A stretch of 64,000 bases of DNA from Mytilus edulis (Eukaryota): contig NC_092346.1 in assembly GCF_963676685.1 (NCBI RefSeq), positions 63,054,001 to 63,118,000 on the forward strand, written 5' to 3'. Positions 1-64,000 of this stretch are shown here, in pieces. The notes under the pieces are model-generated. The model saw only the letters and a list, made by a program, of their open reading frames with translations, was not told where the DNA came from and made no database searches. Each line of letters begins with the position of its first letter. Position 1 is the first letter of the stretch. Both the position numbers and the translations under genes were made by a program.

Positions 1-799
1 ATAAATCAAAACATAAAGGTTATTCCTGATTAATTTTTCGAATTATTTTATAATTAAAGGCGTTAAGAAACCTTTGGTGACCCTACAGTTTAAATGTCTA
101 TCGTAGGTACGTCGTGAACAGTGGTCGTTACAGACAAACGTTCACGTAAATTGTCCCAGTCAATGGATGAATTTAATGTGTCAATCAATGGCCACAGCCA
201 CACTGTTTTGAATTTCATTCTAATAACATTGTAATACCGTACTCAAAATTTTCATTTCTTACCATAAATTAGCAATTATGTTACAGCAATTTTCATACTA
301 TTAATTTAAGACCAACTGTGTGTTTCTCCTTTCGTATCATATGGATGAAAGCATGTAGCTTTTCAGTGTCATCTGACGATGCATACATTTTATCTTTCCA
401 AGAGCAATAATTACAACAAAAGTGCCTACTTTGTTGTGTTAAGCATACTCATAATTCAAAGTATAGGAAAACACGAAGTAGTTGTTTGACCTGCCTTTGA
501 TGTAGTCGTTAGATCTAGAGCGCTTAATTGTCCATGTAATTTCTTTTTTCCACTGGGCATAACCCCAGTAAAAACAGTTAATAGGCACTGGTCATCGACT
601 TCGCCCAATGCCTTGCTGATATAAATATCTATAACAAAATTCTCATTAAAAAAAGTACGCGTTAGAGTGCATAGTTACAGTGCAATTGTATGTCTTTGTA
701 TCATGTGTCTTGTAAATCCTTAGAACTTAAATTAATGTACAGCTTTAAAATATATGGAAAATTAACCAACTTTCGTCATATTATGGTCTTGAGAAACGG

Positions 800-906
800 T
801 GATAGTCCGTCGGAAGGCAGCACTCGCACCCGCAAAGTGGAAAGGGATTAATATAAGTTGCAATAACTTGTTTCCAAATCCACTTTAAATAAATATGCTT
901 CAACTA
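800..906 (+). repeat. SINE-like repeat fragment
   Basis: AGTCCGTCGGAAGG...GCACTCGCACCCGCAAAGTGGAAAGGGATTAATATAAGTTGC...AAATAAATATG resembles the 3' part of a molluscan SINE; recognised from memory only. Confidence 0.4.
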
Positions 907-1107
907 ACTTTCGTCAGCGAACAAAATAACAAGGTATAAAGTGATTCCGAAGATATGTTGGAGTCCATACAACATATTTCGTTTGCATCTTGCTCGTTTG
1001 TTGAATGTTCTACCCTTTATACTTCACGTTCCGGTTCTCGTTCCGGCTCTCGTTCCTCTCACTTAATAATTCAAAGTTTTTGGTGACAATGTTGAATGCA
1101 TCTATAC

Positions 1108-1370
1108 TGCATATTTTGACTTACATATAGAAATTGACAATTAGGGTAGGTTGAGAATAAAACTTTACAACAAAGAGAAGACTTTAGCTTCCCAAGTTCG
1201 AACTTTCATTTCTATGTAGCAAAATTCCAGCAGCGCCTGTTTAGGGATTATATTTTATATATCTCATGTCGTTTGATAATCATACGATATTCCAGAGCTT
1301 GCATTTCCTTTCATGACTTTCATGGTACAGCTATTGTTGTTGTTTACTATGAAGTTATTTAATCAAGAGA
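1108..1370 (+). mobile_element. Degenerate Penelope-like retroelement RT fragment
   Basis: The frameshifted translation follows AYFDLHIEIDN-GRLRIKLYNK..DFSFP..NF.FLCSKIPAAP...RYSRACISFHDF, typical of the C-terminal RT/thumb region of Penelope-like elements. A smaller piece (YLDLNLEIENE) lies at ~51100-51150. Confidence 0.7.
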
Positions 1371-2034
1371 TCTAAGTGATGATGTTGAGTCGGTTGCCCG
1401 TTTTATAATATCTGTCGCAATCTTGTGTCCACTTTTCCTAGAGTGTGACCAATTTATTGTAGTTATCACCATTATTTCATCCTTGAGTAAAAACTACTTC
1501 CTTAATTGACAAATTGAAAAAAACATCCACCATGGACAATTTCCCTGGTTTCACTACCAGACTCAAACTCCTAAATTTGATAAATCTTGATGGAATTTGA
1601 ATATTAACATGTTTTTGTGCAATTGTGTATCGAATGACATCAGTAACCAAAGTGAACTCATTTGTGTGTGAAAGGTATTTCATAGCTTTATGTCTAATGG
1701 AATTTTATTTTAATATATGTCAAATACGGAATAAAAAACACAAAAATATTATCATTTAAATCCTTGATTCGTTATTTAAATTGCACTGACAATTATAATC
1801 TATCCTTTATCTTATTGTTCTGTAAAAGTACAATCCAGTTCCCTCCTGGATAGTAACCCTCGAATAGCGATGATGCATGACAGGTTGCTATTAAATTTAT
1901 TTGTACACATCCCTCAGACTGGAGCTTTATGGTGAAAAATCTCCTTTATACTTCAAACACAGTTTTGAAAAGAGTGTAATAAATTTAAAACAAAGTCGGT
2001 GATTGTCCTCTATAATTATATATCAAACGGAAAT

Positions 2035-2612
2035 TTATCTATCTATATACCTTCCCGTCAGGGCTCATTTTGAGTGAATATACACCAGCGTGAGTGAACA
2101 GCTAAAAACCTTAAAGTGTGTACAGTTAAAATGAAAACTGTATCTACAGTTAAAATCAGTGCTGTAGTTTAGATGTGGAGTAGTGTCGACATGCTGACCT
2201 CTTAAATAGCGTGTCGAAAATGTTCAACACGCGCCCGGGGAAGTTCGGATGTCGAAAGGTATGTTGTTCCAGGATATGATGGTGGCAGGAATGATGAATA
2301 CTTGAAACAATCTAGTTTGGCTAATGTTATTAGATACGGAACCACCGGTTCTGGTGTTATGGCAGTTGAGCAGGAAGTGAACAGGAACTTCTACGACATG
2401 ATTTATTATTTTTTGTAGAACATGATAACTCTTTTTCTGGCTTTTTTGTGTTCCAGTGGTTCCCAACCTAGTTGCTGATTCATTTTGGTTACGCAACCAT
2501 GGCCAGGTTTCCTCGAAAAGAAATCCCCCATGGCAAATGGCAAATCTGGCAGCCTGATGTTGTTCGTTTTCGAGTTGTTGGATTTGCTGATGCTGATAGA
2601 ACGGAAATTTAT
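2035..2612 (-). mobile_element. 5'-truncated CR1/L2-group LINE 3' end (ORF2 C-terminus plus 3'UTR)
   Basis: Joining the frames of track ORFs 2224-2625 and 2406-2666 gives YQHQQIQQLENEQHQAARF...CVTKMNQQLGWEPLEHKKARKRVIMFYK/IINHVVEVP...PATIISWNNIP, the post-RT tail of CR1-group LINEs. It ends in a short TAGA-type tail near 2035-2048. Confidence 0.8.
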
Positions 2613-4490
2613 CTGACAAACACATATCAAATTTGAAGAAATATGTATGGATTGAAAAATTATCATTTTTAATTTTTTTTACAAACGTTCTACCAACAAT
2701 TTAAACATACAAATACATGCATTCATCTTAAATACCGTATATGTATGTGACCCTCTATATATCATTTGGTTATGTTTGTCGTTGCTTTGCAGTCTTTTAT
2801 TCATAAATATGTACATTATTTTTTAAATATTAAAACAATAATACATGTATTTTGGAAAGTAGTAGATAGATATGATTTCGTTTTAAAATCAAGATTGTCA
2901 TGGAGAAGTTGTCAGCAAAATCTTATAAAAATGTGTGATATCTACCATTTACTGTAAATTAATTGAACTTCCAAAATATCGTTATTATGGAGCAATTAAT
3001 CATATCTTCTACAATGTGTATGCTCTCTAAAATTAGATTGTAAAGTATCTTAACTTCAGTAAAAAAATGGAGGGTAAAATATTATCTACATTGATGTATA
3101 TGACGTAAGTGGCACTGAATTGAAGATAAGTGTAAAAGTTGATATAAATACTTGATATGAAAGAATCAAACTGTTTGTCTCTGAAGTCGTTCGTGTGTGT
3201 TTGGCTACATGTTTTATTCCTTTTCCATATTTATATGCAAAATTGTAAGTAAACTACATGTAGATATGATTTTAGGCAAACATGATACCCAATTGCCAAA
3301 TAAAAAAATATTATTGTAAAATTAATTGTAAAAATTATACATGTACCAATCTGATTTATGTCTGACATCAATTTGTTTAACAGATAAGCGTGATCATGAT
3401 AAACACATGGCCTGCAAAACATTCGATAGTTCTAGTCATTCAGGAGCATAAATTCTAGAGGGATCGATTTGGAGTCTAATATGTATGGGTCCTTTTACAA
3501 TCATCGGAAAAACTTGTATATGTACATGACTACAATAAAACTTCTTTTTATTTTGCACAAAATTTCCCCAAAACAATTTAATTGGGCAAACGAATTCCTG
3601 CAAATTTGTTACGTATATCTCTTTGACAAAAATATTATGATGAACACTGCACATGCAAAATCCACTGTAAAAAAACAATAGCTGTTGGGAGCACCTGCCC
3701 CTCGTTTTTTTTTAATTTATTTATTTAAAGCATATTATAAAAGACTTATATACGAATCGTCTAATAATCCCAATCGAGTTTAAATATAAAAAAAAATGAG
3801 ATGTACCTGAAACCACTTTAGACTCTACAATACTTTTCATATTTTTTTATAAGTTAGATTGATCATGCATGTTTGGTTGGTATTTTAAATTTATTTCAGC
3901 CCAATTAAGGGAAATTCAGAAATAAGCCCACCGAAAACTCAATTCAACTGTTAAATTGGTTGACATTCATCATGGTCAAACGTTGTAGGAGCCAAATACA
4001 CAAAAATAATTGGAGGCATCAAAACCAAAACACCAAAAAATATTCCGTTTTAAATAAAATTAAACAAATTTTGAAACAAAACATTGCGTTTTTCTGGCAT
4101 GATAAATTAAGATTTTACTATTTCTTACTTGTATCGTTCTGGTACTCGCTTTTTACGGGCTAACGGTGGCATGTATAGCGTCATTGTTATTGAAATTACG
4201 GGTATCCGATATTTTCTAAAGGGAAACCATTTAATTAGCCGCCATATTTGTTGATAAACGTTACCACAGCGATACCATTCGGACTACCTTTATACTTATC
4301 ATTAAATTGATAGGCTGTTTTGTTTCGGACTTTATTATTGTCAGAAGAGACAAAAAAAAGACTGAATATCTATTTTATAAATTTTAATGATCATTTCTAC
4401 ATAATAATTGCTTCATTTCTGACAGGTTGAAAAGTAAGCAGGTTCATTTAAGTAAAGCTACAAATTTTTTCTTGACAACAACAATACAAT

Positions 4491-7400
4491 ATGGCGACTA
4501 TGGTCAGATTGCTGCGGCAGACTGACCAAATCGTTGAAGATTCGTACGAAAGGAAAAAGTAAGCAAAATAAAACTTCATTCCTAAATGATTATATTGAAA
4601 ACAATCCCTGGCTATTTCAGAAAATGTACCTTAAAACCGGTTTATAAGATAAAATAACCCTAATCGGGACGAGTGAGTAATCCGTTCTCTTTCCTTACAT
4701 CTACCTGGGTAAGAGACTATCAATACTTTGAGTTCATTTAGACTTCAGTGCAGATTCAAGGAAAATAATGATCTAGAAGCAGCAATAACACACAACTAAA
4801 ACACTTTACTGTGAATTAATAAATATGAGGCAGGCATTACTGTCATCCTGTGAAACGTAGTCTGTATGAACTTTTTTATAATTCAAACATGTTAAAAAAA
4901 GAAACTGAAATACTGTAATGTTTCCGATTAGGGATTTTGGTTACGACGTTATTTAAGTTATGATATCATATTCAATGAAAACAAAGAAACGCTGTAATCA
5001 GGTGACATTTTTTTTCAAATCAAACAATTATTAAAAATAAATTGGTATTGAGTTCCTTCCTATATTTTACTAGACGGTAAATATATATTTTAATCAAAGT
5101 CTCATGCAAACAAGACTGGAAAAAGGAAGAAGATTTCTGCACAGATGCAGGGATTTAAAAACGTATGAAGTTGTGGGTGCCATATAGTTTTACCCTTGTC
5201 CGTCATTCCGTAATATCGTCATTCTGTAATTCTGTCATTCCGCAACAAACCATTATATGGAGTTTTTTTCTTAACGCCTGCAGATATTCGGCTGATTTTT
5301 GGTATGTGATGAGTTACAGATCAAGTTTGAGTTTCGTTCCGCTCCACTAATTTTTGCCAAAATTACGGGCTTTGAACTTTGATAAATTGTTGAAAATCAC
5401 AGTTATACAAACTTTTTTTCTAAATGCTCTCAGATATTGGGATGATTTTTGGCATGTATGTTAACCAAGATGAGTTACAAATCAAGTTTAAGTTTTGTTC
5501 TGCTCGGCTAATTTTTGCTGAATTTACGGGCTATGGACTTTGATGAATTGTTGAAAATCACAATATAGTTATACAGACTTTTTTTCTAAACACTTTCAGA
5601 TATTGAGCTGATTTTTGGTATGTGAGTTACTCATGATGAGTTACAGCACAAGTTTAAGTTTGTTTCGCTCGCCTAATTTTTGCTGTAATGTCGGGCTTTG
5701 GACTTTGATAAATTTTTTAAAATCACAGTTATACAGCGTTTTATCTAAATGCTTTCAGATATTGGGCTGATTTTTTATGTGTGTGACTATCATCATGTTT
5801 GTGTCCACATGTGTTATTGAAATTGCAGATTTTTCAACTTTTTGAGACAGGACCATTAGTGTCACTTTGACACATCTAGTTTTTGATTTTTTTGGTTTAT
5901 TTTTTACCATAATTGGGGACTATATATATCTCCCCATAATATGTGTTGGACACCAATTTTGATGGGCACAAGTGAACCACTAGATTAAGCAAGAAAGCAA
6001 TGAAAAGGAGATGGTAAAATTTATGAGGGCAAATTTTGATATTTTTTCCTAACTGTTTATTGCTACCTAAAATATGTATTTAATTTTTTACTTTCATATT
6101 TTAGTGAGGCTGAACTGCAGAGACAGAGAGAATATTTATCATCTGTTAAAATTCAAGCCAATTTTAGAGGATCTCAAGTACGATCATACTTCACGTAAGT
6201 AAATTTTTATGATAATCATAGTAATTTACTCATCTATAATCTATATGATAACATAATAGTCCTTTTGTCAGAGGCAAAGTTGTACTGAAAGTTGATGAAT
6301 AATTTTGAAAAACATTAAAATGGGGTTTTCCAAAAAAGTTTCAATGTTAAACATTGTTAAAGGGAAATTCCGCGATTTTTTACTTATCATCTAATTATGT
6401 TCATCTTAACATAAAAAACACATTTGCAAAGTTTTAAATTTATATTCCTTCTAATAACGGAGAAAATCAAGTATTTGAAACTTTTTTGGTTGAATTCTCG
6501 AGTGGGTCGTGACGTATTAGCCCGATTTATTGAATTCTGGGAAAAAATAAAATCTGTTTAACTCTTATAGCTTATCGACAATATACGTAATTAAAAGCGC
6601 ACAGCTGACGAATGGTCGTAGTCATTAACCACAATACAAGAATGAACGAAAATGAATATGCATATACCGTTTTGTTTTGATGAATTAAACTCCTATTAAA
6701 TTATCTCTAGTAAATGTTTTCGAATAAATTTCATTAATTATTGTTGAGAATTTTTTCATAAAATATTTATTGAACATTTTTACTGATATTGAACTGAAAT
6801 TATTTCAGTTCTATTTACCGTTATTGTTTTGATAATCATTTCAATGCAACTAAAGTGTGAGCAGAGTGTGTATATTATTTTGTAAAGGTCACTGTATATT
6901 TCTCGGCTTGAGGTCAATTTGTTTACCTTGTAGCTATTTAGCCGCAGGTGTGAGTTCAAGCGTACACAGGTATAAATGTTGTTATTTGGAAAGGATAAAC
7001 AGAAAGGGTTAGAAAGAGTATGCTGTCACGATTTTAATACACTAAGAGTTTAATACACGATGAGAATAAAGATGCAATAATTAAATTGTGTAAATTAATT
7101 GAAAATAAAATTTCAGATTCGTAATTCCGAAAGTGTATAAAAATAAAAGGAAACAATTTTTGATTACTTTCTTGGCGGTAATTGGCGTAAATGAAGTAAA
7201 AAATGGTAGTTTTAATCTTTAATAAAAACTAAATGCAATATAACCCAATTTGTTATACCATTGCCAATCTGTTTGATATCATTGACTTTACCGGAATTTT
7301 TTAACTTGTATTCAAATCTGGCTGTGTTTAAATTCTTATAAAACTATAGCAATTTTAAAGTTTTTAATTGAAAAAAAAATACAACATACAAAATGCATGA

Positions 7401-10400
7401 TTTTTTTGTTTTAGTTTCTTTTTAACATTTTATTCTTGCATAATTAAATTCATTTGACAATCATTTACACGAACTTTTTATGAAAAGAATACCAATTATC
7501 TAAGCTAAGGCATTATTTTTTTTGACAATTTTTTTTTTTAAATTCTATGATAATATTTTGTGCAATGTTGAACATGATAGCCGTCATTAATCCAAATAAG
7601 TAATACAGTAGTTGTAATAAAACTTATATCTTAGTCATGCATAACTGATATTGACGAATTTAGAATAGTTTGTCCATACATCGTTGTTCTTGCAACAATC
7701 ATTATTAGTATACATACATGTAAGTTTCCTGACGTATAAGCGCCACTGAGGATGAGCTCCAGAGAAAGCAAAATAGTAGCGTTTCGTTCGTTTGTTTGTT
7801 GGGAAAGGAGAGGAAATGCAACCACTTGTACAGATAAACGACAGAATTACCATACAAGCATTTATAGTCAATACAAACAGAAAGAGTTCCCATCGTTGGA
7901 CAGGGAATATGAAGGCTTCCAAGAATGAACTAGTGACATGTCTAACTCTGAACAGTTAGAAAACGGACTATCGACATCGACCGCTTGTTCTTGATATTTG
8001 AAACTGCATGCATATATACGTATACGTTTATGATTGTGATGAGTTATGGTGTCTGACAAAAACTAAATTCCTTCATGGTTATATCTTGCCATACTTTTAT
8101 ATTGGTTTGTAAGGTGATTACTCAAAATCATTATTTGAAAATCCTGTTTGTGAGATGTAGATTCATTTCAATACAGAAATTTCGTCTATGAATTAAGTTC
8201 CACAAGTGTATAACACGGAGAAGCTCTGAGGGTCCATTACTCCCATTTTGTTTGGGTGTGAACCATCGATGTTTACAGCAATATCAAAGAATAAGATGAT
8301 GATGGTAGAAAGATCTATGGGCGTTATGTGGCAAATAGTACATGCATATCGGACCATGAGTTGTCAATTTGTATGAAAAGATTTCCGATACAACCATATT
8401 ATTGAGAAGCAAGGTTTAAATGCTATACTCTCGTACTAGTATTACAGGGTTCTTTTCTTGTCTTGTGGCGTTCACCTTAGACACACATCTTTTTAACGAT
8501 GTTTAAAAAAACGACAGAACCAATTTAATGTCATATTTCCATATTTTTTTAAATGTAACTAAAAGTCTTTTATCTGACAAGAATACCCCTATTTAGCGGA
8601 CAAGTAATTTATTCTTTTTTCTGTTATTGAATACCTAGAGAGAAAATAAATCCCGAAATTAATTTGAAACTTTGATACTCAAAAGTTTGCCAGCAAAATA
8701 TTCACATCCCTTGGGGATAATTAGTGTTCGTCCAGTGGCATATATTACAATTGTGATGACGAATTCCTTCCTTTGTTCGAGAACAATCTTATTGAAATAT
8801 AAATCTGTGATTTTAGTATTTCCCGTGACAACTTCAATGAACCAAAGCAAAAGTTATACATCGACCTGTATTTAAATCAAATTGGTTCTCTTCTTCTTCT
8901 GGTATACAATAGTCTATCGACATTCGATGATTACCTTCTGTTGGCATACGTGGACTAGTCTATTTACAAAACTTTTACCCCAATTTATTCAAAATATATG
9001 TTTTTTTTTCTTATGTTTAATGTATACATGTATATATTTTAAATTACGCTTTAGTTCCATAACTTTCAACCCAGTCGTATAAACGAATCATCGGCAAGTG
9101 CGTACATTTTATAAATCAATATTTCTGGTATGTTCCAATCTGTCCTTCACCATTGACAATGAGTATATATTACATTTCCCCAAATTCACCCTTGGAAAAA
9201 ATATTTAAATAGATTTTAATTCCATCAAATCTTATTTTTTGGGTATTATTTATATTTTTATGAATAATATTCTTTACACCAGAAATGTTATTTATAAACA
9301 AGCGTATGAGTTTAGTAATGACAAGTAAGACAGAAAACAATTTTCACGGATCACTTATTTATGATTTCAACTTTGACTTTTTACCTAATTCCAATATCAA
9401 CAGTTTAAAAACAAAAGACCGTGGTAATTTAAAAAAAATAAGAATATTTTCCGTATCAACTTGAAGTTAGTAAGTCGGATAAAACAACCGTACGATTGCC
9501 AAGATATCGACATGCAATTACGACTACATCGGTTACTGTAGTTTTGTTCCTTTTGGGTTTATAGACATATCGATTTTATTAACCGGGAACGAAGACAAAA
9601 TGGCTGAATGGATGGAAATGATTCTCTAAATTTAAAATCGATGGTGATCGCTTACATTGTATCTAGCGGAATAAAACTATAATATCTATGAATTTGAGCA
9701 TTTTTATGCCTAATGAACATAATATCAATTTTTGATTTTTTTGCGAAGTTTCCCTTTAAATGAAATGAGTCTTTTTAGGAAATGTGCTAATTTTTTAATA
9801 TATCTGCAACCATTCTTCAATAAAGCTGGATGTGACATGTTTAATGAGCTAATAAGTGAAATGTTTAAATTATAATTGAATTATTTATTATTTTAGACAC
9901 TTAAATAACTGTGCTACAGTAATACAAAAGAGCTGGAGAGGGTATGTTGGAAGACAGTCTTTCAGAGTTATTGTGAAGGTAAATATTGATGAAAATCCAA
10001 ATTATATAGATCACTTGTATCATTGTATGACAGATAAGAATATACAAGGAAGTTTTTCATATTTGTTTGGGAGGCCTAAAATCATGCAGTTTATTTATAC
10101 ATGTAAGCTGAAACTTATTGCAAAAACTAAAAAGGATGTCTTCTTGAGAAAAATTTAATATAGAAATATAAACTAGTTAACCATTCCTAATAGGTATTGA
10201 ATCTTTGCCACTTCATTTTGAGCAAACACTGATAGGTTTTTCAACTATTAAACTGCATGTTTTTGTTAATTTAAAAAAAAATTAAATCAGTAAAAAATAT
10301 TTAAAAACTAAAATAACTACAATTAATTAAAACCATGATAACATTATATATAAAGCTAATGTAGATATTAGCTGAAACATTATTATTCTAGAATACATTT

Positions 10401-13400
10401 AGTATGTACATGTATATGATGTTCTATAACATGTATAAAGGTCATTTAAAACAAATTCACAAACTTACTTTTCTTTTTTTTTCTTTTTCAGAACAGTGTA
10501 TTGATTATGAAACTGAACCATTTCAATGCTATGGCAACTCAGGTTTGTACAAATCATGTGAAAATATAGAAATAATTGTATTTGATTTGAAAAAATAAAA
10601 AAAAATGGATTTGTTCAATATTATAAGTGAATCTTTAACACAGTTTTCTGTAAATTGAAAAAGAAAGGATGACAAATTTATTAAGAAAAACTGATATATA
10701 CCTTATTCTTACTTAATATTTATTTGGAAAGAGAAGAAACCTGTTTGAATTTTTGTAATGAGAAATTGATATCCTGTCATGGCCATCTGTAATCATTTAC
10801 AAATAAAAATGTAATTTTACTGTCAACATTTTTAATTGCATTTCATATTGAAATCTGGAGACTCGATCTATAATGATTTTACTTGTATACATTTGTTTAG
10901 GTACAGAAGATATGGAGAGGATATTATGTTAGGAAATATGTGTATAACTATTACAGTCAAAAGAGATATCTGGAAGCACTTATTGTCAAGAATGCTATAG
11001 TGAGGTAAAGATAATGTTACAAGTACCATTAAAATGTTTATATCCCTGTGGAAAATTAGTTGGAAACTGCTTTGTGTTTAATTATTTTAATTTAAACTTA
11101 TTTATTTTTATATACCATAAGATTCTATTTGAAAGATGATGGCTCAATATTAAGTTGTTTTTCTATTTCTTTTTCTAACATATTTGCCTTTTTTTTTTTT
11201 TTTTTTAAATCTCCTGTTTTGTTAGACAGTACAAAATGAATCATCAAAGGCATACAATTGTTTTGTATATGAAAATAAGAAGATGTGGTATGATTGCCAA
11301 TGAGACAACTCTCCAACAGACACCAAACATCATTAAAGTTAACAGCTATAGGTCACTGTACAGCCTTCAACAATGAGCAAAACCAATAAAGCATAGTACG
11401 CGTATTATTATGTAGCTACAATGTATATCATGAAAGTTTTGCCTTGAGTTTTTTAACATCTACATATTTATCATATTCTTTTTTTTTATACTAGGAGTGA
11501 ACTAGAAGACTATACAGAACAGCAAGAAAACTTAAGAAGAAGACAAACAGAACATGAAGAAAGAAAATTAAATGAATTTTTGGCTCGTAAAAATCATCAT
11601 CTCATCAGTACAGAAGTTATTCCAGGAATCTATAACTCACCATTCAACCCGTGAGTTACATAACAATAGTGATAGAGAATAAAACCACGCAAAAACAGTT
11701 TTTCACAAAATACCTGTTAGTTTATTGTTCACTGTTTTGAAAGCATGTATCGATGCGAAATTTTAACAAAAATATCCTGAAAATTGAAATCTTTTATTTA
11801 ATCTTAAGTGACATTTATTGAAAATATAAAAATAGCTGAGAATGAAAGAAACCTAGAGTTTTGTTAAATTCGCAAAAGGATACCCTTAACTCATACTATT
11901 TGTATAAATATTTTAGTAAGTAAATTAAATTATTTCCTCTTTAACATATTCATTTATGATTATTCTCGGGTTGTGTTCTACAATTATGATCAATTTCATC
12001 AAGGAGTGGATGTGCATACAAGACACGTGGATAGGTGCCTTTCTATAAACCTCCAAAATTTTTGTTTGTTTTAAAAAATAGAGTTTTCAGTTGGAAGCAA
12101 AACCTTAACACATGATACACTTGACGTTAAACAGACCTCCATCGTCATCATCATCATAAATAATTAATAGTAAATAACAAACAACAACAAAAATAATTTG
12201 AGAAAATAGAGAAAAAAAAAATCATTAGGATTTACAGAAATATTACACTTTGACTGATCATACATAATATTGTGTACATCTAAATATAAAAAAGATTAAT
12301 GTATGCTGCTATCTCTATGTTAAGGTTAAATGTATGGTAAGAACCAAACTGACAAAAAATATATCAATGAAAACCACTATTGATATTTAAATAACTGTAC
12401 TTTTTTTGTGTTTTTAGTTATCCATCAGAGCAAGAATTTTTATCGAGAAGTGTAGCACCACTTAAACATGAAAAGACAAAGAAAATAGGACATTCATATG
12501 ATCCCACATGTAAAAGCTACGAATGTCCAAAGCCTAAACAGTTACCACCTATAGTTGTGAAACCACAGGTAAGTTATGTCATAGCCCATCTTGAAGCCAA
12601 TAATGATATTCTACAATTATGCAATTTGCAGCAAATGTAAACAACCTGTTTTCAGTTTAATTGAAATGAGTTTACTGATTGCTTTAGATATAATGTTTGA
12701 AACTTCAAAAGAATAATATTTCTCCAATTTTTATTGTAGAATTTGTTGTTTTTCTTCTTTTTTATTAGAATAATTAGTAAAGTTGTATGCAAGAGTGAAT
12801 CTAAGACTAACATGCAATGCTAGACAAACTGAACAACAGGTGTATTTTTAAATCAAATGTTGTATTTCATAGTTGAAATTTATTGTTTAGGGTCCATTCA
12901 GAGATCCAACAGAAGTACAGAAACAGAGGTACAAAGGATTCCAGCCAACCTTACGTGTAGCTACATCATTTACATCACTAGAAGAAGCCAGACAAATTTT
13001 GAAAGCTGAGGAATGGGTCACAAGACTTAATGATGATATGTAAGTTTCCGACTGAAGATTAGGTACTAAATAACAAAATAGTCACTTATCTGACGCCTTG
13101 TAAAGGTGTATTTAAAAAAAAAAGTTTTATATAAAAAAGAAGATGTTGTATGATTGCCAATGAGACAACTCTCCACAAGAGAACAAAAGACACAGAATTA
13201 ACAACTATAGGTCATTGTACAGCCTTCAACAATGAGCTTATACCCCATGCCACAATTCAGACATGAAAACTAACAGCCTTATTGATGTTTTATTGCTTAA
13301 TGTATTATATATAAAATTGTAAAGCTGCATCATATATATATGTAAAAAAAATGCTCTGAAAATAACAAGTTTTTATTTTTCATCCATTTTTCTAGATATT

Positions 13401-16400
13401 TGTAAACTTTCTAAACCTTTTTTCTTTCTATATATATGTGGCGGCATTCTTCGCCCATTGACATGTTAGTTTAAGAGTAACGAATATGGTATGTCAAAAA
13501 ATATTTCACCCAAAAAATACAATATACCTCTAATATTTATCAATATATCAATATTTCATATCAAAATAATTATTTCCTATATTATTTATTATTACCAATA
13601 CCGGATATTGTAAAATATTCCCTGGTTACAAAAATGAAATTTTATGATTTTATTAGGCACATGTTTATATTACAGATTTCAACCGTTTAAAAGAAGAGAT
13701 CGTAAATACGAGCCACTGTTACACTCAACTTCCAAATTTGGTCATTTGCCATTTGGAACAAAATATTACAGAGAAGAATTTCTTGATAAACATATTACAC
13801 CAAAGGTAATTTTACAATTAGTTTTTCATATTTAAATTTTTATTTTTTTTCATATTTATTTAGTATTTAATTTTTGTATACACTTTTTTTTTAATTCATA
13901 TTTTTCAAACATTTAAAAGTTATTAAGTAGTTATAGTATGTCTATAGATTTTTTGTACTTAACTGGCCTTTTTTAGAAAATGTGACTTATTACGTTTAGC
14001 AGTATAATGATGGGTCATGCACAATTTCAGTGTGTATACTATGAGTTTCAAATATAATGTTCTGAAAAGTATAAGGAAAAAGGAAAGTGTTTAGTAGATA
14101 AAGTTACTGGTCAGTGGATAAACTTTGTTGTCAGAGTTGCCACTTGTCTGCCATTTACCACATTATAAGCTGAGTTTGGAATATATGGTATGAATATCCA
14201 TACTGATTGAGCCTATACGGGATCTGATATAGATAATTTAGTTCCATGGAGGTCCTATTTTATGATTCTTATCTCTAACTAAATCAATGCAAAAAAATGC
14301 ATTGAACATAGGTAGAATGGTATCAGAAAAATGATCCTAACCTTTCAAAGAGATCCTCTTTAAGTACATGGATTTCATATTTATACATTTTTTATTACCA
14401 AAATTAGGTTATTTTTTACGAGACTTTGAAATGACTGAAAATAAATTTGATTAATTATTTGTACAATTTTTACTTTTCTTGTTTGAACATCTGATTAACT
14501 TATTTGTTATTGTTTAAGCAATTTTATATGATGCAAGATCCAGAAATAATAGAATGAGTATGTTTGTGTAAGGTTACAGTATAAATGTAATCGGGAAAAT
14601 ATTAACAGTTAATTACAGGAGTTTAAAAGGAAATATTTATGTGATTTTCTTGCTCATATCAAACTTAGTTGCGTCAGTATTTACGACAAACTTAAATTGT
14701 ATGCACAGTCAAATATATAGTTTATATACATTTTGTTGTATATTTTTTTTTCTAGATTTGAGTGCTTTCAAATAGTTTAGATTTAAAATGTAATCACAGA
14801 TTTTTTTACCCTGACAATTGAAATTTGTTTATTAAATAAAACTGCATATGACCCTAAATTCCTATGACATCTAAGTTTGACATGGCAAGTTTCAGTTGAT
14901 GATGAAAAATGTAAAACAAGAAGTTGACAGTCATAATTTTTTATTGGGCAAACAAAAATTATAAAGCTCAGGAAGAAAAGTTGTTGTAAATAAATTATAT
15001 TTTTTTGGCACACATATTTTATAGTTGACATTTTAAATGAATTTTTAGAAATTTGAAATTTTCAAAAGGGAAAAAAATAGGTTCTTACAAACTTAATTTT
15101 GGAATTATTCTTTTTCTCAGTTATAGTGACAACTAAACATATCTGAGCTTGTTATTTTTGTTTGACATAATGGAACATGGAGAATACTCATACATGTGAA
15201 TTGATACTTTTTATTAAAAGAGGGGATCAGGAAAAGGTGAGGGCTGTATTGCTGTCTGCTTATGTTGAGATCAACCATTTTGTCATGGTTGATACTGATT
15301 GATGCTTTTGCTGCAACTAATACAAATTCAAATGAAACAGAATTGAATTAAACAATGTTCTCTACATTTGAGGAAAAAGTTTACGTATGCTTAATGTTCT
15401 TATTTGAACAGACATTTGGTCAAATAATAATTCCTAGAGCTGACAAAAAATATTCAAAAAATTTGTCTTTTGCTTTTGATTTGAACATTTGGCTTGTACC
15501 AGTACAATTTATAACAGAAAAAATATGATAAAGAAAATGTTAAGAATTGTTAGGAAACACTTTAAAAAAATCAAGATCAGTTCATATTGGCCTCATCTTA
15601 GTTGCAGCAATATAAGCTTACAAGTGAATTACCTGTTGTGATAATTAATATTAAAAATAAGATGATATATTTAACAGCAAATACCTCTATTAAAACCATC
15701 TACAAAGGTACAAATGTGTGAGGAATTGGTTCAAAGAGTGTGATTTATGTGTTTAAGGTTGTGGGAATATTTTGAGTGTTGTAGCATTGTAAATCTCTTT
15801 TTTGGCAGTGCAAAGGAATAAATTACATATTTAATGTGCATTTGTTTATGGAATTGAAAATTTACAGTTAAATCTATTTCAACTGGACCCCTTCATGCAT
15901 TAAAGTAGGTAATCTTTGGATTATTTAAAGAATACTTTTTGTCAATGCACTTTTATAATAATACTATTAAGTTTAGAAAAAAATGAGAAAGAATACTGGA
16001 TAAATTGAAACAAATTAATTCAATTATTGGGAACTTTAAACTGATACAGATATCAAGTTGTTTCTTAATTAATTCAGTAATACTTAATTCTCCAAAACAT
16101 ATTTATCTGAAATTTCCAATAAATGAATTATCAGTACAATATTGAAACCTAGGGTATATTTTACACATTTTCTGTTTAAAAGGATTATATGGTGCATTTG
16201 AAGCTGTTGCATGCACATCCTATAGTACATTTTTGAATACTGAAATCACAATCAACTGCACGTGTTAGGTTAAATTGAGATGCATTTCCATAGAGATAAT
16301 TTTTGCGAGCAAGGGAAGATGACAAAATTTACTTACTTCTAGCTGCAATTTGTGGTTATATTTTTCTTGTAAGATAATCTCCTCCCTAAACCATTTGACA

Positions 16401-16817
16401 TATATTGATGAAACTTTACACATTTGTAGAAAAACATGAGGACGTGCATACAGGCATATTTATAATCCTGGTCTAACATATAAAGGGTAGATAATCCAAT
16501 TTATTTCACTTTAATAATAGTATTGTATTTGGGGTACATACATGTGTACCTAGTATCCTGCTAGAGTTCTCTCACAGTTTTAGTTGATTTTTGTTGCAGC
16601 TATGGGTTTCAGTTATTGAAATTAGAAATTTAAAGGTTCTTTAGTACCAATAATCCCAAATTGTAGCATTTGCTATTTTTTTTAAAGATTAAAATTTGTA
16701 TTTTTACCAGATTATTTCTAATTCTTTTTATTTCTTTTTCAGCCTTTCAAAACCTTGGTCCCACCCATCCCTATGTTTGATAAATTGAATGACACATACT
16801 CACAAGGACAAGTGTGA
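4491..16817 (+). CDS. SPATA17: Spermatogenesis-associated protein 17 (IQ-motif axonemal protein), 10 coding exons
   Basis: Exons with GT-AG ends and matching phases: 4491-4558, 6105-6194, 9897-9978, 10492-10542, 10901-11004, 11495-11650, 12418-12568, 12891-13039, 13676-13805, 16743-16817 (TGA). The translation has three IQ motifs (VKIQANFRGSQVR, TVIQKSWRGYVGR, TQVQKIWRGYYVRK) and SPATA17-typical blocks HHLISTEVIPGIYNSPF and KPQGPFRDPTEVQKQRYKGFQPTLRVAT. AATAAA signals follow at ~17390-17680. Confidence 0.93.
5155..5882 (+). mobile_element. Non-autonomous Helentron-type element (HINE/pearl-like) with an internal ~160-bp tandem array, in SPATA17 intron 1
   Basis: 5' (GTCATTCC)n-like microsatellite, ~3.5 repeats (GATAAATT anchor at 5381, 5542, 5707), and a 3' short palindrome GTGTCACTTTGACAC followed by ATCTAGTT. 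Confidence 0.75.
6361..9755. mobile_element. Non-autonomous Kolobok-like DNA transposon (3.4 kb) in SPATA17 intron 2
   Basis: TTAA on both flanks (6357-6360, 9756-9759). Termini AGGGAAATTCCGCGA and revcomp AGGGAAACTTCGCAA match at 12/15. Both ends share the subterminal block ATTATGTTCAT...CATAAAAAA. RR termini with a TTAA TSD fit Kolobok rather than piggyBac. Confidence 0.78.
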
Positions 16818-18179
16818 ATACTATAAGAATGGAGAAAAAAATGACAATTTGTGATGGTTCAAGGATGGAGACCTAAGGAAAAAACATAAAAGTGTTGGAA
16901 TTTAAGATGTTCATGTAATCTTATACTATGTTTATGAGCTGTGATGTTATATTTATATTTATTTATATACAAGAATGTTTTAAAAATCATGAATTCTTGT
17001 AACCAGTTGTGCATTGGTTTTTTTATACATGAAAACATTATGGAAATTTGTACATGTAATTAATGATTTTATACAAATTTTGAAAAACAAATTTAAGTTT
17101 CCAGAACTATTCTATTATGTAAGAAATGACTTATACGCTTCTCTTTATTAAAGTTGTGTCCTTTGATTCAATTTCTTATTCATATTTCCTTAGTGCATGA
17201 AACGTTTCAGGAACTTACTGGATTTCCAGATTTTGTCCCTACATATTCCTAATCAGTAATACAAAATACATTTAAAAGATGTATGGATCAGAGGAATGAA
17301 TCGAGACAGAAAAGGTGTTGTTGGAGATCTTTGTTTACATAGTTGAGACATAGAAGACTTATTGATTACTTTGCTTTGCCTCAAAATTACAATAAAAAAT
17401 GTTGTTCTAACACACCAAAACAAAATTTATTTAATTTTTGTACTAAATATCTTTTAGGAAAGTCTTATAATTTATCTAATTATCTTGTTGTATAAGAAAC
17501 AAGCAATATAAAAAAATTTTGGTGATATTTTTATTTTTGCTTACATATATATAGTGACTGAGAAATGTCATTTTAAAAATAAAAAGAATTAAAAACTAAA
17601 GATAGCATAAGGTGTCTTAGCTAATATCTAATATTGTTTGTTATTTATTGTGCTGTTTTACTTAGCAATTGAATAAAATGTGATATTGTGATAATTCTGT
17701 ATATTATTTTATTTGATAGAATCTAAATTTGTTGAAGTACATATTGATATAAAAATTATAAAGTTATTTATCTGTTAATATGCCATTCTAAAGCCAGCAA
17801 AGAGGTAGTTTACAATTTTTTACTTTACATGTCTGAATAAAGGAGAAGTGTGGTATACATTACTGAGACAGCTTCAATGACACAAATTACTAAAAGTCTT
17901 AATGACATTGGCCTAAATGATTTCAGTTTCATATACTTTGAGGTCAGGTTTTAATTTTTTTTTTAAGGTATACATGAAGTATAAAACCACTAATTCTGCC
18001 TAGCAAGAAGTTTGTACAAGAAAGTTGTGCATATTTGAATCCTAATAGTTCCTACTCATAGCTGTCAATGAGTGAAATATACGGGTAGATTTGGTATCGA
18101 TAGAAAACTCGGGAGTTTGGATCACTAGAACTGTTGTTGAAAGTTTCTATTGATTAATACTGAAGAATATAAATTTTTA

Positions 18180-18447
18180 TAGGAGGGCACATTTGCCCTG
18201 TTGTTCAGATCAGAAGTTTTTGTACTATCAAACTTCTGTCACATTTTTCTCAGGAACTACAATACAAGGATTTCAGAAATTTGGTTTCAGGGTTTATATA
18301 AGTCTGCTTTACCATGTGATGCGTTTTCAGATTCATCACTTGACAAATTCCTGTTTACCGAACGCTTGCATATTTTTACACTATTAAGATTATCCACTTG
18401 CAGCAGGGGTATCATCAGTGAGCAGTAGCTCGCAGTTTCACTTGTTC
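18180..18447 (+). mobile_element. Short Helentron-type non-autonomous element
   Basis: One core unit (TCAGGAACTACAATACAAGGATTTCAGAAATTTGG...) and a 3' stem-loop (GTGAGCAGTAGCTCGC) followed by CACTTGTT. Confidence 0.55.
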
Positions 18448-18649
18448 TGATATTGAAGCAGGGGAGACAATTTTCTAAATTCAAGCCAAGAAAAATGTAA
18501 TCTATAACTTACTTTGGATTTATTTTTTTTGAGGATTAGGAACATTTGCATTTTTGTTGATATTGGTTTTGGAAGTCAGCATATAAGCCTAAAGGAATGT
18601 TATCTTTGTAGAACATTTAAATTCATGTTTACCCGTATGAGAATTTTAG

Positions 18650-19017
18650 AGGGATTCCGCTTAAAATTAGCAGGAACCCAGGCGGAATCCGCTTAAAAAT
18701 CTAGACTTTTAGACGGAATTAAGGCGGACATGGAAAAAAGAAAAAAATCCGTCTAAACTGTTATATACCTTAGGCGAAATGTTAACTTTTTTCCTGCTGA
18801 GTTAACAGGATTTCTGTAGCAACAGATATAACACAGACGGAATGCTGGACTTAGTAAGATTTGTTTCATTTCTAAGGTGGAAATTGTACTTAAAAAATTT
18901 TTGTTCAATTTTATGAGGCGGAATTTGTACTTAGAAAATTTTGTTTATATTTCTGAGGCGGAATTTGTACTTAGAAAATTTTGTTTGAATTTCTGAGGCG
19001 GAATTTCGGACTTAGAA
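18650..19017. repeat. Left subterminal motif array of the EnSpm element, including five ~40-bp units each carrying an AGGCGGAAT-like core
   Basis: GAGGCGGAATTT at 18915, 18955 and 18995 (40-bp period), with degenerate units at ~18834 and ~18874. Outer copies occur in both orientations, e.g. AGGCGGAATCCGCTT. Confidence 0.9.
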
Positions 19018-19759
19018 TATTTTTCACTTTTTTCTTATGAAAAATATATTGATTTATTTGTATTTTTGCAAATATATGATTAGAGGGTGGTGATTATCTG
19101 AGCAATATATCCAACATTAGTCAAGTTATCCAACAGATCAGAGATGCACAATCCCAGTATGTGGTTTGTATCAGTGCAACTTAGAATCATTTGCAGGCTT
19201 TAACATCACATTACCATCATCATGACCCATATATCATACTTAGGCTTTAAAACAGAAATCTGTTGAATAAAATTTATTTGGAGACAAATCGATGTATCCT
19301 TATACAAATATGAACTACAGAATAAAACAACATTCATGACATGTAACAACTACTAGTTTTATTCTCTTGATTTTCAGAAATCTACATTCACAGTACATGC
19401 AGTACCACAGTTTGGATTAATTTTTCATCAACATGATTAATACAAATAATATTTTTTCCCTTTACATCAACATGATCAACATGATCAATATTTTCTAATT
19501 TTAGTTTTGTAGCTATCATAATTTGCATTAAGCACTGTGAAGAAAATATTAGTTTTATGCTTTCTCTTTACACATGCAGGGCATATCCAGCCATTTTTAA
19601 AAAGGAGGTTCCCAACCCAGAGTAAAGGGGCAGGAACTATATGCTCCCATTCAAATGCATTGATTGGCAAAAAAAGAACTTTTACTTTACTGTTTTTAGA
19701 AAAAGGTTACATATGTACATGTATATAAACATTAATGAAATACTTAGAAATATGAAATA

Positions 19760-22700
19760 TTAATCTGATTCCATTTTGTTTGGGAATTTGCAAATATATG
19801 AATACTGTGCACAATCATATGTAACTAGCATACAAGAAGTAGTTATGTTTTCAATTGGTATTACTTCCAAAAATGCAGTTTTTGAAACTCTTAGAATATT
19901 GGACTTTGGTGCATAATTTCCACATCTTAGTTTTTCAATAAAAGCCAAATAGTACTGTTGATCATTCTCTACAAGATTAATGAAAAACTTGACTTGTCCA
20001 AAATTAATTAATCCCCTACATTTGTATTCAATTACTGAGTTGTTCCTCTTTACCATACGAGTATATGACTTTCCATATACAATACAGTCCTTCAGTTCCA
20101 AACGTTTAAAGCATTGAAACTTCATTTGTATAAGCTCATATCCAAAAAAATTATGCAATGCCACATTTTCTGAAGCAGATAGAGTTATTTCTTTTATGCC
20201 ACCTAAAATATAGCCAATGTTTCCAATTTTTTTCATTCGCTTTAAAATGTATGGACATTCCATTGAGTTATAAATTGATTCACAAACTGATCCTTTTTCT
20301 ATGCAGTTCTGTTTTAACTCTGGCAACTTTTGAAGAAAAGATACTCCAGTTACTATTTGGCTATCAATATTCTGAGTACCACGAATCATTCTAATTAAGG
20401 CACCATTTTTGTCTTCAAAAGAGAAACAACTGTGAGTATATAAAGGACCTAAATTGCGAACACAATCAGCTAAATGTAACAATTGGTGAATATTTAAGCG
20501 CATGTAACATCCATTGTAAAGTCTTGGAAAATTCTTACAAAATTCCAACAAATACATTTCTGCTTCATTTACTTCTTCATCTGTTGATCCATATTTAAGA
20601 AGAACATGCATTGCATTTACCAACAATAAATAATGTGACCATCGTTCCTGATCAAGTATTCCATGTAGAACTGGAGCACCATAATATAACAGAAAAGATC
20701 GGTACTCTGAAGCCTTCCAGTATTTAAGGTCATTCTGTATTGTTCTAGGAAGTCGTGTAATTTCAGTAGTTGGACGTATACTAATAAGTCTTTCATCAAC
20801 CTGACACAATTTTTGGAAGAAGTTGAAAGGTTTAGAAGAATGTTTTTGAGCAAACCATAATTCTAATAAAAGTTTCTGTACTCCCAAAAGTACCCCATGC
20901 ATATAGTCAATGGCAATACCATTGACAATGTCAAATTCTGGGAAAAAAGACAACCATGATGGACCTTTAATTCCTTTTACTACAGAACTTGTTCCATGTG
21001 TACCATTCAATGCTTGACGAGCATTTTCAATAACATTGTGAACTGTTCTTTCTGGGCCTTTTGGATTTGCCTCATCAAATGGAAATACTCGCGTCTGACC
21101 TTTTCCAACTGCTGCAGAAGTGCCTTGTTGTTCACATTTCCAACAGGAGTATGCACCATTATATTGTATATGGTTGCATAATATACTTCTTGCTGGAAGA
21201 TCTGCTGTACCACATAACAATATTCCTTTTGATAGAAATGCTCCTCTTTTTGGAGAGAAGCATTCTATGCCATTATACAAATTTTTCATTGAATGTTGAA
21301 ATGGTTTGAGAAAAGTGCCCATTGCTGGTTTCTGACTTCCAAACCATAAGCTTGCCAGTATCATATTCTCTCTTTTCATTCGTAGTTTATACGGCAGTTC
21401 ATTTATTACCAAGAAAATAGGCCACACTGAAACTTTACTGCTCTTAAATACTGCTGCTCCATCAGTGTTAAAAGTAAAAGAAATGTTATCAGGATTGCTC
21501 AAAAGACCATTCTCTTTGTTTAAAGATTTATAAATTTTCCCGTCATAAATATCTTCGTAGGTTCCATCTGGTGTATTACGCATAAAGCGATGTTGCAATC
21601 TTTCATAGAAATTTTCCTGAGAAAACAAATTTTGTATTTGGTTCTGTAATGGTATTTCAAGAAAGTAATTTCCATCATTTTTACTAAATGGCTTTTTACA
21701 AAATTCATATGGACAATTCTTTAGAGAAGTATTTTCAATGGCTCCTAAACAATGGCCACAGTAGAAGTGTTTTACTAATGGAATACGCAAATTTGTAAAA
21801 AACTTTTTAAACTCATGGAGCTTCGTACACAGATTATGTTCAAATGGTAAAGCAAATGCAATAATGTTCAATAACACTTGTGTTCCTTCGCTAGACACAC
21901 CAAAATTTGTTGTAAATAGGGCAAGAAGTAGCATGAAAGCTCCTACTGTTACTGAAGCTCCAGGATAAAGTGGTCGTAAGTCATAGTCTGAATTCAAATC
22001 ATCATTCTGATCAAAATTAGTAAATGTATGTTCATCATCATTGGAATCTTCCCAGAGCTCGAAAGGATCTTCTAACTCTATTGTTTCTTCATAAAGGGAT
22101 TTAAGAATATCGTCCAGTTCTGGATCATCACTTTTTAAATCTATTTCTGTAGCTTGTTCAAAGGTAATTGCATCAACTTGGTCACAATGATCAATAGTAC
22201 TCTGCAGCTGAAATAAGCAAATACATAAAAATGTACATTTGTTGAGTAATGCACATGTATAAACATATCTTTAAGGTTTACATGCAAGTTATTTACATTT
22301 ATGTATGTGCCTGTCCCATTAGTCAGGAGTCTGTAATTCAGTGGTTGTCTTTTGTTTATGTGTTACATGTTTGTTTTTCATTCATTTTTTTACATAAATA
22401 AGGCCGTTAGTTTTCTCGTTTAAATTGTTTTACATTGTTTTATCAGGGCCTTTTATAGCCGACTATGCGGTATGGGCTTTGCTCATTGTTGAAGTCCGTA
22501 CGGTTACCTATAGTTGTTAATGTTTGAGTCATTTTGGTCTTTTTTGGATAGTTGTCTCATTGGCAATCATACCAATCTTCTTTTTATGTTACATTGTACA
22601 TTTGTATTAAGCAGTAATACATGTATCTAAAATTTATACACTGTGCAGGTTTAAAAAAGAATTGACACAGCAGGTTTTTTCTTAAACAGACCATAATTTT

Positions 22701-23304
22701 TTACATGTACAAATGTACAGATTATTATGAGATAGTTGTTTTGATTATGAGCTGCAATTTAGTAAAATGCTAAATCACGTTGATGTATTGGCCTCAGATG
22801 ACAACATGATGTAGCGATTACATGATCAATTGAAGGTCATCTATGTGTGATACTCATTCACGTGTTAATCTTTAAATAATCGTGTTTAAAGTTGCAAAAC
22901 TTACTTTTTTGTGTTTTTGTTTATTTGCGGAAGTTGAATATTTTTAAAACAATAACGGAGATGTTCCGGAATGCGGAAATATGTTCCGGATAAAAAAAAA
23001 TACCAACACTATAATATATAACATGCGACGTATAACCTACCATTGAGGCTTCTGGAGCAGGACTTTCTTTGGATAACAAATTGTTTTGAATTTCATCCTC
23101 AAACACGAAGCTTTGGTTAACTTCCGACTCAAAAATGTAGTTTTCGTGTAACTGTTCAGTTGATTCATTCGATGTTAAATCCAAAGTAGGGACAGAACCA
23201 TTAAGAGTCAACACTGGAATCGGAAGTCCATCCTTTTTTATTATTTCTTTTTGTCTGTATGGTCCCCTTTTTCTTTTCTTTTTCATATTGTATTCATCGG
23301 CCAT
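19760..23304 (-). CDS. CMC/EnSpm (CACTA, Tnp2/Transposase_21-like) DDE transposase, 2 exons, ~903 aa, uninterrupted
   Basis: Exon 1 is 23304-23041 (MADEYNMKKKRKRGPY..., NLS-like; donor ATG|GTAGGT). Exon 2 is 22207-19760 (acceptor TTTCAG, in frame with the 745-aa track ORF). Motifs: FYCGHC..CPYEFC, YEDIYDG, FTFNTDGAAVFKSS-SVWPI, CGTADLPARS, YNGAYSCWKC, IDYMHGVLLG, YWKASEYRSFLLY, NIHQLLHL-GPLYTHSCFSFEDKNG, RNNSVI. Confidence 0.93.
22300..22586. repeat. Abundant SINE-like/retroposon repeat inside the transposase intron
   Basis: Shares GCCTGTCCC..GTCAGGA, ACCTATAGTTGTT and AGTTGTCTCATTGGCAATCATACC..ATCTTC with other copies in the window: ~11272-11397 and ~13135-13237 (reverse), ~26985-27080, ~33355-33645, ~39865-40105. 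Confidence 0.8.
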
Positions 23305-23898
23305 GTTGAGGAGAAGAGTACTGTGTACAATTGGGGTTGCCAAAGGATGAATTAATTGCTTGTATTTGGAACCATTTTATTTGCTGCTATGTAGTCCTTT
23401 GAATAACTGTATATTTTTGTATACCAACTTTTCCAAGATCGACATATTTAAAGCCAATATTTTGTTCAGAATGGTGTTTTTTTTTTAATTATAAAAAATA
23501 TATTTTGTCATCAGTAAATCAAATTCATTAGACAAATCCGCTCCACAGATTATATTTTATGAAGAAAAATCAAAACTTATAAAAAAATACATGTTCTCAA
23601 AGTCAGGGTTTTTTATTTTTAGCCTTCTTAGGTCTTTAATTTAATATTCATATTAAAGTAAGTATATAACGTTTTTTTTTAAATAAAAATCTGTGATACA
23701 CTGCATGAGTTGAACCTGTGACGATCCTCATTCCGTTATATCAGTAGCATACGCCAGAGCTTACTGTAATTTGAAACCTCAATGACCAGTGCCATGCTGA
23801 ATAGCGTTTCCTGTAATTTGAAACCTGAAAGACCAGTGCCATTTTGAATTTTCATCGCCACACATCATCACAGAACACGTTTTTCGAAGTAAAAAAAT
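23305..23898. promoter_or_regulatory. Probable bidirectional promoter region of the transposase/BEN gene pair
   Basis: 594 bp separate the two divergent ATGs. The interval contains a 32-bp direct repeat (23764-23795 and 23811-23842, 30/32 identical). Confidence 0.55.
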
Positions 23899-26800
23899 AT
23901 GTATGCCTGTATTCATTGCGATTTTGACAATACATTGACTGTTCTTGGAAAGCAAAGCAAAAAGTTGAAGTTATTGGGAGAATTCAAAGTTAAAGAAAAG
24001 GTTGAACTGAAATGGTCAAAATCGGAAATCTACACAGGAATAATTGTAAAAATCAACGGTAAGTTACTTGCAATTTTTAACATTGAAGGAATTTTAATAT
24101 CTATTCAGCAGTTTTGTTTTAAGAGTTAATATTATTTTTTAAATTGTTTATGTTTTTAAAGGTACGATTTATTGTTTTTTTTTACGACTTAAATGTAATT
24201 TAAACAGTCACTTAATATTGACTACTATAAAACATGTGGTTATAGTAGTCTCAGTTAATATCAAGGATTTGGTGATAGTAAAACAATTATTCGTCTCGGG
24301 TAAAAAGGAAACAACCTTTGAGACGTGTTGTACAATTATTTTAAAGTATTTAAAAAGACGTAAGTTCTAAACTTTCTGAAAAAATCGTTGAACTACCACC
24401 CCCCTTTTAATCGGAAAATGTATCCTGATCGCGATCGATGTAGCCTCCCATAAGTTTACTAGACTTTATAATTTGTAATCAGTTCTGATATTTAACTTTC
24501 CTCGAAATCTGGACCATCCCTGCCAAATAAAAATATTTTATTAAACCTATGCATGTCATCGTGAGTATTTACCCCATGCTTTATGTTCACGTAAATATTT
24601 GTCGATAGATGTCGCTGCTTCGACGTAAACAATATCGTAAATACATGGTTCCCTGTACGAGTCATCGACTATAACGCCTTATATTTAACAGATATGCTAT
24701 TATTCTATAACAGTTTAAAATTTTCATTCATAAAAATCCCAACCGACAAGACGAAAACAAATTGAGATGGCATGCATTTAATCGAGCTAAGGGTTACAGG
24801 GAATTAAAACCTGATGCTTCTTAAAAAATCCAATTAAACGGTAATCAATTATAGTCATGATTTTTCGGATATTTTCTTTTTACATGAATATTATGACTTA
24901 AAGGAACCGATCACAAGATTTATGTCAAACTACTTTTCTCGGATTTTTTTACAGGGATGAGATGATTTTTTCAACTTTCTGATTTTTTTAACTTAAGATT
25001 TGACTAAATATTCAAGATGTTGATGTTTGTACTGCCACTAGTCCAATTGATAATCTGGTCTTCAGTGACTATTATTGTACATGTATATTAAAGTTATTTT
25101 GCTTTGACGCCTTACTGATCATGAGCAGACTTAGGCTTATAGAAAAATAATTAAATAGCCTTGCAGCACGTCAATAATATTTAGACTAATGCTTGCACAT
25201 GCTTGTCTTTCTTTAGTGGCGGATCCTGATGTTTTCATAAAAGAGGAGGGGATCACTGACGGTATCGGGATCGTTCGCCCTGATTACATATTTGCCCTAG
25301 GTTCGTTCACACTGAGTTTGTTCGTCCTGATAGTCCGTTCGCCCTGGGTTCGTTCGCCCTATATTAATTTATGATATGTATATGTTACATCAATGAACGA
25401 AATATATATATATGTATATATTAAAATTTATGTATATCTATTAAAAGTTAAATACAGAATATTTGCCAAATTTATATTAATAAAATAAAATTCTTGGCTG
25501 CATTGCTACACTTTATTTTATAATTACTTTTAATAACTGTTGATTGAATTTTGATTGCTGATTAGGTGTCATTTTGAAACCTGAGTTATCACTGATTGTT
25601 AGATAAATTGTCTTTGATGGATTAATATTGAGAATACAGTAACAAATACTTTGTAGTCATTGAATTCACAAAAACTTATCCTTGTATAGTCTTTAGTTGT
25701 TTTACATTTTCTTCTTGCTCAACAGTTGGACTCATCATGGCCAAAAATGATGAGTCCCTGGACTTGCCACCAAAAATCCTTAGCGAGAACCATGTTAATG
25801 TCGTCAGAACAGTAAAGTGAATTTGCAATTTGAGTTAGAATTTACATTCGGACTTAAAATATTTCGAATGCGATTTACACTATTTGGGTAATGCAAATTG
25901 AATTCAAATTATGTGTGAACGTTGCATGAAACATGTATTCTCACACTTTGATCTTTTAATTAAAATTCTTCACGCATGTACACATCTATGCTGCTCAGTA
26001 ATGAAATCAATTGTTATTTTTTGTAGAATCTCAAGACTTTTTGGATGAATTCGCTATAAAAGCCGTAACAAAGTTTTTGAAGCGTTCAAAGAGTAAAGAC
26101 TTGCCAGAGGAAATATACACATACAATCATACGGAACCAGAATTGAATTCAAAACGATGCAGGACAAGCACCAAAAAAATAAATGAAAGTAAGGAACAAG
26201 AGAGTCAATTTAGCCCCAAAAAGCAGAAAAAACATAAAGATGATGATGAACCTAACCAAGAGCCACCCATTGCAGTTACCAAAAAATCAAAAAAAAATCT
26301 GAAGCAAAATGAAAATGTCAAAGTCACAGATAAAGTATTAAATCCTACAAAGATTAAAGCTAATAAGAAAAAGGCAGAGGAGAATGTTTCTAAATCTCAG
26401 GGCAACCAGATGTTTGGCTTATCAAATTTGGAACTCCAGTTTGGTGATGAGAGTTCCATACATGACGAGACAGTCCTGTCAACATCTGAAGAAAGAAATA
26501 ACTTGGAGATATTGCCCTCTAAACCAGCAAGTTCTGCAGACCCTAACTTGACAGCTCCATCTCCAGACAGGAGCAACATATTGCCATCCTCTCCTTCGAT
26601 ACTTGCAGAAAGGAGCCATGCACCCTCCACATCTACACCATCTGCAGACAGGAGCAATACATTGCCATTAACCGCTTCGCTAGACGATTATACAAACCAA
26701 AGTGCAGGACCTATGCCATCTGCATATGCAGGAAGCACCTTGAAAGGGCCATTGCAGTCAACATCAGCAGAAACATCTTTGACAAGTACATGGAAGTTGT

Positions 26801-29800
26801 GTAAATCACTGTATAATGTGGATAATTCAGAGCAAACATGCTCTAATACAACATTAACAGAAATGAATTTTCCAGGTAATTTATTTACATGTATTATCAC
26901 ACTTAAAGTAAAGGCTTAAAAAGAGTACATGTAGTGTACACTGTGAAGAAGTTGATCTTTGAAAAAAATGAAAAAAAAGTTGTACCTGTACGGTGACCTA
27001 TAGTTGTTGATTTTTTGTTTCATTTTGGTCTTTGGTGGATAGTTGTCTCATTGGCAATCATACCACATCATCTTTCTTATATATATGTAGTTAAAAAAAC
27101 AAGGCCAGTTAACCTATCTACCCTACTTTATATTCTATCCTGAAAGATATTTTTTTGTCATTTTTCATTAAGCATTGTAAAAGTCAGAATGCGATCAAAG
27201 CCTTGGTCAGCTTGAATTGGAGTTGGAATTTATTTACCTCAATTACTTAGGGTGACAATGTACTGGTATATACTTACTACAGTGAACTACATGTAGAATG
27301 TTAAAAACCTCAAGCACATTTGTTATGTATGAAGCAGAAATAAACTCAAATGGAATTATCTTTTTCTGACCAGTTTTGATATACATGTACATTGTACTTC
27401 AAATTCATCTGTAAATGAACATTTGTTAAGATTAACATATTTCATTGCAATACTTGATGTACACATTTTTTGTATATGGCTATTGATAAAAAATACAATT
27501 TCATACGATAACTACGTCCCCTTAACTTAACTTAGTTTGACTTTAGTATATATGTCATACATGTATCTGTTAACTTTGAAATAACTGTATAATTTCAGTG
27601 CCATCCCCAGTTGTTCTGGAATTTCTTGAGTTGATAACAAACAAAGAAGTGCAAAACTTTTGCTTAAAACTTAGTCAGCATTACAAGTTTAAGAAACAAG
27701 AGGAAGTAATTACAGAAAGCAGTACAGATAAGGAGGTATGTTTTTGTATACATGTTTCTCTAAGAAATTGAATTACATTTTTTATGAATTAACAAGTCAT
27801 ATTCAACAATTGAAATACTGAAAAGTTGATATATTATTGTATAATTGGGAATAACATCACAGATTTTAATTTGATATATATGTCCAGAAATCTATTTATA
27901 GTCATGACAGTAAAATATTGTAGGTTTGAAATCAAAATTTTCCTTTTTATAAGCACAATATAAAAAAGAAAACAATTTTTATGAAATCTATGTTACAAAA
28001 CTAAAAATAATTCCAGAGATCTTAATTGTGAAAAACATCCTGTATTCACTTCTAAATACTTTTAGTATAAATAATAATAAATCCTTAAATGTCTAAAAAC
28101 TAATTTCTGGTGACAAAACTTGAAAAAAGTTTCGTAGGAAGATATAAACTGTTTCACGAAAAAGACTTTTATTAATAACATGAATATACATTGTACTTGT
28201 TTTTGGCTCTTATTTTCAGTACACTTAAAATTCAGAATTCATTAGAAAAAGGACAGATACATGTATCATCCAAGTATGTCAGTCTATAATAATGTTATTT
28301 CTCATTGCTTTCCCTATTTTTAAACTATTAACTTATTATTATTATTATTTTTTAGTTTCCTTTAGATGTCATGGAATCTTTGGACTGTGCTCCTACATAC
28401 AGTGAGCTCATGCCTCAGAAAAATCAAAGCCTTGGATTGAGGAGATCACCTAGAAAACATGTGTCTAGCTCTGCTTCCTTCACTGGTAATAGCACTTGTC
28501 AACCCTACTACCAAACCAGTGAAGAATGTACTAGTACATGTACTCAAAAACCAACTGAGAAATTTTCTGCAACTAAAGACTTAAATCAGTACCAAGAAGC
28601 ACCCATCCAACAGATTCAGATGTCACCTTTTCCCTGTCCGTCTCCTCTGAATTCTCAACATCAATCTCCTAACATTCAGAGTTCAACATTTTCCAGCCAA
28701 CATTTTCCGTCTCCTCTGAATTCTCAACATCAACCTCCTAACATTCAGAGTTCAACATTTTCCAGCCAACATTTTCCGTCTCCTCTGAATTCTCATCATC
28801 AACCTCCTAACATTCAGAGTTTAACATTTTCCAGTCAACAGAGTCCGTCTCCTCTGAATTCTCAACATCAACCTCCTAACATTCAGAGTTCAACATTTTC
28901 CAGTCACCAGAGTCCGTCTTATCTGAATTCTCAACATCAACCTCCTAACATTCAGGGTTCAACATTTTCCAGTCACCAGAGTCCGTCTCCTCTGAATTCT
29001 CAACATCAACCTCCTAACATTCAGAGTTCAACATTTTCCAGTCACCAGAGTCCGTCTCCTCTGAATTCTCAACATCAACCTCCTAACATTCAGAGTTCAA
29101 CATTTTCCAGTCACCAGAGTCCGTCTCCTCTGAATTCTCCATCGCAACATGTTATGCAGTCACATGATAGTGATCAATCTGATGACAATAAGGTAAAAAT
29201 TATTATATTTTCAAGAGTAAAAAAATGCCTGAGTTTTCAAGTTAATTATGCTTCTAACAATTATGAAGAATTTTATGTCTTAGATTGTTAGTGTTATTTT
29301 TAGATATAAGAAGGATGCAAAATTAATAAACACTGGGTTTCTCATGGATTGTATAATGTGTTTAGGGACTATAACATCATAATTGGTTCACGAGTAAAAT
29401 GTTTCTTTTTAGTGTTAAAGGGTAAACAATCCTCATTTCATGTATTCCGCCAGATAATATACTGTAAATTCAGAAATTATTGCGTGCATTTATTATTGCG
29501 ATTTTGTCATTTTACACTTGAATGCGATTTTAATTTTTACGATTTTGAGAAAAGTCATGCTTAAGTCAGTTCAAATATTACAAAATGCGAGTTTTAATTA
29601 TTGCGTTTACAACTCAGTCGCATTATTCGCAATAATAAAAACCTCGCAATAATTTCTGAATTTACAGTACATGATTTTAAGGAAGATATCTTTTTGACAT
29701 AAATTTAAGAGCATCTCTAACACTCAAACACGTACATGTTCACAAGCTAATATACATACATCATAAAAATGCAAACAAAGCAACTTAATGAATGTACTTA

Positions 29801-30867
29801 TATTTTTCAACAGTTGGATATAAGAATATTTTGTCTGACAGAACCTTGACATTAGACACCAGCCGTTTATCTTAAAAGGAAAAAGGGGGGAGGAAGTTTA
29901 AAAGTAATTCAGCATAGACTCTAATTTTTATTAATTTTATAACCGGATGATAAATACATCTTTTTTATTTTTCCAGATGGTTAAGTTACTGCAGACATCA
30001 GATGTACAAGTGAGGCGGGGTAGTTTAAGAAAGGCCAATACCAATGCAAGTAAAGGTGCAACTCAAAAATCATCTTTTAAGCTGGCTAGTTCATTGCTGC
30101 CCCTGTTATTCTCTGTTGATGAACTTGCAAATTCATGTGGACAAGGTTTAAAGAAGAAAGCCAATGATGTCAGAACTCCTTTGGATCCTGTTAGAATTGG
30201 AGTCTTAAAAGGTAAGGTTTTGTATTTCTTTATATTTTGATTATTTAATATATATATGCACACCTAAAAAGCCCATAGTATAAATGTAATGGGTAGGATC
30301 TTAATCTGGTACAGGTTTATAATCAATGTGAACTATTTTCAGATCAATAGCTAAGCCAAAAGCCAAGATTTTCTTTAATTTAACAATTCCATATATAAAG
30401 CATTGACTGAGTGAAATTCTTGAACTTAAATGTAACATATGTTAATAGTTTAAAAAGTGAAATTGACTTGTTGTTACTGTATTTTTAGTAAAACATGGAG
30501 TCAAAATCAGCTCTAAAGATAGGGAATTCAAGTCAATAATATGTCAAAATAATAAAGAAAAATACCAAATATTTATTGATAATATTTACATTTGACCAAA
30601 TTAAATCAACCAATAAAGGGATGCTCAGGAAAAAATATCTGACCTACTTATGCAGCTCACAATTTACCTGTATAACATAGACGAATTTGGTAAATTTATT
30701 TTAATTTAATCCATTATGCATGGTAATTTTAATTTATGTCTTCTTTTTTTTCAGATTATGTTACTGCTTGGTGTGCAAAACACAACAGATGCATGCAAGA
30801 TTGCCAGATCAATGATGCCGTTACAGAGCAAGTCAGCTATGCCCGAAAAAAAATAAAAAAATTGTGA
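23899..30867 (+). CDS. Transposon accessory protein with C-terminal BEN domain, 6 exons, ~776 aa
   Basis: Exons 23899-24058, 26027-26875, 27599-27735, 28356-29192, 29977-30211 and 30755-30867 join in phase (2331 nt) with GT-AG sites and no stops. The C-terminus FKLASSLLPLLFSVDELANSCGQG...RTPLDPVRIGVLKDYVTAWC...QINDAVTEQVSYARKK matches the BEN pattern (LL..LFS.EEL.NS...G, PLDP.R, terminal helix with ARK). The middle is K-rich and S/P/Q-rich low-complexity sequence. Confidence 0.85.
28638..29138 (+). repeat. Coding tandem repeat, 69 bp x ~7.3 (23-aa unit PSPLNSQHQPPNIQSSTFSSHQS), in exon 4 of the BEN gene
   Basis: Units start at CCGTCT 28638 and the eighth begins at 29121 (7 x 69). The copies are nearly identical and in frame. 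Confidence 0.97.
29462..29667. mobile_element. MITE (Tc1/mariner-type, TA TSD) in BEN gene intron 4
   Basis: Perfect 23-bp TIR CTGTAAATTCAGAAATTATTGCG / CGCAATAATTTCTGAATTTACAG flanked by TA on both sides; internal TTATTGCG repeats. Confidence 0.9.
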
Positions 30868-31118
30868 ACTTTCTTTATATCTGAAGAACACTGGAAAAAC
30901 ATAAAAATGTGACTTATAAATGAATAGGAAGAAATTGTGAAGGACTAAGATTGTCAATATTTTACATATGTACATTGTAGTAAATTATAGTTCAAATACA
31001 GTTGGCCAGGTTTGATAACATTTTTGGTATTTAATTTGTATGAGCCCTAGATATTCTTTGCAAGAATGCATAGAAATGGTAAAAACCTCAATCTGTAGAA
31101 AGAAAAATTTCTTTCTTT

Positions 31119-31480
31119 GAAGGCAGATTTTTTCCCCCTTTTCTTAAGGCTGATTTTTTTTCATATTCTAAGGCGGAATTTATTTCTAATTCTTTAGGCG
31201 GAATTTTTGCCACTTTGAAAGGCGGATATATTTTCCGTCTATTTAGGCGGACATATTTTCCCTCTCTTTAGGCGGATATATTTTTGTGAAATATTTTTCC
31301 TTTTAATAAGGCGGAATTTTTTCCCCCCTAAGACAGGCGGATAAATTAGCATATTTCGGCTCTATTCCGCCTGGAACCCGCCTGGAATCCATGTAAGAAA
31401 GATTCTTCGTGTAAAGGGTGACTTTAAAGGGATTCCCTCTAAAAAACCCGTCTAAAACCCGTCTAAAATACGCCTGGATT
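31119..31480. repeat. Right subterminal motif array of the EnSpm element
   Basis: Many AGGCGGA(A/T/C) copies on + (31170-31342), then inverted copies (TTCCGCCT, CCCGCCT, CCCGTCT twice, TACGCCT) toward the terminus. Confidence 0.9.
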
Positions 31481-31877
31481 TTTTCGTACAGGCACCTTAT
31501 ATACCCATGCAATCCTATGATATCCTTCGGATAATAATTATTCCAGAGTAGTTGAATTTGGATTGAAATAGCTATTAGCTACTACAAGTACTCCTTAGAC
31601 AATACTCCATTTAAAGTTAAAAAGAGGCATAACACTAGATAGGTAAATGACTTACTGCCACCCATATTAAATTTTTGCCTGTGTTTTGTGGTTCTTAGCA
31701 TTGTATATGAGTTTTATTAAATTTGCATGAGGCTGACTAAAGCTTAAGTGTGGAAGCAAATCATTTGCAATTTTCCAAGTTATAAAGGGCATAACTCTAG
31801 AACTGTAAGCCATTAATGATCAAGTTCCAACTCAGTCAGTGTGTTGTAGAAATGTAAGAGTGACAATTTTCTTTTAG

Positions 31878-32652
31878 TTTTTAACCGGATTTTTGTGACA
31901 AAAATGTCGGTTATTGATTTGGGGATGTACGGCGGACGGCTGGGCTGTCGGGTGGGCGGCAATCAAATGTTGTCCGTGCATTAACTCATGAACCGTTCAA
32001 CCAAAGCTTTTAAAATTTTAATATGTTGTTACTGACAACTAAATGAAGGTCAAGTTCAATAATGGCGATTTTGACTTTTACCGTTCAGGAGTTATGGTTC
32101 TTGAAAGATTGAAAAATGGAAGTTTCTAGTCGTGTCCGTGCATTTACGCATGAACTGTTATACCAAAGCTTCCCAAATTTCAATATGTTGTTACTAATGA
32201 CAAAATGGAGGTCATGTTCAATAATGACGATTTTTGACTTTTACCGTTCAGGAGTTATGGTTCTTGAAAGATTGAAAAATGGTGTTTCCAGTCGTGTCCG
32301 TGCATTTTCTCATGAACCATTCAACCAAAGCTTTTGAAATTTTTATATGTTGTTACTGATGACAAATAGAGGTCAAGTTCAATAATGACGATTTTGACTT
32401 TTACCGTTCAGGTGTTATGGTTCTTGAAAGATTGTAAAATGGCGTTTCCATTCACGTTGTTGCATTTACTCAGAACCATTTAATCTAAGCTTTTCAAATT
32501 TTAATATGTTGATACTGATGACAAAATGGAGGTCAAATTTGATATTGACGATTTTCACTTTCACCATTCATCAGTAATGGTTCTTGTGATATTGCCAGGA
32601 CACAAATAAATATTAATAAATCCGGTTTGCTGTCGTTGTGACAGCCTCTTGT
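31878..32652 (+). mobile_element. Non-autonomous Helentron-type element with ~4 x 161-bp array
   Basis: Subterminal inverted repeat AACCGGATTT / AAATCCGGTT, a GGCG/GACG microsatellite, repeats anchored at CCGTGCA 31974, 32136 and 32298, and a 3' hairpin GCTGTC-GTTGT-GACAGC followed by CTCTTGTT in a T-run. Confidence 0.85.
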
Positions 32653-32659
32653 TTTTAAT

Positions 32660-33320
32660 GTGAATTTCTCACTTATTATGAGTAATAGGATACCGGGTAA
32701 CTTTATTTGATATATGGATTCCTTGCAACATTTACATGTCCATCAGACAGGTTTCACCTGAACTCAACCTCATTGCATGGATTAGTGATCAAGGTAAAGT
32801 TGCACGATTAGATTCTTTGTCAAATACTATTAGCAGAAGAATAACTATATGTGGTGTATGACTGTAATAGGTACATGTCAGTCTGGCAGGTTTCATTTGA
32901 CCTTGATCTCATTTTCATTATTCATTGGCTCAAGTTCAGTTTTTGTGTTTGTCTGTTTTACAAATTCTTATCGTAATAGTTCAGCTAAATTTGGTGTATG
33001 AAATGATTGTTAGGTGTCCATTTCTGTCAGGTAGGTATTATCTGACCTCAACCTCATTTTCATTGTTCATAGGTCAATGACACATTTTCGTAATTTTATC
33101 AGTCTATATTATAAGAAACAGGTCAACAATTTTGGTGTAATGAATGATTGTAAGGTGCACATGTCTGTCTTGGCTATTTCGTCTGATCATGACATCATTA
33201 GCATAGAAGATTCATAATGTTAAGTTTATGTGATACTTGTGCTACCATCATTGTACATGCAGACTTAAATTAAATGATAAGTAAACCAGGTGAGACATTT
33301 CAGCGTGTCAATCTTGTTGT
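32660..33320 (+). repeat. Older degenerate Helentron-type tandem array
   Basis: Diverged repeats containing TTTGGTGTATG...GATTGTAAGGTG..CATGTC...TGACCT..ACCTCATTTTCAT, ending GAGACATTTCAGCGTGTC..TCTTGTT. Confidence 0.55.
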
Positions 33321-34205
33321 TAGTTATCCTGCCTTTTGAAGGTTTGGTGCCATTAAAACTTTTAAACCCACTGCAATCGTTTGCACCTGTCCTAAGTCAG
33401 GAATCTGATATTCAGTAAGTTTCATTTTTTGATGTGGTTTATAAGTGGTTCTCGTTTCTTGTTTTTATATAGATTAGACCGTTGGTTTTCTTGTTTGAAT
33501 GGTTTTACACTAGTAATTTTTTTAGCCCTTTATAGCTCGCTGTTCAGTGTGAGCTATGGCTCTGTTTTGAAGACTGTACCTTAACCTATAATGGTTTACT
33601 TTTGTAGATTGTGACTCATTGGCACTCATACCACATCTTCTTACATCTACTTTGAAATACAAAGCTTTGTACAACTTGTTCATGTGGTCATCTTTCAACA
33701 ATAGTAAACTTATGTTTCATGGTCAGTGGTCTTTTATGTAAACAAGATATTGAATTACCATGTGTCTTTAATTGGATTGTAGTGAACACACAACTTTTTG
33801 AGGATGAGTGAAAATATTTGTCATTGCATTGAAAGTGGTATGATAAATAACTCTTTGCCTTGTCATTAATATCCAACATTATTATACAGTATCATATGAA
33901 TTTATTGTTGTAGTACATGAAAAATATTATGTTGGACGGATCTAACAAGAAGAATTTCTGTTAAAATGTTATGTCACATGTGTGTATCAAATGTAAATTT
34001 TCTTTTCAAAAATCTTTTAAAGAATAATCTTCACATGACAATCACTGACATTTTAAAAAACACCAATTTCTTTACAGAATTGTATCAATAATGGGAATGT
34101 TGTTGAAAACTTCAATATCACATGATGTCTAGTCACTTCCATTATTTTATACAATATCTTCTCATTCAAAATTAATAATAAATAATAACAAAAATAATAA
34201 CAATA

Positions 34206-37200
34206 TCACACAGTTTGATTGATCTCTTGGTTATCACTTGTTTCTTCAGTAGTGTCTAGTTGTGATAACAGTTCTGACGTCACTTCTGTAAACAGTCTAT
34301 CCCAGTCCCAAGGCTTGTCCTCCTACAAGGAAAATTGTATATATAGGTACAGTTAAACAGTACTATTAAAATGCAATTTTTATGTAACAACTTTTTTCAA
34401 TGGTCCAAATTTACTGTCAAATCAACAATTGATATATTGTAACTGATGATTGAGCTGCCATATTAAATTGCTGGAATCCTATAAATGTTAGATTAAAACA
34501 ATAGAAAAGAAAATAAGTAGTGCTTATGCCTCATCTATAAAACTGTTTTGTTAGAGCCAATTTCCCCATTGATGCTGGGATTTCTTCAACTACAGTTCTT
34601 ATATGCCTTAAATATATAATTGTTTCATTCAATCTTTTTTTTATTCATTTGTCAAGGCCATTCCATTAACATCATAAAAAATTAAAATTATATTGCTGCA
34701 TTTGTTTGTTGAAGGGTGTTTTTTCCATTTTTTAAGCAAAGTATTGAGTGACTATTTTTCTGTTCAAGTTTTCATTATACCTAGTAACATGATCTCATTT
34801 CTGCCTGCAAGACAAAAAGTCATTGTACTGGAAAATTGCTGCTCATGCCGGCCCAAATGTCCAGTTATCAGGATAGATTAATCAGTAACAGTCATGTCTG
34901 ATATAACTTTATATGGAAAAAATTAAGTGTGTGTAGGGAATTTTAGATATACTCACCTCTATTAAATCTGCTTCTGTAGATAAATTCTTAGTCAGTAACT
35001 TAAGATCTATATCATTATCCTGAAAAATAACAATTAGGTATTTATCTTAATTTTCATACAGCTACATGCAAATTCTATTAAATGAGATCCAATATTTTTT
35101 TTAAAAGAGAAACTGTTTAATTTTCAATCGCAAGCATTGCCTAGCATTAATGCCTAATAATGGCATTATATGGTGATGTAGACTATATGTTTTTGAACAA
35201 GAATGTGTCAATAGTACAAGGATACCCCACCTGTGAAATTAGGGTCAAAATTCTAATTTGGCATTTAAATTAGAAAGATCATATCATAGGGAACATGTGT
35301 ACTAAGTTTCAAGTTGATTGGACTTGAACTTCATCAAAAACTACCTTGACCAAAACTTGAAGCGGGACAGGCATACGAATGGATAAACGAACTACAGATG
35401 TACAGACCAAAAAATTAAAATTTGTAATTAGAGGTTTTATACTAGAGTGAATAATACAGGTATTTTCTAGTACTAGAAAAGTAGACTTACTGAGACTAAG
35501 ATAATAAAACATTGTGTATTTTTCACTCTTTGTGTATCTTTTAATTTGACAAGGTAAAATCACAGATGAACTTTACACCAATACTGATACAAGTTGTATA
35601 CAATGCAGAGGCTGCTGAGCCTATACAAATACATGGACAAAATAAAATGTATTTAAAACTATGTTGCAGGGTAAAAATTCTACAAATCATAATAATTATA
35701 CCAGAGTTGTAAAAGCTGCCTGTCTTAAAAGGTCATTATCTAGTTCTCTGTAAGTTGCTACTCTGTTAACTGCAACACTGAAATAAGAGAAAAGGGTTGA
35801 TGACACTAACATGTTATAACCTAATAAAGTTTGATAAAGTTATATACTTACAAGTAACATGTTCTACTATAAACTTATCACAATAATGCAATTAAGTATT
35901 TTACATTTTTTAGAATTGATAGATAATGATTTTGGTGCATCTGAATTGCTTTTCTTGATTGAGGTTCACAGAATCAATCAAAGTTGATAGTTTACATAGT
36001 TTATCTCAGGATATAGAAGTTGACTGTCCTAATAGTGTAAGAGAGGCCCAAAATCTTATTCAAATTGGGATCTGACATTTTTTTTCTTTTCCAGTATTTT
36101 TTTTTAATGTCAAAACAGTTTGAAGGAGGAATGTGAATATTTACATATTTATTTTGAATCTCTGTTAAATCTATCAATGAAGGTTGTTCAATATACTAAG
36201 TTTACTGCAATTTTTCTTATTTTGAGCTGCATTCTAAATAATACACCTGTATCTAATTTATTCCATGTGCTAGGTGCTATCATAGGTTCACTTGCAAAGC
36301 ACTGTAGCAATTTCAAATTAGCTGGTATTTACATTTACAATGGCAATAATGGTAAGTTCTTTTTTTTATCTTTATATGAACTGTGCCTTATAGAAATCAT
36401 CTTTTCTCAGCTATACATGTTGCCAGTACATTATCTTGTTAACAGGTATATACAATTGTCAGTTTTTTCTCAAAAATTTTATTTTGTAGCTCATGCATCA
36501 GATAATGGCCAACTCAAATATTAAACTGCTTGCTCACTCATGTTATATAACTGCGTTATATAGTATACCAGACAAACGAGAAAACATGTTCTTACTTTGG
36601 AGCTATAGCTACTTTAACTGTCATATCATCATCTTGTTGTTCTTCTAGATCTGGTATAACAGGTATATCTAAAAAAAAAGACAGATATTGTCTGAAGAAA
36701 ACTGATCATACTTATTCCCAAACATTGTTTTTATGAAATGGAGTGTATTAGATACGGTTTAGAAAATTAATCAAGCATGTTAGTGAGAATTGTATGTTTC
36801 ATGAGACAATTTATCAATAATATTGCCCTATCTTTTCATTCAAGTTACAAATCTCAGTATTTCTTAAACTTTCAAAGTATTTTTTAAAACTGAACATGTA
36901 AACTTATAATCATACCTGTATCAGATTCATTATCATCTTCAGGAGTTCTAGGTCTTAATCTCTCACTGAAAATATAAAATTATTCTGCAACTAAAAAACT
37001 AACCATGGCTTTCTTTTTTATCTGATATAGTATCAACAATCCTGGGTTATAAAGGTACATGTTGATAATTATAATTATGAAATTCATGTATTCAATGTTT
37101 TCTTTTTAATTCATGTAATAACCATCTTGTATCTTAAACTGCTCTTTTGATGTTATATTGCAATGTTACATAAAAAAAAAACCAGCATTAAAATAATACA

Positions 37201-40200
37201 ACTTGGTTCATTAAACTTAAGTAGCATTAAATTAATAAAATTATGATTTTAAATTAGATAAAAACACAAAACAAACTGGGTAAAAATGGTGGCAAAAGGG
37301 TCAAACAGGAATCACGCTCGGTATTTAAATAAATCACACAACAAAATAAGGTGCATTTCTTATTAAATAAATGAAATAAAATATACACAAAAAAGGAAGC
37401 AAATAATTCTTATTTTAATCATAAATAATTGAGTTAAATGTGTATCTAAAGGTTTCTTTTATTCCTTAATTCCACATAAATAAAATTGTCTGAGCATGTA
37501 TTGCTGACCTCAATCTTTGAAAAATATTGATTCAATGTTTATGTATGAAAACGGATCTTGTTTTCTTTTTAAATAAAACTTTTTCAGAGCTGATCATATG
37601 AATGACATATATGCATTATAACTTTCAATTTTTTTATTCATTGCTTGAAAAAAATACAGCAAATGTCAAGTCAGTTGTTAAATGAGATAATATGGCTTGA
37701 ATTTAATAGAGACACCCCTACAGATTGTCAAAACTTGGTGGGTGGTTTAAAATTACACCTTATAAATATATATCAAATTCAAATTACTACTGCCATGTAA
37801 ACTATTAATTGGGAGTAGAAACCATTTTAGATGACAATTACTAAGCATGTACATTTAAAAATGTAAATTCTGATGGGCCAGCAGACAAGTCTTGGTGACA
37901 ATGAAGGTATTTGAAGATCTTGAAGATTCCTTTGTGGTTTCAGATGAAGGCTATCCATAAAATAATAGATGAAGGATGCCAAGTGACAACAACAGCTCAC
38001 ATGGGCTCAGTTTAAGACTAAGTGAGGTTAATACAAATGATTTTATGTTTTTAAGCATCAAAATTAATCTAGATACCTCTTCACCATACAAATCTATTGA
38101 GGCTATGATTAAAAATAAACTAAATAATTTATATAATTGGTGTTCTGTGTCCAATGAAAAAGTTCTACTTAGAACTAATGAATTAGACTTAATTTAAAAT
38201 ATTCTATTAAGACTTCTAATACATCACCATATTCTTTAAGCAAAAGAGCTGTAAAATCTAGTTTATTAAGTTACCAAAATCCCCATTATCAAAATTTTCT
38301 ATTTCGGTATAGAATTGTTCCCATTACAATATGTAGCCTTATTGCATGACAATTGTCCACATCACTTTTTACACAATTAACATTGCTTCTTTTCATTAAT
38401 CAATTTGTTATACTGAACTCCCACCTTTACTCAAATTCATTTCAATAATAAAGATGGACAATGTTCATGTAATGGAATAAAATACTCCCATATTGAAAAC
38501 TATGATATATAAGTTCAAAAATCCAAAATATTAAGTCAGGTGCTCTCGGTGAACTGTGTTGATAGAAAGGTTATTAAAAGTTACGACAAATAACTTGTAA
38601 AAGTTTACCCAACAATATCGTCAATATCTGCTAGTACATCACTGAGGAGAAAATAAAATCAATTAATGAACTTAAATAAACAAAATATTTAAGGTGATAA
38701 ATTAAAATTTGAAAAAAAAATTGAGCAAAACACCTGAAAATTTGCCTCCTGAGACATATTTCCACATTTCTAGACAATGGTGAATATTAAAGATGTCTGT
38801 TTCGACAAAGTTACCAATATGTCAGGTTATGTAATATTTAATTCTAATTTATTCAGCATACAAAACATGAATCCTGTAATTTGTACAGTTTTTAGCATTC
38901 AAACACCTGTACAAGACCTGGTGGTGGACATCTAGTGGAACTCACCTTAAGACATTTTATGCAAGACTAAAATACTCACTGCTAAATAGCAGAAACAGAT
39001 CTTCCACTATAAAATGTATTATTAAAGTCCTTTTTATCATGCAGAAAATTATTCATTGACAATGAATATAAATCAAAATTATATTTACAGTAAAAATTCA
39101 TGTATTTACACATTTTTTTTCAATCTTTGATTCAAACTTGCGCGCGCCCAAGTGCAAAAGGTACCATGCAGAGAATTATAAAGAGAGAAAATGTTGGTTG
39201 AAAGATGTTATCATGTGTTGGCTGTCTCATTCTTATTTACCAATAGAGGGTGCAATTATTTGATAACCTGTTAAAAGTAATCATGCTTTTTTTTTTAAAC
39301 AAATATTAAATTCATAAAGAACATTAAAAAATATAGACCAATCTTGGATGATGTCATTTTGGTAAAAATATTATTCAAATAAATAAATAGCTTAATCGAA
39401 TTCAAATTTTGTCAGATCTAATGTATTTGTACAATTTCCATCCTGGCAACAGCTATATAAGTGAAATCTCATAATATTTAAAATCTGTTATAATTATATT
39501 TGACAAAAAAATCAGACAGCAGTATTTTTCAAAAATTTCAAGGGGTTTCTAGAACTTTTTGATACTTTCAAAATTTTTTGTTTACATTTTTTTCAAATAA
39601 ATTTGAAGCTTTGCAAAATTTTTAAGAATAATATAAAATATATAACTCTATACATGTATGATTTATAGTACAAAACATAAAAAAATAAAATAAATAAAAG
39701 TTAAATATTTCAATATAGCTTGTTAGCTATTGACACCTGGACAACCATAAGCATAGAAAGCAACCATTCACCAATATATATAGTTATTAAATTTATTTAA
39801 AAAAAGTAGTTTTTTCTTCTCTATCTATTGTATCTTATGTCTTATGTTAAATATAAAATGATAAGTGGTTATCATTTGTTGATGTGGTTCATAAGTGTTT
39901 CTTGTTTCTCGTTTGTTATATAGATTGTTTTTCCTGTTTGAATTGTTTTACACTTGTCATTGTGGGGCCCTTTATAGCTCACTGTTTGGTGCGCCTCCAA
40001 GGTCCTGTGTTAAAGGCCGTACTTCGATCTATAATTGTTTACTTTTTACACATTGTGACTGGGATGGAGAGTTGTCTCATTGGCACTCATACCACATCTT
40101 CTTATTTCTGTATGCTGTCTAGTAACTCTAGTTCTGTATTTCCTCATACAATCTACCTGCACTATCAATTAAATAGCTGTTACAAACTGGAACAATTTAA

Positions 40201-43200
40201 GGCATTGAATTTAAGACTGTTTTACCATGAATTCTCCTGACTTTGTCATTTGCATGCAATTTTCAAGATTTTTTGTCCAATTTGCAAAGTAATTTTTACT
40301 AAAACATCATGTTAAAGACTAATTTTGCTTCCATGCAAGAGCTGTATGCCAATTCCAGAGAGACATTTCCAGAATCTTGATAGAGAAAAGTTTAATCAAA
40401 CTCTGCTAGTCTGACCTCAAATATTCAATAGAACAACTTGTATTGATCTAAAAGTAAAGATTTATGTTTTTTTGCAAACTTTATCTTTTTAAAGTTCTTC
40501 CCATATCTTCTTATCTAGTTGTGAATTTAGACTTTCTTTTCTCACTCATCACAAAACTATATTATAATTCTTCACTGGACAAGAGAAATGTAGAACTGAA
40601 TCAATTGTTGACGAATATGTAATTCATTTTTTAAATGTATTTTGTACCATTAATGATTTTAACTAAAATAAGTATGATGTTAAGTTTTAAACTCTTATTC
40701 TAGATATTGAGATATTTGAGTTCAAAGTTGCTGAGTTTGACTGTAAATGAAGCAGATGGTTGACTAGATATATGTGAACATGCAGCTTACTTCTTGCTGC
40801 TGAAAAGATCAAAAACATAATTCTAGAAAATTAGTGGAAACAAAACTTAAAGTATAAGGGTGAATACACTATAGTGTTATACAATCATACACAAAGAATA
40901 AATCATAGTGGCTTTAATATAATATATATACATGTACTATGATATGTTGTACATTTGTACATTTATATTTTAATAAGTCTTTCTACATTACAACCTTGAA
41001 CATTGACATGATTGACGGAGCAAACTATTGATCTGACTAGCAGTGCAGTACAACTGTATTATGTAGTTAAAAAAGAGAAGAATTTTTAACTTTAATTCTC
41101 TTGAGCTGAATTAAGTTTAGCTAAATTAAAGCTGGCATAATCATTCAGTGTACAAAAAAAGTTCTGCAGTAGTAGCTGTGTTTGATACTTGTTGCATGTA
41201 GTATCAGTATCCTAAATCTGAATTGTCTTTAAAATATTGGAGGCATTAAAATAAGGAGCTAGTATAGTAAAATAATCTTTATCATTGAAATTTGATGTCC
41301 ATTTATTCTGTGAACAGATTCTGAGAGTTTTTTCATTTTGATTTGCTAAGGCAATTTTTGTATTATTTTTTAATTTTGTTAGTGCCTGTAGTGTGTTAAA
41401 TTACAAATCACTAATCAGGCTATAGGTATCATCAGATTTATTTCTGGAATAAGTACTTTCTATCATAAAAAAAAAAACGTATTCAAAATGGTATTCAAGA
41501 CATTTCTTGAAAATTAAACAAAACAAGTTCATCTTGATATTTGACTTTGTAAAATGTCACAAAGGTTGCTATTTGCCACTAAATATATGTAATTTATTAA
41601 GTCAAAGCAAACACTAAACATTCAAAATATCATCAATCTGTTTATATAACTGTATATCAACAAAAGTATTTGAAAAAAAAACTGATTTTATCAAACAGTA
41701 AATGTTATCACAAGTAGCATATATCAGTATATATTATACATATCACTTTCACAATTTTGCCTTATTCCAACAAATGAAATACTCATATTCCATCAAATAC
41801 ACTTTAAATGGAATTTAACTAAAATTCACCTAGATTTAAAGAATTTCAGACTAGTGTTTGAGGTAAATTTCTTTCAAATACGCTTGTTCTTTAACAAATA
41901 TGGTCAGACATACATCTAAATGAAAATGCACTCATCTACTAATATCAAAACTACACATATGTTTACTTTTATTTGATCATGGTGCAAATGAACATATTTT
42001 GATGAAATGATTCTGACTTGTATATTAAGTAAACAATTTAACAACACTTACTCCTCAAAGTTTTCAAATCCTTCACCAAGTTTCCGACTGAAAAATGAAG
42101 AGAGAAATTAATGTGTTGCATTCTACAAATTATTTTAAATGAAAAACAAGCAATGTTTATGTATATGAAGCTAGTGAGTAAATATATAAGATGGCCTAAT
42201 GATAAGACCTAAAATGTATCAGTGGCTCAAATATTTTTTGGAAGCTCTGCCCTTATGGTATTCATATTTAAGTCTTTTTTGTACATGTAAGTTTGCTGCC
42301 TCAAGTACTAATGTTATATTTTCTTCTTATCCTACAATCAGTATTTCTACAAACAAATACAAGTGCACAAATAATTAATATCATATTTGTATACGTTTTT
42401 AATGCTGCTTTTAATAGCACATGGTTATATTATATTCAAAGACAGTTTCATTTTAGTGTCATTACTGGGGTCTTGTTATTGAATTGTCAAAAATATGATA
42501 CTCCTTTATGCTCACTAAGTACTAGGTGAAAAGTTCACGAAGCCTTTGCATTTTCTCCTCTCTCTTAAGTTTATGCAATTTAATATTTGCATTTTCAATC
42601 ATTGTAGCTGATTACATTCAATTTAAGGCGTTAATGCTTTATATTGCTTACCTTTTACGAGGATTATCTTCACCCCATCCAGACACTCTTGAGGGCTTCG
42701 GCGGCTCATCCTGAAATATTAACAGATCTTTAAAATGGATAAGATTATTCTTTTTTGGTAGCATATATATACAATAATTGTTTCTGAACTTGTGCTAAAT
42801 ATTAAAACACTTACATGACTTAAAGAAATCTACAAATGTATCTTGTTTCCTAAATTTGTATATAAAACCATTCAAGAGAGTAGAAAGTATCTTTGACTTG
42901 TAAAATAATGATGATATTCAAATTATATATTCTTACTAAATTCAGGTTGCTTATAATTATGGCATGTTATAACAAGAATATGTGCCCATAGGACACTATG
43001 CACAGCTGGAGTGGCAATATCAGACAGGCACACACTTTTTTTAGATTAAGGTGTTACATGTCAACATCATTTTCAATATTTCATACATAGTAATTTGATT
43101 CAAATACAAATCTGGAGTCAATTTTTGACTTTTGATGATTTGTTAGTACTTGATTTTACCTTCTGTTTTGATAATCATTAAATCTACCAATGTTATTCAC

Positions 43201-44801
43201 GATATAATATGTTTAAATATGTAACATGAGTGTCAGCTGAGCTTTGTCATATACATATATTAGTAGTAAAACATGAACACAGGATCTTCATTTCAATGTG
43301 ACTGATAGTTATATAAATCCTTATTTTATATATGTAAATTCATTAATGTTTTGTTTTGGGGTAATTCATGTATAAAATGTGACATTTTTTTCTTTTAATG
43401 TCAAAATGTTGTCTGACTATAAAGAAAACCTACAGGTTCTTGTCTTCCAGCCGGCTGTCTTGACTTTGGTGCCTTTGGTGAGTTTTCTACGCTAGCTTCA
43501 AAATCAGGAGCATCTGGTGGATTTGCTGTTTTCTGTTGGGCTCTTCTCCCTGTTTTAGCAGTACCCTATAATCAAAATAAAATGATAAGACACATACATG
43601 ACAGTAGTAATGGGGGTACCTTCATGATAAATAGTGGTAAAAGTTCTTTGGTGCATGACGATAAAATGTACACTTTTTTTGTAGACAAAATAAAAATCAA
43701 CTAATTTTGACTTACAAATGTATCACATTCATTTTTTCCAAAATTGACACAAAAGATTATTATTTTTAACCTCTAACAAATTTTGATAGGGAAATTTTGA
43801 CAAGTCAAGGTAAAACTTTAACCAATTTGATGCTAACGGTAGCTGCAAATGGTTGTTTGACGCCTGGCATTTCTAACGTGACGGTACCCAAATTGCACCT
43901 ATTTTGACAGTTTTTTCACCTACGTTGTTTTATGATCAAGAAAAAAATGTCCATACTGGGTTTATTTTGTAGCCTTATCCTTCTTTATTGTATAGGTACA
44001 CCATTTTGATTTTTAATCCATATTGAGTCATAAAAAAATGGGTTTGAATCAACCTCCAAACTATCCATGATTCTGTAATGAGGAGTACCCAAATTGCATC
44101 CATGCTTAAATTCACATCGTCAAAAGTCTAATAACCGAGCTTTTGTTTAATTTCTTCAAATATTTTGAACAATTGGATATTCGTCCATGCTTACTCCTCA
44201 TATTTTACGAAATGGATACTTATAATATATTGTATTTGCTAATTTTAAAAAGATGACGTTTTGATGACGTCGCATGGTGACGTTTTCGTACATTTTGCTT
44301 TTTCAGTAAACAGTCCATCTGTTGATAAAGACTGTGAACGTTTTGTGTATATCTAAATATGTTTACCTATGTTGAAAGACGTGCATAGTATCGAATCATA
44401 AAAATACAAATTGTTTAGTCTCTAGGAAATCTTGTAAGATTTCCGTTGCAATTTTTTCTAAATAGGTGCAATTTGGGTACTCGGTGCAATTTGGGTACCC
44501 TTTCGTTACCCTCTATAGCTACATTGTAATAAAAAGGGGGCAAGGAGTATCTTGGTTTCTAACCTTCCCCCTTTCCTACTTTTTTTCCCTCTCCCTACTC
44601 TCAATTCCTTCTACTTTTACCTAAAGCCAAAATTCTAACTAAAAAAAACCTCACAGAAATGTATCAAACATGTCAAAGATATTTTTATAAATTCATGATT
44701 AGGTTATAATTTTTACGTGTAGGAAACAGTTTTTTTTGACAGGTATAACCTAAATTTACCTTAGCATTCTTTGATTCGCCAAAATCAAAATCATCTGCCA
44801 T
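34206..44801 (-). CDS. IFT43: Intraflagellar transport protein 43 (IFT-A subunit), ~229 aa with both small exons
   Basis: Exons on -: 44801-44760, 43565-43434, 42710-42652, 42087-42052, [40799-40791], [38641-38609], 36965-36916, 36668-36596, 35777-35702, 35019-34957, 34322-34206. Conserved IFT43 C-terminal blocks: DIPVIPDLEE, VNRVATYRELDNDL, DNDIDLKLLTKNL, EDKPWDWDRLFTEVTSEL. The bracketed exons are frame-neutral candidates. Confidence 0.93.
35196..35412 (-). mobile_element. Short Helentron-type element in an IFT43 intron
   Basis: AACAAGAATGTGTC...CATGTGTACTAAGTTTCAAGTTGATTGGAC followed by a GACA/ACGA-type microsatellite remnant; reverse of the architecture seen at 31878-32652. Confidence 0.55.
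43876..44506. mobile_element. MITE with TA TSD in IFT43 intron 1
   Basis: TA|ACGTGACGGTACCCAAATTGCACCTATT ... AATAGGTGCAATTTGGGTACTCGGTGCAATTTGGGTACCCTTTCGT|TA. The GTACCCAAATTGCA motif also recurs internally at ~44085. Confidence 0.8.
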
Positions 44802-47368
44802 TTCTATCAGTTGTAATTTAAGTGATCAACTGAGCAATTTACAAATATTACTGCTGTCATGGAATGTGTTTATCTAAGGGAGAAAACTTAGGTTGAGAAA
44901 AGTAATTTCAAGTCGATGACGGTTTGTCTCCGGAAAATATCTTACTGTGTCATAGATGATAGATATTTATAGTTTACCTTCAATTTAAAATGTGGGAATA
45001 ATAAACCTGTGTTGTTTGATACATTTGAAGCAAGAACATTAACGATCCCTGTGTTTAACACTTTAGCTGCGCTTTCCATAATAAGGCTATCAATCGTTGT
45101 CCTGGAGCATATTTAATCTCCTCATTGTTTCATTCCTTAATATTAATTGTTTCATATAAAGTGTGCACATGTTTAGTACATTTGTTTTAAATGTCATGAA
45201 TAGTTTTGTTCTTATTTAAGTATGATAACACATGTGATCAATAATATAAGTGTGCTTAGTAGATAAAGTTTAAAGTAACAATATATCAGGTGCTTATATA
45301 TATATTAATTTATTGCAGCCATAATACAGCCACAATACTCATTGACAAAATATTGGAAAGGGCTTATCATCGGGTAGAACATGGGAATTTCCCTAGGAAC
45401 TTGTTTATCTAGTATTACAAATGGGTTACAAATGATACTTCTAGATATTCACTCGGGACAAATGTCAATGAAACAAACTGAGTCAATGTAACAAAAGCCT
45501 CAGATAGCATACTATGGAAGAATCAGAAATAAAATAAAAAATCACGGGGAAATATTGTTTTACAGAAAAATCTGTTGTTTGTTCATACTATTGACCGCTT
45601 TTCGTCATGATAAGTTTACCGTGCTCAAAGTCAATTACGCCTGGTTCTCACACTAAATTAGTTTCAAACAGGCAACAAAAATCCATACCTCACTGTAACA
45701 TATGATGTATTACTCACATGATAATATTTGATGATGTATAAAGATATCGCTGGTTATTCAAATTGTCCAGTTTATCTAGAACCGTTTGCCTCTTCTGATC
45801 TCACTAAGTACTCGGCGATTATTTGTTCAAATGTCTCCTGTGATAGATTATAAGAGATACTTTAACCATACAAAAATGTGAATAAAAATGTGAATAAAAG
45901 TATGAATTAAGATGAAAATAAAGATATGATTAAATCCAGGATCCTCAACTATTAATTCTCTAAAATTACGGTAACATTAAGATTCGCGTAGTGGAATAGA
46001 CATTTCTCAATTGTGGAAGACGAAATTTTGCCTTTTCACTTTGTGTTAGTTTCAGTTTAAACATATTTTAGATTGTTTAAAAATGACAATTTTACAAATG
46101 TGTTAGTGTTTGGTCTCAGTTACTTATATCCTCATTTTTATCCCATATAACACACATGTAATATATTATTAATGTTCTTCATTTGAAGTATCAATTCTAC
46201 TCTTTTTTTTTGATTTTTTTTTGTTTCAATTCTTATTCTTCATTCATCTTCAGAAGTTTACAATGTTAAGACTATATATACTTAAAAACTGCAAATCACT
46301 TTGCATGTGATTAATCATTTAATTCTTTTATAATCTCAATCCACTTCAGGAAATGCTCATGCAGCGGTGTTAGACATCATCATCGATCAGTGTGCCATTT
46401 CAGATCCTGCATGACCGTATGGCCAAAATTATTGAAAAAATATTGGAGTATTTGGTTGATATTGAGACAGGAATGAAAACAATCTATATTTATTAGTACT
46501 CAAAATTATATTTGAATGTCATCGACCATTGTATAGAATGACAATGCATAATATATCAGAGCATGTAATAACCATATTTGTGAAGTACATTGTACCATCA
46601 ACAACGTATAGAATGATATAACATACCTAGTGTTATAATTACCTCCTCTGAGCTTAAAACTTTACGTTATCTAATATGAATATATGCCAATCATAAATAA
46701 GCCATATAAGGTATATATTGTGTGAAGAAAAATACAATTACGTAACAGTTCAAAATTTATGATGACAACTCAATGATATGACAGACATTTCAAAATTTTG
46801 TAAAACAATTGTTCCCAAATATATTCTCTCCTAAACAGACGAATACATTAAAATACATTTCATTAATCTAAACCGCATTAACTTTATTTCAATGATCATA
46901 TTTTGTTTGAGAATTATTTCTAAAATGGAATTTAACTTTAATCTGAATTCATTGTAGTTTTGGCAGCTTTAAACCTAGATGAAGCACAGACCAGATTAGC
47001 CATTGAATTAACGTTTTTCTCACTGTATGAGTATGATAAACATGCTAATAAAGAAAAGGGTTAAATAATTTAACCTTATTATCAAATATCATATGTTTTT
47101 GTGCTCAATTGTAAAATATCCCAAATGTTATCAAACTTGCTTTGTATTAACTATTGACTTTGTCTGGTGGAACCGTATCGGACTTTTAAATTTTATACTA
47201 ATATACAAAATTAAAAATCAGTAACTAAATGTTAACAGACTTAATGAAATATTTTCTTAATTTATGAAGTGCACCGTTAGAGCATAAAGAAACCGAAGGG
47301 ATCACACGTCTACTTAATTCAATCAAAAGTATCGTATTAATTGCATTATTCGGGTGGATTAGCGGGTC

Positions 47369-47382
47369 ATCTCCTTGGCGAC
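47369..47382 (+). promoter_or_regulatory. Candidate RFX X-box ~190 bp upstream of the TEX45-like ATG
   Basis: ATCTCCTTGGCGAC fits the degenerate X-box RYYNYYWWRRNRAC at all 14 positions, upstream of a probable ciliary gene. Confidence 0.45.
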
Positions 47383-47568
47383 CGAAGACAATAGTATTAA
47401 TTCGAAATTGGATCATTATGTCTTTGTTATTAAATTATTAAGTATGTAACAGGTGAAAATATAATCCCAATAAAATAAAGAAAAACAAACCAACATTACC
47501 GATGATGTTGTCAGATTAGGATATTGTAATCTACATTTGGGATAGTAAAGAATTCGAAACATACCAAA

Positions 47569-50500
47569 ATGGAATCCATAGATGCAAGGAGAAATCGCTT
47601 ATATGGTCCAGACAGGAATTTACGAGTGGAAGAAATCAGACGAAATTTATCTAAAAGTTGTGTTTTAAAGGAGGGAGAATATAATTTTACACCAAAAGGA
47701 CTTTCCAAAAGTGTATTCGGCACCAGTTATGAAACAGATTTTCCTGTAAGTTTATAACTTATGTGCATTCATTATTTATGAAAATGTTTTGCAGGTATAG
47801 TTTTACATTGTTTAATATATATTGAATCGTCAAATTACTCAAGTTGTATATTTTGTTAATAAATATAGTTGCTTATGATCCTGTTGACAAGTTTAATCAT
47901 TTTTATCATTGCGGAAAGCTTGGCCAAGTTATCAAAGTATTGAGACCCCCAAAATATATAATATCCATGACCCCGTAGGGATAAAAGGCTAACTATAGAT
48001 GAGAATTAAAAAAAAATGTAACTAAGCATTGAAAAAGGAGTGAGGAATATCAATTTTTGAGGGCTATCTCCAATTTTATGTCCAATAAAAACAAACAACA
48101 GCATAGCCAAACTTTAAAACGGTAGATCAAGAGTGTTTATCAAACGGTCCTTTTATATATCTTACTATATACGGTAACCGGATGAATGTACTCACTGTCA
48201 AAGGCCCTAGAGTGGCATGTTTTTGTTAACACTCTTGTCCTATAGGTTTGCAATGGATAGTTGTCTGACTTAGTTAATCATACCATATATTTTGGACAAT
48301 ATGTGGACAATAATGACCATTTAATCATGCAAAAGCGGCAGTTTCAAAAATAAGATGTAACTGCTGATTTGGATGCAAGATGTTAATTACAATTTTGTTT
48401 CTATATATATATCTACATTAACACACCCCTTGATTTCATTTTTTCTTTAATTTGGGAACTGAATCTTAAATACTGAACACAGTCATCATCAATTTATGTA
48501 TATTTCAGTGGAAACGAACTAATCATGATGAGAATGCTCGGGTAAAATACATTATGAGTTCATTGAGGGGTTTTCTGGTTTTGAAATTTTAGCTTCACGT
48601 TGCAATGGTGAAAGAGCACTTACGTCAGCATAGTCGATTGCACATTATGTCTGTTTATGATTACACAGTTTAGACTAAGTGATTGATATAGAATTTCAAA
48701 ACTTTTTTCATTTCTTCAGTGACATTCACTAGTGATTAATTATTTTTTATTTGATATATTCATTATGGTATCTTATGTCACATTTGTTCTTATCATGTAT
48801 TTGGTTAATAAAGAATTGAATTGTATTTTCATACAGGCTGTATTACATAATTTTAGATCATATCTTTTGTCAAACGTTAATAAACTTGTTTAATTAAATG
48901 GTATCTCTGATCAGGTGTCCATGACAGAACTAATTGTATTCTTTTCAAGGAGATTTAAAAATATCCTAAATTAAAAGTACTAAAAAGAATGTTACATAGG
49001 TTTTTTTTTATAACACAAGAATATCTTTTCAACACAGAGACCTAAACAATAGAAATGTATGTATACACTTTATCACCCGATGTGAAACATTTAATTAGAT
49101 AAAGACACATAAAGCAGCGGCACTATGTTTTAAGTTGTGGTGTTCCATACTTTTGCCCCTTATTTTCAGGTTAATATATGCTAGTAAAAATAAAGTAGTA
49201 TTTTTTTGGAATTGAAAGCGTTTTATTGGAACAATTCAGCAGAACAATTTAGAGCATGACATATTGTAAAGACATATGTCTTTTGATAAAAACTTTACAT
49301 TGACTCGCATATATCTTTTTGTTCTTATTTCGATGTTTTGCTTTCTCATTGAAGTATACCTACATCTCCTTTATATATAACATGTATACTATCCCTTCTC
49401 CTTGAATTAAAGAAAGCAAACAACAAAAGGACAGGTCCAAAAAAAATATTAAAACAAGAGCAAGCTATGCATGCAAGACATATATGTTACAATATCTTGA
49501 AGTAAACTCTTTCATGTATGTATTTTTTCAGGGACAGTCTTTGGACCCCAGTTTTTTCCCAGAAACAAAGGAACAGGTATGTTAATTGCTAATGGCTGTG
49601 TTTGTGATATATATAACTTTCACGTAAAATGGACAAAATTACCATGACTCGTCGCAGTATATACCGGCCGTAAATCACCAACAGGAAAAAAAGAACAAAA
49701 CACCCTCATCTAGTGAGTTATAGAATGTGACACGAATCACTCCTAAAGCCAATTACTCAAGAATCAGTTCTACGATCTTTTTACTTTATTAATATTTTCT
49801 TCTTTATGTTGTAACCTTTTTTTAATCATGTCAATACAATTATTTTGAAAAAGTGCAAAATTGCTGGAAAGCAAACATGAAGCTAGAGCTGGCATGTCAG
49901 TTACTGCTAGTAGTCCTTTGTTAATTTATGTATCATTGTCATTTTGCTAAGTTTATATTGTTACCCATTCTGACATCGTACTCCGGCTTCCTTTAAACTG
50001 AGTTTTACTGTACGTATTGCTGTGTGGTTTTTTTTTCCAACATTGGCTACAGGTATAAGGGAGGGTTGGTGTCTCACAAAACATGTTGAACCTCACCGCA
50101 GTTTCGCGCCTGTCAAAAATCAGGAGTCTCTGGCCTTTACTAGTCTTGCTTGCACTGGTGCTGAATTTTCGATTTGGTTTAAAAACCCATTGGTGGCCTT
50201 GGGCCGTTTTCTGCTTCATGCTTTGGTCAGGTTGTTGTCTCTTTAACACATTCCCCGTTTCCATTCTAAATTCTATAATATTTGAATTTTTATATTTTAA
50301 GCTTTCTCACCATTTTGAAATTGGAAACGACAGTGGTAAAAATGTTCCAATGGAGACATACAGAGACAGTACGACAAAAGCTGATTTCCTGACTAAACCA
50401 CCAAGTAAGGTTAGTATAAAAACGTGTTAAATTCCTGAATTTTCTTCCTTGTCAATCAAAATGTTTATTTGTTCCGCATCAAGTTAAATTTTCAAAACAC

Positions 50501-53500
50501 ACCATGCAGACAGCATAAATGAATGATCATCATACATTAGGCTTATTATTAAAGCCATGAGTTTGAGGTTTGTAATTGATCATAGTAAGGTTAAAGCTTT
50601 AATGGGATTGCCTTATTGTATACCACTTTCACGGACATATTTAAAGATACTTGATTTTCTAATTGACAACATATGAGTTATGTTTTTCAACCGACAATCA
50701 CATGAGAACCAGCTGTGCACTTCTTACCGGTTTTATTCTTTATTCATATTTGATTTGAAGCGGACATTAATCGCGAGCTTCTCATGAATAACGAAAGAAA
50801 GCTAGCATCATCCCTTTTTGACTCCTTTGTTACTTTACGTTACGCTAGACTGATGATGACCTATAACTAGATTTTCCAATTTTGGACATGATATGTTCAA
50901 TGCATCTATCAAAACGAAATTTAAATAAACAGATACAGTAAAATAAAAAACAAATGATATGGAATATCCATTCATGACACACAATCAGTTCACGAAGAGC
51001 AACAAAACACACAAAAAAAACCCCAAAGAAACCGCGCTTTTATTGCTGTTCTTCATCTCAAAGAAAACATTGAGGCCTTCCACCCGGTTAAGGTTGTCTG
51101 ATATCTTGACTTAAATCTAGAAATTGAAAATGAGGATTGGTTGAAGACCTCAAAACAATTAACCGAGGATATCCATAGGGGAAAAGGTCCATACATTCAT
51201 TATCCACGTCTTAAAAGAAATTCAAAATTGCAGAAATATGTTTTGTGTCATTGATAATAACTAATGATTTTATTTTTAGCCTGAGATGATACTGGATAGC
51301 AAGATAATAAATTGGCCTGTAAGTATATATGATCTTATTATATTAAATACTACATTTTTGTTATTTAAATCAGATTTTGGTCTATACAGTTGTAGCATTC
51401 CATTTTCTATTCCAAAACCTTGCTATAACTTTTTGAACTTTGCAATTTTCACAGCTTTCTAAATATCTGACCTTAAGTTTAACTTCATAGAAACCAGGTA
51501 TATCCTGAATCGTACATGTATCAGTTTTCTACATGCAAATTTTCAACATACCTTTAAAGCCTTTTAAGAAAGAAAAAAATGACCTTTGAACAGAGGTACT
51601 CCAAAAATAACCCCTGGTTTTCTGGAAATCTTAAAGTAGATTACTATGGAGCGCATGAATCCTGAATTTTTAATGCAAACTCACAGACCCATAATTTTGG
51701 CTCAAAATGGTCTGAATATATTTCTCTTTCACCAAAAGTTTCATTTCTGCAAATGTGTTGGTTAGTTAGGGTTAACAAGGACATCAAAAGCACTATTTTG
51801 TGTTAGAGAAGGGCTACTTTCACATACGTTCTAAATTTGAGGGATTATCGATGGTCTGACACCTTAATACTTTTTTTTATCATTGTTAAGCTAGCACTTT
51901 TCTAAATTGTTTCAAAAAAGTACTTTAAAGAAATGAAATGCAATATTCCAATTTTAAGGAATCTTTTTAATTTACGTGTCATCAATATGTCTATGACCTT
52001 CTGGCACTAAGTGTAATTATCTAGTCTTATCTATCCCACAACAGTATATACTTCAGATAATTTAAAAGATACACCTGTAAGTTATGTGTTTAATAATTGA
52101 TGTCATATATTAGTTCCTGCTACTACCATTACAATAGAAGAATCTTCAGTAAGATATCTGAACTTTTAACATACAATTGTTATCATTTGAACTATATCTA
52201 TTTTATTTTTTTAATTTCAGGATATGGCTCCAAGATATATGACCTCTAGAAAGATTGGAAATTCTGAGTACTCCAATGCTTATATCCCAGAGGTAGTTGT
52301 TGTAAAAAAATAAGAAGCACTTTAAGTATCACAGTCACCGAGGTCAAAACTAATCAGATATTGTACTCTATTTCTTTATAGACTCAATCCATTTTATATC
52401 ATTGTCCAAGTAACTTGATTTCAACATATTTGTCCGATATAATAAGATTTTGACTAAAGTTCAGACATTACATATGATGCACCAACTTGTATGAATTATA
52501 CTCCGATGATATCGCTTGTACAGTTTATTTGCAATACTTATAATTTAAGATATAAGAACGGAAAACAAAGAAAAGAAAAAATGGAATCGAAAAAATCAAA
52601 AGATCTATTATTATTGGTCAACTAGTTCAATTTCGATATAAAATAACTATTTTTCTATATGAAATTCTCAGAAAAAAAATTATAGATTTTTCAATATGAA
52701 ATTTTCTGAAAAAAAGGGTCTTTAATGAGTATTTTTCTTCTAACTTCAGTTTTTCAGGACTAATTCGTTGCCACCAAACCATCCTAGACTAAACACTTCT
52801 ATTATGAAACTACCACTTTCTGCCAAACATGTTCACCCACAACGAGGAACTAGTATAGCATTTGGAAGTGACGAGCCACAGTAAGTCAAAAAGAGTAAAA
52901 TTTAACCAAAGCTAAAGTTTATGACATGCTGTGAAAATTCTCTTTATTATCATGACAAAGTGAAAAATTTAAAATCTACTCCAAGTGAGTGAATTTCAAT
53001 TATAGATTGAAAGCAAACAATTTTTATTTAAAAAGTACTAGCTTTAACAGGATTAAACTAACCTTATGCATATAGGCATACAGTTAAAGGAAAGATATTC
53101 TCCAAATACTCCCAAAACAAATGTCTGCAATAATTAATATTTATATACTTTATGTATGCAGAGTATTTAGCGAATTTCAAAGAGCTTATGGTGTTGGTGA
53201 TGAACCTACAAGTAAAATGGAAGGATTAAATGATGGCAAAAACTCCGTTATCACAAACATGAAGCTGATGGAGAAAGAATCACATGTATTCAGAACAGGA
53301 GATTATGACAATATAGGTAAACCATTGATAGACCATGTGATTGACCTAGAGAGCATTATGTTACATTATAAACCTTGTGATTGACCTAGAGAGCATTATG
53401 TTACATTATAAACCTTGTGATTGACCAAGAGAGCATTATGTTACATTATAAACCTTGTGATTGACCAAGAGAGCATTATGTTACATTATAAAACGCCGTG

Positions 53501-56500
53501 GTGATATCCTATACTATTAAGACAAAGTTTTATGATGATGATAAAGATGCATCTCTGTACCGATAATGGTTGGTAATTATGATGATGAAGATTAATCACC
53601 GAAAAATAGATAGAATTATGATGACCAAGGGTTGTAAAAACTGCGTGTGAAGCAGTAGATAAAAGAATATATTAGATAGATAGATAGTATGATAAGCTGT
53701 TATAATTGTATTCAATAAACTTAGTTTTACCATAGTCTGGTTGGATAGATAGCAATACACAATAATTTTATGATATTTGATAAACAACATAAAGTTACCT
53801 TTGAAATATTATAGGCACAAAAGACAGAATTGTTTTGAATCGTAGACAAACCAATAATTAAGCCCACAAATAAGTACAACCCTGAAATTATACTTACCTG
53901 TAATTTACAACTCATGATCTGAATAGAGGATCGTGGCAAGTTACTACGTACCAAATCAAACGATTAATTGGAACAACTCTAACATATGAATAACTCTTAT
54001 GATGGGGGATATTGCCACTAAGTAAATGATATTTTATAATCACAATTACTGGTCTTAATATTTAAAATATACATATAAAAACCCGAGGAAATTTGGTAAG
54101 AAGGCTAAACTACTGAGCAAAGCTCCACACAATGTGAATGTAATGCGCAATAGGCTATCAGTAATGACAAAATACTATAAATAAAGGAATTCCATCATAC
54201 AATTGTTTTGGGTGTGTAACCAATTCAGAATTATTAAAAAAGATAATGAGATAGCCAGTAACTTTTATTGTTTTATTCTAGTTTTTTGAAACTTTGACGA
54301 AACCGATCCAGAATATTAACAAGCAATAATACATTTCAAAACATAATAGCAAATATCTTCATTTGGTCATTCAAGGGAAGGACTACTCAGCAAATAAAAC
54401 CCCCCCAAAAAAAAAACAACAAATGTTACACTCGAAATGAGGATTGTTGATGTTGGAGAAAGTAATAAAAAGTAAACATATCTAAATGTTGGTTCATTTG
54501 TTAGAAAAAATCAAATAGAAATACTCATTTGTAAAAGATATGATGAAGTGTTTTGGAAAATATCTTTATTTGGTTTCTTTCTCTTCTTTTTAAGTTGGCA
54601 AAATGAAATCAACTGTTAATGACGATTACGGACCTAGAACTCTTCCACCCGGAGAAGCAGCAATTCGAAAAGCAAAACTTTCAGAGTAAGTAAAACAAAA
54701 TATACAGAGGAAATTGACCTGAACAAGAACTTTTATACGAACAGCTAACAGCCCACTATGCAATGAACTGGCAAAACTAAGTTTATTGAATACAATTAAT
54801 GCTTTTCCCTTTTTTTTTTTAAATGATATGACATTTTCCTGTCGGATATCTGTATTAAATATTTGAATGTTGTCATATATTTGGTTGAGAACTTCAGACT
54901 TGTTAAATTCGTGTAAAAACTACAAATATTGCAAAAATAGACTTATTTTGAAATCTTGTTATTAGAACAGAAACATAAAATTCGCTTTAGAATTGAGTGT
55001 CCATATCCCCCCCCCCCCCAAAAAAAAAAAAAGGACTACAAAAAAACCCCACCAGATATATCAAAGTGTCAATGTAAATATTTTGAATAATTGAATGTTT
55101 GCATAAAGTTATCAGACGAACAACTCGATAGTCAGCACTTTGTGTCGATAGGAATTATCATAGATATGATGTAAATTTCGAATTAACTGTTTAAAAACTT
55201 TAAATTTTTCAAAATACTAAGATGTTCTATCCAACATATAAATAATTTGAGCGTCAATTGAATTGGCAAAATCTTTCGAATGTTTGGTTCTCAATGCTCT
55301 TCAACTTCGTGCTTTATTTGGTCTTTTTCGCTTTACTTTATTCGAGTATCACTGATAAAACGTTTTTATTTAAACGAAACGCACGTCTGGTGTATACGAT
55401 TTCCTGCTGGTATCTTTGATGAGTTATTTTTTTTTAAAGTTTACCAATGGTAATGATTTGTATTATAACATTAATTTTGTGTCATGTTAAAAACCGAAAA
55501 TACAAACAGGAATGATATTTAATTTAACAAAATGAAAGTACCCTCTTCCCAACAGACAACTGGTACATGAAATATAGAATAATGAAAAAAACTTCCATAA
55601 TACTAAATCCTACTTGAAAAGGAATTTTCATATTTGAATTTAGTTCTTAAAATGTGTATTAATGATTCATTTCTGTTTTTTATTAAGGTCTATGAGTGTA
55701 TTTTTTAATCTAGAGCAATGTACTCTTCTAAGCACAAATCAACAACATAAATGTAGAATTAATGAAATGGACTTCCTTAACGCAGCTGTCAAATTGACAA
55801 GAAATAAATCTACGCAGTTGAGAATTGTATTTTTTAAAGATGATTTCAAAGGGCATTACGTGACTTTTGAAAAAAAAATTATTATGCTGTTATTGCTGAA
55901 TTTTTGCTTTCTACCCCTTGGAAGTTTTTATTTTCAACTTTTCTTTTGATTTGACCTTCCATTTGTTTCGATTTTAGCGCCACTTATGAGGTTTATGTGA
56001 TTGGAACGCACATTTGGTGTAACAATCAATTTTAAGTTGTGTATCTTTGATGTGTCATATCAAACATCTATTAAAACATAACCAAAATGAAAAACGAAAA
56101 TTGATGAATGCATTTAAATCAAAGCAATATTTAAAAAATGTTTCAAGGAACTTTTTTTTCATATTACTAGCCTATAATGTGTTATTTCTAACATTTCATT
56201 AGCTTTTCTAACTTTTATACACATCAGAATTAAGGAGGATCCAGAAAAGAATGAGACAGAGGAGGACAGTAATCAGTTAGCAGAATATGCCAGACAAGTT
56301 ATTGTTCCTAATGTTTTCAAAGGTTTGTGTTCATATACTTATGAATACGCGTATATCACTTTATCTTATTCTAAAAGGACAGACAGTCTAATCCATAATT
56401 CTTTGTAAGTTCTGTCCATTTGTGTAGTAATCTCTGTCCTTTTCCATTTATCATTGAATTTTGTTAAGCTCCATGGTCTCTGGTTTTTTTTCAGAAACTA

Positions 56501-59500
56501 TTTCCAGTACTTACATACATTTTATGAGATAAAAATATACTATTTACGAAAGTATGTTCTATAAGTGAGCATTTCTATTAATTCTATATTAAAATGATTA
56601 TATCTATTTACAGATGCGGGAGACGGCAAAATATACCAAACGTCAGCCCACTTCCACGTAAGTAGTACAATTCCCAAAACAAAAAACTATGGAAAGCCAA
56701 AACCATTAAATAATTCAAATTTTGACAATTTTGATTTATATATTTTACTTGTTTATGTAGACAAAAATGAGTATCATTTCTTAATTTCATTTTGTTAACA
56801 CTTTGTCAATCAGATAAGAAATATAGAAACACTTTTACAATCCTAGGATTAATAGTTTTAAAATATAAAAAATATACCATGAGGTATTCCGAAAACATTT
56901 TTATAAGTACACAATAATCTGCAAAGCATCACACAAAAAAACTTAAGATTTCTTCGTAATCAGGACAATGATTGCCTTTTGTCTTGAAATTAAGATTAAC
57001 TGTACAGTTCATTTACGCTGTTTGTAATTGTAATTAATGATAGGTTAACATAATTTATATAGCATTGATAATATACTGATGTTTAAAATTGGTTTTTGTT
57101 TTGTTAGTTTGGAACCGATCCTGATACATCACATTCTATATACAACAAGGACTTCATATCCAGATCTATGACAACACGTGGTCCTCCCAGTAAAATGATA
57201 ACAGCTGATGCTGGCAGCGTAAGTTTGTTTTTATATATGATACATTTGTTTTAAATTAGATTAACTTCCGAATATGTTATTGTTTCTTATTAACCGACTT
57301 ATAATACGTGTTTTGAATTGAAAAAAATATTGGCTATTTATATTTATGAATCATACTATTGATGCTTTCTTGTTTAATTGAAGATTTCATTTATTGTTTG
57401 ATTGGTAAATAATAGTGGAAATTTTAAGCGAGATTATTTTCTAAATAAGCTTTGTTTCCTATTTATTTTCAGTTATTCCACAATGATCCTTCGTATTTAA
57501 GAGAACCTACTACATCAAACAAAACAGATTTTAGTTACACTCCTGCTATGCCATGGAAGGTAATTACAATTATCAATAGAATAAATGAATAGAACTTCTC
57601 GAGTAAAAATTAACACTTGTTTGGTTGGACTATAAGGCCATACGCCTGACGCATTTGAAAATTGTTGTGCAAAGTACGATTAAGCCAATCTATTCCTTGG
57701 AGAATAAATATTTTGTTGATGCAAATAATTCAACATTTCATAAACAGTAAATTTACACAAAATGAGCAAAACAGCAAAATCAAAAGCTTAAAAAACTTCA
57801 AACTAATGGATAACAACTGTCATATTCCTGACTTGTTAAACGCATAAATGATATTTCTTGTCAACACACAAATGCTGACTACTAGGCTGGTGATAACCTT
57901 GGTGGTATTAGCCTTATAATTAAGCTTTCGTTTATTTTATTTGTTCCCCTTATACGATCTATATCATTTTTTTTTCTGACGGTCTCTCTTTAGTTGCATG
58001 TATGAGTTTGATCCAGTTTTTCCAACTGATGAGTGTTTTCTTAAAAATGATAATATTATAAATACCATGATTAAAATTGTGTACGCCAGACACATGTTTC
58101 GTCTACAAAAAAATCGTCAATGTCGCTCGAATCAAACATGTCTAAAAGATGCATTGTATTTCCTACGAAAAGAGCAGATGAAGACTCAAACAGAAAACTC
58201 TTAACGAAACAATAAATTGTAAGATAAACTCACACACCAGTAGTGAGTGTGTAACAACGACACCTTATCTCTCTTTAAAATTAATGCTGTCATCACCATT
58301 TCATAAAGTAAATTAATATTACATATAAACACATAACACTTAACAGTAAACAACATATTAAGAAAAACAAATATCACAAAAAATGTTTGACCCATTATAA
58401 CATCAATCATACTCCTTAATGTGAACGTTTGTTTCTTCTTTTTTTTCAGTACAAAAAAAAGACAAGGCTTATCAAAATAAAAATACAGACAGCGTAAAAA
58501 CGTCTGTTGAATACAATTCAGAAACCCTTAAAAGCATAGGGATAAATCTGAGTTCCTGTTCCACTTCTTTTAAAAATTATGGACCTTCAAGTTTTTTACA
58601 ACTAGAAATTTCATAAAATTATACAATATGTGTGTTTTCTTCTTCAGAACTCTAAAGGACAGACAGCAATGGAAATGAACTTAGAAAAACGTGACACAGA
58701 CAACGTTATAATGAGCTTTGATCCAAATCGTCATACATTTGACAGACAGATCTCTTGTGAGTTATATTAAAAGTTAAACTTGAGACAAGAATCATGTCAT
58801 TCTTGCTTTTGACTTACCTATTTGTCAACCAAACAATGACATTCCTAAGGACTGGAGAATTTCTAAGGGGCCTCCTGTGTGTTTGTACTGTGTTTTTAAT
58901 TGAATTGTTCTACACAGTGCAGTTTTTTTTTCTTTCTCCAATAGATCTGTTGGAAGACATAGCTTCAGAACATTGCCCTGGGAATCAACAGTTTTAATCA
59001 GTACATATTACGTATCTTTTGTTTTAGATATATTGATACATTACAATAAAGGTATATTTTAAGTGCAAGGCTGTTGTAGAAAAGGAAAATAAGACGTTAT
59101 GAATTTAATGCGTCCGAAGCGATTTTCTGGATTTTCCTTCATCAGGAACGCGTAAAGCCGAAACAGTTGAAGAGCTTTATTATCAAAAATGACATGAAAT
59201 GATAGCTTAATTCCAGTCACGGCAAACTTTGTTTGAGGGAGTTGAAACTTTAGATTCTTGATAGTTTCAAAATTATTTATAAATGGGGGAATCTAGAAAG
59301 GCTTGTTGTTAATCATGTCAGTACAGAAGTACCAAATACTGAGCTGATGGTACTTCGTGTTTCACCTATCAGTTTGCTATCATTTTATAGATTATGAAGT
59401 TATGACAATCTTGTGAGCTCTGTATAATAAATACAATTTTTTTTATGAAAAGGTATTTTTGAATACAGTCCAATTTCGTTTAAGTTCCTTGCATGATCAG

Positions 59501-60843
59501 CCACCGTCTGCCATTGACAGGTTTTCTTCAATTCTTTCTGGTTTTTATATGAAATGGGTTCCACAAAAAAAAAATTCACCACGGAACAATTAGGCAGTAT
59601 CTTTTTTCTATCATAAAGTGCACACAAATACATCCGTATCAGGGAATATCAATCTGTTAGAACGAACAAGGAAAACAATACATATGTGCGAAAGATTTTT
59701 TTTATTCATATGAAAAAAAACCTATGTTTTCGTTATTACCCTTTTCTATTATCCTACAGTGGCACATGCAGATTACAAAGGTCCACCCAAGGGATACAAA
59801 CCGATGGAAGCAATGAAAAAGCCAAGAGTAGTTTTTGACTACTTAACACCTAATGATGCCTTACCTTATCCTGGACTTGTGGACAGAACATCAGAAGCTA
59901 AGGTACATACAATTCTCAAATGCTTTTTAATTAGGAACATAGGAATCAATTCCAGAAAGAGCAGTTATTCTTCGAATTAGTATTAGGCCCGTCAGTATGA
60001 GAGAACGCAATTCACAGCCAATTTAAAAAAAAAAAAAAAAAAATATTAAATGAATAACTAGTAACTAGTTATCCGTCCTCAAGTCATTTCGCAGAAATTA
60101 TGATTTGCCCTCAAAGCCATGGTGAAAGTGTGTGTGTTCGATATGGAAAAGCAATTTAATCCGTTTGAACATTTAGTGATCATAGAATATGATATAAGGT
60201 AAAGCATGAATTGCCACTACTGATCGAATAATACTTGTGGCTAGTGCTAACTTATTCTAACATTAAAAAACTTGAGTGTAGAAATAATTATAGATACGAA
60301 AGCCCTTATTGCAAACTGTTGATAATTTAAGAGTGTTGAACACAGATCAATTTTATAGCCGATTCTGAATTCTAAAATTTGTACTTGAAGCTGTCAAACA
60401 TAAACTGTTAACATCGCCAATTGTTCTCGTTTCAGACGAACTTTAGTGGTAGTCTGATGGCTGGGCAGCATGCTGTTGGTAGACGCAGACAACAAGAAAA
60501 TGTATGCAGACAAAGATTGAATGAAGGCAAAGAAACACATTTCACGATTGGCTATCAGCCATTTGACTTCGCCTCCGAATCACAACTTCAATATCAAGGA
60601 GACCAGAAAAATGATGGACACATCCCACCTGCTGGGAAGACTGAGAAAAAACAAGAAGGAAAACCTTTCTTGCATTTCTTTGTCAGCCAAAACACCCAAG
60701 ACTTGAAAGCAAATGATCCATATACAGTAAATACTAATGAAAGTTTAAGAGCACGTGATAACCACTGTCGTCTGCCAGTGGAACATGCTATGAGGAACTC
60801 TGTAATGAAGTCAGATTTTACACCCCTTGAAGCAAGAACGTAA
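47569..60843 (+). CDS. TEX45/SAXO5-like repeat protein (probable axonemal microtubule-associated protein), 16 exons, ~615 aa
   Basis: Exons 47569-47745, 48509-48541, 49532-49576, 50302-50409, 51280-51318, 52221-52292, 52750-52880, 53162-53316, 54595-54685, 56228-56322, 56614-56657, 57108-57218, 57473-57559, 58648-58756, 59760-59902 and 60436-60843 join in phase (1848 nt). Recurrent S/T-H-F-x-(I/F)-G-x-D...S/T-x-x-x-x-D-(F/Y) units (SHHFEIGND..STTKADF; SAHFHFGTD..SIYNKDF; THFTIGY; TSIAFGSD; STVNDDY; SVMKSDF) resemble TEX45/SAXO5. The gene model is well supported; the family name is tentative. Confidence 0.65.
49880..50272. repeat. Interspersed repeat related to the SINE-like family
   Basis: Contains GCGCCTGTC..AATCAGGAGTCTCTGGCCTTTACTAGTCTTG and TTGTTGTCTCTTTAACACATTCCCCGTTTCCATTCT. 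It accounts for the overlapping spurious track ORFs at 49953-50264. Confidence 0.65.
53336..53492 (+). repeat. 40-bp minisatellite x ~4
   Basis: TGTGATTGACC(T/A)AGAGAGCATTATGTTACATTATAAACCT repeated at 53336, 53376, 53416 and 53456. Confidence 0.95.
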
Positions 60844-61180
60844 GTCATTGGTGATGCCAATTAGGATAGAAAGACTTTTACATATAGCTTTATTTAAGTG
60901 TGAAGTTAATAAAACATTGTTCTAATCATGTCAATAATTATGCAGTAGTTAGCAGACTGGCTAAACAATTATGTTATACTAGTATAGTTCATAACCTTTG
61001 TTTTCATGTTTTGAATGTATCAAGTACTGAGCAAATAATTATATGTAAATAAAACTTTTGGAAAAGATTCGCGTTCTTATAGATTATCGTTAATAATCTC
61101 AACGATATTGATGTTCCCGCTTGAGTCGGTACGGCGAAAGTGAGAAAATCAATTGAGTTGAGATAATCAATACTAATCTG

Positions 61181-62593
61181 CAGTGTTCTCCCCAGAAATT
61201 TTTGATAGCATCACATTTGGCGTAAAAAATAAATTGTATTTTTTTCAATGTAATTTGTCGCGTCGTGGTAATGCTCTATTTCCTTTATGTTATATACGTT
61301 ATTGTTTATTACAAAATGTATTATATTGTTTGTATGCTATAGGCCCTTTTTTGGTGAATAAAATATTCTATTCCACCCTATTCTTTGTATCTATATTGTT
61401 GAATTCATAACTGAGAATACAATTAAACTAAAACCATGATAACAGTATTTTCAGTTTATGTTTTCTATATTCATTTATAGTTCCAGAAATTTTTTTTTTC
61501 CTCTTGGGCCAAATAAAAATATATGTGTATAGATACAATTGCACTAAATGTGTAGGAAAAAACACTGGTTTTTATAATAAAAAAAAAGGAAAAAGAAAGT
61601 ATCATATAGCAATAAAATTTAAATTAAAAAACTTTCTCTATCATGTCTATCAAATATATTGGTTCATGGTCCCAGTTGTTTTCTTTTATCAAAATGATAT
61701 ATATTTTTAACAAAGTTATCTAATTAATAGTCTGTTAATGCTTAGTTTTCTCTTTAGGTATTGTTTTCTGTCTACTGTGCCATTTGTGGATATGTAGTTA
61801 TCTTAAAATGCGGATTTTTGTCATATCTGGTCCGATTCCGATCAGTAGTTTACACTAAAATATTAAATGGCCGCCGAAAGCAATGAAAAATACGAAAATA
61901 AAACAATGTTTGACAAGAGATTGGGAATGAATATGGCGTTTTTAATGCATTAAATGGATGAAACACAAACTTAAGCCAATTATGATCACTTTCTGAAGAA
62001 AGTACAAAACTTATATAGTTCAAAATCAAAATTTTCACTCTCGACTTACAACTAGTAATAGGAAGAGAAAGAAAGTAAAACTAATATTTTGAGTAAGTCA
62101 TAAAAAGATAAGACTCAATCTCTTTTAAAAAGAGAAAAAAATGTTTGTTTCTTTGAATTTTCATTTTGCAAACATATATTTTGATTTATTTTATGATTTT
62201 CTGACTACAGTTTTCTCCTTGTCGAAATTTGCGATTGCATACCACGTGGTATTAATCATGTCACAAGTGACAGCTTGGGGTATTAGTATCCAACCAGTTA
62301 TCACCCAAAGGGCAATTAACACCTATGTAATAACTTTAAATTGCCTCTATTGTCCGACTTGAAGGGATTACAATTAACGGTGATATATTTTTTTATGATC
62401 ATAAGCGGTAATTAGATGAAAGTTCACAATTTAGGACATGGCTTTGCCATACAGAAACGAGAAAAATAACATCCTGAAAATAATTATAGCGTCGCGGAAA
62501 TTATTATAGCGTCGCGGATATTATTATAGCGTCACAGGAAGAAAATATAGCGTCGCGGTACCGCGACGCTAAAACGGCCTGGGGAGAACACTG
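61181..62593. mobile_element. Non-autonomous hAT-like element (1.4 kb) with 5-bp TSD
   Basis: 15-bp TIR CAGTGTTCTCCCCAG / CTGGGGAGAACACTG with ATCTG immediately on both flanks. Subterminal TATAGCGTCGCGG repeats and a 24-bp palindrome at 62548-62571. Confidence 0.85.
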
Positions 62594-63584
62594 ATCTGTT
62601 ATCGCTATTTTACCTATGACAACGTTGTTAATTTCATTGACAGCGGGCAGGTGCGCCTTTAGTTTCTAGCGATTATTTTTCATATAACTCTATACTGTGC
62701 CGAGAAAGGAAATTTCGTAAAATACTGTTAAAATACAATATTTAACATATGCAAATATAGATTTGTTGTTCACAAAAAACATGTTATAGATGTAATGCCT
62801 TTTAGTATCTTATCTTCTTTTATTTTTAAAAGACTGAATCGGAAACGTTACCAAATGGGTAAGACACTCAAATGTAACACGTTTTACGTTAAACATGTAG
62901 GCATTCAGATTCGTCGTTTTTCTGAGGTTTTTAAGGGAGTATAAAAACAGTCACCTGCGCCATGCGTGAACATTATATGGAAGATTGTAATCGCTCAAAT
63001 ACTTCAATTTGAGGGATGTCATGTCTTGTATATTTTCCTTGTTTAGGCTAAAATCAAATATACAAATACCAATGACAAAGTGTCTACAAAAGAACAACTA
63101 TGGACAATTGTCATCAAAAAAGAGAGTTTGGGAAGGGGAAATCATAATGTATAACTAAATGGAAGGCAGGAGAAAATTCCTAATCAGACCGTAGAAAGTA
63201 GAAAGAATATGTGTTATTTGTCTACAATACTTATCAAAGTTTAAAACATTATATCTTAATTGAAAGTTTGGCATTTTGCAAAGAAACTTCTTGATATGCA
63301 ATGTCAATGTGTTAAACATTATAATATTCTATACCACATTAAAATAGCAATTGATAATTTTCTTTTCAGTGTTTCAAATATAGAACTACGGACTATGATG
63401 GACTGTGATAGAAAATTTGAGAAACCAATATCTTCAAGTCATTTGTTCCACACAGACAATTCTGGACGTACGTACCTATTAATGCTTTTGTTAATCTTCA
63501 TGTGCATTTCGATGATTGGCAATTTTGCAAAAGGTTTTATGTTTTAAAAGATCTATACACATTTACATAATGTCGTTGTTTAAA

Positions 63585-63770
63585 GAGTTATCGAAGGTAC
63601 CAGGATTATACTTTAGTACGCCAGACGCGCGTTTTGTCTACATAAGACTCATCAGTGACGCTCATATCAAAATATTTATAAAGCCAAACAAGTACAAAGT
63701 TGAAGAGCGTTGAGGATCCAAAATTCCAAAAAGTAGTGCCAAATACGGCTAAGGTAATGCCTGGGATAAA
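63585..63770. repeat. Interspersed repeat family, unclassified
   Basis: TACGCCAGACGCGCGTTTTGTCTAC...CATCAGTGACGCTC...GTTGAAGAGC.TTGAG, with related copies at ~55160-55425 (reverse), ~58060-58150 and ~59095-59360. Confidence 0.65.
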
Positions 63771-64000
63771 GGTGTTCAAAGACATTTTTACATTTTCAGA
63801 AACTAATGATACTTAGATTATATGGATATTTAAATTATTTTTTATTTGTATTGGGCTTGTTTCAATATTCATTTCGTTTCAACTAGATAAAAAATCTGTT
63901 TTGAAATATAATCTATTATTAAATAGATACATAACAATTGTTAAAAGGTAAATATGAAAAAACGTGTATACGACTGAATCGTATATTTGTAAATTATGAA

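Follow-up and report, generated by a model that had tools for sequence, protein, structure and literature searches.

A Mytilus edulis transposon of the CACTA-Mirage-Chapaev group that pairs a Tnp2-type transposase with a divergently transcribed BEN-domain gene

Results

Two divergent genes between shared termini

The 64-kb stretch of Mytilus edulis DNA analysed here (hereafter the window) holds at positions 18632-31492 a DNA transposon of 12,861 bp, as delimited by DNA searches of the species' own genome. The features of the element are, in window coordinates:

18632-31492: whole transposon, 12,861 bp, delimited by shared copy ends and by an identical copy with different flanks
18632-18643, plus strand: left terminal inverted repeat, CCCGTATGAGAA, the first bases common to 16 copies and also present in the C8 paralogue
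18644-19014: left subterminal array of AGGCGGA/AGACGGA motifs, with three 40-bp tandem units at 18895-19014
19760-22207, minus strand: transposase main exon, 814 aa and stop, with Pfam Transposase_21 and the invariant alignment columns
23038-23304, minus strand: first exon of the transposase, coding for 89 aa from the ATG at 23304, with a GT donor behind the Met89 codon
23305-23898: spacer of 594 bp between the two divergent start codons (ATGs at 23304 and 23899)
23899-24058, plus strand: BEN gene exon 1, 53 aa and 1 nt, a small beta-rich N-terminal domain, 100% identical to residues 1-53 of P0183
26027-26875, plus strand: BEN gene exon 2, mostly disordered, lysine-rich
27599-27735, plus strand: BEN gene exon 3, a conserved two-helix motif (family alignment A1), with RNA joints on both sides
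28356-29192, plus strand: BEN gene exon 4, with an RRSPRK motif
29977-30211, plus strand: BEN gene exon 5, coding for the first two thirds of the BEN domain (family HMM E=5.5e-38, positions 56-142)
30755-30867, plus strand: BEN gene exon 6, last BEN helix and stop codon (family HMM E=8.9e-12, positions 137-172)
31120-31480: right subterminal array, with 25-bp tandem units at 31220-31294
31481-31492, minus strand: right terminal inverted repeat, CCTGTACGAAAA as read on that strand, the last bases common to 16 copies

In about 20 other genomic copies, similarity begins exactly at position 18632 and stops at 31492. A second full copy, C3:62837945-62850805, lies 235 kb from the window copy and matches it with 0 mismatches over 12,861 bp, while the flanks of the two are unrelated. 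Some 15-20 shorter, non-autonomous relatives retain the element ends only, except that those of 3.2 kb also keep the region of BEN exon 6. Target site duplications (TSDs) of 2 bp flank 10 of 16 copies; that of the window copy is imperfect (TA on the left, CA on the right), and a search for an empty site using the flanks of this copy returned only unrelated repeats, further out. The element, a cut-and-paste DNA transposon of M. edulis, looks autonomous and has been mobile very recently; judging from the two identical 12.9-kb copies, it looks currently active. A preliminary description of the locus had proposed a complete two-gene transposon with precisely these limits; the ends shared by some 20 copies and the finding of both genes inside identical termini at two unrelated loci, in copies that match 100%, bear this out.

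The two termini match at 9 of 12 positions and thus form imperfect 12-bp inverted ends. All 16 copies start with CCCGTA (or CCCATA) and finish with TACAGG, and the right terminus recurs both in the C8 paralogue and in the metagenome family L050. Inverted subterminal stretches are also found at 18644-18665/31423-31444 and 18707-18727/31448-31468. The AGGCGGA motif is confined to the subterminal regions: all 13 of its matches in the window fall at 18680-19002 or 31171-31372, against 0.82 expected, a count reached in none of 100 shuffles. The right array comprises seven direct AGGCGGA motifs, with inverted copies closer to the element end. Among 14 non-autonomous copies, motif positions of the left end are 91% conserved, compared with 77% for the spacers, while at the right end motif conservation (0.83) is barely higher than background (0.81). 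The array of the C8 paralogue carries the variant AGGCGTA instead of AGGCGGA.

The transposase gene

On the minus strand, a 745-aa ORF (19760-21997) sits within an open frame of 836 aa, and a 5' exon starts at the ATG at 23304. GT-AG splicing yields a protein of 903 aa whose structure equals that of M. galloprovincialis VDI80811.1; the M. edulis RefSeq model, of 910 aa, has one additional micro-exon of 7 aa. The main exon is 97% identical to M. coruscus P0001. Transposase_21 (Tnp2) scores 59.1 bits with the window ORF and 58.8 bits with the RefSeq model P0161, above the Pfam cut-off of 28.6; the Tnp2-type transposase of 903 aa announced by the preliminary description stands. All residues of the D-D-C(2)C-H(3)H-E signature are present in the window ORF, and D337, D424, E686, C443-x2-C446 and H662-x3-H666 are invariant in 12 relatives (alignment A4). 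The N-terminal part contains a zinc finger, C238/C241/C253/C258 (C-x2-C-x11-C-x4-C), which is likewise invariant across relatives. This CCCC finger could itself read subterminal repeats.

Structure and transcription of the BEN gene

The 594-bp spacer that separates the start codons is presumed to act as a bidirectional promoter. On its other side, the plus-strand gene comprises six exons that are in frame, with GT-AG at every junction, and that amount to 776 codons, the same structure and length as M. galloprovincialis VDI80809.1. RNA contigs, which carry two species labels, join exons 2-3 (26875 to 27599), 3-4 (27735 to 28356) and 5-6. This divergent six-exon gene had been deduced beforehand, and the three joints confirmed by RNA agree with it. 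Conversely, the acceptor of exon 2 is read through unspliced in RNA contigs, which agrees with the 595-aa RefSeq isoform whose initiating Met lies at 26410. RNA contigs were compared over 24950-30949, an interval that begins within intron 1; they do not show exons 1 and 2 joined, and the full 776-aa form is supported by homology and gene models only. The 3' UTR extends to at least 30949. A further exon at about 25724-25809, whose frame agrees with that of exon 1, was considered and rejected: with 86 nt it would disrupt the frame of exon 2, and none of the public gene models includes it.

Whole-protein tests used two public models that share this exon structure: P0181, the RefSeq protein of M. 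edulis with 595 aa, which spans exons 2-6, and P0183, the 776-aa protein of M. galloprovincialis. In a tblastn comparison of P0181 with the window, exons 2, 3 and 6 were 100% identical and exons 4-5 were 97.5% identical, in alignments that overrun the splice sites. The N-terminus encoded by exon 1 has homologues in Pinctada (P0149), in Saccostrea (P0153) and in the C8 and C11 copies; its match to Pfam Tudor_2 is weak and far under threshold (E=0.04, 14 versus 31 bits). The two-helix motif of exon 3 has a pLDDT of 85-89 in the AlphaFold model. Seven tandem repeats of 69 bp (23 aa) occupy the exon 4 region (28567-29217), and exon 5 is 95% identical to M. coruscus P0121.

The product of the plus-strand gene ends in a BEN domain

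The C-terminus of the protein is a BEN domain, closest to that of NACC1. A profile of 20 family members matches the NACC1 BEN domain (7bv9/8yzs) over positions 52-172 with E=1.1e-10. In the AlphaFold2 model of P0181, most 10-residue blocks of residues 476-594 have a pLDDT above 90; the 13 best Foldseek matches of this model in the PDB are all BEN domains, with a TM to target of 0.69-0.78 for DNA-bound NACC1, Insv and Bsg25A. Foldseek likewise finds BEN with the Pinctada homologue. The fold assigned in the preliminary description is hence the one recovered by profile (E=1e-10 to NACC1) and by structural matches, which are exclusively to BEN-DNA structures. In Pfam, BEN (PF10523) is the only family matched by the protein, at scores under the 23.2-bit gathering cut-off for P0181 (18.2 bits) and P0183 (18.7 bits); the relatives from M. 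coruscus (P0122) and Saccostrea (P0153) reach 23.6 and 23.1 bits. Searched singly, the trimmed peptides of exons 5 and 6 matched nothing in Pfam, and the read-through ORF gave E=0.057.

The NACC1/NACC2 BEN domains (PDB 8YZS, 7BV9) provide both the best profile match, over about 120 residues, and the best fold match (TM 0.69-0.75), and NACC1 shares with the mussel domain an S-x-G-x-G loop motif. NACC1 differs in being a host BTB-BEN transcription factor, and its identity to the mussel domain is merely about 19-24%.

Conservation of the pairing

An element of 15,972 bp on another chromosome (C8) has the same terminal inverted repeat, a TSD of AA/AA and a transposase 59% identical to that of the window; in its BEN gene, the same intron splits the BEN domain. 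The BEN domains of the two elements are 35-48% identical, while their array motifs differ. Consecutive accession numbers place the two genes side by side on one contig in M. coruscus (CAC5363251, transposase; CAC5363252, BEN) and in M. galloprovincialis (VDI80809-80812). In six metagenome contig families, with transposases 41-60% identical, the BEN exon pair lies upstream on the opposite strand. In the metagenome family L048/L050/L053, copies diverge within a repeat rich in GGGCTC that precedes the transposase, and the left end is not reached by any contig. Other Tnp2 lineages adjoin canonical Pfam BEN ORFs, with four co-locations within 20 kb in this genome versus about 0.06 expected. In the C5/C10 Tnp2 lineage (39% identity), neither the family HMM nor Pfam detected BEN and no long ORF for it was seen, so that not every Tnp2 element has such a partner. 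The E6 profile matched only 11 places in the M. edulis genome, most of them decayed on C11, not beside a transposase match.

The BEN gene is thus a stable component of a transposon clade and not the cargo of one copy, and transposon and BEN gene very probably belong together. The earlier assignment of the gene to the element instead of the host is borne out by its position within both identical copies and within the 59%-identical paralogue, by its place next to the transposase in the annotations of two further Mytilus species, and by its upstream, divergent placement in the six metagenome families.

Discussion

Relationship to known transposons

The element fits the CACTA-Mirage-Chapaev (CMC) group: the transposase has the D-D-C(2)C-H-H-E motif layout, Transposase_21 scores above cut-off, and the TSD falls within 2-5 bp. 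It had initially been described as of EnSpm/CACTA type, which holds for its Tnp2/Transposase_21 transposase, its CMC motifs and its subterminal arrays of short motifs, but not for its termini, its TSD or its gene layout. Since its ends read CCCGTA and its TSD is 2 bp, it is not a strict CACTA element; neither CACTA...TAGTG (or CA..TG) termini, nor a 3-bp TSD, nor a TnpA-type protein encoded by the same unit was found.

The resemblance to maize En/Spm (TnpD + TnpA) comprises a Tnp2/Transposase_21 DDE transposase accompanied by a second element-encoded protein, motif arrays in two orientations within a few hundred bp of the ends, and non-autonomous derivatives reduced to the ends. However, maize En/Spm has CACTA termini and a 3-bp TSD and makes its proteins by alternative splicing of one transcript, whereas the mussel element, whose host is an animal, has two divergent transcription units, and its BEN protein is without detectable similarity to TnpA. 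Mirage, Chapaev and the animal 'EnSpm' library entries display the same D-D-C(2)C-H(3-4)H-E layout. The TSD of Mirage is 2 bp, as here; the match to DUF1258, the nearest Pfam proxy for Mirage, is weak (21.9-22.4 bits, under a cut-off of 33.1). PIF/Harbinger is also a two-gene cut-and-paste system, in which a DDE transposase is accompanied by a separate sequence-specific DNA-binding protein, a Myb/SANT-like protein believed or known to deliver the transposase to the element ends; unlike the mussel element, it has a transposase of an unrelated superfamily, a Myb and not a BEN fold, and a 3-bp TSD. In a full-text search of the literature, no paper was found that links BEN domains to CACTA/EnSpm or to any eukaryotic DNA transposon, nor one that describes a BEN partner for Mirage, Chapaev or the animal 'EnSpm' entries.

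A proposed role for the BEN protein

The favoured overall explanation, to which I give a probability of roughly 0.55, is that of a CMC transposon whose BEN protein is an accessory DNA-binding factor for the element ends. The protein would recognize the CpG-containing motif AGGCGGA(A/T), of 7-8 bp, present about 8 times in the left end and 12 times in the right; by multimerizing, it would draw the two ends to each other and attract the transposase, or set its position, for cutting at the termini. Acting as the element's own accessory factor, it would parallel TnpA of En/Spm or the Myb-like protein of PIF/Harbinger, and it may additionally repress the shared 594-bp promoter. Short, specific DNA motifs are bound by the BEN domains of Insv, Bsg25A, BANP, BEND3 and NACC1, as PDB titles and Dai et al. 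2013 (cited in PMC5704228) indicate. By analogy, binding of the mussel protein to the subterminal arrays is a little short of an even bet. The core motif reported for NACC1, CATG/CATA (bioRxiv 10.1101/2025.10.14.682353), is unlike AGGCGGA.

A rather doubtful alternative is that the BEN protein is an element-encoded regulator and not an end-binding cofactor, the repeats being read by the transposase zinc finger. Its task might be to repress transcription from the shared promoter or set its timing, to protect the element against silencing by the host, or to direct insertions to certain chromatin. Such a function would be in line with that of cellular BEN proteins, most of which act as repressors of transcription or as insulator factors (Insv, BANP, BEND3, Elba; PDB titles and PMC3510454), and the invariant C-x2-C-x11-C-x4-C motif gives the transposase a candidate DNA reader of its own. 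The faint Tudor-like signal at the N-terminus would suit chromatin reading, but lies far under threshold. The arrays hold a short CpG motif of the size typical for BEN reading, and this motif differs between two paralogous elements whose BEN domains are only 35-48% identical; these points speak against the alternative, though not decisively.

It is highly improbable that a single transposon lineage picked up the BEN gene from its host as passive cargo, devoid of any role in the element's life cycle. Cargo genes are indeed found in CMC and related transposons, TET/JBP of fungal elements being an example (PMC12730594), and the middle of the protein is disordered, repeat-rich and fast-evolving (exon 4 is 59-69% identical to M. 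coruscus, versus 97% for the transposase). Yet both in this genome and in metagenome contigs the gene has stayed intact, with unchanged orientation and BEN-domain intron, beside transposases only 41-60% identical, unrelated Tnp2 lineages pair with BEN ORFs too, and the gene is transcribed and spliced. As for an ordinary host gene merely lying between transposon-like ends, which is how gene finders were predicted to treat it and how public annotations do present it (an ordinary protein-coding gene, 'uncharacterized protein' or 'BEN domain-containing protein'), this reading can practically be dismissed, given that the gene lies inside identical termini in both 100% identical copies, whose locations are unrelated, that its last exon belongs to sequence kept in non-autonomous copies, and that the C8 paralogue has the same layout.

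Implications

Few DNA transposons are two-component systems; the examples are En/Spm, which has TnpA, and PIF/Harbinger, which has a Myb-like protein. They have taught how transpososomes are assembled by accessory DNA-binding proteins and how such proteins turn into host transcription factors later. BEN now appears as a third DNA-binding fold, stably paired with a Tnp2-type transposase in bivalves as well as in metagenome contigs. The transposon-BEN pairing also bears on the origin of animal BEN-domain factors. A wider proposal, though unlikely, is that an entire animal CMC clade, in bivalves and probably cnidarians, needs a BEN protein of its own for recognition of the ends and that cellular NACC-type factors descend from such proteins, in the way that THAP, CGGBP1 and Myb-like (NAIF1) factors derive from other transposons. 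Under this proposal the mussel element, with its two 100% identical copies, would also be the first CMC transposon from an animal that is probably active and could serve in an assay. The non-autonomous copies are natural substrates, and the paralogues with AGGCGTA and AGGCGGA arrays suit a specificity-swap comparison.

Boundaries, mobility and classification of the element

The 12,861-bp element is a bounded and recently mobile transposon with motif arrays near its two ends and, between them, a transposase of the CACTA-Mirage-Chapaev (CMC) group and a transcribed gene for a BEN-domain protein. In the assembly that holds the window (1.37 Gb, 14 chromosomes), whole-genome DNA searches with each end recovered about 20 further genomic copies, in which similarity runs from window position 18632 to 31492, exactly the limits assigned in the preliminary description. 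A second full-length copy, located 235 kb away at C3:62837945-62850805 (loci L001/L002), shows no mismatch over 12,861 bp, has unrelated flanks and is framed by a perfect CA/CA duplication. Its left flank contains a TECPR-like ORF with tectonin-repeat-like sequence. The two bases on either side of the element are identical in 10 of the 16 copies in the table of copy ends, against a chance expectation of 1/16 per copy; the target site duplication (TSD) is therefore 2 bp long. The window copy is itself the same as the other C3 copy and its duplication is imperfect, with TA on the left (18630-18631) and CA on the right (31493-31494); a search with its flanks yielded no paralogous empty site. The element ends in short, imperfect inverted repeats (CCCGTATGAGAA versus CCTGTACGAAAA, 9 of 12 positions matching). 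About 480 bp beyond the right end, window 31971-32442 is occupied by a tandem repeat of three units with a period of about 162 bp.

The 15 shorter relatives that were retrieved measure 2.1-6.1 kb, mostly 3.2 kb, and share with the long element only 18632-18985 and 30642-31492, at 75-84% identity; they are non-autonomous derivatives. They keep the last exon and the 3' UTR of the plus-strand gene.

The observation reported in the preliminary description held in every detail, and its structural reading stood as far as a two-gene transposon is concerned, whereas the CACTA label proved too narrow: the element has neither the CACTA termini nor the 3-bp TSD that help to define EnSpm/CACTA in the strict sense, and its second protein is unrelated to EnSpm TnpA. 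The features of the element agree with those of the wider CMC group. Mirage has a 2-bp TSD, which that of the window element recalls.

The transposase

The minus-strand gene consists of two parts.

19760-21997, minus strand: transposase main ORF, 745 aa, inside an 836-aa open frame
23038-23304, minus strand: transposase 5' exon, with a GT donor and an AG acceptor to the main exon

The spliced product of 903 aa matches M. galloprovincialis VDI80811.1 in structure, while the RefSeq model includes an extra 7-aa micro-exon, giving 910 aa (M. edulis database records for the transposase of this locus, XP_071161034/XP_071165965). The 745-aa ORF matches Pfam Transposase_21 at 59 bits (cut-off 28.6), and its DUF1258 score falls under the cut-off of that family. 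Annotated relatives with 45-68% identity occur in Saccostrea, Ostrea, Mercenaria, Pinctada, Argopecten, Dreissena and the coral Montipora. Across 12 aligned relatives, whose identity goes as low as 36%, residues D337, D424, C443-x2-C446, H662-x3-H666 and E686 are invariant, an arrangement that is the layout described for the CMC group (PMC12730594). Residues C238, C241, C253 and C258 are invariant in the same alignment and likely form a zinc finger.

Exon structure and transcription of the BEN gene

Reading of the sequence gives the plus-strand gene six GT-AG exons and 2,328 coding bases (776 codons).

23899-24058, plus strand: BEN gene exon 1
26027-26875, plus strand: BEN gene exon 2
27599-27735, plus strand: BEN gene exon 3
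28356-29192, plus strand: BEN gene exon 4
29977-30211, plus strand: BEN gene exon 5
30755-30867, plus strand: BEN gene exon 6

Transcription was followed with contigs from runs that are probably RNA, their word share being close to the exon fraction, mapped over window 24950-30949. These contigs join 26875 to 27599, 27735 to 28356 and 30211 to 30755, with zero depth in the corresponding introns; they support the exon 4-5 junction by implication only. The exon-2 acceptor is crossed unspliced, in agreement with the M. edulis RefSeq model P0181 (595 aa), whose start methionine lies at 26410. The 776-aa form is that of M. galloprovincialis VDI80809.1 (P0183), whose exons 1 and 2 are 100% identical to the window; conservation of exon 1 extends to the N-termini of the Pinctada (P0149) and Saccostrea (P0153) homologues and to the copies on contigs C8 and C11. 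Since the exon-2 acceptor is read through as in P0181 while exon 1 is conserved in P0183 and the homologues, the existence of two isoforms, of 776 and 595 aa, is plausible.

Exon 4 contains seven 69-bp tandem units (window 28567-29217) that encode 23-aa Ser/Pro/Gln-rich repeats. The M. coruscus homologue P0121 has a different number of repeats, with a different sequence, and the corresponding region of Saccostrea P0153 contains repeats that are unrelated to these; such variation points to a fast-evolving disordered linker. Very high-copy short repeats lie in introns of both element genes (26950-27149, 29350-29749 and 22523-22574), where RNA-contig depth reaches thousands to tens of thousands; window 27014-27065 repeats 22523-22574 at 92%, and 29440-29689 is a MITE-like inverted repeat.

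Identity of the BEN domain

All whole-protein tests were performed on the public models P0181 or P0183. The Pfam BEN model gave nothing or a marginal score on single exons, and 18.2-18.7 bits, under the cut-off of 23.2, on these whole models. An exhaustive search collected 36 exon-5 relatives, from M. coruscus, M. californianus, Saccostrea, Magallana, Pinctada and Nematostella, and a profile built from 20 of them matches the solved BEN domain of NACC1 over 120 positions (E=1.1e-10). Window exons 5 and 6 match consecutive stretches of the family profile (E=5.5e-38 and 8.9e-12, respectively). High confidence in the AlphaFold2 model of P0181 is limited to the exon-3 helices and residues 476-594. 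When this model was compared with the PDB using Foldseek, the top 13 matches were all BEN domains, several of them in DNA complexes, with a TM to target of 0.69-0.78 for NACC1, Insv and Bsg25A; the C-terminal BEN fold on which the preliminary description depended is thus present. The Pinctada homologue gave the same BEN outcome.

Association of the BEN gene with the transposase

The BEN gene is present in both identical C3 copies, and a decayed copy at C11:9.18 Mb (88-94%) retains exon 1, exon 2 and the transposase. The paralogous element at C8:4853323-4869294 (15,972 bp, TSD AA) shares its termini (CCCGTACGAA and CCTGTACGAA) with the window element and carries a transposase 58-61% identical to that of the latter, as well as a divergent gene with exon 1-, 2-, 5- and 6-like parts, in which an intron interrupts the BEN domain at the same point. 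In M. coruscus the accession numbers of the transposase and the BEN protein follow one another on a single contig of 497 kb, and in M. galloprovincialis VDI80809-80812 do so on a single contig of 271 kb. In six families from JGI/ENA metagenome contigs (L108, L057, L045-47, L044, L118 and L050), an exon-5/exon-6 pair lies 3-6 kb upstream of a transposase 41-60% identical to that of the window, on the opposite strand, and the terminus of the window element recurs in one of the six, which ends in ...TTTTCGTACGGG.

Distant Tnp2 lineages of the same genome also adjoin divergent, canonical single-exon BEN ORFs (C7:12.47 Mb, C6:82.15 Mb and contig C1929); judging from hit counts, four Tnp2-BEN co-locations within 20 kb compare with about 0.06 expected. 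The copies at C7:12.47 Mb and C11:28.48 Mb (L027-L029, C7:12471676-12493155; L025/L026, C11:28483300-28490623) belong to one family of about 7.3 kb and 35-41% identity, with termini starting CCCC (CCCCTGTGAGA and CCCCGGCGAGA), CATGAA-rich subterminal repeats and a BEN ORF, scoring 32 bits with Pfam, divergent from the transposase. A 14-kb insertion separates the two genes in the C7 copy. No BEN was detected in the C5/C10 Tnp2 lineage (39% identity) with the family HMM, Pfam or a long-ORF search. Contig C11, of chromosome scale, is strikingly richer in decayed fragments of Tnp2 and BEN than the other 13 chromosomes.

In the full-text literature, as distinct from repeat-library reports, where prior curation is possible, no account of a BEN accessory gene in a eukaryotic transposon was found.

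Subterminal arrays and the possible role of the BEN protein

All 13 exact occurrences of AGGCGGA in the 64-kb window fall within 18680-19002 and 31171-31372, whereas 0.82 were expected and none of 100 shuffles reached 13. With the one-base variants AGACGGA and AGGCGAA included, the left end has about 9 sites and the right end about 12, mostly direct, the inverted ones being closest to the right terminus. Among 14 non-autonomous copies, motif positions are 91% conserved versus 77% elsewhere at the left end, and only 83% versus 81% at the right end; as the copies share ancestry, the support from motif conservation is weak.

A plausible hypothesis is that the BEN protein binds the subterminal arrays and helps to assemble or regulate the transpososome, a role that would parallel those of En/Spm TnpA and of the Myb-like protein of PIF/Harbinger. 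In its working the element would resemble a CACTA element with two components. BEN domains of known structure recognise short, specific DNA motifs. In favour of array binding, the arrays at both ends contain such a motif, and two paralogues with divergent BEN domains use distinct variants of it, mostly AGGCGTA in the C8 paralogue versus AGGCGGA in the window element. The likely zinc finger of the transposase itself counts against it, and the main rival explanation is that the BEN protein is an element-encoded regulator or chromatin factor. That the gene is passive cargo is unlikely because it is conserved alongside transposases that have diverged to 41-60% identity. The C8 element (L020-L022) and the window element form a natural pair for the co-variation of protein and site.

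What the first reader, a model, noticed from the sequence alone, without database searches (positions are those of the whole stretch)
18650..19017. Left-end AGGCGGAAT array with 40-bp phasing: candidate BEN binding platform
Seen: roughly a dozen AG(G/A)CGGA-like copies in 370 bp. The inner five sit in 40-bp units (close to four helical turns) and the outer ones form inverted pairs (AGGCGGAATCCGCTT). The motif keeps a CpG in otherwise CpG-poor DNA. Established: BANP and BEND3 BEN domains read CpG-containing motifs in a methylation-sensitive way. Inference: binding, and hence transposition, could be gated by host methylation.
Basis: partly seen in the sequence, partly recalled or inferred. Interest (0 to 1): 0.7.

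Follow-up and report, generated by a model that had tools for sequence, protein, structure and literature searches.

The report
Mussel transposon end array, BEN partner
This repeat cluster is the left-end array of a young, intact cut-and-paste transposon in a mussel; it is likely bound by the element's own BEN-domain protein, and sister transposon families carry their own motifs, about half without CpG, so a methylation switch is unlikely to be the design.

Summary
The array is real: 12 AGGCGGA-like copies, five spaced 40-41 bp apart. It is the left subterminal region of a 12,861-bp En/Spm (CACTA, animal CCC-type) transposon (18632-31492), which has an identical sister copy and ~3.2-kb non-autonomous relatives. 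The motif recurs at the right end and in family copies. The element encodes an intact Tnp2 transposase and, head-to-head, a spliced gene ending in a BEN domain nearest NACC1.
Nine families located end to end in this genome each pair a BEN-like gene (six supported, three weak) with a family-specific array. Similar motifs go with similar recognition helices, but transposase and BEN trees largely agree, so the binder is not proven. A 40-42-bp unit recurs at the same end in 5 of 9 families, and an invariant second word in 5 of 9.
Methylation gating is poorly supported: 7 of 13 motifs lack CpG, the methyl-sensing arginine position is serine, and bivalve methylation is mostly genic.
This scan noted the En/Spm + BEN layout before in sponge, urchin and shark DNA; I did not find it in print. 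Verdict: new variant of a known kind (a likely TnpA analogue).

The parts
18632..31492 (.). Whole En/Spm (CACTA, animal CCC-type) DNA transposon, 12,861 bp
   Evidence: Sister copy G000:C3:62837945-62850805 has 0 mismatches over 12,861 bp and different flanks
18630..18631 (+). Left copy of the 2-bp target site (TA)
   Evidence: 2-bp duplication in 11 of 19 paired copies; here the two sides differ at the first base
31493..31494 (+). Right copy of the 2-bp target site (CA)
18632..18643 (+). Left terminus (starts CCC), imperfect inverted repeat of the right terminus
   Evidence: Boundary shared by family copies
31481..31492 (-). Right terminus
18648..18778 (.). Outer left array: motif copies in both orientations, with inverted pairs
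   Evidence: largely conserved in 9 related copies
18835..19035 (+). Inner left array: five 40-41-bp units, each family motif + family-invariant ACTT-containing word + A/T tract
   Evidence: 3-4 more degenerate units in non-autonomous copies
19760..22207 (-). Transposase, main exon (Tnp2 / Transposase_21 domain), open
   Evidence: PF02992 E 5e-16, over cut-off; covered by contigs of a probable RNA run
23041..23304 (-). Predicted first transposase exon; gives an open 902-904-codon model
   Evidence: GT-AG model only; junction not seen in the listed reads
23895..24058 (+). Possible upstream exon of the BEN gene, Tudor-like (weak); 5' structure unresolved
   Evidence: Tudor_2 E 0.033, below cut-off; my join through 25726-25816 was not open
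26027..29192 (+). BEN gene exons 26027-26875, 27599-27735, 28356-29192: low-complexity, SPRK motif, 69-bp coding repeat
   Evidence: Open frame of 722 codons from 26027; introns skipped in contigs of X15 and X17; matches P0001
29977..30211 (+). BEN domain, first exon
   Evidence: Pfam BEN E 0.0029 for P0001 (below cut-off); relative P0003 over cut-off; splice to next exon in X17
30755..30867 (+). BEN domain, last exon with the predicted recognition helix alpha5, and stop
   Evidence: Aligns to NACC1 alpha5; kept in the ~3.2-kb non-autonomous copies
31121..31475 (.). Right subterminal array of the same motif, mostly 24-26 bp apart, inverted copies near the end
   Evidence: 9 exact and 14 near copies against 1.4 expected, 0 of 2000 controls

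Best explanation
The array is the left subterminal repeat region of a young two-gene En/Spm transposon, and its motif is likely the binding site of the element's own BEN-domain protein, which would act like plant TnpA by coating both ends and helping the transposase pair and cut them. Shown: the element, both arrays, both genes, splicing of the BEN gene, trans-mobilised short copies that keep both arrays, and family-specific motifs in sister families. Inferred: BEN monomers or dimers read the motif through helix alpha5, the inverted pairs suit dimers, and the SPRK and A/T-tract features add minor-groove contacts. Also inferred: the ~41-bp unit places a BEN site beside a second word, the same in different families, that a more conserved partner (transposase or host factor) would read. 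CpG in this family's motif is likely incidental.
For: Element and copies. Genes. BEN fold: the family profile hits NACC1 at E 1.5e-13; a model of homologue P0004 (pLDDT 94.5) matches 8yzs and 4ix7; Atlas neighbours carry PF10523. All 9 families located at both ends have a BEN-like exon about 0.5-4 kb inside the right end, an array at each end and their own motif. Families with the same motif share 3-7 of 5-8 alpha5 core residues at 16-50% body identity; C6:82.2 and C7:12.5 share 5 of 8 at 16% body identity. The CATG core seen in 6 of 13 motifs is the known NACC1 BEN core. Plant precedent: TNPA binds subterminal repeats and is needed for transposition (PMC2613891); Arabidopsis TnpAs bind family-specific motif clusters (10.64898/2026.08.24.746577).
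Against: No binding data. Transposase and BEN trees largely agree, so co-variation fits either protein. At the one discordant node (C6:82.2, weak BEN support 0.80-0.86) the motif follows the transposase tree. Some pairs with different motifs also share 4-6 of 8 alpha5 residues. The BEN call is weak for the three GCCGCA families: leave-out E 1.7, 420 and no hit, hhalign E 0.003 with probability 9%. A separate clade with AACGTT-type end arrays showed no BEN hit. The preprint reports that the DNA-binding domain is usually fused to the transposase in animals. Inner-unit motifs are degenerate in the amplified non-autonomous copies.
Confidence: 0.6

Rival explanations
1. The transposase itself reads the family motif, and the BEN protein does something else.
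For: Motif groups match transposase clades. The preprint finds a tandem helix-turn-helix domain fused to Spm transposases in animals and fungi.
Against: Each family keeps a BEN-like gene whose alpha5 is similar where motifs are similar; CATG cores match known BEN specificity. I could not test for the fused domain: the single-sequence model was unusable (pLDDT 33).
Confidence: 0.17
2. BEN binds the arrays, but to protect or insulate the element (anti-silencing, boundary or self-repression) and not to build the transposition complex.
For: Arabidopsis TnpAs cause loss of methylation at the termini and activate cognate copies. Both ends and the gap between the genes are CpG-rich while coding parts are depleted (0.37). 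Elba is described as a boundary factor (title and abstract start).
Against: I saw no motif cluster in the promoter gap between the two genes. Gene-less short copies keep both arrays, which fits a cis need for transposition.
Confidence: 0.12
3. One reading: BEN binding is blocked by CpG methylation, so host methylation gates transposition.
For: 6 of 13 family motifs contain CpG. CpG sites in 12 non-autonomous copies carry transitions 2.1-2.6 times (odds) as often as other C/G (p 0.03; p 0.06 without the two diverged copies), so some copies are methylated at times. BANP senses methylation only as an oligomer, which arrays could favour.
Against: 7 of 13 motifs have no CpG, and their right ends have CpG o/e 0-0.35. 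The BEND3 Arg810 column is Ser, Ser, Ala, Ala, Gly, Gly in the six CpG families. Motif CpGs decay like other CpGs (5 of 18 against 5 of 17). Bivalve methylation is about 10% and lies in gene bodies and young genic TEs (PMC11292947).
Confidence: 0.08
4. The 40-bp array is a neutral minisatellite and the motif has no binder.
For: Units 2-4 are recent duplicates; unit number differs between subfamilies; one unrelated 40-bp minisatellite lies in the flank.
Against: The motif is at both ends, in both orientations, outside the tandem units. The 40-42-bp lag is best at the same end in 5 of 9 families whose transposases are 30-60% identical, against 1 of 56 flank windows.
Confidence: 0.03

Closest known systems
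Maize En/Spm with TnpD and TnpA, and plant CACTA elements (PMC2613891, passages; PMC1636069, passages)
   Same: Tnp2 transposase; subterminal repeats in both orientations at both ends that differ between families; a second element-encoded DNA-binding protein; non-autonomous derivatives keep the ends.
   Different: Ends start CCC, not CACTA; 2-bp, not 3-bp, target duplication; the second protein is a separate head-to-head gene with a BEN domain, not a splice product with tandem helix-turn-helix; binding not shown.
Arabidopsis Spm TnpA systems (bioRxiv 10.64898/2026.08.24.746577; abstract, passages, sections 6 and 21)
   Same: Family-specific 7-10-bp motif clusters at the termini; motif groups mirror element phylogeny.
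   Different: The paper finds TnpA-like proteins only in flowering plants and derives them from the transposase; it does not mention BEN. Here the partner has an unrelated fold.
Animal TRC elements, SmTRC1 of Schistosoma (PMC1636069, passages)
   Same: CCC ends, Transposase_21, 2-bp direct repeats in about half of copies (7 of 14 there, 11 of 19 here).
   Different: The word 'subterminal' does not occur in that paper, and the passages seen name no domain for the second protein.
NACC1 BEN domain (PDB 8yzs, 7bv9; PMC11472053 passages and Discussion; PMC8887127 passages and section 11)
   Same: Best sequence and fold match; alpha5 aligns without gaps (Asp462 to Glu, Thr465 to Ser, Arg469 to Lys).
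   Different: No BTB domain seen; about 21% identity for the modelled homologue; this family's motif is not CATG, though 6 of 13 sister motifs have that core.
BANP and BEND3-BD4 (PMC11472053, PMC11514455 passages)
   Same: BEN fold; CpG in the putative site.
   Different: Weaker matches; no CGCG or CACG core; the methyl-clashing arginine position is serine.
Red-algal Plavaka (EnSpm) elements with PAG3 (bioRxiv 10.1101/2025.02.11.637652, passages)
   Same: EnSpm element with an accessory DNA-binding gene proposed to bind its own repeat arrays.
   Different: ParB-like accessory protein; arrays beside the gene; algal host.

Membership tests
En/Spm (CACTA) superfamily, animal TRC type | Transposase_21 (Tnp2) domain | tested here: met
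   PF02992 59 bits against cut-off 28.6
En/Spm (CACTA) superfamily, animal TRC type | Short terminal inverted repeats starting CCC | tested here: met
   Left end starts CCC, right end reads CCT on the other strand; imperfect pair; sister families start CC or CCC
En/Spm (CACTA) superfamily, animal TRC type | 2-bp target-site duplication | tested here: met
   11 of 19 paired copies; one 32-kb pairing dropped as spurious; this copy mismatches at one base
En/Spm (CACTA) superfamily, animal TRC type | Subterminal repeats at both ends | tested here: met
Plant TnpA family | [quoted passage not shown] | tested here: not met
   The second gene ends in a BEN domain; it may work like TnpA but is not a member
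Plant TnpA family | Binds the element's subterminal motif and is needed for transposition | not testable with these tools
   Needs binding and transposition assays
BEN domain | Pfam PF10523 over the curated cut-off | tested here: inconclusive
   P0001 18.2 bits against 23.2; close relative P0003 23.6
BEN domain | Five-helix BEN fold with C-terminal recognition helix | tested here: met
   Profile to NACC1 E 1.5e-13. The model is of homologue P0004 (55-57% identical to the window's exons), not of the window protein; it has five helices and matches 8yzs at TM 0.71
Methylation-sensitive BEN group (BANP, BEND3) | Arginine at the BANP 316 / BEND3 810 site of alpha5 | tested here: not met
   Serine by profile alignment to BEND3-BD4, a weak match (E 0.07) whose register agrees with the NACC1 alignment
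Methylation-sensitive BEN group (BANP, BEND3) | CGCG or CACG core in the site | tested here: not met
   Motif core is GGCGG or GACGG
Methylation-sensitive BEN group (BANP, BEND3) | Binding blocked by 5-methylcytosine | not testable with these tools
   No methylome or binding data on hand

The most novel reading that the evidence does not exclude
Animal En/Spm transposons use a captured BEN domain as their own TnpA, independently of plants. Each family's recognition helix evolves with its end motif, giving a natural BEN-DNA code of a dozen or more pairs in one genome. The ~41-bp unit is a two-protein platform: a variable BEN site beside an invariant site for the transposase or a host factor, repeated about every four turns. 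Such elements could be a source of host BEN transcription factors such as the NACC1 type.
Probability: 0.3. Interest if true: 0.75.

Novelty: new variant of a known kind. Interest (0 to 1): 0.5.

Why it matters
Subterminal arrays bound by a helper protein are textbook for plant CACTA elements, so the array alone is ordinary. A recent preprint finds TnpA-like helpers only in flowering plants. If BEN is the binder, animals reached the same two-part design with a different fold. The set of families gives ready-made protein-motif pairs for testing how BEN helix alpha5 sets specificity, and two identical intact copies give a candidate active animal En/Spm element. The shared ~41-bp unit with its invariant word is a small, testable puzzle about how transposon ends are assembled.

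Tried and rejected
Methylation gate as the design principle: rejected on motif diversity and the missing arginine. Exact helical phasing: rejected at 10.5 bp per turn; no phasing over all copies or at the right end. Using trees to choose between BEN and transposase as binder: not informative, because the trees largely agree; the transposase tree is the quick version and the BEN tree is FastTree on about 100 columns. Transposase fold without alignment: unusable. DUF4806 search of the genome: no candidates, and the control rang nowhere, so it says nothing. Pfam scan of 94 of 203 filtered frames from other clades: no BEN outside C6:82.2; it also missed exon-split BENs, so absence is not shown. 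Metagenome contigs with P0004: 585 pattern matches, none confirmed, so there are no pairs from other species. Transposases upstream of BEN-only loci: 1 weak hit in 11 regions, so four of the 13 motif families have no transposase or left end. Atlas search for the GCCGCA-family exon: sequence not held. Scan look-ups by place and by sequence returned nothing. Abhiman 2008 and Pan 2023 are not held, and Repbase could not be searched. No complex prediction was run, since protein-DNA binding is the open question.

Full report
Observation. In 18656-19002 there are 8 exact AG(G/A)CGGA copies and 12 within one mismatch of AGGCGGA; first-order resampling gives a mean of 0.66 and 0 of 2000 reach 12. Five inner copies are 40, 41, 40 and 40 bp apart, and outer copies form inverted pairs. 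CpG o/e is 1.2 here against 0.58 for the window. The spacing is not true helical phasing at 10.5 bp per turn, where the fifth copy ends up 120 degrees from the first after passing through 189; at 10.2 the drift stays under 80 degrees. One inner copy lacks the CpG, and units 2-4 are recent duplicates.

The element. Searches of the own genome with each end returned 37 and 42 matches, lower bounds, of which I fetched 30 each. Pairing ends gave a 12,861-bp element at 18632-31492, a second copy 234 kb away with 0 mismatches and different flanks, and shorter copies of 2-6 kb, most near 3.2 kb. Of 20 pairings I dropped one of 32 kb; 11 of the other 19 have a perfect 2-bp duplication and 7 differ at the first base only. 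Two pairs among the 19 share flanks and are duplicates of one insertion. The minus strand encodes a Tnp2 transposase (PF02992, E 5e-16), open as a 902-904-codon two-exon model. The plus strand carries a spliced gene matching the annotated mussel protein P0001; contigs of runs guessed to be RNA skip its introns. CCC ends, Transposase_21 and 2-bp repeats in about half of copies are the marks of animal CACTA-type TRC elements (PMC1636069, passages). The same motif forms a right-end array of 14 near copies, mostly 24-26 bp apart. In 9 related left ends, motif positions match the window at 80-93% against 78-82% elsewhere, higher in 8 of 9; these copies are kin, not independent.

The BEN domain. P0001 scores below the Pfam cut-off and its relative P0003 just above. 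A 26-sequence profile built from 52 representatives hits NACC1 at E 1.5e-13 and BEND3 at 6e-4 or weaker; BANP is not among the 9 hits. A model of homologue P0004 (pLDDT 94.5) matches NACC1 and Insensitive first. NACC1 reads CATG through alpha5 residues Asp462, Thr465 and Arg469 and is unaffected by methylation (PMC11472053, passages and Discussion). BANP Arg316 and BEND3 Arg810 are the residues modelled to clash with 5-methylcytosine (PMC11514455, passages; PMC8887127, section 11). By profile alignment BEND3 Arg810 falls on the column of NACC1 Thr465, which is serine in this element. SP(R/K)(K/R) motifs occur in 22 of 30 longer homologues; their role in minor-groove binding is recalled, not tested.

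Sister families as a natural experiment. A transposase search gave 79 matches from 100 scored candidates. I fetched 20-40 kb around 30 of them, chosen mostly for long open frames, and put 19 plus the window into a tree. One clade of 10 holds the window; for 9 of these I located both ends. Each of the 9 has an array at both ends and a head-to-head BEN-like gene ending about 0.5-4 kb inside the right end. BEN support is independent for four, passes a leave-out test for two (E 4e-7 and 0.025) and is weak for three. Four more families came from BEN hits with a right-end array but no transposase found. Top words at the right ends are GGCGGA, GGCGTA, TCCGAA, GCCGCA-type (three families), TCATGA (three), CCATGG-type (three) and GTAGGA: 6 of 13 with CpG, 7 without. 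Among the 30 Pfam BEN loci fetched, 8 had a dense array downstream, 2 a short one, and 20 none that I recognised; most of those 20 look like other BEN subfamilies. Families with one motif share much of the alpha5 core even at low body identity, but some pairs with different motifs do too. The transposase tree groups families as the motifs do, and the BEN tree agrees except for one weak node. So motif, BEN and transposase travel together, and the binder cannot be read from the trees.

The 40-bp unit. The best repeat lag in the first 900 bp of the transposase-3' end is 40-42 bp in 5 of 9 families, at 62-95% identity; one more family has a 42-bp array at the other end. Among 56 flank windows 1 has any such repeat. 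Units of five families, four of those five plus C6:82.2 with about 60-bp spacing, carry the same ACTT-containing word on the same strand just 3' of the family motif. I defined the word on these families. A 17-letter version has 91 matches in the genome against 1 for the reversed control. Of the first 30, 27 lie in copies of two families already used, 1 in a new family with CCC end and ~40-bp units, and 2 in no clear element. Its binder is unknown; from recall it resembles a nuclear-receptor (HNF4-type) site, which I did not test.

Methylation. In 12 short copies, columns with a transition are 14 of 70 for CpG bases against 91 of 842 for other C/G (p 0.03), and 5 of 70 against 24 of 842 without the two diverged copies (p 0.06): a mild signal. 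Motif CpGs behave like other CpGs (5 of 18, 5 of 17). Bivalve methylation is about 10% and sits in gene bodies and young genic TEs (PMC11292947, passages). A family with a closely related BEN and the same terminal 10 bases has a CpG-free motif. Methylation could still affect this family's sites, but it is not the shared logic.

Mechanism. In maize, TNPA binds the subterminal repeats and both TNPA and TNPD are needed for transposition (PMC2613891, passages). Arabidopsis TnpAs bind family-specific motif clusters; the same preprint finds TnpA-like proteins only in flowering plants and a fused DNA-binding domain in animal transposases (10.64898/2026.08.24.746577). I put 0.6 on BEN serving as the TnpA-like end-coating helper, 0.17 on the transposase reading the motif, 0.12 on a chromatin-protecting role, 0.08 on a methylation gate and 0.03 on neutral repeats.

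Novelty. Searches for BEN with EnSpm or transposase terms gave 0, 488, 9, 57, 3 and 28 papers, of which 0, 30, 9, 15, 3 and 15 were listed. No listing described this pairing; I saw most only as titles and abstract starts. Abhiman 2008, Pan 2023 and Repbase were not available, and the preprints' supplements were not seen, so prior mention is possible. This scan's own notes report the same layout in sponge-type, sea-urchin and shark DNA; they are unchecked leads. Verdict: new variant of a known kind, interest 0.5.

Noticed in passing
window 18630-18631 and 31493-31494; paired copies: 7 of 8 imperfect target duplications differ only at the first base. Flank contigs from four other runs stop matching at 18633 and one runs on for 221 other letters, which fits an empty site with TA as the target. 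The odd base would then be next to the right end, perhaps carried from a donor flank (the sister copy has C there).
   Followed up: partly
G000 C7:12.47-12.50 Mb; L018; L228; C6:82.15 Mb: En/Spm elements sit inside or beside other En/Spm elements: the C7:12.5 element splits the BEN gene of a CCATGG-type element, and a copy of this family lies in the left-end region of the L324 family.
   Followed up: partly
L324 (G000:C3:14265776-14268792): A further family with CCC end, GATGGC/GATGGA-type motif and ~40-bp units carrying the invariant word; genes not examined.
   Followed up: no
L133-L142, L129-L130, L172: A separate clade with ~700-codon transposase frames has AACGTT/AACATT-type end arrays and a second gene downstream in tandem, with no BEN hit; its DNA-binding domain is unidentified.
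   Followed up: partly
L113-L126, L158-L159, L167-L170: A clade with transposase frames of up to ~1000 codons showed no clear end arrays and no BEN in the regions fetched; ends were not located.
   Followed up: partly
window 28636-29139: A 69-bp coding repeat (7.3 copies, 23 residues rich in S, P, Q) in the BEN gene; shorter related repeats in P0002.
   Followed up: no
window about 19460-19890, 22300-22580, 26985-27085, 29440-29690: High-copy small repeats inside the element's introns and 3' region, present in both identical copies.
   Followed up: no
window 53323-53492: An unrelated 40-bp minisatellite, 4.2 copies, 96% matches.
   Followed up: no
window 5307-5775 and 31971-32586: Arrays with 161-162-bp units, probably common satellite-like repeats.
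   Followed up: no
L027-L030 (G000:C7, 85-89 Mb): At least four copies of a 59-bp left-end fragment with identical flanks, part of a larger duplicated block.
   Followed up: no
L173-L189 and similar: Multi-copy BEN genes of a BEND3-like type without a downstream end array; they may belong to other mobile elements.
   Followed up: no
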